Shown here: positions 1 to 42,567 of the stretch, piece by piece | Numbering within the stretch: the first letter of the stretch is position 1 | Layout of the letters: every line of letters begins with the position of its first letter | Virus record (IMG/VR): IMGVR_UViG_2534681936_000017 | Location: 1-42,567 of that record | From: a virus | Lineage: Duplodnaviria > Heunggongvirae > Uroviricota > Caudoviricetes | DNA: 42,567 bases | Reading direction: 5' to 3' (one strand) | Notes under the pieces: model-generated | The model's database searches: none | What the model was told of the DNA's origin: nothing | What the model saw: only the letters and a program-made list of their open reading frames with translations | Translations under genes and position numbers: made by a program

Positions 1-144
1 CAGTTTTTTCAGTCCCGGCCTTTCGGACTTTGTACCGCTTATCTTGTCTTCAAAAATCAGCTCGCATCCTGCACAGTTCAGCGCATTACGTTGTAGATCT
101 GTGTTCTGGTCATTTGTTGACACACGTACATAGCCAATAAGCAT
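1..144 (-). CDS. pin: DNA invertase (Pin/Gin/Hin-family serine recombinase), N-terminal 48 codons only; gene runs off the left window edge
   Basis: Reverse-complement of 1-144 translates MLIGYVRVSTNDQNTDLQRNALNCAGCELIFEDKISGTKSERPGLKKL, the typical N-terminus of Pin/Gin/Cin invertases including the catalytic Ser in YVRVST. Not in the ORF track because truncated. Confidence 0.85.
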   Translation of the reverse strand, partial: MLIGYVRVSTNDQNTDLQRNALNCAGCELIFEDKISGTKSERPGLKKL

Positions 145-198
145 GGTAGCTCTCCCTGACAAAAGCAGGAATGATGCCATTTGCTCGTTATTTCTGTA

Positions 199-224
199 TT
201 TTCATAAACGTTGGTTTGGGAGAA
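199..224. repeat. Invertase crossover site (hix/gix-like 26-bp site), distal copy
   Basis: ttttcataaacgttggtttgggagaa; its reverse complement ttctcccaaaccaacgtttatgaaaa shares the first 14 nt with the site at 2069-2094 and fits the Hin/Gin half-site pattern (TTnTCnnAAACC, central AA). Confidence 0.7.
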
Positions 225-584
225 GCGGCAAAACGGGGGGTGGGAACAGGGGAAAATCAGATACCGGACATGGCTTCATTTAGTGGGGTGAGGGATTATT
301 ACGGAAAACAACTTTTGCCAGGAGGGTTGATACTTCAGTGGCTGACGATTCCATCAAGTGCAGCAGCCAAAGCTGTAACACTGAATAATGGTAATTATCA
401 GCTGTCAGGGTATAAATGGCCCCAGTCATTTGGTGTCCTGTTTGCTGTGTTTGCTACAAAAGTTTCTGGCTCGACTAACGAAGCATATGCAATCTCAGTT
501 AATCGTCACTCTACCGATGTAATTGTCACCTGGAATGCCCGTAAGGCTGATGATGTCCACATTTTAGGAATTGGGAAATTATGA
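199..584 (+). CDS. Alternative tail-fibre C-terminal domain (Sv'), promoterless; would fuse to the constant N-terminal part after inversion
   Basis: Frame is open from 150 through the crossover site (track ORF 171-584); no independent expression expected. Architecture inference by analogy to Mu G segment / e14 P segment. Confidence 0.55.
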
Positions 585-1000
585 AAATGAAATGGTCCCC
601 ATCTGTTCAGGGATTTTTCTCTGAAAATAACAGCGATATTCCCGATGATGCTTTCGATATTGAAGATGCTCTTTATTATGAACTTATGAATGGTCAGAGT
701 ACGGGGAAAATTATTATCAATAACCCGGATAACTACCCTGTACTTACTGAATATCCAGCGAAGACACAGGAACAGGAAATAGCTGAAGCGGAGGGAATGA
801 AAAGTATACTTATTGAACAGGCCAACGAATACATGAACAGTAAGCAATGGCCTGGTAAAGCCGCTATTGGTCGTCTGAAAGGTGAGGAACTGGCGCAATA
901 TAATTTGTGGCTGGATTACCTGGACGCACTGGAACTGGTGGATACCTCCAGTGCCCCAGATATTGAATGGCCTACGCCTCCGGCAGTTCAGGCCAGATGA
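581..1000 (+). CDS. Alternative tail-fibre assembly protein (U'-like)
   Basis: 139 aa; C-terminus [14 protein letters not shown] matches the conserved end of the minus-strand Tfa ([14 protein letters not shown]); start overlaps Sv' stop (ATGA). Confidence 0.7.
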
Positions 1001-1574
1001 CATCAGGCGCGGTGCTGGTATCTGTTGCCGCCACCGCGTCAATGTAATCCAGCACAGCGTTAAGCCGGTTTTTTTCTGCCTGCATCAGCTTCCGTCCGGC
1101 CTGTAATTTCAGCTGAATCAGACTAATGGAAGCCATTGCAGCATCAATCAGTGACTGGCGCTGTGCTTCTGCCGCTTCTACTGCGGCGCTATGCTGTGCC
1201 TCGGTATCCGTGACCCATTTCTCACCATCCCATTTATCGTATGGCGTTAACGGGACGATAGTGGTTGTATTTTCAGGGTAATCACCCGGAGCTGTGATTT
1301 CTTTTGATTCTCCCGTTTCGGTGTTATAGACAACTTCTCCGCGATGGTCTGGCACATATTCCCATGAGTTTAAATCTGCCGAACGGCAGATTGCATAACC
1401 AGCCTTATGTGTGCCAGGAGCATCTAAACAGGAATATGCAGGGATACCGACACCCACAGCAAGATATTCAGTTGATGTGGAAATATATTCCCGTGTTTCA
1501 CCATCATAATTATAAACGGTAATATCTCCCGCCTTTGTGGTGATGAGTTCCTTATTTAATATAGCTTTATCCAT
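972..1574 (-). CDS. Tail-fibre assembly protein (Tfa/U-like chaperone)
   Basis: 200 aa, directly after the tail-fibre gene; conserved Tfa C-terminal motif; its 3' end overlaps the 3' end of the convergent U' gene by 29 bp. Confidence 0.8.
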   Translation of the reverse strand: MDKAILNKELITTKAGDITVYNYDGETREYISTSTEYLAVGVGIPAYSCLDAPGTHKAGYAICRSADLNSWEYVPDHRGEVVYNTETGESKEITAPGDYPENTTTIVPLTPYDKWDGEKWVTDTEAQHSAAVEAAEAQRQSLIDAAMASISLIQLKLQAGRKLMQAEKNRLNAVLDYIDAVAATDTSTAPDVIWPELPEA

Positions 1575-2437
1575 CAGGCAGCCCTTACGATATAATTAAA
1601 AGCGATGTTACGAGGACGAGTTTCTGTACCTACATTTCCACTAATTTCGCCAAAACGTTTTACACTACGAGTACTAATAGCTCGTAGTGAGGAAGGTACC
1701 TTAATACCGGGTTCGTCTGTTTTAACTATTCCCCCGTCACCGTATGTAGCCAGTATTCCTGGGTTTACGCCTTCCCGTGCACTTCCTGCGGCGAGTCCGC
1801 CCCCTGTCCATAATTCCATATAGTGTGCATGGTCCAAAATTGTGTGTGGCTGCCAATTAAGCAAAGCGCGACCAGTATCAATCCCGCGACCGTCATCCCA
1901 GCCACGAATAAATTCACCGCGTAAATCAGGCAATTTATTGGTCGGGTAAGCCTTTGCCAGTTCCGGGTATTCTTCAGCAGAAAAAGCCGCACCATTGCAT
2001 TTCAGCCAGCCTGTTGGCGGTGTGGCTGAAGGCCACGGAACAGGTACACCAACGGGTAACGCTGAGCCTTCTCCCAAACCAAGGTTTTCGAGAGCCGTTT
2101 TCACCGTACCATCCGATTTGATATCGCCAAACGGATTTTGGCGACTCAGGTATTCAGCAGCAAACCCCGATCCCAGCAATTCAACAAAACCGGGCAGATC
2201 ACCATTATCAAGCACATCCCGTTGTGTTTTATCACTTACAAACTGGGCCAGAGCTGCAGCAATAAAGCTGGCCTGCCGAATAACCTTATTGACTTGCGCA
2301 CTGGATGCTTTCCCTGCTGTAAATCCGGATAAAAGCGCAGGCAACGCTTCCCATTCCTCCTGCGACATAACATTGGCATTTCGATCAGTTGCAAACGCTT
2401 TAAAGTCATTTTTCGCCATCAGAGTAATACTCCCCAT
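1574..2437 (-). CDS. Tail fibre protein (constant N-terminal part about aa 1-120 plus variable C-terminal part inside the invertible segment)
   Basis: 287 aa; position before Tfa; crossover site lies in-frame at codons 115-123. Confidence 0.75.
   Translation of the reverse strand: MGSITLMAKNDFKAFATDRNANVMSQEEWEALPALLSGFTAGKASSAQVNKVIRQASFIAAALAQFVSDKTQRDVLDNGDLPGFVELLGSGFAAEYLSRQNPFGDIKSDGTVKTALENLGLGEGSALPVGVPVPWPSATPPTGWLKCNGAAFSAEEYPELAKAYPTNKLPDLRGEFIRGWDDGRGIDTGRALLNWQPHTILDHAHYMELWTGGGLAAGSAREGVNPGILATYGDGGIVKTDEPGIKVPSSLRAISTRSVKRFGEISGNVGTETRPRNIAFNYIVRAA
2069..2094. repeat. Invertase crossover site (hix/gix-like), proximal copy inside the tail-fibre gene
   Basis: ttctcccaaaccaaggttttcgagag, imperfect dyad around central AA; resembles hixL TTCTTGAAAACCAAGGTTTTTGATAA from memory. 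Encodes ENLGLGE in the tail fibre; the distal site encodes INVGLGE in the alternate reading frame. Confidence 0.7.
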
Positions 2438-3099
2438 GCCCCTACATCAAAACCACTGATGAATTCGTTATCCATATCAAAACCAAAAAATTTAGAGCCT
2501 TCCGATGGAGTTTCCACCGAAGGTGTTTCAATGCCCCCCGCCCATACCCCGGCGGCTTTTACTGTGAGATACCCCTGTTTAATTGCCGCAATTAACTCAC
2601 GCGATACATCTGAAATATCAGCATCAGGAAAGACCCAGACCGATATCGTCATGTCCTGGTTATCGACTATCTGCATTCGCAGCCCGGATCCTGCTGTTGC
2701 AGCGTCAAGAATTGCTGGAAGCGAATCATTCCGTCCGTCCCAGTTATTAATCGCAATCTTCGCTTTAAGGATGACACGATAAGTTTCATCGCTGAGGTAC
2801 ATGTATCCGGAATCAGGATCGTATGGCCCCTGCCATACACCCTGATCATATCCAAGCCCGTCGGTATCCCAGCTGAAATAGACACCTGAGATAGGCTGGC
2901 TGACAACACGGCTACGCCCGATCCACAATCCCAGAATGTCAAGTTGCACACCAACCGCAGAGTCAATATCAAATGCAGTAATCAGCCCTCTGGTGGCCGC
3001 CGCAACATCAATAAGCGGCCGGGTCATCAGATCAACATGTGCAAGAAATTTAGGTTTGGTGACGTGGTAGTTCGTGATTAGTTCGGTGTATTTGCTCAT
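2419..3099 (-). CDS. Tail/baseplate protein (Mu gp48-like, putative)
   Basis: 226 aa, position between baseplate J-like gene and tail fibre. Confidence 0.5.
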   Translation of the reverse strand: MSKYTELITNYHVTKPKFLAHVDLMTRPLIDVAAATRGLITAFDIDSAVGVQLDILGLWIGRSRVVSQPISGVYFSWDTDGLGYDQGVWQGPYDPDSGYMYLSDETYRVILKAKIAINNWDGRNDSLPAILDAATAGSGLRMQIVDNQDMTISVWVFPDADISDVSRELIAAIKQGYLTVKAAGVWAGGIETPSVETPSEGSKFFGFDMDNEFISGFDVGAWGVLL

Positions 3100-4295
3100 G
3101 ACTCCACCGTTATAACGATATTTTCCGGGGTACAGGACGCAGATTCGTTGTATCTGATATCAATGTTTGATGACGACAAAGCCCCCGGGGATTTCCCAAT
3201 CGTCAGTTCCTGAATATCGTAATAGCGTGCATTCCCGCCACTCACCACGCCAAGATTCGCCGGTGAGTAAATGCGACTTAAAAGGACCGAATCACCAATC
3301 ATCAGACTATTGATATAGTCGGAAATAGCCTGCTGGATCTGCTGCCCTATCTGTGAGGTATAACCCGTAAAAACTTTTAATTTAATCCGGGCATAAACAG
3401 GTACATCACTGGAACGCGAGAATTTGATTACATGGGGATTGCCGTATTTATCCGGAACAGTAACGGATGTTGTACCGTGGGTGGCTGTCCCCTGGCCTTT
3501 ATTCCCTCTGATAGCCTGAGCAATATCCGTCACATCACCGCCATCCACAATTACAGCAACAGAGTGTGGCGGTAACCCGTTACCGTCCTCCGAACCAGTA
3601 TCGTTTTCATAGATTTTGTGGCGGGTTACACCGGTAACATTAGAAACAGCACCATCCAGTGCTTCAAATGGGGTTATTGATGGCAACGCAACACTTTGCG
3701 ACTGACGGATACGTAACTCCGCGTCAGTTTCTGCCGAAGTGCCCACAGTAGCCGCAGCAGGATTAGTTACCGAAACCCAGCCACGGGTTGGCGTATTAAT
3801 TTCAGTGATAGTTCCAGCCAGCGCCGCCACTGCACCACTGACGGAACATGTTGCGGTCGCCATCACTGTACCATCCACGCCGACCACTACTGAAGCAGGC
3901 AAACGCCATATCACATTATTACTGTCTTTCACGCTGCCATTAATGATGGTTGTTCCGGCAGTTCCTGCAAGAAGCAAATCAACCGTAGAGTTCGTCGCGC
4001 CTTTACGTGAAATACCATTTATTTTCACGTTACTGGTCAGTGCAGCCCCATAGCCGGTTGCCGGTGAAAAACAGTTGTAGACAGTTATCGCCATATTATT
4101 GGCATCATGAATCGCCAGCGCCATCAGAGCCACCATCTGGCCGTCTTTGCTGTCCGGTTCGAGGTAGGCATCACTGCCATAAATCTGCTGAAAATAGCTA
4201 ATCAGGGTGCTGAGTATCGTCTGATAATCAGGCGCACTGATCCCCTCCGCGGTTACCTTTGCAGATAAACCGAGAGAATCAAGGTTCAGAGCCAT
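3096..4295 (-). CDS. Baseplate J-like protein
   Basis: 399 aa, synteny within a V-W-J-type baseplate cluster; Ala/Gly/Thr-rich beta-type sequence. Confidence 0.65.
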   Translation of the reverse strand: MALNLDSLGLSAKVTAEGISAPDYQTILSTLISYFQQIYGSDAYLEPDSKDGQMVALMALAIHDANNMAITVYNCFSPATGYGAALTSNVKINGISRKGATNSTVDLLLAGTAGTTIINGSVKDSNNVIWRLPASVVVGVDGTVMATATCSVSGAVAALAGTITEINTPTRGWVSVTNPAAATVGTSAETDAELRIRQSQSVALPSITPFEALDGAVSNVTGVTRHKIYENDTGSEDGNGLPPHSVAVIVDGGDVTDIAQAIRGNKGQGTATHGTTSVTVPDKYGNPHVIKFSRSSDVPVYARIKLKVFTGYTSQIGQQIQQAISDYINSLMIGDSVLLSRIYSPANLGVVSGGNARYYDIQELTIGKSPGALSSSNIDIRYNESASCTPENIVITVES

Positions 4296-4648
4296 TACGC
4301 CTCCGATGTAACAGTCGTTATTCCATAAAGAGTGTCGATTTCAGCGGAAAACATGACACGTCGGGTCGTGGTATCCACCGTCGTATTGAAAGAGAGGATT
4401 GATTTAACGCCCCGCGTTTCGAGGATGCGCTTACGGATCGCCAGGTTGTAGGTTTCAGGCTTCTGCTTACCGAGTACGGACTGGATCCACGGAGTCCCCT
4501 CGGTGGTGTCGAGAAACCATTGCCCATACCACAATTCGAATCGCGTTTTTACCGCCTGCGCCACGGCCTCCGGTGAGTTAATCAGCCAGGTGTCATCACC
4601 GCTGCCAAAGGTGTAATCGCCATCGGCGTCTTCACGTCTGTATCGCAT
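4295..4648 (-). CDS. Baseplate protein (gpW/gp25-like, putative)
   Basis: 117 aa, position between spike/V-like and J-like genes. Confidence 0.5.
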   Translation of the reverse strand: MRYRREDADGDYTFGSGDDTWLINSPEAVAQAVKTRFELWYGQWFLDTTEGTPWIQSVLGKQKPETYNLAIRKRILETRGVKSILSFNTTVDTTTRRVMFSAEIDTLYGITTVTSEA

Positions 4649-5400
4649 CAGTTTACCCCGTCGGTACTGCTTCCACCGCGCTGAACACCACCATGAGTGT
4701 GCGTATCATCGATTGGCTTGCCGTTAGCCTTCACGCTCCCCAAGAACTCAACAGCACCAGTGATTTTTGAAGCCACACCAGAAACCACAGACCCCACCAT
4801 GCCCCCCATCCAGGTTAACAGGCCATGAATGGTTACTTTCTCAGAAAAATCAGCCAGAGGGGCAACCACATCAAGACCACCCGGAGCGACAATTTTAATT
4901 TTCCTGGTATCAGGATTAAGCTCAAAATAGGTGCTGCCGTCGTCACTACGCAACTGTGTGGCACTGGTATTAATACCGCTCATCTTCCTCGCCTGCGACT
5001 GGGGACCGACAATACAAAATGCATCCGATAAATCATGCATTCTGTCATCGACAGGCTCCTGTATCCCGCCACTCTGCCACCAGAAATCAATACAACGATC
5101 GGCAAAAATCACCAGACATTCATCACCGGCTTTAACCGGGAACGTTAGCGTACAGCCTCCGCCGCGCGGAAATACCACTGGCACATCCACCAGCAGGGGT
5201 AATGTCGTCGACTGGTTGATTCCATTTGAGTCCGGCTCATAGCCTTTAATCGCTGGTTGAACAACTACCGTTACCGTGTCCTGATCAAATGACTGGACGA
5301 TACCGGGCATAGAAACACGCAGCACCGACATGACAGAACCAGCAAGTCTTACATCGGCCTGTTCTTTACTGCCGAGTTGAGAGGAAAGTGAAACTGGCAT
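4648..5400 (-). CDS. Baseplate assembly/spike protein (gpV-like)
   Basis: Track ORF starts with GTG at 5445; ATG at 5400 with GGAG 5 nt upstream is the likelier start (MPVSLSSQ...). Confidence 0.55.
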   Translation of the reverse strand: MPVSLSSQLGSKEQADVRLAGSVMSVLRVSMPGIVQSFDQDTVTVVVQPAIKGYEPDSNGINQSTTLPLLVDVPVVFPRGGGCTLTFPVKAGDECLVIFADRCIDFWWQSGGIQEPVDDRMHDLSDAFCIVGPQSQARKMSGINTSATQLRSDDGSTYFELNPDTRKIKIVAPGGLDVVAPLADFSEKVTIHGLLTWMGGMVGSVVSGVASKITGAVEFLGSVKANGKPIDDTHTHGGVQRGGSSTDGVN

Positions 5401-5418
5401 ATTTTCTCCAGACATAAA

Positions 5419-5441
5419 AAACCCGCTCGACGGCGGGTTAT
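5419..5441 (-). terminator. Rho-independent terminator after doc
   Basis: Minus strand cccgc-N6-gcggg hairpin followed by TTTTTT, directly after the doc stop and overlapping the start region of the V-like gene. Confidence 0.5.
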
Positions 5442-5471
5442 ACACATTTTACGTTTACCGTTGATACGCTA

Positions 5472-5879
5472 TCAGTATCCAGTAATCGTGTCTGCCAGCA
5501 GCTCATTCTTATAATCTGACAAGAGTTTTAGTGCCAGTGCAGTATTATCACAATCAGCTTCTCCAGTAGCAGCAAAGATAGTCAACTTCACCAACTCCAT
5601 GGAGGTGTTAAGTTCATAGCCATTCATTAGCAAGAAAATGCTGGTGGCCTGGAAAGCTGTTCGCTTGTTGGCATCGTTAAAAGCGTGAGACTTCGCTATT
5701 GCTACCATATACATAGCGGCAAATTTAAATAAATCCTCACAGCCTTCATATATGTGCAGATTATGCACCCTGTTCAGGGCACCTTCGAGCTTACCTATAT
5801 CAGGCTGCCCGCTGTTCGGCAGCGTACTTTTCTGAATCGCAATAACCTCATCAACCGAAAGAAACGTAATCTCAGCCAT
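5472..5879 (-). CDS. doc: Doc toxin (Fic/Doc family, death-on-curing)
   Basis: 135 aa; contains HAFNDANKRTAF matching the Doc/Fic motif Hx(F)x(D/N)ANKR; start overlaps phd stop (TAATG). Confidence 0.85.
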   Translation of the reverse strand: MAEITFLSVDEVIAIQKSTLPNSGQPDIGKLEGALNRVHNLHIYEGCEDLFKFAAMYMVAIAKSHAFNDANKRTAFQATSIFLLMNGYELNTSMELVKLTIFAATGEADCDNTALALKLLSDYKNELLADTITGY

Positions 5880-6292
5880 TATTTATCTTCCAGTTTTTTT
5901 ATAATTTCCGCATGCTTAGTCTGAGTATGTTGCAAAGCTTTAATAAATGACTCTGATACGCCCTGCAGGGCAAGTGCAGCATTGGCAGCCTTCATCATTG
6001 CCTGGCGCGCCTCATCAGACTGCAGAAGGACATCTAATTGCTTAGTAAACTTCATGACTCCCTCCGTTACCTGTGGGGATAAATTAGATGAAATTAACTG
6101 TGCAAGATGCGCATCTATCGTTTTGTTTTGTGGCTTAATTTCTTTTCCAGACACCACCTTATCAACGGTTTTTGCACTGATAACAGTATCAGGCTTCCCC
6201 CGTTGCGTTACCGTTACACTCTCACCTGAGCGTAACAATTCCAGCGTGGCAGATAAATCCGAACGCATTTGTGTATAAGTAATGGTTTTCAT
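5879..6292 (-). CDS. phd: Phd/YefM-family antitoxin
   Basis: N-terminus MKTITYTQMRSDLSATLELLRSGESVTVTQRGKPDTVISA resembles YefM/Phd; start at 6292 has a GAGAGGG RBS; unusually long (137 aa) for this family. Confidence 0.8.
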   Translation of the reverse strand: MKTITYTQMRSDLSATLELLRSGESVTVTQRGKPDTVISAKTVDKVVSGKEIKPQNKTIDAHLAQLISSNLSPQVTEGVMKFTKQLDVLLQSDEARQAMMKAANAALALQGVSESFIKALQHTQTKHAEIIKKLEDK

Positions 6293-6303
6293 AGCACCCT
6301 CTC

Positions 6304-6315
6304 TGTACATGTACA
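6304..6315. promoter_or_regulatory. Perfect 12-bp palindrome TGTACATGTACA, candidate Phd/Doc operator
   Basis: Lies 12 nt upstream of the phd start codon on the coding strand. Confidence 0.35.
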
Positions 6316-6372
6316 GATTAGCGCATATTCAAGATGAGAGAGCAATGATTAATACAGTTGTGTTGGTAAAGA

Positions 6373-6708
6373 TCACTTCACCTTCCGGCAATCATACGTC
6401 CAGAACTCCCGAGGCTCGTCCATATTTTTGCGGATAACTTCAACGTTGAGGATCGGCTTGCCATTTCTGGCCACAAAATCCATCCCTAACCAACGCCCAT
6501 TACCCGGAATCATCCATTGGATGTTCACATTGTCATAATCACCTTCCTGTTTGAGAAAGATGATTTTCTGTGTCTCCGGTTTCTGTCCATTAATCCTTGC
6601 AAGTCCGTCTTGCGCTTTCCAGTTGATCGTAAATGGTCCGCAACCTGTATCAGCAAAGGAAATGAAGGAGATACAGACAAGTAAAACTGTCAACAATAGT
6701 CTTTTCAT
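6373..6708 (-). CDS. Small secreted (signal-peptide) protein of unknown function
   Basis: 111 aa; N-terminus MKRLLLTVLLVCISFISFA is a signal peptide (not a canonical lipobox); start overlaps the stop of the upstream hub-like gene (ATGA). Confidence 0.55.
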   Translation of the reverse strand: MKRLLLTVLLVCISFISFADTGCGPFTINWKAQDGLARINGQKPETQKIIFLKQEGDYDNVNIQWMIPGNGRWLGMDFVARNGKPILNVEVIRKNMDEPREFWTYDCRKVK

Positions 6709-7736
6709 GTGTATTTCGCCGCATCAATCCCTTTCGAGTTAAGCAATTCTTTGCCACCTTTAGCCAGGCAAAGCAGGTCCATATACCACGCCTGCCCTCG
6801 GGTGTCGCCAGTATAATCAATGCTGCCCACAATGTAATCACCGTCAGTATTAATACTGGCAGGCTGTGACATGCCTGGCAGACCGTTAACGTAGAGATTA
6901 CCGTCGCTTTCAGACTCATCCAGTCGTGCTGGCGATTTCGCTACCAGGTCATTACTCAAAGAGGCACGGTATACAGATGCCTGATCCAGACGAATAAGCC
7001 CACCGAGCTTAATATTTGGGTTAATCAGACATCTGACATTTACGCCAGCTCCCATCGTCTGCTGTGGCATACCGATAAGCCCGGTGTTAGCGTTCAACAC
7101 CGTAGCAACACCAATATATTTATCTTCAGGAACAATATTTACCAGATTATTTTCATACCACCAGTTAGCTTTACACTGCCCTGCGATATGATTCATCAAC
7201 CTTGATGTGTTTTGATAAACAACGCGACCTCGGGGAAATACCGTTTCCGGCATGTCAGGAACTGCGCCGGATTCGATGCCATATGGTTCGAATGATTTCA
7301 TACCCAGACTGAAAAGATCGCTGTACTTCCAGCCAGCGGCCACTGTGGTTTTCACACTTGCGTTCAGGTGGCCTTCCCAGCTGTCAATACACTGCAACAT
7401 GATCCAACTGTCTGTGGCATTATCTTTACCAGTGACAGTAAAACGGATATCTCCATTGAATATCATACCAACGTTTTCATCAGGATAATTACCTGCTGCA
7501 TCCGGTTGCCCCTTGTATCCGGCAATAACCTGTATACGCGAAAACTCCTTCTGCATAATCCGGTTCTGAGTGGTAGGGGATAGGTTATAAACCTTAAAAT
7601 TCCCAACGAATCCATTAAATATGGTCGCAGGCATTTTCTGAATATTGAAAGTGACTTTAAGCTCAGAAATTTTTATCCCGTCGCCCTTATCATCAACAAG
7701 CAATAATTCAAAGTGACGCATCCAGTTTTTCGACAT
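6705..7736 (-). CDS. Baseplate hub / tail protein (gpD-like, putative)
   Basis: 343 aa, between tape-measure-proximal tail genes and the V-W-J cluster. Confidence 0.5.
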   Translation of the reverse strand: MSKNWMRHFELLLVDDKGDGIKISELKVTFNIQKMPATIFNGFVGNFKVYNLSPTTQNRIMQKEFSRIQVIAGYKGQPDAAGNYPDENVGMIFNGDIRFTVTGKDNATDSWIMLQCIDSWEGHLNASVKTTVAAGWKYSDLFSLGMKSFEPYGIESGAVPDMPETVFPRGRVVYQNTSRLMNHIAGQCKANWWYENNLVNIVPEDKYIGVATVLNANTGLIGMPQQTMGAGVNVRCLINPNIKLGGLIRLDQASVYRASLSNDLVAKSPARLDESESDGNLYVNGLPGMSQPASINTDGDYIVGSIDYTGDTRGQAWYMDLLCLAKGGKELLNSKGIDAAKYT

Positions 7737-7738
7737 TG

Positions 7739-8041
7739 TTACTCCGTGAAAACATAGAGGTGTGAGAGCGTTCCAAGATCGAATTGCGTCGGATTCTCCT
7801 GCCCTGCCACATCGCAGAGCACCACCAGAGAAAAACCAAGATCCATATATCGATACTGTGCCAGCAGGTCAGCCCCCGTAATCATCGGTATACCTGATAT
7901 AATGGCGGAGCCATTGCTGTCAGCAAGATCCAGAACCCAGTACTCGCCTCGCCAGATGACAGACAGGTGATAAACCGAACCGTTAATTGTGGTGGCAAAA
8001 GTCTGATTGTCAGCAACCAATGGGATTTCTACGGCTTTCAT
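7739..8041 (-). CDS. Hypothetical tail protein
   Basis: 100 aa ORF tightly packed in the tail operon. Confidence 0.4.
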   Translation of the reverse strand: MKAVEIPLVADNQTFATTINGSVYHLSVIWRGEYWVLDLADSNGSAIISGIPMITGADLLAQYRYMDLGFSLVVLCDVAGQENPTQFDLGTLSHLYVFTE

Positions 8042-8044
8042 GAA

Positions 8045-8698
8045 TCACCTTCCCAGAAATAAATTGCTCAAATACCCATCAACAGTGGAGATACCTTCTT
8101 GCGCCATCTGTGGCAGCGATTTCAGAATGGAATTATTCGGCGGCACCGTTGTTTTGGTGCCTGTATTCTGCACAGCAGACGTTCCGACTCCCTCGGTCAT
8201 ATTGTTTTTCGGGGCAACCCTGACTGACTGCGTGGAGGTAATAATTACTTCTCTGAGGGTAAGTGTCGCCAGAAGCACATTTTCACTACTCTTATCGGTC
8301 GTGACCTCCAGCGTTTTTATCAACATATTGTTGTAAATACGCTTGCCGGTTGTCACATCGAAAGGAATACGATTCCGCTGCAGGTTAAGCAGTTCCTGAT
8401 ACAGTTCTTTCGGGCTCAGCCCCAGTAAACTGGTAGCAGTCAGGTTACTGGCAAAATCAAGCAGCGATCCGCCTCCGGAAAAACCGGTTTCCATCACAAC
8501 CTCAGAAGGGCGCCTGAATGCGTGTTCTGATATGTAACCAGCGCCCTCACCACTGGCACCAGCATTCGTGGGCTGTTCAACCGGATGTTCCGTAATTTCC
8601 AGGGCGTCAGTGTGCTTTTCGGTAATAACCACATCAGGAATAATGATTCCTATTGAGCGGGTTCGCTGCTGCAGTAAAACAGATAAAAAGTCCATCAC
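8045..8698 (-). CDS. Tail protein (putative)
   Basis: 217 aa, immediately after the tape measure gene with a 4-nt overlap. Confidence 0.45.
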   Translation of the reverse strand: MMDFLSVLLQQRTRSIGIIIPDVVITEKHTDALEITEHPVEQPTNAGASGEGAGYISEHAFRRPSEVVMETGFSGGGSLLDFASNLTATSLLGLSPKELYQELLNLQRNRIPFDVTTGKRIYNNMLIKTLEVTTDKSSENVLLATLTLREVIITSTQSVRVAPKNNMTEGVGTSAVQNTGTKTTVPPNNSILKSLPQMAQEGISTVDGYLSNLFLGR

Positions 8699-10701
8699 GC
8701 AGGCCCTTTCAATTGCTGTACCGCCCTGGCATTTACAGCCCCCTGCTTGTCAGCAATCAGATTAGCCGCCTCCTGAGGGTTGTTAACTCCATGAACATTT
8801 ATAACAGTCTGCTGGTTAAGGCTGCCAGCGGCGGCCTGATACGCCAGCGGGCTGTTCCAGTTTGAATAACCTTCTTTGCGCGCCATCGACTGCATCAATG
8901 CTCCCATAGTCCGGGGATCTGTAAGATTCAATATTGCATTCGGTGATACTCCCATCCATTTCGCAACATCCTGTGCATACTTTTTCGGATCGTTGTTATC
9001 ACCTGCCGGGGCCCAGGTACTGACAATATCCTGAATAGTCTGTAATGCCCGTCCGGTTGTTTTCCCGGTAAAGTAACGCATGAGCTGGTTTTTCATCGCC
9101 TCCCAGCCCTCAAGCGCTGATTCGAAAAACCGGAACCCTTTACCGCTCACCGGGCGAATGTTCCCGGGGTTATTGTTGCGATCAGCAAGAGTGCCGCCGC
9201 CGGGGATGTCGGGCTGGACGTTGGAGCCATGCACTACACCGTTACTCTGTCCCTGCCGGATAACTTTACCGGATCCCCCGTGCAACCAGTCCATCCACGC
9301 AGGCCATTCACGGACCTCACTGACATCCCTGCGTCCGATATCTGTTTTTATACCAATAGCAGCCAGCGTGTCGCCGATAATTCGCTTCGTATACATCAGT
9401 GAAGATTTTGCGCTATCGGCAATATTTTCTCTGTCACTAACAATATAGCCCGCGTAAAGCGCCCACAATTTAAGCCAGGGTGGGACCGGTAAACCTGATA
9501 TTTTTCCGAAAGCCCCCAGAACCTTGGATGCCCAGACACCCGCGATGAATGTACCGAGGATTTCCAGTGCATTTTGCCAGCCGCCAACACCATCTTTTAG
9601 TTCCAGAAGGTGATCACGAAGCCAGGTGATCGCATCCTTCGCTTTATCTATTGCCGGTTGCCATTTTTCCCAGTCGATAAGACTGTTACCGCCTTCTTTC
9701 CATGTTTTGTAGTCTTCCCACAAGAGACCGAGAGCCACGATCAGACCGGTAATCAGCCCTATAGGTGACATCCAGAAAGTAGAGTTAAGTATCCGCATGG
9801 CGACAACCAGACCGCCGATAACCTCTATCAGGGTTTTCGTTTCGGCATCCAGTTTCCCCCACCACTCGATGATATCTCCGACACCATCGACTATCCGAAA
9901 TGCTACCCGCCCGACTATCTCACCCAGCCAGAGGATCCCCTTTATGACCTTTGTGATGGTGACTTCAATTTTGGGAAAATTTTCAATTATCTTTTTGCGC
10001 AGGTTATCAATCTGCCCCGCCAGTCCGTCCGCAAGATTCGATCCGATTTTGTCCCGCGCCATCCCGGCCATTTCACCGAGCGATTTCAGCGAGGTCATAA
10101 ACCGGTTTGACGATAAGGCAGCCTGATCGGCATTAAATCCGATCGCTTTCACCATTTCTGAATACTGAGCGCTGAACTGCCCCACTCCGCGACGCATAGC
10201 CATCAGGGTATTTTCGTCAATGCCCAGCATCTGCGCATACTGGTTAGCCCGGTAATACGGCATGCTGCTGAGTTTCTGTCCAACGCCCGTAAAGATAGCA
10301 GCCATGTCACGCATGTTACCGCTGGCATCACGGGTCTGTACGCCCAGGCGATTCAGAAAGCCTTCTGCTCCGGGATTGTTACGAATAAACCGGGAGAGGC
10401 TTTCCAGAGAAGATCGCGCAGCGTCCACGCTGCCGCCAACCTGCGAAACCGCATAGCCAATAGACTGAATTCCCTGGACTGTCGCGCCGGTGCGCTGTGA
10501 CGCCCAGTAAAGATTATCCAGACCGGAGGCGATCTTAGCCGTGAAGGCCACCACGGACAGCGCGGCTCCTTCAACGGCCAGCCCCATTTTGATGACATTT
10601 GCAGTTGTACCGGCGAGGACAGAACCGAATTTTTTCGCTCCTGCATCATCCACACTGAAGCCAAGCGAGACGAGGAAATCTTTAATAGTTTCAGCGTTCA
10701 T
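8695..10701 (-). CDS. Tail tape measure protein
   Basis: 668 aa from ATG 10701 (strong GGAGAGAGGA RBS); long helical Ala/Gly-rich protein with internal hydrophobic segments; located after tube and chaperone genes. Confidence 0.8.
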   Translation of the reverse strand: MNAETIKDFLVSLGFSVDDAGAKKFGSVLAGTTANVIKMGLAVEGAALSVVAFTAKIASGLDNLYWASQRTGATVQGIQSIGYAVSQVGGSVDAARSSLESLSRFIRNNPGAEGFLNRLGVQTRDASGNMRDMAAIFTGVGQKLSSMPYYRANQYAQMLGIDENTLMAMRRGVGQFSAQYSEMVKAIGFNADQAALSSNRFMTSLKSLGEMAGMARDKIGSNLADGLAGQIDNLRKKIIENFPKIEVTITKVIKGILWLGEIVGRVAFRIVDGVGDIIEWWGKLDAETKTLIEVIGGLVVAMRILNSTFWMSPIGLITGLIVALGLLWEDYKTWKEGGNSLIDWEKWQPAIDKAKDAITWLRDHLLELKDGVGGWQNALEILGTFIAGVWASKVLGAFGKISGLPVPPWLKLWALYAGYIVSDRENIADSAKSSLMYTKRIIGDTLAAIGIKTDIGRRDVSEVREWPAWMDWLHGGSGKVIRQGQSNGVVHGSNVQPDIPGGGTLADRNNNPGNIRPVSGKGFRFFESALEGWEAMKNQLMRYFTGKTTGRALQTIQDIVSTWAPAGDNNDPKKYAQDVAKWMGVSPNAILNLTDPRTMGALMQSMARKEGYSNWNSPLAYQAAAGSLNQQTVINVHGVNNPQEAANLIADKQGAVNARAVQQLKGPA

Positions 10702-10878
10702 TATCCTCTCTCCATTTCTCAATGCGCCGCTGGTTATCCGCTTTTACCGCCAGATGGTCATTCAAGAGAGCAATGTCGTACAAATCGACAGAGCCATCTT
10801 TAAGTGCTGTATAAGGAATTAACCCGGCGTCAACCGGATTGAGAAGGTAGGACAGCCCGTCCGGCAGGCTGTTAAACG

Positions 10879-11331
10879 TCAGCCCTGTTGCAGGCTCTGC
10901 GTCGTGCTGGTAAGGGGTGTAGGCAAAAAATTTCCCAGCGAATCGGCGACCACCCGCGCCACCAGATGAAGCATGACCAGCAGGTCAATATCATCAAACA
11001 TCAGTTCGCCCCGGGTAAATACCGGCACCCATCCGTCCATATGACGCCGCGATACCACCGCAAGACAGGGATGAATAATCGCATCGGTGTCATCTTCGGT
11101 CAGGGAAGACAGTTCCTCAGCGATACGCGGGAGCATGGTTTCAAACACCGGTTTTAACTGCTCGAATTTCACGGTGTCGATTTTGCCGTCAGCAGGCAAA
11201 CGGGAGCGAATGCTCCCGAAATCTGACATCATTCCTGCCAGCACCGGCAGAAGTTTGCGGGTCACTTTCAGCTGGTCAAAAACGCTGAGTTTTGCCACGC
11301 GATATTTCACGCCTTTGATTTCGAATTCCAT
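10879..11331 (-). CDS. Tail assembly chaperone (putative)
   Basis: 150 aa between tube and tape measure genes; the 156-bp gap before the tape measure gene could hold a frameshift extension (not verified). Confidence 0.5.
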   Translation of the reverse strand: MEFEIKGVKYRVAKLSVFDQLKVTRKLLPVLAGMMSDFGSIRSRLPADGKIDTVKFEQLKPVFETMLPRIAEELSSLTEDDTDAIIHPCLAVVSRRHMDGWVPVFTRGELMFDDIDLLVMLHLVARVVADSLGNFLPTPLTSTTQSLQQG

Positions 11332-11334
11332 CTA

Positions 11335-11775
11335 TTAAAACTCCCCGAGAACCTGGTCAATCTTGCCGCAGTCAAACACCCACGGCATCGTATTACCGGT
11401 TTTAGCGTTGGCGTTATCCGGTTGTTTCTGGAACGCAACACTGCGTGCCGTGATGATGTCGCCGCTGACCTTGTTGCGGATCACGATAACGTTATTCCCC
11501 CATGTGGCAGAAGACTGGCTCTGTGCGTTATACGCCAGCGACAATTTTTTATTTGTCGGTGATGTCTTCAGAAGGTTAACGGTAATCGTCCCGCTTTTAT
11601 CTGCATGGAGACTGTGCATCACTTCGCCATCAGCACCGATAGTCATGGTGTTTTTAGGACCGCCCATCGCAACCACAATCCCCTCTTCAGAACTTGCCGA
11701 ACCGTACCCGAGGTCAATCGAACCGGTCGGCCCGGTCAGCGTCGCAGTGACATCCATAAAAGAATAGGTAGACAT
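11335..11775 (-). CDS. Tail tube protein (putative)
   Basis: 146 aa directly downstream of the sheath-like gene. Confidence 0.55.
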   Translation of the reverse strand: MSTYSFMDVTATLTGPTGSIDLGYGSASSEEGIVVAMGGPKNTMTIGADGEVMHSLHADKSGTITVNLLKTSPTNKKLSLAYNAQSQSSATWGNNVIVIRNKVSGDIITARSVAFQKQPDNANAKTGNTMPWVFDCGKIDQVLGEF

Positions 11776-11785
11776 TCACTTCCCC

Positions 11786-12931
11786 TTAGCGAACAACGTT
11801 AATCTGTACGTCAGCGTAATGAACCGCGCCTGCAAGTTTTATTGCAGCCTGAATCACCGGAGCCTTACGGGCTTCACGTTCTGATTGTGCCTGTTCATCC
11901 AGCGGCTGGGCGTATACGTAATAACCTTTGGGCAGCGTGTCACCTGATGACAACTGACCAAGGTCGCCACCGTTCCATACGCCCGGAGCAATCAGTCCAT
12001 TCTGAACGGCCTGATCCAGTGATTTTTCAACACTTGATAACAGTCGGGTAATACCGGCTTCAGTCTGGGGAACTTTCGTGGTGCTGGTATAAAGCAGGTT
12101 ATAGAGGTTGGTCTGCACATAATTCTGTAACCAGTCCAGGCCGTGGCGTTCATCAAAGAAATCACCGTTGGCCATCACTCCCTGCTGGAGGATAGCCGTA
12201 TCATTCTGGTAGTACACGAATACATTGCAGTTTTTTGCATCAAGTGCCGATGCCTGGCTGACTGTCAGTGTTTCATACCCGACACCCGGCTCCTGCTTAA
12301 ACTTGAGCGTAATCGCGGTATTACTGCCATTGAAATTAACCGTGAATGCCCGGCCAAATGCAGATAACGCAGCGTATTTATTACCCGATGAATACTGAAT
12401 AAAACTGCGTGAATATCCGGCGGTTTTCAGTTTTGATGCCAAATCATCGCTGGATGCAGTCTGCAGGCATTTCTCATCGCTTGTCGTAATCGCCAGAATA
12501 CGGCTTACAGAAGAGGATTCGATCGCCGCAGCCACTTTCAGCCAGACTGCATCCGGAATATCTTCATCGTCTGCAATCCCCAGCCCATACCATGAAGTAT
12601 AATCAAGCATGGCATTCACAGCCTGCTCCAGCGTCTCAGGCGTGGCCTGTTCGCTGTCTCCCTTCGTTTTCACCCAACGACCAACAAAAACCTCCTGAGG
12701 TTTCGGTGATTGAGAGAAAAACACCTGCGCAGCCTTATATTCTGGTGATTCCACGCCAAAATCTTTTCCAATATCTTCCGCGGCAGAATAACGGCGAATG
12801 CGCTCACTTACCGGAATGATTGTGGACGGGCCGAGAATGAGTAATGCACCAAAATTTCGCCCTGATGCTGCACGCGGCGACATGATCACATCAACATTAA
12901 CAACGTTTGATACAGGCAAGCCCTGTGCCAT
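11786..12931 (-). CDS. Tail sheath protein (putative)
   Basis: 381 aa, upstream of the tube gene; size and position typical of compact sheath proteins. Confidence 0.6.
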
Positions 12932-12934
12932 AGC

Positions 12935-13501
12935 TTAATCTCCGAAAAAGATGACTGGTGCTTCCACCAGCGATTTAATACCGTACTCGCGCACAACCTT
13001 CCGGCGCAGACGCACCGTCATATCGTAGCGGCGGACCCATTGCTGATTAATAAGTTCAGGGAAGGGAGTCAGACCTGTGTAATCGCCAAGAGACAGCCCC
13101 AGCGCATTCAGTGCTGCGTTGTTCTGCGGTACAGATATACCGTCACGAAACCGGGACGCATACACCATCCCCGCCGGACCATAAAACGAAGCCATACACT
13201 CAATCGTTTCATGCCGCCAGAGCTGAGAGCCATCATCGGTCTGTCTGGTGAATGCCGGACTGTCATCACCTGACCATCCGATAACCCCAAACGCACACCA
13301 GTTCGTTTCAGCCGGTAGCAGTGGCGGTTGCTCTTTCTGCCAGCGCGGACGAACCATCCCGGCAGACAGACCGGAAACGTTACGCATCCACTGGCTTAAC
13401 AGCCTGTCGAGCGCTTCGTCATAATCCGGATCGCCACTGGTTGGTATCAGACATCCGCGCTCTGTGCTGGTGTTATTGCTCAACCGGAATTCCCCCATCA
13501 A
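12935..13501 (-). CDS. Virion neck/tail completion protein (hypothetical)
   Basis: 188 aa, between head and tail gene blocks. Confidence 0.4.
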   Translation of the reverse strand: MMGEFRLSNNTSTERGCLIPTSGDPDYDEALDRLLSQWMRNVSGLSAGMVRPRWQKEQPPLLPAETNWCAFGVIGWSGDDSPAFTRQTDDGSQLWRHETIECMASFYGPAGMVYASRFRDGISVPQNNAALNALGLSLGDYTGLTPFPELINQQWVRRYDMTVRLRRKVVREYGIKSLVEAPVIFFGD

Positions 13502-13862
13502 ACGGCATCAACTCACAATGCGCCTGAACGAATCCGGCCCCATAAGCTGTATACGGGTCGACGAAGGTCACACGATAATCACGGCCCTGATACGTCACGA
13601 TATCGGCATCACGGCCAGTCTGTCCCTGCGTCAGTCGCTCAGTCGTCACAATCAGAATTGCACCACTGATTACCTGCCCTGCCTGCATACGGCGGTTTTC
13701 CAGAGAGCGATCAACAGTTACGACTCCGGCAAACTGCTTTTTAACTTCACTGTCGCTGCCGATCCCGTCCTCATCCACCGTTTGCACTCGGCGTGTTACC
13801 CACAAATTGAAGTCGCAAAAATCGGGGTCAAAAAGCACATCTGTTACATCAAGAGTCGGCAT
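13473..13862 (-). CDS. Virion neck protein (hypothetical)
   Basis: 129 aa, overlapping neighbours in the late operon. Confidence 0.4.
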   Translation of the reverse strand: MPTLDVTDVLFDPDFCDFNLWVTRRVQTVDEDGIGSDSEVKKQFAGVVTVDRSLENRRMQAGQVISGAILIVTTERLTQGQTGRDADIVTYQGRDYRVTFVDPYTAYGAGFVQAHCELMPFDGGIPVEQ

Positions 13863-14403
13863 CTTTATCCCTCACTACATGGGTAATCGCTCTGCGATAT
13901 TGCCCGGTGTCAATTAATGGTTTCGCCAGTTCGGTTCCCGGGGATTCGCCAGCAGCACGCCGGGCAAGTTCCAGTGTTGCCCCCTTGCGCCCCCGACGAG
14001 CCCGGGCTTCAACAGTACTGTCAGCAAGCGGCGTAAAGCCGGTAATGGTCATATAACGCCTGACGCCATTAGCGGCCAGCGTTCCGGCACGGTTGAGTGC
14101 GCGTTCTGCTCCCGCAGCATTACCATCAAGTGCAGCCTGCGCCGCGGCTTTGAGCTGCGGCACCGTCTGCTCTTCTGCCGATTTAACGCCGGGGACCAGG
14201 TGAGGTCGTGGCGGGATGTTCTGCTCTGGTGAGCCGTATTCGTTGAGGTAACCGATGCCCGCATTACCAAACGGAACATCATCCCGCCCGCTGTCTTCCG
14301 AAGGGATGCCGACCAGCACATCTTTTTTGGTTAACGACCTGAGCGCATCCAGAATGGCCTTAGCGTTATCCACCCTCGTTGTTACACCGCTTTTGAAACT
14401 CAT
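13849..14403 (-). CDS. Head-tail joining protein (hypothetical)
   Basis: 184 aa in head-tail connector position. Confidence 0.4.
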
Positions 14404-14807
14404 AGCTGGCGACCACCTGCACCGAACATCGTGATCAACTGATAAAATTCAGCGCCATATCGGGTGTTATTCCAGAAACCTGCATCAGGATTCAGCGTCG
14501 CGCTGGTGTCATAACTGACGCTTACCTTATCCACGGACTTTGAGGACTGAACACCATTGGTTGAACCGCCCGGACCACCAGCCAGCATCGCCCGGCTGTC
14601 TGCCGCCCAGAGCGTCATGTAGTGCGCAACGAACAACCCGGCAAAGTACGGAAACAACTTTTTGCCGGTGACGTTTTCGCTCAGCAGTTCATCGGCCAGA
14701 TTCAGACGAAACTGGATTTGCGCTTCGGGATATTTGGCAGGGTCAGCAAACTGCGGGAAGTCGCGGCGAAAATCACTTACCGCTGGCAGACTTTGATTCT
14801 TTGGCAT
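14400..14807 (-). CDS. Head completion protein (hypothetical)
   Basis: 135 aa downstream of the capsid gene. Confidence 0.4.
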
Positions 14808-14994
14808 TTTTTACCTCGTTACGCGCGTCTGTGGCTTTGCCAACGGATACTTCCGCGTGCGCACGAGTGAACCAGTGCGTGGCAACGACTTCCTCCACAG
14901 CATGACGGCCTTTAACAAACTCGCGCCGAGAACCGTCGGGAAGCGTGAGCACAAACGGGGTATGTACGTGTATTACTGCATCATTTTTTGCCAT
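14773..14994 (-). CDS. Small virion-associated protein (hypothetical)
   Basis: 73 aa ORF between the capsid gene and the head-completion gene. Confidence 0.3.
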
Positions 14995-15035
14995 CGGGTC
15001 ATCCTTAATGGCCCCGCCAGGGGGCCATGTGGCTG

Positions 15036-15977
15036 TTAAATGCCATCAACGTACGAAATGGTTTCTTTGTACACTGGCTCGACTGCACCCAGCTTGCCGT
15101 AGTAAGTGACGATCTGATACAGACCGCGATACTGCACCGGCACGCTCTGAAGCGGAACCAGCGGGTAGCGGACGTATTTTTTATCGTTGGTGTACGCAAC
15201 CATGCGATCCTTATTCCCCACACCACGGCCTTTCAGCCATTTAACCGCGCGGATATTCAGCGGAACACCGTTCTGGTGATAGCTGATGGTGTTGGTCTGA
15301 AGGTACGTCAACAGGGACTGGTTACCCGCAGATGAAACGATGATGCTGGACAACAGAGCAAACTGCTCAGGCGGGATCAGCAAATCACGCGGAACCACAG
15401 AGTAACCGGAAGCGGCCCACGCATCAGACAGCACCTGGTTAATGCTTGCGCGGATTTCGTCCGGTGTTGAGGTTGCCCACGTTTTGGCAGCGTTGTTGAC
15501 AGGCACGCCGTCCAGGGTAACAAGGCCTTTCAGGTTTAACGCTGAATCGCCAACATACACCTGTTCATCGTTATCCATCTGCCATTTCAGTTGCATCCCG
15601 TCATACTTCTGCGTATCAATCGGGCGTCCGACCTGCTGAGCAGCCTGCAATTCTATGACCGTCCAGCCAAGTTCCATCCCCCACAGGTTCAGCGGGTTAC
15701 CGGATTTGCCGATATCCACGTTCACGCCAGCAATAGCGGTTGAGTCTTTGCCTACCCAGTTTTTGCCATTCGGATTTGCACCAGTACCCGCAGCAGCGAA
15801 GCTGGTATTCGTCCAGCTGGAAATGTCATCTGCGATAGAGACATCTTCACGCAACTGAATATCGCGGGTCCAGGTGTACCCCACCAGTGGCAGGTTCAGC
15901 GTCTGGTCGAGTCGCTCCAGCTCCCCGATGAGAAAGGCACCAGAGCTGTCAACGGTTGCCTGATCAAAAGTAATCAT
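15036..15977 (-). CDS. Major capsid protein
   Basis: 313 aa; position after scaffold/decoration genes. Confidence 0.6.
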   Translation of the reverse strand: MITFDQATVDSSGAFLIGELERLDQTLNLPLVGYTWTRDIQLREDVSIADDISSWTNTSFAAAGTGANPNGKNWVGKDSTAIAGVNVDIGKSGNPLNLWGMELGWTVIELQAAQQVGRPIDTQKYDGMQLKWQMDNDEQVYVGDSALNLKGLVTLDGVPVNNAAKTWATSTPDEIRASINQVLSDAWAASGYSVVPRDLLIPPEQFALLSSIIVSSAGNQSLLTYLQTNTISYHQNGVPLNIRAVKWLKGRGVGNKDRMVAYTNDKKYVRYPLVPLQSVPVQYRGLYQIVTYYGKLGAVEPVYKETISYVDGI

Positions 15978-15988
15978 TCGTCTGTTCC

Positions 15989-16495
15989 TTAAATCTTCCA
16001 GGAAATTTCTGCATTGCCGTTAGCATCACCGGCACCTGTGAATTCAGCGTTGGTCAGCACCACATTTTTGCCACTGACTGACGTGGACATGAATCCCCCC
16101 AGCGGCACTTTGATGGATTCATCAGTGGAGACGACAACGTATACCGGGTCGCCTTTTTTGATGGTGCTGGCATCAAAATCAGAACCGAGATTAACAGTCA
16201 CATAGCCACGCTTCATGGCGTCGCCCGGGAAGTTCTTGCCTGTTCCCACCTGACGAACCATGTCCGGCTGCGACGTGGTCGGATAAGGGCGCACGTAGAT
16301 CCCCTTCACCTTGTCTGCGGTATCACCATCTGCCAGCGGCACGAAAAAACCGTCATCATCGTATTTACCAGCCAGCCCATAGGCAGCGAAGGCGTTATCG
16401 GATTTAAGGACCACCGGTTCGACGGTTAAGTCCTGCGGGCGAGAGACAGCCCCGGCAATGCCAACAGGCATCCGGTACAGAAATACATTATTCAT
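15989..16495 (-). CDS. Head decoration/structural protein (putative)
   Basis: 168 aa between the scaffold/protease-like gene and the capsid gene. Confidence 0.4.
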   Translation of the reverse strand: MNNVFLYRMPVGIAGAVSRPQDLTVEPVVLKSDNAFAAYGLAGKYDDDGFFVPLADGDTADKVKGIYVRPYPTTSQPDMVRQVGTGKNFPGDAMKRGYVTVNLGSDFDASTIKKGDPVYVVVSTDESIKVPLGGFMSTSVSGKNVVLTNAEFTGAGDANGNAEISWKI

Positions 16496-16498
16496 TTT

Positions 16499-17719
16499 TT
16501 ACCCTTTACGGTTTGCCCAGAATTCAGCGTTTTGTTTGTTCAGGGAAGCGATACTGGTCATGCCCATGTTTGGGCGCTGTGCATCGCCGGTGGTGGCGCG
16601 GGTGTTTCGCCCTTTGGCAATCTCAGACACGGCATTAAACGCCATGTCGACCGATTGTTTCGGTAATTTGCGGATATCCGCATCACCGACTATCTGGCGA
16701 ACCAGCGTTTTGTCAGCAGAAGCCAGAACCTCACGTTTGAACGCGGTCGGTTTCATCTTACGGCTCAGATCGATACCCGGAACGATAACTTCAGCACGCC
16801 AGGCTGAGTCACCAGTAATCGTGGTTTCCTCTTCATCGTCCTCGCCGTCACCGGTCGGATTATCGTCAGGCTTATTGTCGTTATCGCCCGTCGCATTTCC
16901 TTCCAGCTTAGCCAGCAGGGCTTTCAGTAATGTTTTGAGGTCATCATCACTGTCGCCGGTTGGACCTCCGCCCATCTCTGGTGCTTTGTCCGGTAGCGGT
17001 TGCTGCGGGGACAGGTTGATGTTGAGATTAACGCCCTGCGGCAAATCCCCCTCATCTCCTGTAACCGATGCGGGAGCCGACTCCACCAGTTCGTTCATGG
17101 TGTCAGCGTCACCCGTTTTGATGGCCGTGCGCATGCGGGTCCACCAGCTTTTCTTTTGATTTGCCATTGTGTCTCTGTCTCCAATTGCACAACGATTTCC
17201 GGCTCTGCCTTTAGGGACAAGAGCCACATGGTTTCCGGTAATATCGACCTGCTCGGCTTTACCTGGCTCGGTCTGCTCATACTCCGCGTCATAGCCGCAC
17301 GACACTTCGCGCAGGCCATCTTCGATAAGCTGAATGGCGCTTTCGTCTTTGACGATAAGGTCAACCAGCATCAAATCAGACTGCTCACCCGTCCCGCGCC
17401 GGACATTCTGGAGGTGCCCGACAGCAAGCTCTTTCCAGTTCTCGGGATTTACCAGCCGCACATTCCCGTTTTCATCTTCAGGATGCAGAATCGTGATGCT
17501 CATCCCTTCGAATGAGGCAAGCGTGGCCGGATGGAATACCTGCTCAGGAGAACGCGTGACGACTATTTCACCGAACTTATCGGGTTTCAGTTTTGGCAGG
17601 TCATCAGCACCATAGAGCTGCTTACCTGTTCGTCCTATCGGCACGTCTTTGCACAGCAACGAGCCGTCAGCCAGCTGGTAGCGGGTTTCTCCCAGCCGGG
17701 TATTGAAAAAATATTTCAT
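16499..17719 (-). CDS. Head scaffold / maturation protease-like protein
   Basis: 406 aa with an acidic low-complexity central region (DDNPTGDGEDDEEE) and helical C-terminus; follows the head morphogenesis gene. Confidence 0.5.
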   Translation of the reverse strand: MKYFFNTRLGETRYQLADGSLLCKDVPIGRTGKQLYGADDLPKLKPDKFGEIVVTRSPEQVFHPATLASFEGMSITILHPEDENGNVRLVNPENWKELAVGHLQNVRRGTGEQSDLMLVDLIVKDESAIQLIEDGLREVSCGYDAEYEQTEPGKAEQVDITGNHVALVPKGRAGNRCAIGDRDTMANQKKSWWTRMRTAIKTGDADTMNELVESAPASVTGDEGDLPQGVNLNINLSPQQPLPDKAPEMGGGPTGDSDDDLKTLLKALLAKLEGNATGDNDNKPDDNPTGDGEDDEEETTITGDSAWRAEVIVPGIDLSRKMKPTAFKREVLASADKTLVRQIVGDADIRKLPKQSVDMAFNAVSEIAKGRNTRATTGDAQRPNMGMTSIASLNKQNAEFWANRKG

Positions 17720-17733
17720 GGGTTACCTGCGAT

Positions 17734-18507
17734 TCAGGCGGGATAAGATTGGGAAGTGGGAAAAACGATTTCTTTATAACAGCGACAATTCGGGAGCTCG
17801 CCAGCGTGACCGGTCATGCCATCAAGCGTTGGAGGTTTGCCCCATTCGACAAATTTACCTTCCATTTCCCGATGAGAATGCCTGACGTCACCATCTTCGG
17901 CTGTACGCCAGATATAACCATTCGAACCAATTGACAGCGCACGCGCCTGATCCAGCGCGCCGGTTGCACGTCCAAGTTCAGTACGGGCAATCAGGTCAGC
18001 TCTGGACTTTGCTATATCACCCGATGCGGCTATTTCTTCAGCAAAATGTTCTGCTCTCCCGCCGGTCACAACAGCTTCTGTCGCCCGATTCTGGATGTCG
18101 TACACCCTGTCAGCCGCCTCGAGGGGTAGCGATTTGATGTACTTGACCTGTTCGGCGATGATGGATTGCATCACCTGGCCCACAGGAGCGCTTTCCACAA
18201 GATTGCGGAGCTCGCGACTGATGTTCTTGCTGTGTTGCCGCCAAACTTTCTCGTTCTGCCGGGTTAGATCCGCAGTAAAGTTTTCCGCGACCTTTGTCGC
18301 CCAGGGGGTTATGATTTCACTGTAGCGCTCCAGCGCCGCAATAATTTCCGTGATACTGTCATTTGAACCATCGTAGCGACCATTTACGATGTCCCCGACC
18401 GCCCGCGCTATCCTGCGTAGACTGGTTCGATACCGGATTTCCGCCTGACGGTTCCTGCGGTTCGTCATCAGGTTCGCCGATGCCGGGCGGCGCTTCGTCT
18501 TCGGCAT
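17734..18507 (-). CDS. Head morphogenesis protein (Mu F-like / SPP1 gp7-like minor head protein)
   Basis: 257 aa after the portal gene; 5' end overlaps the portal 3' end in another frame. Confidence 0.6.
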   Translation of the reverse strand: MPKTKRRPASANLMTNRRNRQAEIRYRTSLRRIARAVGDIVNGRYDGSNDSITEIIAALERYSEIITPWATKVAENFTADLTRQNEKVWRQHSKNISRELRNLVESAPVGQVMQSIIAEQVKYIKSLPLEAADRVYDIQNRATEAVVTGGRAEHFAEEIAASGDIAKSRADLIARTELGRATGALDQARALSIGSNGYIWRTAEDGDVRHSHREMEGKFVEWGKPPTLDGMTGHAGELPNCRCYKEIVFPTSQSYPA

Positions 18508-19825
18508 TCTCTATGTCCTCGTCGGTAATGGATGCCCCGATGCCGGTTACGTCAGAATTTTCGCGCAAATCAGTCATAGCGGCTTTCAGTGTCATCAGAC
18601 CATCACCCAGCGCTGTACTGATTGCGTTGGTGGTATTTAACGCCACCGTTGAACGATCGACATCAGACATTTGCCAGAGCGGGTTAAACTCAAACGTGAA
18701 ATCATCCGGGAGCGGCTTGCCAAGTTCCGAACGATGCATGATGTCCAGTATCCGCCGCACCGGAAGACGTAAACGCCTCTCCTGCAACGAGCTTACCCGG
18801 TCGTAATAGTTGGCAAGGTCTGCATCGCCGGTAGAAAATCCTTTCGGGGACTGTCCGAACAACCGCACCAGTGGGATACCAACAGCGCCACTAATCTGTT
18901 CTGCAAACTGCGAAAGGATGTCATCCAGACCACTGAAGCTGTACTGATGCGTTTCAAACTTATCCCGCGAGTCCATGAGCGTCATACCTTCATTGCTCTG
19001 GAACTGTCGAATCAGGTCGATATTCTTCAGAAACGCTTCATACGCAGGACCACCAAGTGCGATAAGCTCGCGTAGCTTCTCCACGCTGTAGGTGCGCAGA
19101 TGCGCCTTGTAGACCAGCTGCGCCGCGCCGACAGTAGCGCTGTCGAACGCGGTAAGACGATCCCAGATACGCTCTACAACCGACATTCCCCATTCGTTCT
19201 CGGTCATCTTCTGCTGAAATGGCAGCGTGACGCCATCAAAGCGAATCAGGCGACTGTGATGAATGCGCCAGGCAGGAATTCCCGTTGCTGTGGTCACCAC
19301 ATCGTAAAACTCAGGTTTACCCAGGTCCGGCCCCATATCTTTAATGCGGCGGGTCAGTACCGGGTCGATCATCCAGCGGTCGAGCGGGAGAATCCCCTTA
19401 AACTTGCCCTTACCGATGGTTTCGGGTCGCAGCGGGGTCATTGGTGCCTGCCCCTCAATCATGATGAAACCCACCGCGCCGCCGTAGAGGCGCGACCATT
19501 TCAGCACGTCATTCAGCGCATCCCAGATTTGCAACTCATCCAGTTGTGATTCGAGAATGCCACGATCTTTTGCATCAATTTCCGACGTGATGCGAATGCC
19601 TTTGCGGGTCATATCATCCGGGATAGCATCGACTGCTTCGCCGATGATCCAGGATGAACGATAGGACCATTCCACCAGCATGCGGTTACGACTGGTGAAA
19701 TTAGCCCGGTAGGTGGATGCTGAGTGCTGGTTAGGTGTCTGCATCCCTACGCGGGCAATAAAATTCTCATAACCATCAGCTGTGGCCTGCGCAGTTCGCC
19801 GCAGGGCTTGTTTGTTTCGTGCCAT
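18359..19825 (-). CDS. Portal protein
   Basis: 488 aa directly after the large terminase (ATGA overlap); acidic C-terminus. Confidence 0.75.
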   Translation of the reverse strand: MARNKQALRRTAQATADGYENFIARVGMQTPNQHSASTYRANFTSRNRMLVEWSYRSSWIIGEAVDAIPDDMTRKGIRITSEIDAKDRGILESQLDELQIWDALNDVLKWSRLYGGAVGFIMIEGQAPMTPLRPETIGKGKFKGILPLDRWMIDPVLTRRIKDMGPDLGKPEFYDVVTTATGIPAWRIHHSRLIRFDGVTLPFQQKMTENEWGMSVVERIWDRLTAFDSATVGAAQLVYKAHLRTYSVEKLRELIALGGPAYEAFLKNIDLIRQFQSNEGMTLMDSRDKFETHQYSFSGLDDILSQFAEQISGAVGIPLVRLFGQSPKGFSTGDADLANYYDRVSSLQERRLRLPVRRILDIMHRSELGKPLPDDFTFEFNPLWQMSDVDRSTVALNTTNAISTALGDGLMTLKAAMTDLRENSDVTGIGASITDEDIENAEDEAPPGIGEPDDEPQEPSGGNPVSNQSTQDSAGGRGHRKWSLRWFK

Positions 19826-21447
19826 CAGGCCTGTCTCCCTAGCAGCTCCCAGATGTTCAGGGCTGAATTCATTGGGGCATAGTTGATCATCACCGAGTCG
19901 GCAAGGTTTGGCGATCGGGTTCCATCAGGCTGTTTATCAATAACGATTTTTCCCACACCATTAATGGAATAGGTCGGCTGCGAAAGCTCGATGATGAGTT
20001 TATCTTTGAGTGCCATGCTACTGCTGATTGAGATGATTTCGTCCGGGTTGTAAGCCATACCTTCAACCACGGCGCGCCAGGTATTCTGAAAAAGTTTACG
20101 TAACCGCCACCAGCTCTGGGCTTTGGCGTTAGCGAAGAAGTCCTTGTTCAGACGTGCGGCTTGCCCGTTGTCCCCGCGAACAGCTTCATCATCCGGATCA
20201 AATACCGCGCCACTACCTCGAAACGGTGTGGCAAGTATTGACGGTCGGCGCGCAGCGTTACGCAGTTCGTTGATAGCGCGTGCATCGCCGCGAACGCCAG
20301 CGCCCAGCCCGTCCTCGTCAAAGCGAAACTCTTCGAGGTTGTCCTGTTCGCAAAAGCCGAAAACCTTCTCGACGGACTGATAAATGTCCCTGCCCACACC
20401 GGACCATTCCCGCACATTTTCCAGGAGGAAGCCATGACGGGTGGAAAAGGCATTTTTGTCCCTGCCTTCGTCGGCGACATCCATCGCGCCAAGTCGTTTG
20501 CCTGTTGGCTGGATACCCAGTTTGATATGCGCATCAACGGCAGCCTGTACCCATTCGGATGGAATCAGAACGCCTTCCGCTGATGCGCTGTAGTTCAGAT
20601 CAAGTTCCTGTGCCACCACCACCGGATTATCGATTTTCTCGCATTCCCTGCGATACCACTCTTCATCCTTGCGAGGATCATCCCGCCAGTGGAATGTGAA
20701 TACCGGTATCTTCCCGCCATGACGCTTCTGAGCGAACGGGTTAGCCATGCCGTTAACTGAACTCAGGTCGATACGGCAACGCGTCGTTTGTGACAACGCC
20801 GCATCAATCAGCAGAGGACGCTGAAGGAATGCAGCCTCATCAACCAGATAAAGCGTGGTACGGTCACCACGACCAATATTATCGCCAGCCTCGCCTTTGA
20901 TAACGGCACCAGTTTCAGGAAACTCAACACGCATATATGGCGCGTGCTTCTTCTCGCTCCACGAACCGCGAAACTCTACAGGTAGCGTTTCCACGAACTT
21001 GCGTGCCTTCCAGAACAATGCTTTCGGGTCACCAGTGCTGTCGACGTATTCCTCTTTACGGGAGCCGAAACCGATAACCATTTCTTTGTTGAAGAGACAA
21101 AGCGAGCAGGCCAGTCCGATCGCGGTCCAACTGAGCCCCATTTCACGGGATTTTTCGGTAATACCATTCTCCCGATTGCCCCAGCGTTCCATAATCCAGT
21201 GGATCCACTCCTCCTGCTTAGGGAAGAGTAAAAACGGAATGGTCACCGGCAGGCCATAATCAATATTACGCGGGTCCGTTGTCATGCCCCAGTCGATGAT
21301 GAACTGAGCCGGATTGGTTCGGTAAAACTGCTTCAATACGGGCAATATTTCAGGATTCTGGCGAATGCGCTGTAGGCGTTCCATCCGCCATTCAAAAACC
21401 ATCTGGTAATCAGGATGTTTAAAATCGAAGGGGAATGGTAACGGCAT
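19825..21447 (-). CDS. Terminase large subunit
   Basis: 540 aa; ATPase then nuclease layout with Walker-B-like LYLVDEAA; follows the small subunit. Confidence 0.85.
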
Positions 21448-21449
21448 AC

Positions 21450-22001
21450 TTAGCCCATCATTTTTCTATACGCCTCTGCAGCCTGCTCCGGCGTTAAGTT
21501 GGTAATTTCTGTTCTGACTGGTCCTCCATCAGCGCCAGTCACTTCATTTTTGACGTTGTCTTTAAACGCCTGAACAGAAACATGACGCCCAAGCAACTCA
21601 AGGTTTTTAACCTTATCAGGCCATTTGATTTTCTTCAGAAGTGCGGCGCTATCTGCGGATACCATCTCCACGACATCCATTCCTGATAGCGTTGTGCGCC
21701 ATACCTTAGGCCAGTCTTTAATGGGCTTTAGCTCACCGTTTTGCAGGAGAATGTCGAGCACATCCATCTGGTCGATTTCAATAAGGCGATTAAGTACATA
21801 TTCTGCATTAATACCAACAAGATCATTGCGTTGCGCTTTCAGTTCAGCGATTCTGAATTGTATGTCAGGTTTTGACAGGTTTTCGTATGCGGTACGGTTA
21901 GCTGTCTTTGCGCTGTACCCCGCCCGAATAGCCGCTTGCGTGGCGTTTAAATCGATGAGGTACTCGCGACAGAACATTTCTTGCTTGTCGGTGAGTGCCA
22001 T
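21450..22001 (-). CDS. Terminase small subunit
   Basis: 183 aa; N-terminus [30 protein letters not shown] is typical of one small-terminase family. Confidence 0.8.
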
Positions 22002-22020
22002 TGATATACCTGAGGAAATT

Positions 22021-22569
22021 ATGAAGTTAGAAGATTTCGCAGCTTATAACCGCCCTCAATCTAAGGTGTCCGATGAGAGGAAATTTCTTGATTACATTCA
22101 CAGTCGGAACAGATGGGTTGAGTTTATCAAAAGCATCGATAACGCAAAGCCAGTATCAATTGCCATGAAAAATTCATTCCATAGTCAATGGGTTGAGTCT
22201 GGGGCCTTTATACGTGAAAAGATCAACGACGACTCAATTCTCCTCAAACTATTAACGCTCTTATTGCCAACATATGATGGTGACAGCCTTGTACTTTATC
22301 GGGGAGAAAATAAAGACAGGTTCGATAAAGGGCTCATTGGATTTTGCTGGACAACGGACATTTCAGTCGCCGAGAAGTTTGGTCGTGGATTGAATGCATA
22401 CAAATCACCAGGTTTGCTGTTAAGAGCTGAAGCTCCAGCCTGTTCTATATTAGCTGGCCCCAATGCCCACAGTCGTTATCTTGGTGAAAATGAGTTCACG
22501 GTTAACCCCTCGCGTCTTTCAAACATAACCGTTATTGAAACCTATCCGGACAACTCTTTTTTCAGATGA
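22021..22569 (+). CDS. Putative mono-ADP-ribosyltransferase-like protein (R-S-E type motifs), antisense moron between lysis and terminase genes
   Basis: 182 aa from ATG 22021 (RBS GAGGAAA). Motifs: LYRGE (R94), GFCWTTDISVAEKFG (STS-like, aa 108-121), YLGENEFTV (E156-x-E158). No signal peptide. Family call is motif-based inference only. Confidence 0.4.
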   Translation: MKLEDFAAYNRPQSKVSDERKFLDYIHSRNRWVEFIKSIDNAKPVSIAMKNSFHSQWVESGAFIREKINDDSILLKLLTLLLPTYDGDSLVLYRGENKDRFDKGLIGFCWTTDISVAEKFGRGLNAYKSPGLLLRAEAPACSILAGPNAHSRYLGENEFTVNPSRLSNITVIETYPDNSFFR

Positions 22570-22701
22570 TGAATAAATAGATGCCCTATACTTCACCCGC
22601 CACTGGTACGCCGTTTCGATAGCCTCCCAGTCCGGTTTTGCCATGAATTTTTCCTCTTAGTGACATTATCGAAGCCCCTTATCAAAGGAGCTTCTGTAAT
22701 G

Positions 22702-22887
22702 TCAGTCCCGAACGAACGTAACCTTCGTGTTTGTCGCTCGCCGTACAAGGCGCGCCGCTTCGCGTTGCATTTCATCGATAACTTTTGGCGTCATCGGCTG
22801 ATGCGCATATTTACGTTCAATCTCTGCAAAAATCCCGTTCATCGTTTCGCTGTCTGGTGGGATAACTTCAACGTTTAATCGTGCCAT
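22702..22887 (-). CDS. Small hypothetical protein after Rz1
   Basis: 61 aa with normal composition, in late-operon orientation, convergent on the ART-like gene; weak RBS. Confidence 0.35.
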   Translation of the reverse strand: MARLNVEVIPPDSETMNGIFAEIERKYAHQPMTPKVIDEMQREAARLVRRATNTKVTFVRD

Positions 22888-23146
22888 TGGTTTGTGCTGT
22901 CCTGTTTTTCTCAAAAGTCCTGATATCAGCCTTATCCCTGTTGCACTGTGCTAACGCTGACAGCAACGCAACATTCAGGTTAAGGCTGGCTCCCCACGTA
23001 AACGGGTCGGGTAAATCTGGCTGGGGTGTTTCATCCGTCAGACTGGCTGGTAACGGAACGACCGGCACCGACACGTATACCGTTCGCGTATTCGTGCAAC
23101 CGCTTAACTGCGCCAGAAGGAACGATACGAACAGCGCAATCATCAT
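22868..23146 (-). CDS. o-spanin (Rz1-like outer-membrane lipoprotein)
   Basis: Lipobox LAQLSGC, Pro-rich mature part; overlaps the 3' end of the Rz gene in a different frame. Confidence 0.6.
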   Translation of the reverse strand: MMIALFVSFLLAQLSGCTNTRTVYVSVPVVPLPASLTDETPQPDLPDPFTWGASLNLNVALLSALAQCNRDKADIRTFEKNRTAQTNGTIKR

Positions 23147-23423
23147 CCGCAACAGCCACTTTGATATCTTCCTGGGTTCTCTGTGACTCCAGTGCGATCT
23201 GCTGTTTTGCATGCTGGTTAGCCTCTATAACTGTGTTGATGATTTGCAGTGATTGCAGGACGTTACGGGTAATGGCTGTTGCTGATTCAGCATTTCGTAC
23301 AGCCTCATCAGCGCGCTCCTTTTCATGCTGATATTTGTTGTAGTAATGCCCGGCAGACCAGATGAAAGAACCGATGACGGTAACAAAGAAGGCAACAATA
23401 ACCAGCTTATATCTCAGCTTCAT
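23031..23423 (-). CDS. i-spanin (Rz-like)
   Basis: 130 aa, N-terminal TM helix then charged coiled-coil-like region; directly after the endolysin. Confidence 0.65.
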   Translation of the reverse strand: MKLRYKLVIVAFFVTVIGSFIWSAGHYYNKYQHEKERADEAVRNAESATAITRNVLQSLQIINTVIEANQHAKQQIALESQRTQEDIKVAVADDDCAVRIVPSGAVKRLHEYANGIRVGAGRSVTSQSDG

Positions 23424-23883
23424 TTACCACCCCACCAGCTTCTTTAAATCGGGCAATCAGGTCACCGATTCTATGTTCATACTGACCGTAACCAGCACCC
23501 GGCAACGAAGCCCAGATATTGCTGCACCGGTCGATTGCCTGACGAATATCGCCGCGGTCAATCATCGGTAAAGCGCCACGCTCTTTAATCTGCTGCAGCG
23601 CTACAGCATCCTGACTTTCTGGAGAAAAATCTTTCAGGCCAAGTTGCTTGCGGTAGGCATCCCACCAGCGTGAAAGAAGCTGGTAACGTCCGGCGGCTGT
23701 TGATTTGAGTTTCGGATTTAGCGTGACAAGTTTGCGGGGGTGATCGGAGTAATCAGTGAACAGTTCGCCACCGACAATAACATCATAACCGTGATTTCTG
23801 GTTTTCTGCCGTCCGTTATCTGTTCCTTCTGACCATGCCACCATATCAAGGAAAGCTTTACGCTGGGAATTCAGTGTCTGCAT
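23407..23883 (-). CDS. Endolysin, lambda R-like lytic transglycosylase
   Basis: 158 aa; NSQRKAFLDMVAWSEGTDNGRQKTRNHGYDVIVGGELFTDYSDHPRKLV... is near-identical to lambda R as recalled. Confidence 0.9.
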   Translation of the reverse strand: MQTLNSQRKAFLDMVAWSEGTDNGRQKTRNHGYDVIVGGELFTDYSDHPRKLVTLNPKLKSTAAGRYQLLSRWWDAYRKQLGLKDFSPESQDAVALQQIKERGALPMIDRGDIRQAIDRCSNIWASLPGAGYGQYEHRIGDLIARFKEAGGVVNEAEI

Positions 23884-23886
23884 TAA

Positions 23887-24237
23887 TTACTCCTTATGGG
23901 CACCGAACTTGTTACCGATGACCCTCATTGCCGCACCACGAATAGCATCAACACCAATCAGCCCCACCCCACCACCAATGGCAACAGAAAGTGATTTAGG
24001 CCATCCGACATACTCAAGCGCGGATGCAAAGGTCAGCGTCAGAGCACCACAAAGCAGAATCTCAAGCGTTTTTCGTTTCCAGCCGCCGCCACCGCCAAAA
24101 TAGGCAATGCGCAAACCAGCCATAATAATTGACATAACCACTGCGCCCAGCGGCGTATCTCCACGCCACCAACTTTGTAAGAGCTCCAGTAAGTCAGGCC
24201 AGGAATGAGGGGCATTGTGCATTTTCATAAGCCTCAC
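23887..24237 (-). CDS. Holin (three TM segments, dual-start MRLMKMH)
   Basis: 116 aa, three hydrophobic segments, charged C-terminus, immediately upstream of the endolysin. Confidence 0.75.
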   Translation of the reverse strand: MRLMKMHNAPHSWPDLLELLQSWWRGDTPLGAVVMSIIMAGLRIAYFGGGGGWKRKTLEILLCGALTLTFASALEYVGWPKSLSVAIGGGVGLIGVDAIRGAAMRVIGNKFGAHKE

Positions 24238-24313
24238 CTCCGAGAGTTCGGATGGTGCTAAGTGTAAGATTCAGGCTCTCAGGCTTACTAACAAGAAGTC
24301 GAGGATATTTCCG

Positions 24314-24342
24314 GAGCCTAACAACGAAAAAGCCCCGGGACA
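24314..24342 (-). terminator. Rho-independent terminator (minus strand) between moron and holin
   Basis: gccccgg-N6-ccggggc hairpin followed by TTTTT on the minus strand. Confidence 0.4.
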
Positions 24343-24445
24343 TGCCGGGGCCAGATGGAGTGCCAGATTAAGCTTCTGGCGGTATATACTCGTGTTTGAT
24401 ATCGTTAAATCGCCAAAAGTAACAATTCAAACAAAGAGGATTTTT

Positions 24446-24607
24446 ATGTCTGAAAAAAACAAGCCACAAGGTGAAAATAAACCTCAGCAACCCGTGGCAC
24501 CAAAACCAACTCCAACACAAAGTACTGCAGACTTTGCTACACGTCGTGTTTTTGTTGGAGATTCTGCCGACTCAGTCATTGAACATATAAAAAAACAGCC
24601 GAGATAA
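24446..24607 (+). CDS. Small Pro/Gln-rich hypothetical protein (53 aa), convergent with the membrane protein gene
   Basis: Strong RBS AAGAGGA 5 nt before ATG 24446; MSEKNKPQGENKPQQPVAPKPTPTQ...; 3' end overlaps the 3' end of the minus-strand gene by about 30 bp. Below the track size cut-off as an independent ORF. Confidence 0.45.
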   Translation: MSEKNKPQGENKPQQPVAPKPTPTQSTADFATRRVFVGDSADSVIEHIKKQPR

Positions 24608-25145
24608 ACATCGCAGCTACCGGAGCAAGGATGGTATACATCCTTGCTTTATCGAGACTCGTGCGGATTTTCTCATTTTCCAACAGTAACTCTCTTGCTG
24701 TATCACTCAAGTCAACAAGGCGATACCTTCGTATAAGCGGCAATAACTTATCAGGTCCTAAATATCCTGCATCAGCGAATATTTTAAAGCTCGAGGGCAC
24801 CATATCCTTATATTTTTCATGATATAGATGATCAGGAGGGGCATTGATCAGGCCCCTAACCTTCACAGATAAACCAGTACATACCAAGTAAATGGCGCAC
24901 CATGTCCATAGTAATGTAAATGTGGTAATTCCAGCGGTGAGAAAATCGAAATTAGTTTTCTGTGTCAGCAATAAAAAAGATGAGCCAATTCCAACAATCT
25001 GAATGTTCAGAAGTTTGTATCCATTCTCAACATTGGTTTTGTTAGAAAGATGAATCTCTCGTATCGTCTCTTCCCCTTGTTTTTCAAGGTAATCGACGAG
25101 TTCATCATCTACTCCTAAAAAATAATCTTTAGGTAGTTCTCTCAT
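24576..25145 (-). CDS. Membrane protein of unknown function (moron between Q and holin)
   Basis: 189 aa, strong RBS GGAGGTGA; hydrophobic segments at about aa 45-60, 67-91 and 169-189; AT-rich locus with flanking terminators. Confidence 0.6.
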   Translation of the reverse strand: MRELPKDYFLGVDDELVDYLEKQGEETIREIHLSNKTNVENGYKLLNIQIVGIGSSFLLLTQKTNFDFLTAGITTFTLLWTWCAIYLVCTGLSVKVRGLINAPPDHLYHEKYKDMVPSSFKIFADAGYLGPDKLLPLIRRYRLVDLSDTARELLLENEKIRTSLDKARMYTILAPVAAMFISAVFLYVQ

Positions 25146-25254
25146 CTCACCTCCACATCCTGTACTGAAAACAATTTTACCAGAATGTCTCGATTCCAGG
25201 TATTCCGCCAGGAATCGCGCTCCAGAAATGAAACATCAGGTTCGCCAGTACCAG

Positions 25255-25282
25255 AAACAACAAAACCCGCTCAATGGCGGGT
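25255..25282 (-). terminator. Rho-independent terminator (minus strand) after the ORF6N-like gene
   Basis: cccgc-N6-gcggg hairpin followed by TTTTGTTGTTTCT on the minus strand. Confidence 0.4.
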
Positions 25283-25378
25283 TCTGGTAAAGTTCATGCG
25301 CTTGGTTCGCCTCGCGATACAGCTTTGCGAAGCGTACCGGAATTGAAGCAGTTTATGGCTAAAATTGCAAGAACTTTT

Positions 25379-25990
25379 TTAAAGCTGCATCAGCCTTTCC
25401 ACCAGTTTATCTCTGCGAACAACAAACCAACCATTGGCTCTCGCCAGTTCCAGCCATGACTCAAGGGAAATAACAATATCATCATCCCGCAACTGAATTG
25501 TGGAAACAGTGACACCGCCTCGCTGATAACAGAGAACTCGCGTGTCGTAACTTTTCTGGCATGAAGCTGGCGCTGACGGATCCTTTTGTCTGAAATAGCA
25601 GTCTTCCAGCTTTTCGAACACATCCCACGCCTGATCGGTTTCGAGCATTTTGGCATGACGGGCTGCTCCGCGTTCTGTCCAGAGGATGAGGGAGCGGGCT
25701 TTCGGGGAAATTTGTAACCCTCTTAAAGATGGTTGCAAATTTTGTGAGTTACTTAAAGTAACCCGCAAATTTTGTGAGTAGTTTAAAGCTACCCGCAATT
25801 CTTTAAGGTCATTACCAACAACTTTGAAAAAGTGTTTCCCTTCAACGAAGCGTACTTTGTTCTCATGATGATTCTGGCGAATGCGCACCGGCTCAGTGCC
25901 GTAAAGCTGCGCCAAAAGTTCGGTGGTAATAACAGGAATCTGGTTATGGGTGATCGGGGAGAGAGTTTCAACAGAAATTTGAGTTGTCAT
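25379..25990 (-). CDS. ORF6N/KilA-N-like DNA-binding domain protein (putative antirepressor-type) with internal 10-aa tandem repeats
   Basis: 203 aa; N-terminal IPVITTELLAQLYGTEPVRIRQNHHENKVRFVEGKHFF resembles the ORF6N domain pattern; repeats LRVALNYSQN / LRVTLSNSQN encoded by about 30-bp DNA tandem repeats at 25701-25810. Confidence 0.5.
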   Translation of the reverse strand: MTTQISVETLSPITHNQIPVITTELLAQLYGTEPVRIRQNHHENKVRFVEGKHFFKVVGNDLKELRVALNYSQNLRVTLSNSQNLQPSLRGLQISPKARSLILWTERGAARHAKMLETDQAWDVFEKLEDCYFRQKDPSAPASCQKSYDTRVLCYQRGGVTVSTIQLRDDDIVISLESWLELARANGWFVVRRDKLVERLMQL

Positions 25991-26146
25991 AATGACGCCC
26001 TCTGGTGGTTTCTTAATAACTCACCACCGACGACGCCAATCATCTGGTGGTGAACTGTGCAGGGTTGGCGTAACCGGGAAACCGACCGGCGCGGATCTCT
26101 CCGCCCCCACACAGCCCACCATAATTCAGATGTGCGCGTGCATACG

Positions 26147-26175
26147 ACAATAAAAAACACGCTCGCGGCGTGTAT
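26147..26175 (-). terminator. tR'-like terminator downstream of the late promoter
   Basis: Minus strand acacgc-N5-gcgtgt hairpin followed by TTTTTTATT, about 60-80 nt downstream of the predicted promoter. Confidence 0.5.
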
Positions 26176-26234
26176 CTGTCGCGGTCTCTATCCAGGACGC
26201 CAATCCCGACGCCAGATTTTGCTGACGCGTGAGG

Positions 26235-26264
26235 AATATAGCCCCGGATAACAGATTGAGTCAA
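26235..26264 (-). promoter_or_regulatory. Late promoter pR'-like (-35 TTGACT, 18-bp spacer, -10 TATATT); expected Q-utilisation region
   Basis: Hexamers read on the minus strand; -35 overlaps the Q stop codon, as lambda pR' sits just after Q. Confidence 0.4.
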
Positions 26265-26728
26265 CAGACGGTTTTTAGATCCCCGGAAGAGAATGCATCA
26301 CGCATCGGCAGATAGAGCATAAACTCTGCCATTTTCAACCACGCATCTATGCGATTACGGCACGTGGCGTAACACCACTCAGGGTGTGAATCATTCAGCA
26401 ATTCAGCCATTTTGCGCTTAGTCATCCCCCTCCCTTCATATCGTTGCCGGAGGATACAAATCAATCCTGGGTGTTCTGCCAGCACTTCACTAATCACCCG
26501 ATCAATGCATAACGCCTCTGCATCAGTACAATGCACCAGCCAGCTTTTTTGCTTGCCGTTGATCATATCCCGCAAAAAAGCCTCAAGCTCAGGTTTGTCC
26601 AGACCTGCTTTTTTCATCCTCCGGAGCGCCTCGTTAATTGCCGTTTTTGTCAGCTTTTTAGAGGTCAGCAACTGGTTGAACATATTCCCCGTCTTACCGC
26701 CACCAATATACGACCAGCGCCCCCACAT
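26261..26728 (-). CDS. Late-gene antiterminator Q (putative)
   Basis: Position upstream of pR'/tR' and lysis genes; start set at ATG 26728 (RBS AGGGAAA; MWGRWSY...) because the longer track ORF overlaps the upstream gene with Arg-rich junk. Confidence 0.55.
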   Translation of the reverse strand: MWGRWSYIGGGKTGNMFNQLLTSKKLTKTAINEALRRMKKAGLDKPELEAFLRDMINGKQKSWLVHCTDAEALCIDRVISEVLAEHPGLICILRQRYEGRGMTKRKMAELLNDSHPEWCYATCRNRIDAWLKMAEFMLYLPMRDAFSSGDLKTVC

Positions 26729-26811
26729 ACGTAGTTTTCCCTGAATCCAGACACTTTCCAGCGTAGTGAGACGAAGGTGTTCTCCGCTTTTTCCTGTATT
26801 CGTTGGGTAAA

Positions 26812-27102
26812 TCACAAATATCCCTCCTTTCTCCAGATTTCTTGTGTGCGAAAAACACCTTCTGCATGCATCAGGCGTAATTCTTCTTTGGTGTAATCGC
26901 TGGTTTTTACCCGCCCGTCGATTAGATCGTGGCATGAGCTACAGGCAATCGCCGCCTGCATATCGTGTGGTTTTGTCGCTGTTCCGCACGTTCCCGCCAG
27001 TCGGTAATGCGCCAGCACAGACGTTTCCGGATCGTGATTGCAGTAGCCAGGAATTCTGACGGTGCACATCTGCCCCCGCGCCGCTTTACGTAAATCCACC
27101 AT
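26812..27102 (-). CDS. Small Cys-rich zinc-binding-type Nin-region protein (YbcO-like, putative)
   Basis: 96 aa with several Cys/His (CNH, C..C, CSSCH); position upstream of Q. Confidence 0.45.
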   Translation of the reverse strand: MVDLRKAARGQMCTVRIPGYCNHDPETSVLAHYRLAGTCGTATKPHDMQAAIACSSCHDLIDGRVKTSDYTKEELRLMHAEGVFRTQEIWRKEGYL

Positions 27103-27701
27103 TACGCAAACTCCAGCAGCTGCGCGGCCACATTTTCGACTTCCTCCGGAGAGGAGAATTTACGGAACAGGATCCAGTTCCACAGCACATTCAGTACGGC
27201 TTTATAAACCTGCTGAAACTCGGTTTCGTCCATATTCGCAAAAGCAATGGATTTCGCCCGACGCCCGTGGCTACCGTCCGGATAAATATGCTCGGTGTAA
27301 AATCCGGCCTGAATGGTTACCCATTCGCGGAAAGCGTCAAATGACTTGAGCAATGCCGTATCCCGGGTTCTGCGTGTCGCAACGGCATTCAGATATTGCT
27401 CTGCGGCTTCGCTCAGGGCTGGAGTGTGTTCCCGACCAACTGATTCGCACAGATACTCAACGAAGCCTGATACCAGTTCTCGTTCTCGAGGCGTGATCGC
27501 CCCACCGTTCGGAGTCCAGTAATCGAATCCCAGTTGCAGGAGTTTGAAAAAACGCTTGTGGAACGCGTAGTTACGCACTCGCTTAAAGTCCGCGTGTATC
27601 CACTCACCTATTTTGATTTGATGCAAAAAATCGCAACTCTCCGGCGTCGCCGGGAGAAGTAATCCGGAAGAGGTTTGTTTGACCAGTTGTATGTGCGCCA
27701 T
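27102..27701 (-). CDS. Nin-region hypothetical protein
   Basis: 199 aa, translationally coupled (ATGA) to the downstream gene. Confidence 0.45.
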   Translation of the reverse strand: MAHIQLVKQTSSGLLLPATPESCDFLHQIKIGEWIHADFKRVRNYAFHKRFFKLLQLGFDYWTPNGGAITPRERELVSGFVEYLCESVGREHTPALSEAAEQYLNAVATRRTRDTALLKSFDAFREWVTIQAGFYTEHIYPDGSHGRRAKSIAFANMDETEFQQVYKAVLNVLWNWILFRKFSSPEEVENVAAQLLEFA

Positions 27702-27772
27702 CGTAGTTCTCCGCTGGCGCAGTAGAATGGGTGTTCAGCCCGTTATGTAGTATACCAGAATTAATGCCAATA

Positions 27773-28024
27773 CTAACAGGATGCTCTGACTCGCAATTCA
27801 TCCAGCAGTTTATCATTTCCCATAATGTCACTTACCCTCATCGGTAAAAAAATTGCCTTTCGACCATTACGATACATCATTGATTTTGGGGTTTCAGGAA
27901 AGTAATCCATTTCGACTATAACTGACAGGTCATCACGACGTATGACTGCATATTTACTACTAAATAGTTTCTTTATTTTTTCCACGATGCCTCCAGGTTT
28001 ATAAGTACAAACGGTTATATCCAC
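27773..28024 (-). CDS. Rem-like small protein (Qin prophage rem-like, putative)
   Basis: 83 aa; sits beside hok as rem does beside hokD in Qin; AT-rich upstream region. Confidence 0.45.
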   Translation of the reverse strand: MDITVCTYKPGGIVEKIKKLFSSKYAVIRRDDLSVIVEMDYFPETPKSMMYRNGRKAIFLPMRVSDIMGNDKLLDELRVRASC

Positions 28025-28168
28025 ATAGAGACAAAAATATTAATCTGAAAAATATTTATTTCACGTCGTATATTTGATTATTTAATGTGCAGGTACAATG
28101 ACTTTTATTTTTTGTTGTGTATATAATCAAATATATGGTTATTTTTCACCCTGCGCATTCAGCACGCA

Positions 28169-28193
28169 ACAAAAAACCCGCCGAAACGGGTTA
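28169..28193 (-). terminator. Rho-independent terminator after hok
   Basis: Minus strand aacccg-N6-cgggtt hairpin followed by TTTTTTG, about 70 nt after the hok stop. Confidence 0.4.
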
Positions 28194-28262
28194 AATGCGG
28201 GTGCGTTGAGGATGCCTGACACATCAGAGGTGGCGGGGGATTTCGCCCCCGCCGGGTCACTC

Positions 28263-28418
28263 TTACTTCTCAGATTCGTAGTCTACGAAGACAGCGACCT
28301 CCGTCTGGCCGGTTCGGATTCGTACCTCGCAGAGGTCTTTCCTCGTTACCAGTGCCGTCACAATGACGGTTAAACAGATGACGATCAGGGCGATTAACAT
28401 CGCCTTGTGCTGCTTCAT
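28263..28418 (-). CDS. hok: Hok/Gef-family type I toxin
   Basis: MKQHKAMLIALIVICLTVIVTALVTRKDLCEVRIRTGQTEVAVF... is the Hok/HokD signature. Track ORF 28263-28475 extends upstream in the same frame. Confidence 0.85.
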   Translation of the reverse strand: MKQHKAMLIALIVICLTVIVTALVTRKDLCEVRIRTGQTEVAVFVDYESEK

Positions 28419-28439
28419 AGACTGCTCCTCCTTGCCTTT

Positions 28440-28540
28440 CGGCACGTAAGAGGCTAACCTATGTGTGTAGAGCATAGATATGGCCTCAGATTAATGTTAA
28501 GCGTCTTGCAGGACGCGTAATGTTAACTGGGGCTTTTCTC
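28440..28540 (+). ncRNA. sok: Sok-like antisense RNA (approximate placement only)
   Basis: Inferred from hok/sok locus organisation: antisense to the hok leader around the translation initiation region. Ends not determined. Confidence 0.3.
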
Positions 28541-28708
28541 TGTCTGCCTTACAGTGGCATGCCCGAGGCAGACAGCCTCAAGCACCCGCAGCAATTTTAC
28601 TTAACTCCCCTTTTCCCGCAAACCGTTTTTATCCCCAGCGGCAAATCGAATACACCACCAGCGCCACCGCCATTGCGATTCCTGCCGTTGTGAATGCTTC
28701 AGGCCAGG

Positions 28709-29098
28709 TCATCGCAAAACATCCTCCGCGCTTATCAGTTCGTTCCGCTTCAGGTAGTCCATCGCCTTCTCCGGTAATTTGCAGTCTGGATTAGCTTTTT
28801 TCAGTTGACTGACCAGTCGTTTAACCCACATTGTTAATTCGCCAACCTGGTTGCCAGGTGCTGGTGGAGCTGCATATAACGGCACCCACTTTGGCGCTTT
28901 ATCCCCGACCGAACGCTGATACCAGTCACCCGGTTTGTATTCATAAAACTCACCAACCGGCTCTGCCTCCAGCGATGCCAGTGCAATGTTGAATAACTCA
29001 CCCTCTACCCGTGCCAACCCTGAATTGGGGTGGCATTTCGCAATCGCTATTTTTAATTTGGCCTCTTCGATTAATTGCTCTTTGGTTAATTCAGTCAT
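28709..29098 (-). CDS. Hypothetical protein (Nin-region)
   Basis: 129 aa ORF with coherent composition. Confidence 0.5.
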   Translation of the reverse strand: MTELTKEQLIEEAKLKIAIAKCHPNSGLARVEGELFNIALASLEAEPVGEFYEYKPGDWYQRSVGDKAPKWVPLYAAPPAPGNQVGELTMWVKRLVSQLKKANPDCKLPEKAMDYLKRNELISAEDVLR

Positions 29099-29193
29099 TT
29101 TTCATTACCGCCCTTTCGGGCGGCCTCCTGATGATTTGAGGGTGCAGAAATCCCTCCGGTTAAGGATTAAATTTTTAACAGTGCTAAATTTAA

Positions 29194-29550
29194 TTATTCA
29201 GTTCTGGATTTTGTCGCCCTGCGTATCCGCGCTTTCGCGTTACGCTCAATCTGAATTAACTTTTCTATATTTTTCCGCCTTTCCTGTTCTTCCTGGCGCA
29301 ATAGCTTTACATCATCTGCCAGTCTGGTTTCTCTTTTCGCCACAGAGAGCATCCAGTCAAATGGCTCCACAACTGCACCGCAGATTTTACAGCGGACCTG
29401 GCGCTCTTTTTCGTCAACCCGGACAGAAGCGTGATGGCAATATGGTCTTTCCGATGGCTCATAAAGAAAATTAACCTGATTACGAGGGTCATCCTCTTTT
29501 ATCGGAAATAAAACGATATTGCTTAACTCATCCTCTGGTTTTATTTCCAT
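29194..29550 (-). CDS. Hypothetical protein with CxxC motif
   Basis: Start at ATG 29550 with strong RBS AAGGAGAGGAGC; contains YCHH and CKIC. Confidence 0.5.
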   Translation of the reverse strand: MEIKPEDELSNIVLFPIKEDDPRNQVNFLYEPSERPYCHHASVRVDEKERQVRCKICGAVVEPFDWMLSVAKRETRLADDVKLLRQEEQERRKNIEKLIQIERNAKARIRRATKSRTE

Positions 29551-29607
29551 GCTCCTCTCCTTTGATGCGAATGCCAGCGGCAATTGAAGCCTGATAGCTA
29601 ATTTCAC

Positions 29608-30030
29608 TCACAGTACCGCCTCCTGAAAATTACCCTGATAGAAAGCCAGTACACGCTGCATAGCTTCGCTCTTCCGGCACTCGCGACAGATTATATTCAG
29701 ACGCCTGTCGTAGCGGCGTATCTCTCCATCTGGTAATGACCAGATAAGGTCCGGATCAACCACAGATGGTTTCTTCAGCTTTGCCCTGGATAGTTTTTTG
29801 CGGGCGTTTTGCCAGTCCTTACGGGCCTGTTCAGACGGAAATAACCCGTAACCAGAGTTGTATACATCGCCACTGGCAACAAGCTCTCTGGCGAGAACGC
29901 TCATCAGATATCTTGTCGCACCTGTCTTGGCTTCCAGTTGCCGTAACGTCTCGCGCCCACTCCGGCGTACTAGCTCAACAACCTGCCCTTTAATTTTTTC
30001 CCGCTCTTCTTGTGTAAATACTTTTGCCAT
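29608..30030 (-). CDS. Hypothetical protein
   Basis: About 140 aa, translationally coupled to the upstream gene. Confidence 0.45.
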
Positions 30031-30766
30031 AAGCGCCCCCGGCAATCACTTTTCCGACACAATACGACTGGAGGAATCGACAATCTGTCGGACAATATCC
30101 CGGTGCTTGTTCAGCTCCCGCAGCGCGGCGCAGCTCGCGGTTTGCCATATGCAGCGATGGTAAAATCAGGTCATCCGCTTGCATTTCAGTAAACGATGGC
30201 AACGACTGCACAATGTCCGCCACAGTTTCTGTTTTAATATCTTCCTGTGTTGCCGCTTCCTGTACTGGTAACGCAACACCTGCGGGCTGAGGAAAGGCCT
30301 TACCATCAGTTTCCGTTACCGATGCAGCTTTCGGCTCTGCTGGTAAATTATCGCCCGGTATGCAGTAACGAAATTTACCGTTCTGATTTACGCGAATCAG
30401 ACGCCCCTTGCTGATTGCCATTGCCAGCGTTGAAGCTACTTTGCGTGATGTGGTACCGAACAACGCAGCCAGCTCATCCGCCGTTTGTGGTCCGCGTTGT
30501 TCAATCGTCGCGGTTAAATCGCACTCTGAGATTTTCGCTACTGTTGCCGTGGTGGTTTCTTCCGGCTGTTCTTCCGGCGCTGGCTGTTCCTGCTGAACGT
30601 TGTTATCAGCCACACGCCAGGTGTACGCGCTTTTATCAACGAAACCAGCTTTTTTCAGTTCCCATAGTTCGTTCAGCACTTCTTCACGACTGATATCAAG
30701 TCGCGCAGCAAGTTCTATGGATGTGGCTTTTCCCATTGCTTTCAGTGCGTCAAAAACAGTCTCCAT
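29990..30766 (-). CDS. Hypothetical protein with N-terminal winged-helix-like domain and acidic linker
   Basis: Start ATG 30766 (RBS GGGAG); N-terminus [30 protein letters not shown] is HTH-like; directly after the DnaC-like gene (YdaW position). Confidence 0.5.
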
Positions 30767-30788
30767 TAAATTTTTCTCCCGGTAAAAA

Positions 30789-31535
30789 TTACTTCGCAAT
30801 TCCTGGCTGGACGACATTCGGACGCCAGCTCTCCCAGTTAAAATTCACCCAGCGTCCGCCGTTCATGGTCATGCGATCCATAACCCGCTCGCCGAGCAAT
30901 GTTTTCATGGCCTCATAGTTCAGGTTTGTCAGCATTCCCACGCTGCGCATCGACGCTGTCCGGCGATCAACAATCTGGTGCAGTACCACCTGCTCGTTTT
31001 TCGTCTCGCGCTGAATGCCAATTTCATCAAGAACCAGCAGATCCACTTCGCACAGTTCCCGCAAAAATTTTTCGCCTGACTGCCCGTCGTCATAGCTGGC
31101 GTGCAGGGCGCTCATAACATCAGCCACGGTAACCACAATCACTGTCTGACCGTCTTTCAGCAGGCGATTCCCGATAGCTGCCGCTAAGTGGTTCTTCCCG
31201 GTACCAGGTTTTCCGCTGAACGCAAAATTTGTACACCCGGACATCAGTTCATCAGCGATGGATTTCGCCTGGCTCAACGCGTATCGCTGACCGTCGTTCT
31301 GCACCTGGTAATTCGCAAACGAGCATTTGCGGTGCAACGGCTGGATGCCAGAGCGATTCAGGATTTTTTCCACCCGCAACTGACGATTCAGGCGGTTGAT
31401 CTCCTCGCTACGTTTCTGGCCTTCAGCAAGTTGCCACTCGCGCCACTCCGCAACCGTTCTGAATGGGGCGGTTACATGTGGTGGGGTCAGTCTGCGAATT
31501 CGCTCCAGAACGCCTCCTGTCGCAATATTTTTCAT
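30789..31535 (-). CDS. DnaC-like helicase loader (AAA+ ATPase)
   Basis: 248 aa; Walker [16 protein letters not shown] and Walker B LLVLDEIG. Confidence 0.8.
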
Positions 31536-31541
31536 GGTCTG

Positions 31542-32324
31542 TTACCCCCTGAAGCCTGGCGGGATCGCACTGTCCGGCAACGAGACGGTGTTAACCTGTC
31601 GGAGCAACGTCTCAGGCCGAACACCTTTCGGCGCGAACAGGCCCTGGTATTCATTGGCGATGCTGTGTCGAATCACCTGCTCAGGTGTAAAACCCTGCTG
31701 ACGGAATTTTTCCAGTTCCCGTATCGCCCCGTTAGCGCCCTGCTCCGTTCGAATCGGTTTTCGCAATGCCTGTCTGAACCGGACCCACTCATGCCAGAGT
31801 GTTTCCGGCAACCAATCGGGCAGCTCAATAGCCTCCGGCTCGAACTTTTTAGACGCTCGTTTTTGCCGAGGGGGATTTAGGGGGAGATCAGTATTTATAT
31901 CTTCCTCTTCCTCTGGTAACGCTTTTTGATCCGTTTGTGTAACGCTGACAGCGTTACCTTTTCGTTTCAGTTCGCGTATTTTTGTTACTCGCTCGTTTGT
32001 AACCGCCCGTTTTTTAGAGCTTTTTCCGTTATGACGTTCAAAGTTAGGTAGAGAAAGCCCACCGTCATTTTCGACCAGCCATCCAACCTGAATTAACGCA
32101 TCAGCAAAACCAGCCATAAAAGTAATGCGATCTATTGCACTTTTTGTAACGCCGCGAGCGTTACAATCTGCGTTACCGTCTATCATTTGTTGATCCGCCC
32201 ATGCCCAGAAGCGAATAACCTTCCCTAATGCGGCATCTGGATCAATATTCAGAATCTCAGCAAGCCTGAATATTTCCGGCTTATCCGGCGTAATAACCTC
32301 GAGCTTTATCCAGTTTGAAGCCAT
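31542..32324 (-). CDS. Replication initiator / replisome organiser (O-like, putative)
   Basis: 260 aa immediately upstream of the DnaC-like gene; basic C-terminal half. Confidence 0.6.
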   Translation of the reverse strand: MASNWIKLEVITPDKPEIFRLAEILNIDPDAALGKVIRFWAWADQQMIDGNADCNARGVTKSAIDRITFMAGFADALIQVGWLVENDGGLSLPNFERHNGKSSKKRAVTNERVTKIRELKRKGNAVSVTQTDQKALPEEEEDINTDLPLNPPRQKRASKKFEPEAIELPDWLPETLWHEWVRFRQALRKPIRTEQGANGAIRELEKFRQQGFTPEQVIRHSIANEYQGLFAPKGVRPETLLRQVNTVSLPDSAIPPGFRG

Positions 32325-32401
32325 TTGTTTTCACCTTGTAACGCTCACAGCGTTACATTTAACTGATACCGAACAAAACAATCCGGCACGATTAATTTCA
32401 A

Positions 32402-32824
32402 TCAATGCACTACGACAGAATCGCCGGGCGACCCACCACCGCTGAAATGTGCTTTCCGGTAAACGGCCTGGACTGCATCATCATGCGCATCAATTGCCGT
32501 ACTCAACGCTTCCTGCGCCGCCAGTAATGCACGGCGTTCCAGGGTATCGAAGATGCAGAGTCGGTGACGCAGCTCGCGCGGAAGAATTGCCAGAACCGCA
32601 GGGATCAGTTTCTGAATTTTTTCCCTTTGCGCTTTCGTTTCACCTTTCAACCAACGGTGATAGATATTCTGCTGATTGTTCCAGTCCTTGCCTGGTACCA
32701 GGGGCAATTCGCCGCCCCCCTGGCGCAGATATTCTTCAGTAATTGCGTTAGCGACCCACGCCTGCCCTTTTTCGGCTGCCAGGGCTAACAACACTGATTC
32801 GATGTGCTCATGCCTGATTTTCAT
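32402..32824 (-). CDS. YdaT-like protein (Rac-type cII-position gene)
   Basis: 140 aa directly after the Cro-like gene, overlapping its stop. Confidence 0.5.
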   Translation of the reverse strand: MKIRHEHIESVLLALAAEKGQAWVANAITEEYLRQGGGELPLVPGKDWNNQQNIYHRWLKGETKAQREKIQKLIPAVLAILPRELRHRLCIFDTLERRALLAAQEALSTAIDAHDDAVQAVYRKAHFSGGGSPGDSVVVH

Positions 32825-33063
32825 GAATCAACCGCTCCTATGCTGTTTTCGCTATGCTTACCGTCTGGGGGGAATACATCGTCAAGTCCACAATGAGCGC
32901 CAAGCCGATTAAGGGTAGAAACAATTTTTCTGCACTCCTCTAGTCCTGGGGTACGAAAATTTGCTTCGTAATTTGCCAGTCGGCTTTGTATCCACCCTAA
33001 CTGAACAGCGAGTTGTCTTTGAGACAACCCAAGCTGTTTTCGATATGTTGAAATTTTGTTCAT
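32821..33063 (-). CDS. Cro-like HTH regulator (YdaS-like)
   Basis: 80 aa; HTH QLGLSQRQLAVQLGWIQSRLANYE; divergent from the repressor gene. Confidence 0.7.
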   Translation of the reverse strand: MNKISTYRKQLGLSQRQLAVQLGWIQSRLANYEANFRTPGLEECRKIVSTLNRLGAHCGLDDVFPPDGKHSENSIGAVDS

Positions 33064-33087
33064 TGAAAACCTCCGATGACAATTTTA

Positions 33088-33148
33088 AACACACCTTGTG
33101 TTATATGGTCAAGCTGTTTTGTGTTTTATGTAAATCACGATTCGTGAT
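33088..33148. promoter_or_regulatory. Operator/promoter region: palindromes AACACACCTTGTGTT (33088-33102) and ATCACGATTCGTGAT (33134-33148)
   Basis: Two dyad-symmetric sites in the 96-bp divergent intergenic region between the Cro-like and CI-like genes. Confidence 0.45.
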
Positions 33149-33159
33149 ACAAGGATGCA

Positions 33160-33579
33160 ATGGAAAAAGAAAACGAAAAAATTGCCGCTAGTAGGCTCAA
33201 TGACAAAATTGCAATGCGTCTTAAAGAGCGCAGGCAGAAGCTTGGTTTATCTCAAGGAAAACTTGCTGAAATCTGCGGATGGACGCAATCGCGTATAGGT
33301 AACTATGAGGCGGGCAGCAGAAATGTTGGAGTGCATGACGCTGTCGTATTGGGAAAGGCACTTGGCATATCTCCCCCTGAGCTCCTCTTTGGAGAACAGG
33401 AATCTTCTGAATTGTGGTTAAATGAATCCCAACGAAAACTTCTTGAGTTGTTTAACCAGCTACCGGGCTCAGAACAACAACGAATGATTGAGCTATTTGA
33501 AGTCCGGCTAAAAGAAATCGATGAGTATGTAGAAAAATATTTGAGAGGCAGGCTTAAAGATAATCCCCCACCGGAGTAA
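33160..33579 (+). CDS. CI-like prophage repressor (XRE-family HTH, RacR-like)
   Basis: 139 aa; HTH LGLSQGKLAEICGWTQSRIGNYEAG; divergent from cro-like gene; own terminator downstream. Confidence 0.75.
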   Translation: MEKENEKIAASRLNDKIAMRLKERRQKLGLSQGKLAEICGWTQSRIGNYEAGSRNVGVHDAVVLGKALGISPPELLFGEQESSELWLNESQRKLLELFNQLPGSEQQRMIELFEVRLKEIDEYVEKYLRGRLKDNPPPE

Positions 33580-33608
33580 TGATCTTGCTATCACAGTAAT
33601 ATGCCAAT

Positions 33609-33634
33609 CAGCCCGCTATCAGCGGGCTTTTTTG
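33609..33634 (+). terminator. Rho-independent terminator after the repressor gene
   Basis: gcccgct-atc-agcgggc hairpin followed by TTTTTTG. Confidence 0.6.
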
Positions 33635-33884
33635 TACCATCATCATATGACACTCACCACAAAACACATTTCGTGTTGACATAAGAAAACGCATTGTGTT
33701 TAATAAGCATATCCAAACAACGCCCCACCAGAGAACGGCAGGACAATACCTCGAGTTATCCAGCCACTGAACAGGGCTAAGTAGCCAGCCTGAGGCATAC
33801 GAACATGACGGCAGTTGTTGATTGATACAAAGCGCAGTAGATAAAACGTTCCGCCACCCGGCGTTAAGGGGAAATGAGGTCAAC

Positions 33885-34040
33885 ATGGATACTATCGATC
33901 TTGGCAACAACGAATCTCTGGTATGTGGCGTGTTTCCCAATCAGGACGGCACATTCACCGCCATGACGTATACCAAAAGCAAAACGTTTAAAACCGAAGC
34001 TGGCGCACGTCGTTGGTTGGGAAGACATTCAGGTGAGTAA
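33885..34040 (+). CDS. Small protein (YdaF-like, 51 aa)
   Basis: ATG 33885 with RBS GAGG; MDTIDLGNNESLVCGVFPNQDG... Confidence 0.4.
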   Translation: MDTIDLGNNESLVCGVFPNQDGTFTAMTYTKSKTFKTEAGARRWLGRHSGE

Positions 34041-34041
34041 A

Positions 34042-34245
34042 ATGAACGAGACAGAATTAAAACACGTTATCGCTCTACTCCTGGAAGATGCAAAACGCCT
34101 CCAGCAACTGGAGCCAAATGCAGGCACTGGGGCACGCATCTGGCTGGCTAAAGAAGCACTGGAATCTGGCGATTATGATAGCGAAGAAGCCTTCTACAAA
34201 GCAGAAGGCCGTGCAGGATATTCACCGGGTCTTGGCGGGGTATAA
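34042..34245 (+). CDS. Small acidic hypothetical protein (67 aa)
   Basis: ATG 34042 with RBS AGGTGA; 3' end overlaps the convergent minus-strand gene by 24 bp. Confidence 0.4.
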   Translation: MNETELKHVIALLLEDAKRLQQLEPNAGTGARIWLAKEALESGDYDSEEAFYKAEGRAGYSPGLGGV

Positions 34246-34512
34246 ATACCATGCGCATTGACTGAATTCGCAAACAAAAACAGACGCGCGATACCTGGAT
34301 AGTCGGTCTGCATAGTCAGATATCTGGCTGCGAATTTGATAAATATCACCGCCCTTTTCGGAAACATAAGTTCCGTCCGGGAGTTGATTATACGAACCAT
34401 CTCCATGGGGGATCGTTCTCCTGAATCCTAGTGAGAGCATATATTTATGAAGCCCTTCGTAATCCTCTGGCTCAGCATTATATAGTTCTACTCTGGCGAG
34501 ATACGTTGGCAT
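34222..34512 (-). CDS. VapD/Cas2-like small protein (putative endoribonuclease fold), antisense moron in the sieB position
   Basis: 96 aa from ATG 34512 (RBS AAGGAA, 6-nt spacing). Pattern TYLARVEL...YEGLHKYMLSLGF...HGDGSY resembles the VapD beta1-alpha1-beta2 N-terminus. Weak, motif-level inference. Confidence 0.35.
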   Translation of the reverse strand: MPTYLARVELYNAEPEDYEGLHKYMLSLGFRRTIPHGDGSYNQLPDGTYVSEKGGDIYQIRSQISDYADRLSRYRASVFVCEFSQCAWYLYPAKTR

Positions 34513-34750
34513 ATTCATTTCCTTACTGGTTGTGTGAGAACTTCAGTAAAGATACCACCAAAGCCCGGAGGTGGTGAAATAAAACCGGGCACAACACGAA
34601 GGCGCATTTCCGGTATTCATAAAGAGTCGGTCTTGTCTGTTAAATTTAAATGGTGGGAGTGCGCCTCCGGTTGTAAATAACGACATTGCTGTGTGTAGTC
34701 TTTAGCGGCATCAGTTCTACTCCGTGGCTGCCCTGCCGCCCCTTTTTAAA

Positions 34751-34892
34751 GTGAATTTTGTGATGCGGTGAATGCGGCTAAGCGCACGCGGCACAGTTAA
34801 AAGCATCAGTGTTATGGGTGGATTATCCGGCGTTAATTGTTAACTGGTTAACGTCACCTGGAGGCACCAGGCACCGCATCGACAAAATTCAT
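34751..34892. repeat. Inverted repeat pair (about 20 bp arms, 19/20 with one indel) flanking a 100-bp spacer upstream of kilR
   Basis: gtgaattttgtgatgcggtg (34751-34770) versus reverse complement of caccgcatcgacaaaattcat (34872-34892); right arm ends 20 nt before the kilR RBS. Confidence 0.5.
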
Positions 34893-34912
34893 TTGTAAAA
34901 ATGGAGATAATT

Positions 34913-35134
34913 ATGATTGCTCATCACTTCGGAACTGATGAAATACCACGTCAGTGTGTGACCCCTGGCGATTATGTTCTTCATGAAGGTCGGACATATA
35001 TCGCCTCGGCAAACAATATTAAAAAGCGAAAACTTTATATTCGTAGCCTGACTACAAAAACATGCATTTCTGACTGCATGATTAAAGTCTTCCTCGGTCG
35101 TGATGGTTTACCTGTAAAGGCGGAGTCATGGTAA
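34913..35134 (+). CDS. kilR: KilR-like host-killing protein (cell division inhibitor)
   Basis: 73 aa from ATG 34913 (RBS GGAGA); [26 protein letters not shown]... matches Rac KilR as recalled. Confidence 0.65.
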
Positions 35135-35304
35135 TGACTAAGAAAATAAAATGTGCTTATCACCTTTGCAATAAAGAAATTGAAGAAAGCAAAATCATTA
35201 CAAGACCACTTCATTTCATGCGTGGAGTTATACCAACGACGGAAATGAAAAAATATTGTAGTGAAATCTGTGCCGAAAAAGACCAGATGGCACACGAACT
35301 TTAA
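35134..35304 (+). CDS. YdaE-like small zinc-ribbon protein
   Basis: 56 aa, not in the ORF track (below size cut-off); [18 protein letters not shown]...CSEICAEKDQMAHEL; ATG overlaps kilR stop. Confidence 0.5.
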   Translation: MTKKIKCAYHLCNKEIEESKIITRPLHFMRGVIPTTEMKKYCSEICAEKDQMAHEL

Positions 35305-35378
35305 TTAACTGACTATCCGAAACTGAATTTATGCCAGCAATGGCAGGGATTCGCTCAACCTTAATTAAGGAGAAAAAC

Positions 35379-35654
35379 ATGATTACCAGTTATGAAGCCA
35401 CTGTTGTTACTACTGATGACATTGTTCACGAAGTCAGCCTGGAAGGAAAGCGTATTGGCTACGTGATTAAGACAGAAAATAAAGAAACCCCATTCACTGT
35501 GGTTGATATCGACGGTCCATCAGGCAACGTTAAAACACTTAACGATGGTGTTAAAAAAATGTGTCTGGTGCACATAGGAAAGAATCTGCCCGCAGAAAAA
35601 AAAGCCGAATTTCTGGCAACTCTGATTGCAATGAAATTAAAAGGTGAAATCTGA
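35379..35654 (+). CDS. RacC-like protein
   Basis: 91 aa from ATG 35379 (RBS AAGGAGA); immediately upstream of recE-like gene. Confidence 0.5.
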   Translation: MITSYEATVVTTDDIVHEVSLEGKRIGYVIKTENKETPFTVVDIDGPSGNVKTLNDGVKKMCLVHIGKNLPAEKKAEFLATLIAMKLKGEI

Positions 35655-35753
35655 AAAAAAGAAAGCCTGCACACTGTGCAGGCCTGAGTGAAGAACCTGG
35701 GACATTTATTCATCACTCGCAGTAATTTTAATCTGAGTTGAGGTTAAAAAACA

Positions 35754-38700
35754 ATGAGCACCGATAAACAAGTTTACCCACTGTATTACGAAGCAAAAAA
35801 TGACAAAGTAAGAAAACGTCTCGGTATTAAAGGCGGTTTCTACTGGGCTGAAGCGAAAAAATTATCCATTGCCATCTCCCGTGGTGCTGTTGCGATTGAC
35901 GATGCTGGCTACGATGAAGATGACTTTAAAAAACCTGTTCGCGTCAATTTGCCCGTTGTTGATGACCTTCCACCAGAAGGCGTATTTGATACGGAATTCT
36001 GCAACCGTTACGAAAAAGGCGGGGAAGATGGCATCACAATGGTATTTATCGCGCCCTCATCCTCTGCGCAGGACAAACCAGCCAGCACTGACAATACCAA
36101 TGTTAATGGCGAAGACATGACTGAGATTGAGGAGAATATGCTACTCCCGATTTCTGACCAAGAGCTGCCCATTCGCTGGCTTGCTCAACACGGCAGCGAA
36201 AAACCGGTAACGCACGTTTCACGCGACGAACTCCAGACATTACATATTGCACGGGCTGAAGAACTACCAGCTGTTACTGCCCTGGCTGTTTCCCACAAAA
36301 CCAGCCTGCTCGACCCGCTGGAGATTCGCGATCTTCACAGACTGGTTCGTGATACTGACAAAGTTTTCCCTAATCCAGGCAATTCAAGTCTGGGGCTGAT
36401 GACTGCTTTTTTCGAAGCATACCTGGACGCAGACTACACCGATCGCGGTCTGCTGACAAAAGAGTGGATGAAAGGAAATCGTGTTTCACGCATCACTCGC
36501 ACGGCTTCCGGTGCTAATGCTGGCGGCGGGAACCTCACCGATCGCGGCGAAGGTTTCGTCCACGATCTGACGTCACTGGCACGCGATGTAGCCACTGGCG
36601 TACTGGCCCGTTCAATGGACGTGGACATTTATAACCTTCATCCGGCACACGCTAAACGTGTCGAGGAAATTATCGCTGAAAATAAACCGCCCTTTTCTGT
36701 TTTCCGCGACAAATTCATCGCCATGCCTGGCGGGCTGGATTATTCCCGCGCCATCGTGGTTGCGTCCGTAAAAGAAGCACCAATTGGGATCGAGGTTATC
36801 CCCGCACACGTCACTGAATATCTGAACAAAGTACTGACTGAAACCGATCATGCCAACCCTGATCCGGAAATCGTAGATATTGCCTGCGGTCGCTCCTCTG
36901 CCCCGATGCCGCAGCGGGTAACAGAAGAAGAAAAACAGGATGATGAAGAAAAACCGCAACCATCTTGCGCAATGGCAGATGAACAGGCAACGGCTGAAAC
37001 AGTGGAACCGGATGCAACTGAACATCATCAGGACACGCAGCCGCTGGATGCTCAGTCACAGGTAAATTCTGTTGATGCGAAATATCAGAAACTGCGGGCA
37101 GAACTCCATGAAGCCCGGAAAACCATTCCGCCCAAAAATCCTGTCGATGCCGACAAATTGCTGGCTGCCTCTCGCGGAGAATTTGTTGAGGGGATTAGCG
37201 ACCCGAATGATCCGAAATGGGTGAAGGGGATTGAAACCCGCGATTCAGTGAACCAGAACCAACAAGAATCGGAACAGAACGACCAGAAAGCGGAACAAAA
37301 CAGCCCAAATGCGTTACAAAACGAGCCAGAAACGAAACAGCCTGAACCAGTGGCGCAACAGGAAGTGGAAAAAGTTTGCAATGCCTGCGGTCAGTCTGGC
37401 GGGGATAACTGCCCTGACTGTGGTGCGGTGATGGGCGACGCAACATATCAGGAAACATTCGATGACGAGAATCAGGTTGAAGTTCGGGAAAATGAGCCGG
37501 AGAAAATGGAAGGCGCTGAACATCCGCACAATGAGAATGCTGACAGCGATCCGCATCGCAATTGCAGTGATGAAACTGGCGAAGCGTCAGCTCCTGTAGC
37601 AACTGAAATCATGTGGCCGTCATATTTCGAGCCAGGCCGCTATGAAAACCTCCCGAACGAGGTTTATCACTCCGCCAACGGAATAAGCAGCACGATGCTG
37701 AAGGATGCCCGTATCAGCCTGATGTATTACCACGGGCGGCACATTGCCGGAACTATTCCGAACGAGGAAAGTGATGCACTGCTGCGTGGGCGGATCATTC
37801 ACAGCTATGTTCTGGAAACGGATAAATTCGCTGATGAATATGCCATTCCGGTACCGGTTCCTGAATATGTGGTTACTACTTCTAACGAACTGATCGCCAT
37901 CATTAAAAAACACAATGCCAGTCTGCCAGCACTGATGACACCAGAGCAGATGAAAGAGTGGATCGAAAGCTACAACAGCACTCTTATACAGCCACTGTCT
38001 GTAAGTGCTGGGGCCGAAGAAACAGGCATCCTTTACGGTTCGCTTCCGGTGGAATTTCGGCGTATTCCTGAGGGGGAAAAACACACAGCATCAGCAATGA
38101 AAGCCTGTATTAAAGAATACAACGCAAGCCTCCCTCCTCTGTTGAAAACCAGTGGAGCACGGGAGCAGCTTCTGGATCAAATTGAAACTGTAGATCCAGA
38201 ACTGGCAAAAAAAGAACGTGCTAAATCTTTGCCTTACAACATCAGTGGCACAAAAGAGCAATTAACCGAAATCGCACGGAAAATTCGCCCGGAACTGGTG
38301 ACACTGGAGGACTGGCAAAAACGCCAGCAAGAAGAAAACGCCGGGAAAACGTTTATCAGTCCGGATATGTATGAACAGGCAAAAAATATTCACGCGGCAC
38401 TGCAAAACAATACCGATGCAGCAAGGCTACTCAACCACCCGGATCGCAAATCTGAAATCAGCTATTTCGGGTTTGATGAAGAAACCGGGCTGGAAATCAG
38501 GGTCCGTCCTGATATCGAAATCCGGCTGCCATACGAAAGCATTTGCGCTGACGTGAAGTCAGTCAGCCTCGGTTATGTGCGGCAGGAACGACTTAAAGAT
38601 CGCCTGCACCGTGAAATTATTGAGCGTGATTATCACCTCAGCGCCGCAATGTATTGCGATGTGGCAAACCTGGACAAATTTTTCTGGATCTTCGTCAACA

Positions 38701-38900
38701 AAGATGCTGGCTATCACTGGGTGGCAGTCGTGGAAGCCTCGCAGGAACTCCTTGAACTTGGTCGACAGGAATATCGCCGGACGCTACACCAGATAAACGA
38801 AGCGCTGGAGACAAACAACTGGCCAGCACCGATTACCGAAAGTTATACCGACGAATTAAACGACTTTGATCTTCGTCGTCTTGAAGCACTGAGCATCTGA
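35754..38900 (+). CDS. recE: RecE-family exonuclease (exonuclease VIII-like), mosaic with a divergent C-terminal nuclease domain
   Basis: 1048 aa; central region ([16 protein letters not shown]...[12 protein letters not shown]...[18 protein letters not shown]) matches K-12 RecE as recalled; the C-terminal about 400 aa differ from K-12 RecE. Confidence 0.8.
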
Positions 38901-38911
38901 GGAAGGACACA

Positions 38912-39964
38912 ATGAACGAATTAACTCAACAAGAAAATATTAACTCTAATGTTGCGGTTTTCAGCCCTCAGTCTCTGGCTGCAATTCAGACGTTTTCTCA
39001 GGTAATGGCTTCCGGCATGGCTACTGTACCGGAACACCTCCGGGGAAATCCATCAGACTGCATGGCCATAACCATGCAGGCGATGCAGTGGCAAATGAAC
39101 CCTTACGCAGTAGCTCAGAAAACTTTCGTTGTGAATGGTGTACTCGGATATGAAGCGCAACTGGTTAATGCCGTAATCAGTACTCGTGGGCCGTTAACCG
39201 GGCGTATTGAATATGACTGGTTCGGGCCGTGGGAAAAAATTATCGGGAAATTTGAAATCAGGAAGAACGACAAAGGGAAAGAATATCGTGTACCTGGCTG
39301 GAAGCTGGTCGATGAAAACGGGATCGGAGTTCGCGTCCAGGCAACACTACGCGGAGAGAGCAAACCACGCGTACTGGAGTTACTTCTGGCGCAGGCCAGA
39401 ACACGTAACTCAACGTTATGGGCCGATGATCCTCGTCAGCAGCTTGCCTATCTGGCACTGAAACGCTGGGCGCGCCTTTATTGCCCTGAAGTGATTCTTG
39501 GAGTGTACACCCGGGACGAACTGGACGAACCACAGGAAAAAATCATTAATCCGGTTCAGGAACATAAAAACACATCCGCCTGCCGTGCGGAACGTGAAAC
39601 AACAATTATTGAGCAGGATGTCGGGGAAAACTGGATCAGTGCTTTCCGTGAACGTATTGAGCAGGCACAAAGCACCGGAGAAACAACAGCACTTCGGCAG
39701 GAAGTGGAAGAGCATAAAAATACACTTGGCGCTCTCTATACGGAACTTAAAGGAAAAGTGGTTCAGCGTCATCACCGTCTCAATGCTATTGCCCGTATTG
39801 AGAAGATGATAAATGACCTGCCTTCATCAGGTGATCCGGAAGCAGAACAAAAATTTACTGCTCTGGAAAATACGCTGAATGCTGCACGACCACATCTGGG
39901 AGAATTATATGAGGCGTATAAAACGACACTGACAGATATGAAACCAGAATATATCGGCTCCTGA
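38912..39964 (+). CDS. recT: RecT/Red-beta-family single-strand annealing protein
   Basis: 350 aa directly after recE (RBS GAGGAAGG); segment QLAYLALKRWARLYCPEVILGVYTRDE resembles the conserved Bet/RecT core; not the K-12 RecT sequence. Confidence 0.6.
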   Translation: MNELTQQENINSNVAVFSPQSLAAIQTFSQVMASGMATVPEHLRGNPSDCMAITMQAMQWQMNPYAVAQKTFVVNGVLGYEAQLVNAVISTRGPLTGRIEYDWFGPWEKIIGKFEIRKNDKGKEYRVPGWKLVDENGIGVRVQATLRGESKPRVLELLLAQARTRNSTLWADDPRQQLAYLALKRWARLYCPEVILGVYTRDELDEPQEKIINPVQEHKNTSACRAERETTIIEQDVGENWISAFRERIEQAQSTGETTALRQEVEEHKNTLGALYTELKGKVVQRHHRLNAIARIEKMINDLPSSGDPEAEQKFTALENTLNAARPHLGELYEAYKTTLTDMKPEYIGS

Positions 39965-40027
39965 TATTTACTATGGCGGTGTAGCCTCGCCGCCATAACA
40001 AAACTTTATTTTATGAGAGAAAAGACA

Positions 40028-40222
40028 ATGCGGTATGAAAAAGTCAAACCATGTCCATTTTGTGGTTGTCCATCAGTAACGGTGAAAGCCATTTCAGGAT
40101 ATTACCGAGCGAAGTGTAACGGGTGCGAATCCCGAACCGGCTATAGTGGAAGTGAAAAAGAAGCACTTGCAAGATGGAATAAACGAACTACTGGAAATAA
40201 TAATGGAGGTGTTCATGTATAA
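40028..40222 (+). CDS. lar: Lar/RalR-like restriction alleviation protein
   Basis: 64 aa from ATG 40028; MRYEKVKPCPFCGCPSVTVKAISGYYRAKCNGCESRTGY... with zinc-ribbon cysteines. Confidence 0.65.
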   Translation: MRYEKVKPCPFCGCPSVTVKAISGYYRAKCNGCESRTGYSGSEKEALARWNKRTTGNNNGGVHV

Positions 40223-40403
40223 AATTACCGCCACTATTGAAATGGAAGGTGGCACACCTACTAACTGGACAAGATATTCAAAATCTAAATTAACGAAATC
40301 AGAATGCGAAAAAATGCTCTCAGGGAAAAAAGAAGCAGGCGTTTCCAGAGAGCAGAAAGTAAAACTGATAAATTTTAATTGCGAGAAACTTCTGTCCTCG
40401 TGA
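40215..40403 (+). CDS. Small hypothetical protein (YdaC position)
   Basis: 62 aa, RBS GGAGG 6 nt upstream; overlaps lar stop. Confidence 0.4.
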   Translation: MYKITATIEMEGGTPTNWTRYSKSKLTKSECEKMLSGKKEAGVSREQKVKLINFNCEKLLSS

Positions 40404-40503
40404 GCTGCATTATATACAAATTAGAACTTCATAGCTGATTATTAAAAATCAACCACACCCGCCAGTATTCTGTATATTTACTGGCGGTCATATCGTAAGA
40501 GGT

Positions 40504-40791
40504 ATGGCAATGAATCTTGTGACACTCAAAACGTGGGGAAAACTCAGATATCCGGATAACCCACCATCAATATCAACGCTGAGACGATGGGCAAGGAATG
40601 GAAACATTTATCCTGCACCTGAACTACACGGGAGGAGTTACAGGGTGGTTCCGGAGGCTTTCTATATCAACCCAAATAAGGTTGATACCGATATAACACA
40701 CCATCAGCCTAATGGGCGACAAGGGAGAGACAGTCCGTTACTGGAGAAGTTAAAACATGCAGCGGAAAAAATACGATCCCAATTTGCCTAA
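40504..40791 (+). CDS. xis: Excisionase (Xis-like)
   Basis: LVTLKTWGKLRYPDNPPSISTLRRWARNGNIYPAPELHGRSYRV follows the lambda Xis pattern; 3' end overlaps the int start. Confidence 0.6.
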   Translation: MAMNLVTLKTWGKLRYPDNPPSISTLRRWARNGNIYPAPELHGRSYRVVPEAFYINPNKVDTDITHHQPNGRQGRDSPLLEKLKHAAEKIRSQFA

Positions 40792-41833
40792 AAACTTAAC
40801 ATATCGAAGGAGGGACAAAGCATATTACTGGCGCAACCCTCTGACGAAAGAAGAATTTACACTAGGTAAAATTTCAAGGAGAGATGCAGTAGCGCAGGCA
40901 ATTGAAGCAAATCATTATATATACAAAAACTACTCTCCTGCTGCCTTAATTGAAAAGCTTAAAGGGTTCGACTCATTTACTATGGCAGACTGGATTGAAC
41001 GTTACAAAACGATTCTTATAAGGAGAAAAGTGTCCAGAAATACTTATAAAATTCGGGTAAATCAACTGGAGACAATAAAAGAAAAATTGGGAGAGATTTT
41101 ACTGACAGAAATAACCACTCGCCATATTGCCGAGTTTCTTGATTTGTGGATTGAAGGAGGGAAAAACACAATGGCAGGATCAATGCGTTCTGTGTTGTCT
41201 GATATGTTTCGCGAGGCCATTGTTGAAGGACGTATATCTCAAAATCCAGTAACGCCAACAAGAGCACCGAAAATAGTAGTTACAAGAGAACGACTGAAAC
41301 TAAAGACATACAACTGCATCAGGGAGGCAGCAGATCAACTTCCGGCATGGTTCCCATTAGCTATGGATTTAGCCCTTGTAACAGGACAACGTCGTGAAGA
41401 CATAACGAATATGCGGTTCAGTGATATTTATGATGATCGTCTCCACATCAGGCAAATTAAGACAGGAATGATGATTGCTATCCCCCTGTCACTGAGCCTT
41501 CCTGTCGCTGGTCTACGGCTTGGTACAGTAGTTGAACGGTGCCGCCTGGTAAGCCGGGGAGATTATCTAATCAGTGCCGGAATTAGAAAAAACAGCCCTG
41601 ACGGCAGCATTCACCCGGATGGCCTGACAAAAAAATTTGTCGCAGCCAGAAAATTAACAGGTATCCAGTTCAGTGAAAACCCACCAACTTTTCACGAGAT
41701 CAGAAGTCTGGCTGGACGATTGTACAAAGAAACATGTGGAGAAGAATTTGCTCAGCGTCTACTTGGCCACACATCGGAGAAGACAACAAAAATGTATCTT
41801 GATGAGAGAGAAAAAACGTACTTACTGCTCTGA
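40757..41833 (+). CDS. int: Tyrosine integrase (lambda Int family)
   Basis: 358 aa; resembles lambda Int throughout ([16 protein letters not shown]..., [12 protein letters not shown]..., [13 protein letters not shown]). Confidence 0.9.
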
Positions 41834-41880
41834 TTTTAACGTAAATGGATTGTTAAATGTATTTTGGTTGTGATATAACC

Positions 41881-41998
41881 AAAAAAGACCGGAATACAGA
41901 AATTCGAGTAAATTTCGGGGGATTTCGGGGAGACGTTTGCAACTGATTGATTTTAAATACAATTAAAAAAAGACCGAATACGATTCCTGTATTCGGTC
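41881..41998. repeat. Candidate att arm region: direct repeats AAAAAAGACCGGAATAC (41881-41897) and AAAAAAAGACCGAATAC (41965-41981), tandem ATTTCGGGG x2 (41912-41930), 10-bp-stem hairpin (41972-41998)
   Basis: Repeats lie within 170 bp of the int stop, where arm-type Int sites are expected; core site not identifiable without the other prophage end. Confidence 0.3.
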
Positions 41999-42157
41999 CA
42001 GGGAAATGGCTCTTGGGAGAGAGCCGTGCGCTAAAAGTTGGCATTAATGCAGGCTTAGTTGCCTTGCCCTTTAAGAATAGATGACGACGCCAGGTTTTCC
42101 AGTTTGCGTGCAAAATGGTCAATAAAAAGCGCGGTGGTCATCAGCTTAAATGTTAAA

Positions 42158-42197
42158 AACCGCCCGTTCTGGTGAAAGAACTGAGGCGGTTTTTTTA
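42158..42197. terminator. Bidirectional rho-independent terminator (probably host)
   Basis: A-run, GC-rich hairpin aaccgcc...ggcggtt, then TTTTTTT; just downstream of the minus-strand periplasmic-protein gene. Confidence 0.5.
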
Positions 42198-42225
42198 TTG
42201 GAAATCAAAAGGCTATTTTAGGTAA

Positions 42226-42567
42226 TTAACAGAGTTTTTCAGCTCGTTCTATAAACGGTGCCAGACTCATTTTTTCGCCGGGATTGTTGGGATCATCAAT
42301 CTGAATCACCGAAATGGGTTGGGCTTTAGTCTTCCCACTGGCAACTTCCTTCTGTGCGACATCGTTTAAAGGATACTGCACGAGGGTACTTGGGTTGATG
42401 ACATACAAAGCATTACCCGGTCGGCAAGTCAGCATCACCTCTTCGCGATTAAACGCCCATTTGTCTTTACCCACTTCAAAACGGCTGACGGTAATCACCT
42501 GCGGTGCAGCCAGCGCCGCTGCAGAACTGGTGAGTAACAGAAACGCCAGAATACTTTTTTTCATCAT
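42226..42567 (-). CDS. Host-encoded small periplasmic protein (signal peptide; YebY/DUF-type, tentative)
   Basis: 113 aa with N-terminal signal peptide [22 protein letters not shown]; lies beyond the int/att region, so probably chromosomal flank. Confidence 0.55.

Follow-up and report, generated by a model that had tools for sequence, protein, structure and literature searches.

The window that we analyzed (the whole stretch of 42,567 nucleotides of IMG/VR record IMGVR_UViG_2534681936_000017) belongs to a prophage of E. coli O55:H7 that is lambdoid and related to Rac. The two open reading frames on which the first-pass annotation had focused, a recE-like gene followed by an annealase gene on the same strand, were confirmed at their coordinates (Table 1) and are both present in RefSeq, as recE and 'RecT family recombinase'. 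They lie in a Rac-like early-left operon of the order kilR-ydaE-racC-recE'...ralR. The whole RecE product scores 1541 bits against the NCBIfam model NF007259 (cutoff 1269), and most of this score comes from its N-terminal and central region.

Table 1. Features of the recE-annealase locus and its right flank, in window coordinates.
Feature	Position	Strand	Evidence
recE-like gene, 1048 aa, three-part mosaic	35754..38900	+	RefSeq recE WP_000102214.1; PF06630 aa 52-189, PF12684 aa 861-1025
Divergent N-terminal patch of recE, aa ~3-113	35762..36091	+	blastn gap against K-12 Rac; low BLASTP identity before aa 108
K-12 Rac-like central recE, aa ~114-610	36092..37585	+	89.8% nt and ~90% aa identity to K-12 recE
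Swapped Gifsy-type PD-(D/E)XK exonuclease domain, aa 611-1048	37586..38900	+	catalytic H683, D920, D933-x-K935
Helical insert in the nuclease domain, aa ~700-895	37851..38438	+	AF2 pLDDT 84-94, all-helical
Annealase, 350 aa, RecT/Redβ superfamily	38912..39964	+	PF03837 146.6 bits; phrog_561 E 3e-145
Annealase core, aa 10-215, strongly conserved	38939..39556	+	alignment invariant-rich to P214
Annealase C-terminal helical domain, aa 239-347, tail type T1	39626..39952	+	AF2 pLDDT 77-89; candidate nuclease-docking element
GC-rich inverted repeat at the right junction	39974..39995	+	alignment: TGGCGGTGTA...CGCCGCCA kept in both cassettes
Conserved right flank, with ralR toxin gene (+)	40013..40399	.	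Pfam Lar_restr_allev; RefSeq ralR; flank 93.5% identical to K-12
RalA antitoxin sRNA, within the right flank	40221-40399	-	Rfam RF02694, 218 bits

Comparison with K-12 Rac by blastn showed similarity over 34551-35761 and 36092-37598, none over 37599-40006, and similarity again at 40007-40453. At base level, the left junction is sharp and lies at ~37585, between '...CSDETGE' and A in the protein, which is exactly the inter-domain linker of RecE. The right junction is a GC-rich hairpin located ~10 nt past the annealase stop. The exchange thus took in both the nuclease domain and the annealase, as had been proposed, in one block of ~2.4 kb with sharp breakpoints at both ends. Around this block, the kilR, ydaE, racC, recE and ralR/RalA segments keep the early-left synteny and 88-94% nucleotide identity to K-12 Rac. 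The conserved Rac backbone assumed in the first-pass annotation holds for this operon but not beyond it: the integrase and excisionase of the prophage have no DNA similarity to those of K-12 Rac by blastn, and its attachment site is ryeA/ryeB-yebY instead of ttcA. By the combination of ttcA with IntR/XisR, the prophage is therefore not Rac in the K-12 sense. Elsewhere in the prophage, two genes (ydaT-like and DUF1627) are marked as frameshifted in RefSeq, and for this reason the prophage may not be fully viable; its terminase, head, lysis and integrase genes are all kept (RefSeq). Mosaicism of lambdoid recombination modules is known, and the swap of nuclease domain plus annealase is ordinary phage mosaicism.

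Within RecE, pairwise alignment to the K-12 protein showed that identity is not uniform over the full length: it is low before aa 108, ~90% over aa ~108-610 (BLASTP) and reduced to patches of ~29% after aa 611. The close central match had been recognized in the first-pass annotation, while the divergence of the first ~107 aa was absent from it. The central part of recE also carries a CxxC...CxxC motif (37377-37421), for which matches to zinc ribbons were weak (E 0.02).

After the junction, the RecE protein continues for 438 aa, compared to 281 aa in K-12 (157 aa longer), and aligns with K-12 RecE in patches only (29% over 133 aa, E 5e-8, BLASTP), in agreement with the description of this part as divergent and longer. 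The RecE nuclease fold is nevertheless present in both, with an intact His...PD...DxK active site in which H683, D920 and D933-V-K935 correspond to H652, D748 and D759-V-K761 of K-12. A helical insert (net ~+140 aa) sits between the helix of H683 and the first catalytic strand; the spacing between the His and this strand is 217 aa here and 76 aa in K-12. The insert has no Pfam match; the corresponding position in K-12 RecE is occupied by DNA-binding loops that are disordered, aa 665-698 (PMC11611040). According to our alignments, the nuclease domain belongs to the Gifsy type: it resembles Gifsy-1 RecE over its full length of ~430 aa (52% identity over 96% of the domain, helical insert included) and is 51-52% identical to those of mEp237, HK225 and FSL SP-016.

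The annealase is a member of the RecT/Redβ superfamily, as are K-12 RecT and λ Bet: all three match PF03837, with 146.6 bits for the window annealase (gathering threshold 24), 188.9 for RecT and 115.6 for Bet. Direct comparison with K-12 RecT gave no significant similarity (BLASTP E = 0.37, hhalign E 0.21), as expected from the first-pass annotation, and neither the NCBIfam RecT models (TIGR00616 / NF007351, at E <= 0.01) nor the Bet model TIGR01913 was matched. The proposal that the protein is nearer to Bet/Redβ turned out to be marginal, the signals being weak ones: one short motif in common (BLASTP E 0.02; hhalign E 0.0012 at 19% probability) and, in a Foldseek search of the PDB with the annealase model, a top match to the Redβ N-terminal domain that was not significant (E 0.48), nor was any other. 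A sequence search against solved structures gave no match either. In PHROGs, the annealase falls in phrog_561 ('RecT-like ssDNA annealing protein'), whereas Bet is in phrog_252 and K-12 RecT in a different PHROG. The annealase is thus assigned to a third RecT/Redβ subgroup, which on the strength of names is probably the one called EHAP1-like (Iyer, Koonin and Aravind 2002, as cited in PMC8093625); that subgroup is described as distinct and as occurring in both E. coli and Salmonella.

The AF2 models of both proteins have only moderate overall confidence (mean pLDDT 68); in that of the annealase, a disordered linker at aa ~192-236 (pLDDT below 50) precedes a helical C-terminal domain. This ~110-aa domain has no equivalent length in K-12 RecT, which has only ~25 aa after the Pfam domain; with its core, its linker and this helical domain, the annealase has a layout similar to that of Redβ, which binds λ Exo through its C-terminal domain (PMC11611040). 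Lambda Exo/Bet (Redα/Redβ), K-12 RecET and the window pair follow the same two-gene exonuclease/annealase logic. The lambda nuclease is λ Exo/YqaJ-like while the one in the window is RecE-like, and the window has no gam gene. K-12 RecE and RecT (exonuclease VIII and RecT; PDB 3H4R) share the operon context kilR-ydaE-racC-recE-recT-ralR with the window pair.

The closest relatives of the exchanged pair are found in Gifsy-type phages. Gifsy-1 / Gifsy-2 of Salmonella Typhimurium, the E. coli phages mEp237 and HK225, the Salmonella phages SPN3UB and FSL SP-016, and Klebsiella prophages likewise encode a long RecE. Its nuclease domain of ~430 aa contains the helical insert and is 50-52% identical to that of the window over 96%. 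Directly after recE they carry an annealase of the same architecture and with a T1 tail, and the two genes occupy the same early-left position, ahead of small genes, xis and int. Over aa 10-349, the window annealase shares 48% identity with Gifsy-1 RecT; for the tail, identity to the proteins of Gifsy-1/2, HK225, mEp237 and Klebsiella prophages is 44-50%. Phage mEp237 and prophages of Klebsiella and Salmonella carry the same type of pair, and HK225 and Gifsy-2 resemble it in the nuclease domain and/or the tail. We observed a long RecE gene directly upstream of the annealase in all five records inspected (Gifsy-2, HK225, PHB10 and two Klebsiella phages). The two sets differ in the N-terminal and central RecE, which in the window is of the K-12 Rac type (~90%) and only 27-42% identical to Gifsy-type phages, and in the annealase core, which belongs to another clade than those of Gifsy-2 and HK225 (55-58% identity).

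The pair is not an unknown combination but a Gifsy-type RecET, a type for which sequences and annotations already exist and which has been shown by genetics to function in Salmonella, where derepressed recET of Gifsy-1/2 suppress the recombination defects of recB (PMC3121763). In E. coli, the cassette is present in about 190 of 5,426 complete genomes, annotated as recE and RecT family, and the same genes are found in the isolated phage Rac-SA53. A literature search for phage Rac-SA53, or for uses of Gifsy-type RecET in recombineering, returned nothing relevant.

We then compared ~420 related loci from a redundant sampling seeded on the annealase, in which the independent shuffling events are few (roughly 4-6). 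Among 220 unique loci, the tail cluster T1 was found in all those with a Gifsy-type nuclease (179/179), and other tails accompany K-12-type short or YqaJ-type nucleases. Both nuclease/tail classes occur in each of three core clades. The same association was observed outside this core family: Aeromonas phage pAEv1818 and 23 relatives combine a K-12 RecT-like core (31%, E 1e-27) with a T1-like tail (E 9e-14), next to a Gifsy-type nuclease. In Mantel tests, nuclease distances correlated with the tail (r = 0.87) much more than with the core (r = 0.29), with partial r of 0.86 and -0.05, respectively. The core lies physically between the nuclease and the tail, yet its identity is decoupled from all neighboring segments (r 0.31-0.42). 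It is thus the helical C-terminal tail, not the core, that tracks the nuclease type across the ~420 loci. One metagenomic locus (L216) is an exception, with a distantly T1-like tail (~32% identity) beside a short K-12-type nuclease. Two other apparent exceptions (L182 and L228) were artefacts of ORF picking and of a contig edge, according to a tblastn table.

These correlations suggest, from comparative sequence data, that the tail is a nuclease-docking element. A rather unlikely competing account is that tail and nuclease covary through shared backbone ancestry or a common host adaptation, for example to SSB, and not through docking. The Redβ C-terminal domain is known to bind both Exo and the SSB of the host (PMC11611040, PMC13490951), locus L216 breaks the match, and the flanks also carry signal: the nuclease correlates with the upstream central region (r 0.71) and with the downstream flank (r 0.57), and the tail with the downstream flank (r 0.66, partial r 0.42). 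Since these controls reveal a general backbone signal, part of the nuclease-tail correlation is shared ancestry, and we do not read the Mantel result simply as proof of co-evolution. Nuclease and tail nevertheless remain the tightest pair (r 0.86), with a partial r of 0.79 once the downstream flank is controlled for. Moreover, the tail class follows the nuclease family over three core clades and over a different core subfamily in another host, Aeromonas; within the single host E. coli, and in related genera, the same core family bears different tails with different nucleases. A second account concerns the direction of the swap. The arrangement seen in the window may be ancestral and the K-12 Rac RecET the derived chimera, made of a short nuclease of the stand-alone type plus RecT, a polarity to which we give somewhat less than even odds. 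Almost all nucleases of the Gifsy type form the C-terminal domain of a long RecE-like ORF (159/171 are at least 800 aa, median 1045), including in Salmonella, Klebsiella, Serratia and Aeromonas, and outside E. coli every K-12-type nuclease beside this annealase family is a stand-alone protein of 273-339 aa. On the other hand, the K-12-type cassette is nine times commoner in E. coli (1,750 genomes against about 192), and a review notes both long and short RecE homologs (PMC11611040). The sampling was also seeded on this annealase and not on K-12 RecT, so that long RecE proteins with K-12-type domains elsewhere may be missed.

The remaining alternatives fare worse. Decay of the pair, as a non-functional remnant of a cryptic prophage, would fit with the two frameshifted genes and with K-12 recET being silent unless activated. 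We consider it improbable, as both ORFs are full length with intact catalytic residues, recE and the annealase gene are conserved at 95-100% in ~190 genomes and recur in phage Rac-SA53, and the structural, lysis and integration genes are retained. That no exchange occurred at all, the C-terminal RecE and RecT simply evolving fast and diverging gradually from K-12, agrees with the nuclease domains sharing PF12684 and the annealases PF03837. This reading has practically no chance of being right and is refuted by the breakpoints: at the left junction, only a few bases separate ~90% identity from background, and the identity returns ~10 nt past the annealase stop. In addition, the cassette has relatives at 50-85% identity in other genera, far closer than the K-12 cassette, and among loci whose nuclease domains share 95% identity or more, that of the central regions ranges from 60 to 100%. 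Finally, homologs at 57-70% identity bear the historical name 'enterohemolysin' (NCBI, UniRef and phage records), from which one could take the 350-aa protein for a toxin. Such a function is hardly credible given the strong RecT-family match, the phrog_561 assignment, a gene position that is always directly after a RecE-type nuclease, and the treatment of EHAP1-like proteins as a RecT/Redβ subgroup (PMC8093625).

Taken together, we favor, with a probability of about 0.8, an intact two-gene RecET-type module with a chimeric RecE, in which a Gifsy-lineage nuclease domain and annealase came in one block and the C-terminal domain of the annealase is matched to the nuclease. A K-12 Rac-type N-terminal and central RecE would have been joined, at the inter-domain linker, to a PD-(D/E)XK 5'-3' exonuclease domain of the Gifsy-1/2, mEp237 and HK225 lineage, the annealase arriving in the same ~2.4 kb. 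By homology, RecE would resect dsDNA ends 5'-3', and the annealase would be loaded on the 3' overhang and anneal it to complementary ssDNA. The annealase itself would be built of three parts: a core that can be exchanged, a linker that is disordered, and a helical C-terminal domain fitted to the nuclease. Such matching would account for the joint inheritance of nuclease domain and tail in spite of the free exchange of the core that lies between them.

Because the crossover falls at the inter-domain linker, two very different nuclease/annealase cassettes share nearly the same N-terminal region of RecE, which offers a clean natural comparison for the role of that region. The window pair might further provide recombineering with another system that is native to E. 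coli. A 2023 review left open whether RecT-type annealases bind their nuclease by the C-terminal domain; the covariation of tail and nuclease makes this question directly testable, as do the natural chimeras (BCE049-type E. coli, Pantoea, Rheinheimera and Aeromonas pAEv1818, with L216 as the exception), with which the cassette also lends itself to the study of mutual recognition between nuclease and annealase. We tentatively propose, at just under even odds, that the helical C-terminal domain of the RecT family is a portable adaptor that sets the exonuclease partner, T1 being the type for the Gifsy-type nuclease domain, where it would possibly dock on the helical insert, and that it has moved between at least two core subfamilies. 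If this is true, the natural chimeras define a specificity code, and any annealase core would be pairable with any nuclease.

Both ORFs of the first-pass annotation, the recE-like gene and the RecT-family annealase gene, are present in the window, and identity to K-12 RecE and RecT is far from uniform along them. The centre of RecE is K-12-like (aa ~108-610, ~90% identical to K-12 RecE), the rest aligns to K-12 RecE in two weak patches only (one of 29% over 133 aa), and the annealase is unlike K-12 RecT (E = 0.37). At the DNA level, similarity to the K-12 Rac prophage covers 34551-35761 and 36092-37598, is then lost, and comes back at 40007-40453. In base-level alignment the two sequences stay nearly identical up to "...GATGAAACTGGCGAAG" (~37585, protein "...CSDETGE") and part sharply from there; on the right, a GC-rich inverted repeat ~10 nt past the annealase stop marks the return of similarity. 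This repeat is also kept after K-12 recT and coincides with the right-hand crossover point. The exchanged block therefore spans ~37586-39975 (~2.4 kb here vs ~1.7 kb in K-12) and contains exactly the nuclease domain and the annealase, which supports the earlier reading of a co-swapped module. A second, smaller patch divergent from K-12 covers the first ~107 recE codons. The "AL1L pseudoknot" annotated near the inverted repeat in some O145 records was not detected in the window by Rfam at the gathering threshold. The RecE central region also carries a CxxC-x7-CxxC motif (C542...C556), kept in K-12 RecE, with weak Pfam zinc-ribbon matches (E 0.02); judged from sequence, a small zinc-binding element may be present here, in the N-terminal part of RecE.

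E. coli O55:H7 strains FDAARGOS_946 and DEC5A match the window without a difference over the 4.2-kb recE-annealase segment that served as query. The two genes belong to a lambdoid prophage and to its early-left operon, where the RefSeq order is, rightward, kilR, a YdaE-family gene, a RacC-like gene, recE, "RecT family recombinase", ralR, DUF1187, excisionase, integrase and host yebY. The RalA RNA, antisense to the ralR region (Rfam, 218 bits), together with ralR makes up the conserved flank to the right of the exchanged cassette. Since host sRNAs SraC/RyeA and SdsR/RyeB adjoin the integrase, the prophage sits at the ryeA/ryeB-yebY locus, whereas K-12 Rac sits at ttcA. Just upstream of kilR, a region 88% identical to K-12 Rac gives a DicF RNA match. 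Elsewhere, a C4 antisense RNA with a1/b1 targets and isrK adjoin an ORF6N-domain gene (P1/P7-style immunity RNA), and a sok antitoxin RNA adjoins a Hok/Gef gene. The DUF1627 and ydaT-like genes of the prophage are flagged as frameshifted by RefSeq (DEC5A locus, L002) and, consequently, the prophage may lack full function, although its late genes look complete.

Positions of the features discussed (window coordinates unless another record is named)
Feature	Position	Strand	Remark
C4/a1/b1/isrK and sok RNA features	26043-26241 and 28413-28587	both -	
Frameshifted DUF1627 and ydaT-like genes	L002 14292-15012 and 16648-17071		window ~30045-30765 and ~32401-32824
DicF RNA match	34690-34741	+	Rfam 53.8 bits vs gathering score 48
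recE-like ORF	35754-38900	+	1048 aa
CxxC-x7-CxxC motif	37377-37421		
RecT-family annealase ORF	38912-39964	+	350 aa
GC-rich inverted repeat TGGCGG...CCGCCA	39974-39995		directly after annealase stop
ralR toxin gene (Lar restriction-alleviation family), RalA antitoxin sRNA on opposite strand	40013-40399		93.5% identity to K-12
Prophage integrase	40757-41833		
Host sRNAs SraC/RyeA (+) and SdsR/RyeB (-)	41961-42105	+ and -	directly past integrase (Rfam)
Second annealase allele	E. coli BCE049 (L004, NZ_CP042250.1) 5134-6222		form of ~30 complete E. coli genomes
Truncated recE	E. coli EC6563 (L005, NZ_CP095856.1) 4156-7018		ttcA-site Rac prophage
Nuclease and annealase of L216	metagenome contig Ga0308161_1019315, 1685-3609		
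Cassette in Actinobacillus phage vB_Apl-pPE4	PP818812.1, 793-4274		

According to Pfam, a PD-(D/E)XK-like domain (PF12684) occupies RecE aa 861-1025, and the K-12 RecE nuclease (3H4R) is its sole solved-structure relative by sequence (E 2.4e-5). Residues H683, D920 and D933-x-K935 are equivalent to K-12 RecE H652, D748 and D759-x-K761. The His helix is separated from the first catalytic strand by 217 residues here vs 76 in K-12, and the extra residues are confidently predicted to form a helical subdomain (pLDDT 84-94). Searches including Pfam gave this insert no family assignment. At the same position, K-12 RecE has disordered loops thought to capture DNA (PMC11611040).

The annealase had been described as closer to Bet/Redβ. 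Its Pfam RecT score is 146.6 bits (K-12 RecT 188.9, λ Bet 115.6), it matches neither curated NCBIfam model, of RecT or of Bet, and in PHROGs it falls in its own phrog_561 (K-12 RecT phrog_148, Bet phrog_252). The evidence for a link to Bet is weak, namely BLASTP at E 0.02, hhalign at E 0.0012 with 19% probability over one motif, phrog_10056 at E 7.7e-4, and a top Foldseek match to Redβ that is non-significant. BLASTP and hhalign gave no signal with K-12 RecT. Overall, the proximity to Bet is only marginally true, and the annealase is best described as a third lineage beside RecT and Bet. Many homologs bear the old name "enterohemolysin" and, judged by such names, the protein is probably a member of the "EHAP1-like" RecT/Redβ subgroup of E. 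coli and Salmonella (Iyer et al., 2002, as cited by PMC8093625, 2021).

Over 96% of its length, the nuclease domain shares 52% identity with "Gifsy-1 prophage RecE" proteins; identity is 50% to Klebsiella homologs and 49-52% to phages mEp237, HK225 and FSL SP-016, to Aeromonas phage pAEv1818 and to a phage of Klebsiella; annealase aa 10-349 are 48% identical to Gifsy-1 RecT. A search with the annealase C-terminal tail only matched Gifsy-1, Gifsy-2, HK225, mEp237, SPN3UB, FSL SP-016, PHB10 and several Klebsiella phages, and a long RecE gene lay directly upstream of the annealase in all 5 records examined. The genes of HK225 are likened in its own record to "gifsy-1 prophage RecE" and "gifsy-2 prophage RecT" of E. 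coli E22. Derepressed Gifsy-1 and Gifsy-2 recET suppress recB defects (PMC3121763), hence the Gifsy type is genetically functional. Among 5,426 complete E. coli genomes, 192 carry the window-type nuclease, 193 the annealase and 1,750 the K-12-type cassette. Phage Rac-SA53 has the nuclease domain at 98.9% amino acid identity, with a partial recT DNA match and a tail 83% identical. The module is thus the Gifsy-type RecET, already known, carried on a RecE N-terminal region of Rac type; it is widespread and has been annotated before. The cassette also occurs at 96% nucleotide identity (annealase 98.6%) in a phage attributed to Actinobacillus pleuropneumoniae, a host attribution that looks odd for such near-identity to an E. 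coli cassette.

In 100 loci with a nuclease domain at least 95% identical to that of the window, identity of the RecE central region varies between 60% and 100%, and both annealase-core alleles are found with every central-region class, which makes the RecE inter-domain linker a recurrent crossover point. Of the 5,426 genomes, 4,726 contain central recE DNA, and well under half have either of the two cassettes (1,750 and ~192); further variants or truncations therefore exist, and there must be many genomes with other cassette types or with RecE relatives that lack a nuclease. Stx2a and PPompW phages match query nt 1396-1829 only. In E. coli EC6563, the annotation gives a truncated recE that continues directly into a RecT-family gene; of the window-type nuclease region it keeps just the initial ~200 nt and, from its sequence, looks like an internal deletion. 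In several genera, nearly all Gifsy-type nuclease domains belong to long RecE-like ORFs, with a median of 1045 aa. The K-12-type nucleases that neighbour the window's annealase family stand alone, at 273-339 aa. This is a hint that K-12 RecE, rather than the window's RecE, may be the derived fusion.

AlphaFold models the annealase as a core (aa ~14-190) joined by a disordered linker (aa 192-236, pLDDT below 50) to a helical C-terminal domain, the tail, which is predicted with confidence (aa 239-347, pLDDT 77-89); Redβ has the same layout. The Redβ C-terminal domain binds λ Exo, and whether RecT-type proteins do the same was called an open question (PMC11611040); helical-bundle C-termini in RecT proteins were described in 2026 (PMC13490951). 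About 30 complete E. coli genomes match the annealase gene in its last ~220 nt only. In one of them, BCE049, which shares the prophage backbone, identity is 99% in the nuclease domain and ~58% in the annealase core, and the last ~70 residues are identical.

Viral, metagenomic and genome collections supplied ~400 loci, in which we typed 220 unique combinations. All 179 combinations with a Gifsy-type nuclease upstream had the window's tail type, T1. Short stand-alone K-12-type nucleases (Pantoea, Rheinheimera, others) came with tails T4, T5 or T13 in 8 combinations, YqaJ/λ-Exo-like nucleases with T6-T9 and T12 in several, and several with T2 or T3 had an upstream nuclease that was not identified. 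The sole exception to this rule is L216, in which a K-12-type nuclease of 288 aa (51% identity to the K-12 RecE C-terminal domain) precedes an annealase with a distantly T1-like tail (~32% identity). Core similarity does not track these classes: three core clades each hold T1/Gifsy and T4/T5/K-12-type members, and the core is 78% identical to the window's in Pantoea and 61% in BCE049 (global alignment for the latter). Aeromonas phage pAEv1818 and 23 related contigs combine a K-12 RecT-like core (31% identity, E 1e-27) with a T1-like tail (E 9e-14) beside a Gifsy-type nuclease.

Pairwise divergence was compared across 99 de-replicated Gifsy-type loci. Mantel r was 0.87 for nuclease and tail identity and 0.29 for nuclease and core; partial correlations were 0.86 and -0.05, and the core sits physically between the other two segments. 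The controls also correlated (nuclease with upstream central region, r 0.71; nuclease with downstream flank, 0.57; tail with downstream flank, 0.66), so that part of the nuclease-tail signal is shared backbone ancestry. The clearest feature is the decoupling of the core from all surrounding segments (r 0.31-0.42). From these comparisons, functional coupling of nuclease and tail is likely rather than proven. Such "shuffling of partner interaction domains" had been foreseen, though not analysed, by a 2025 survey of lambdoid Rec modules, and the comparative evidence on the annealase tail is the only part of this work likely to be of specialist interest.
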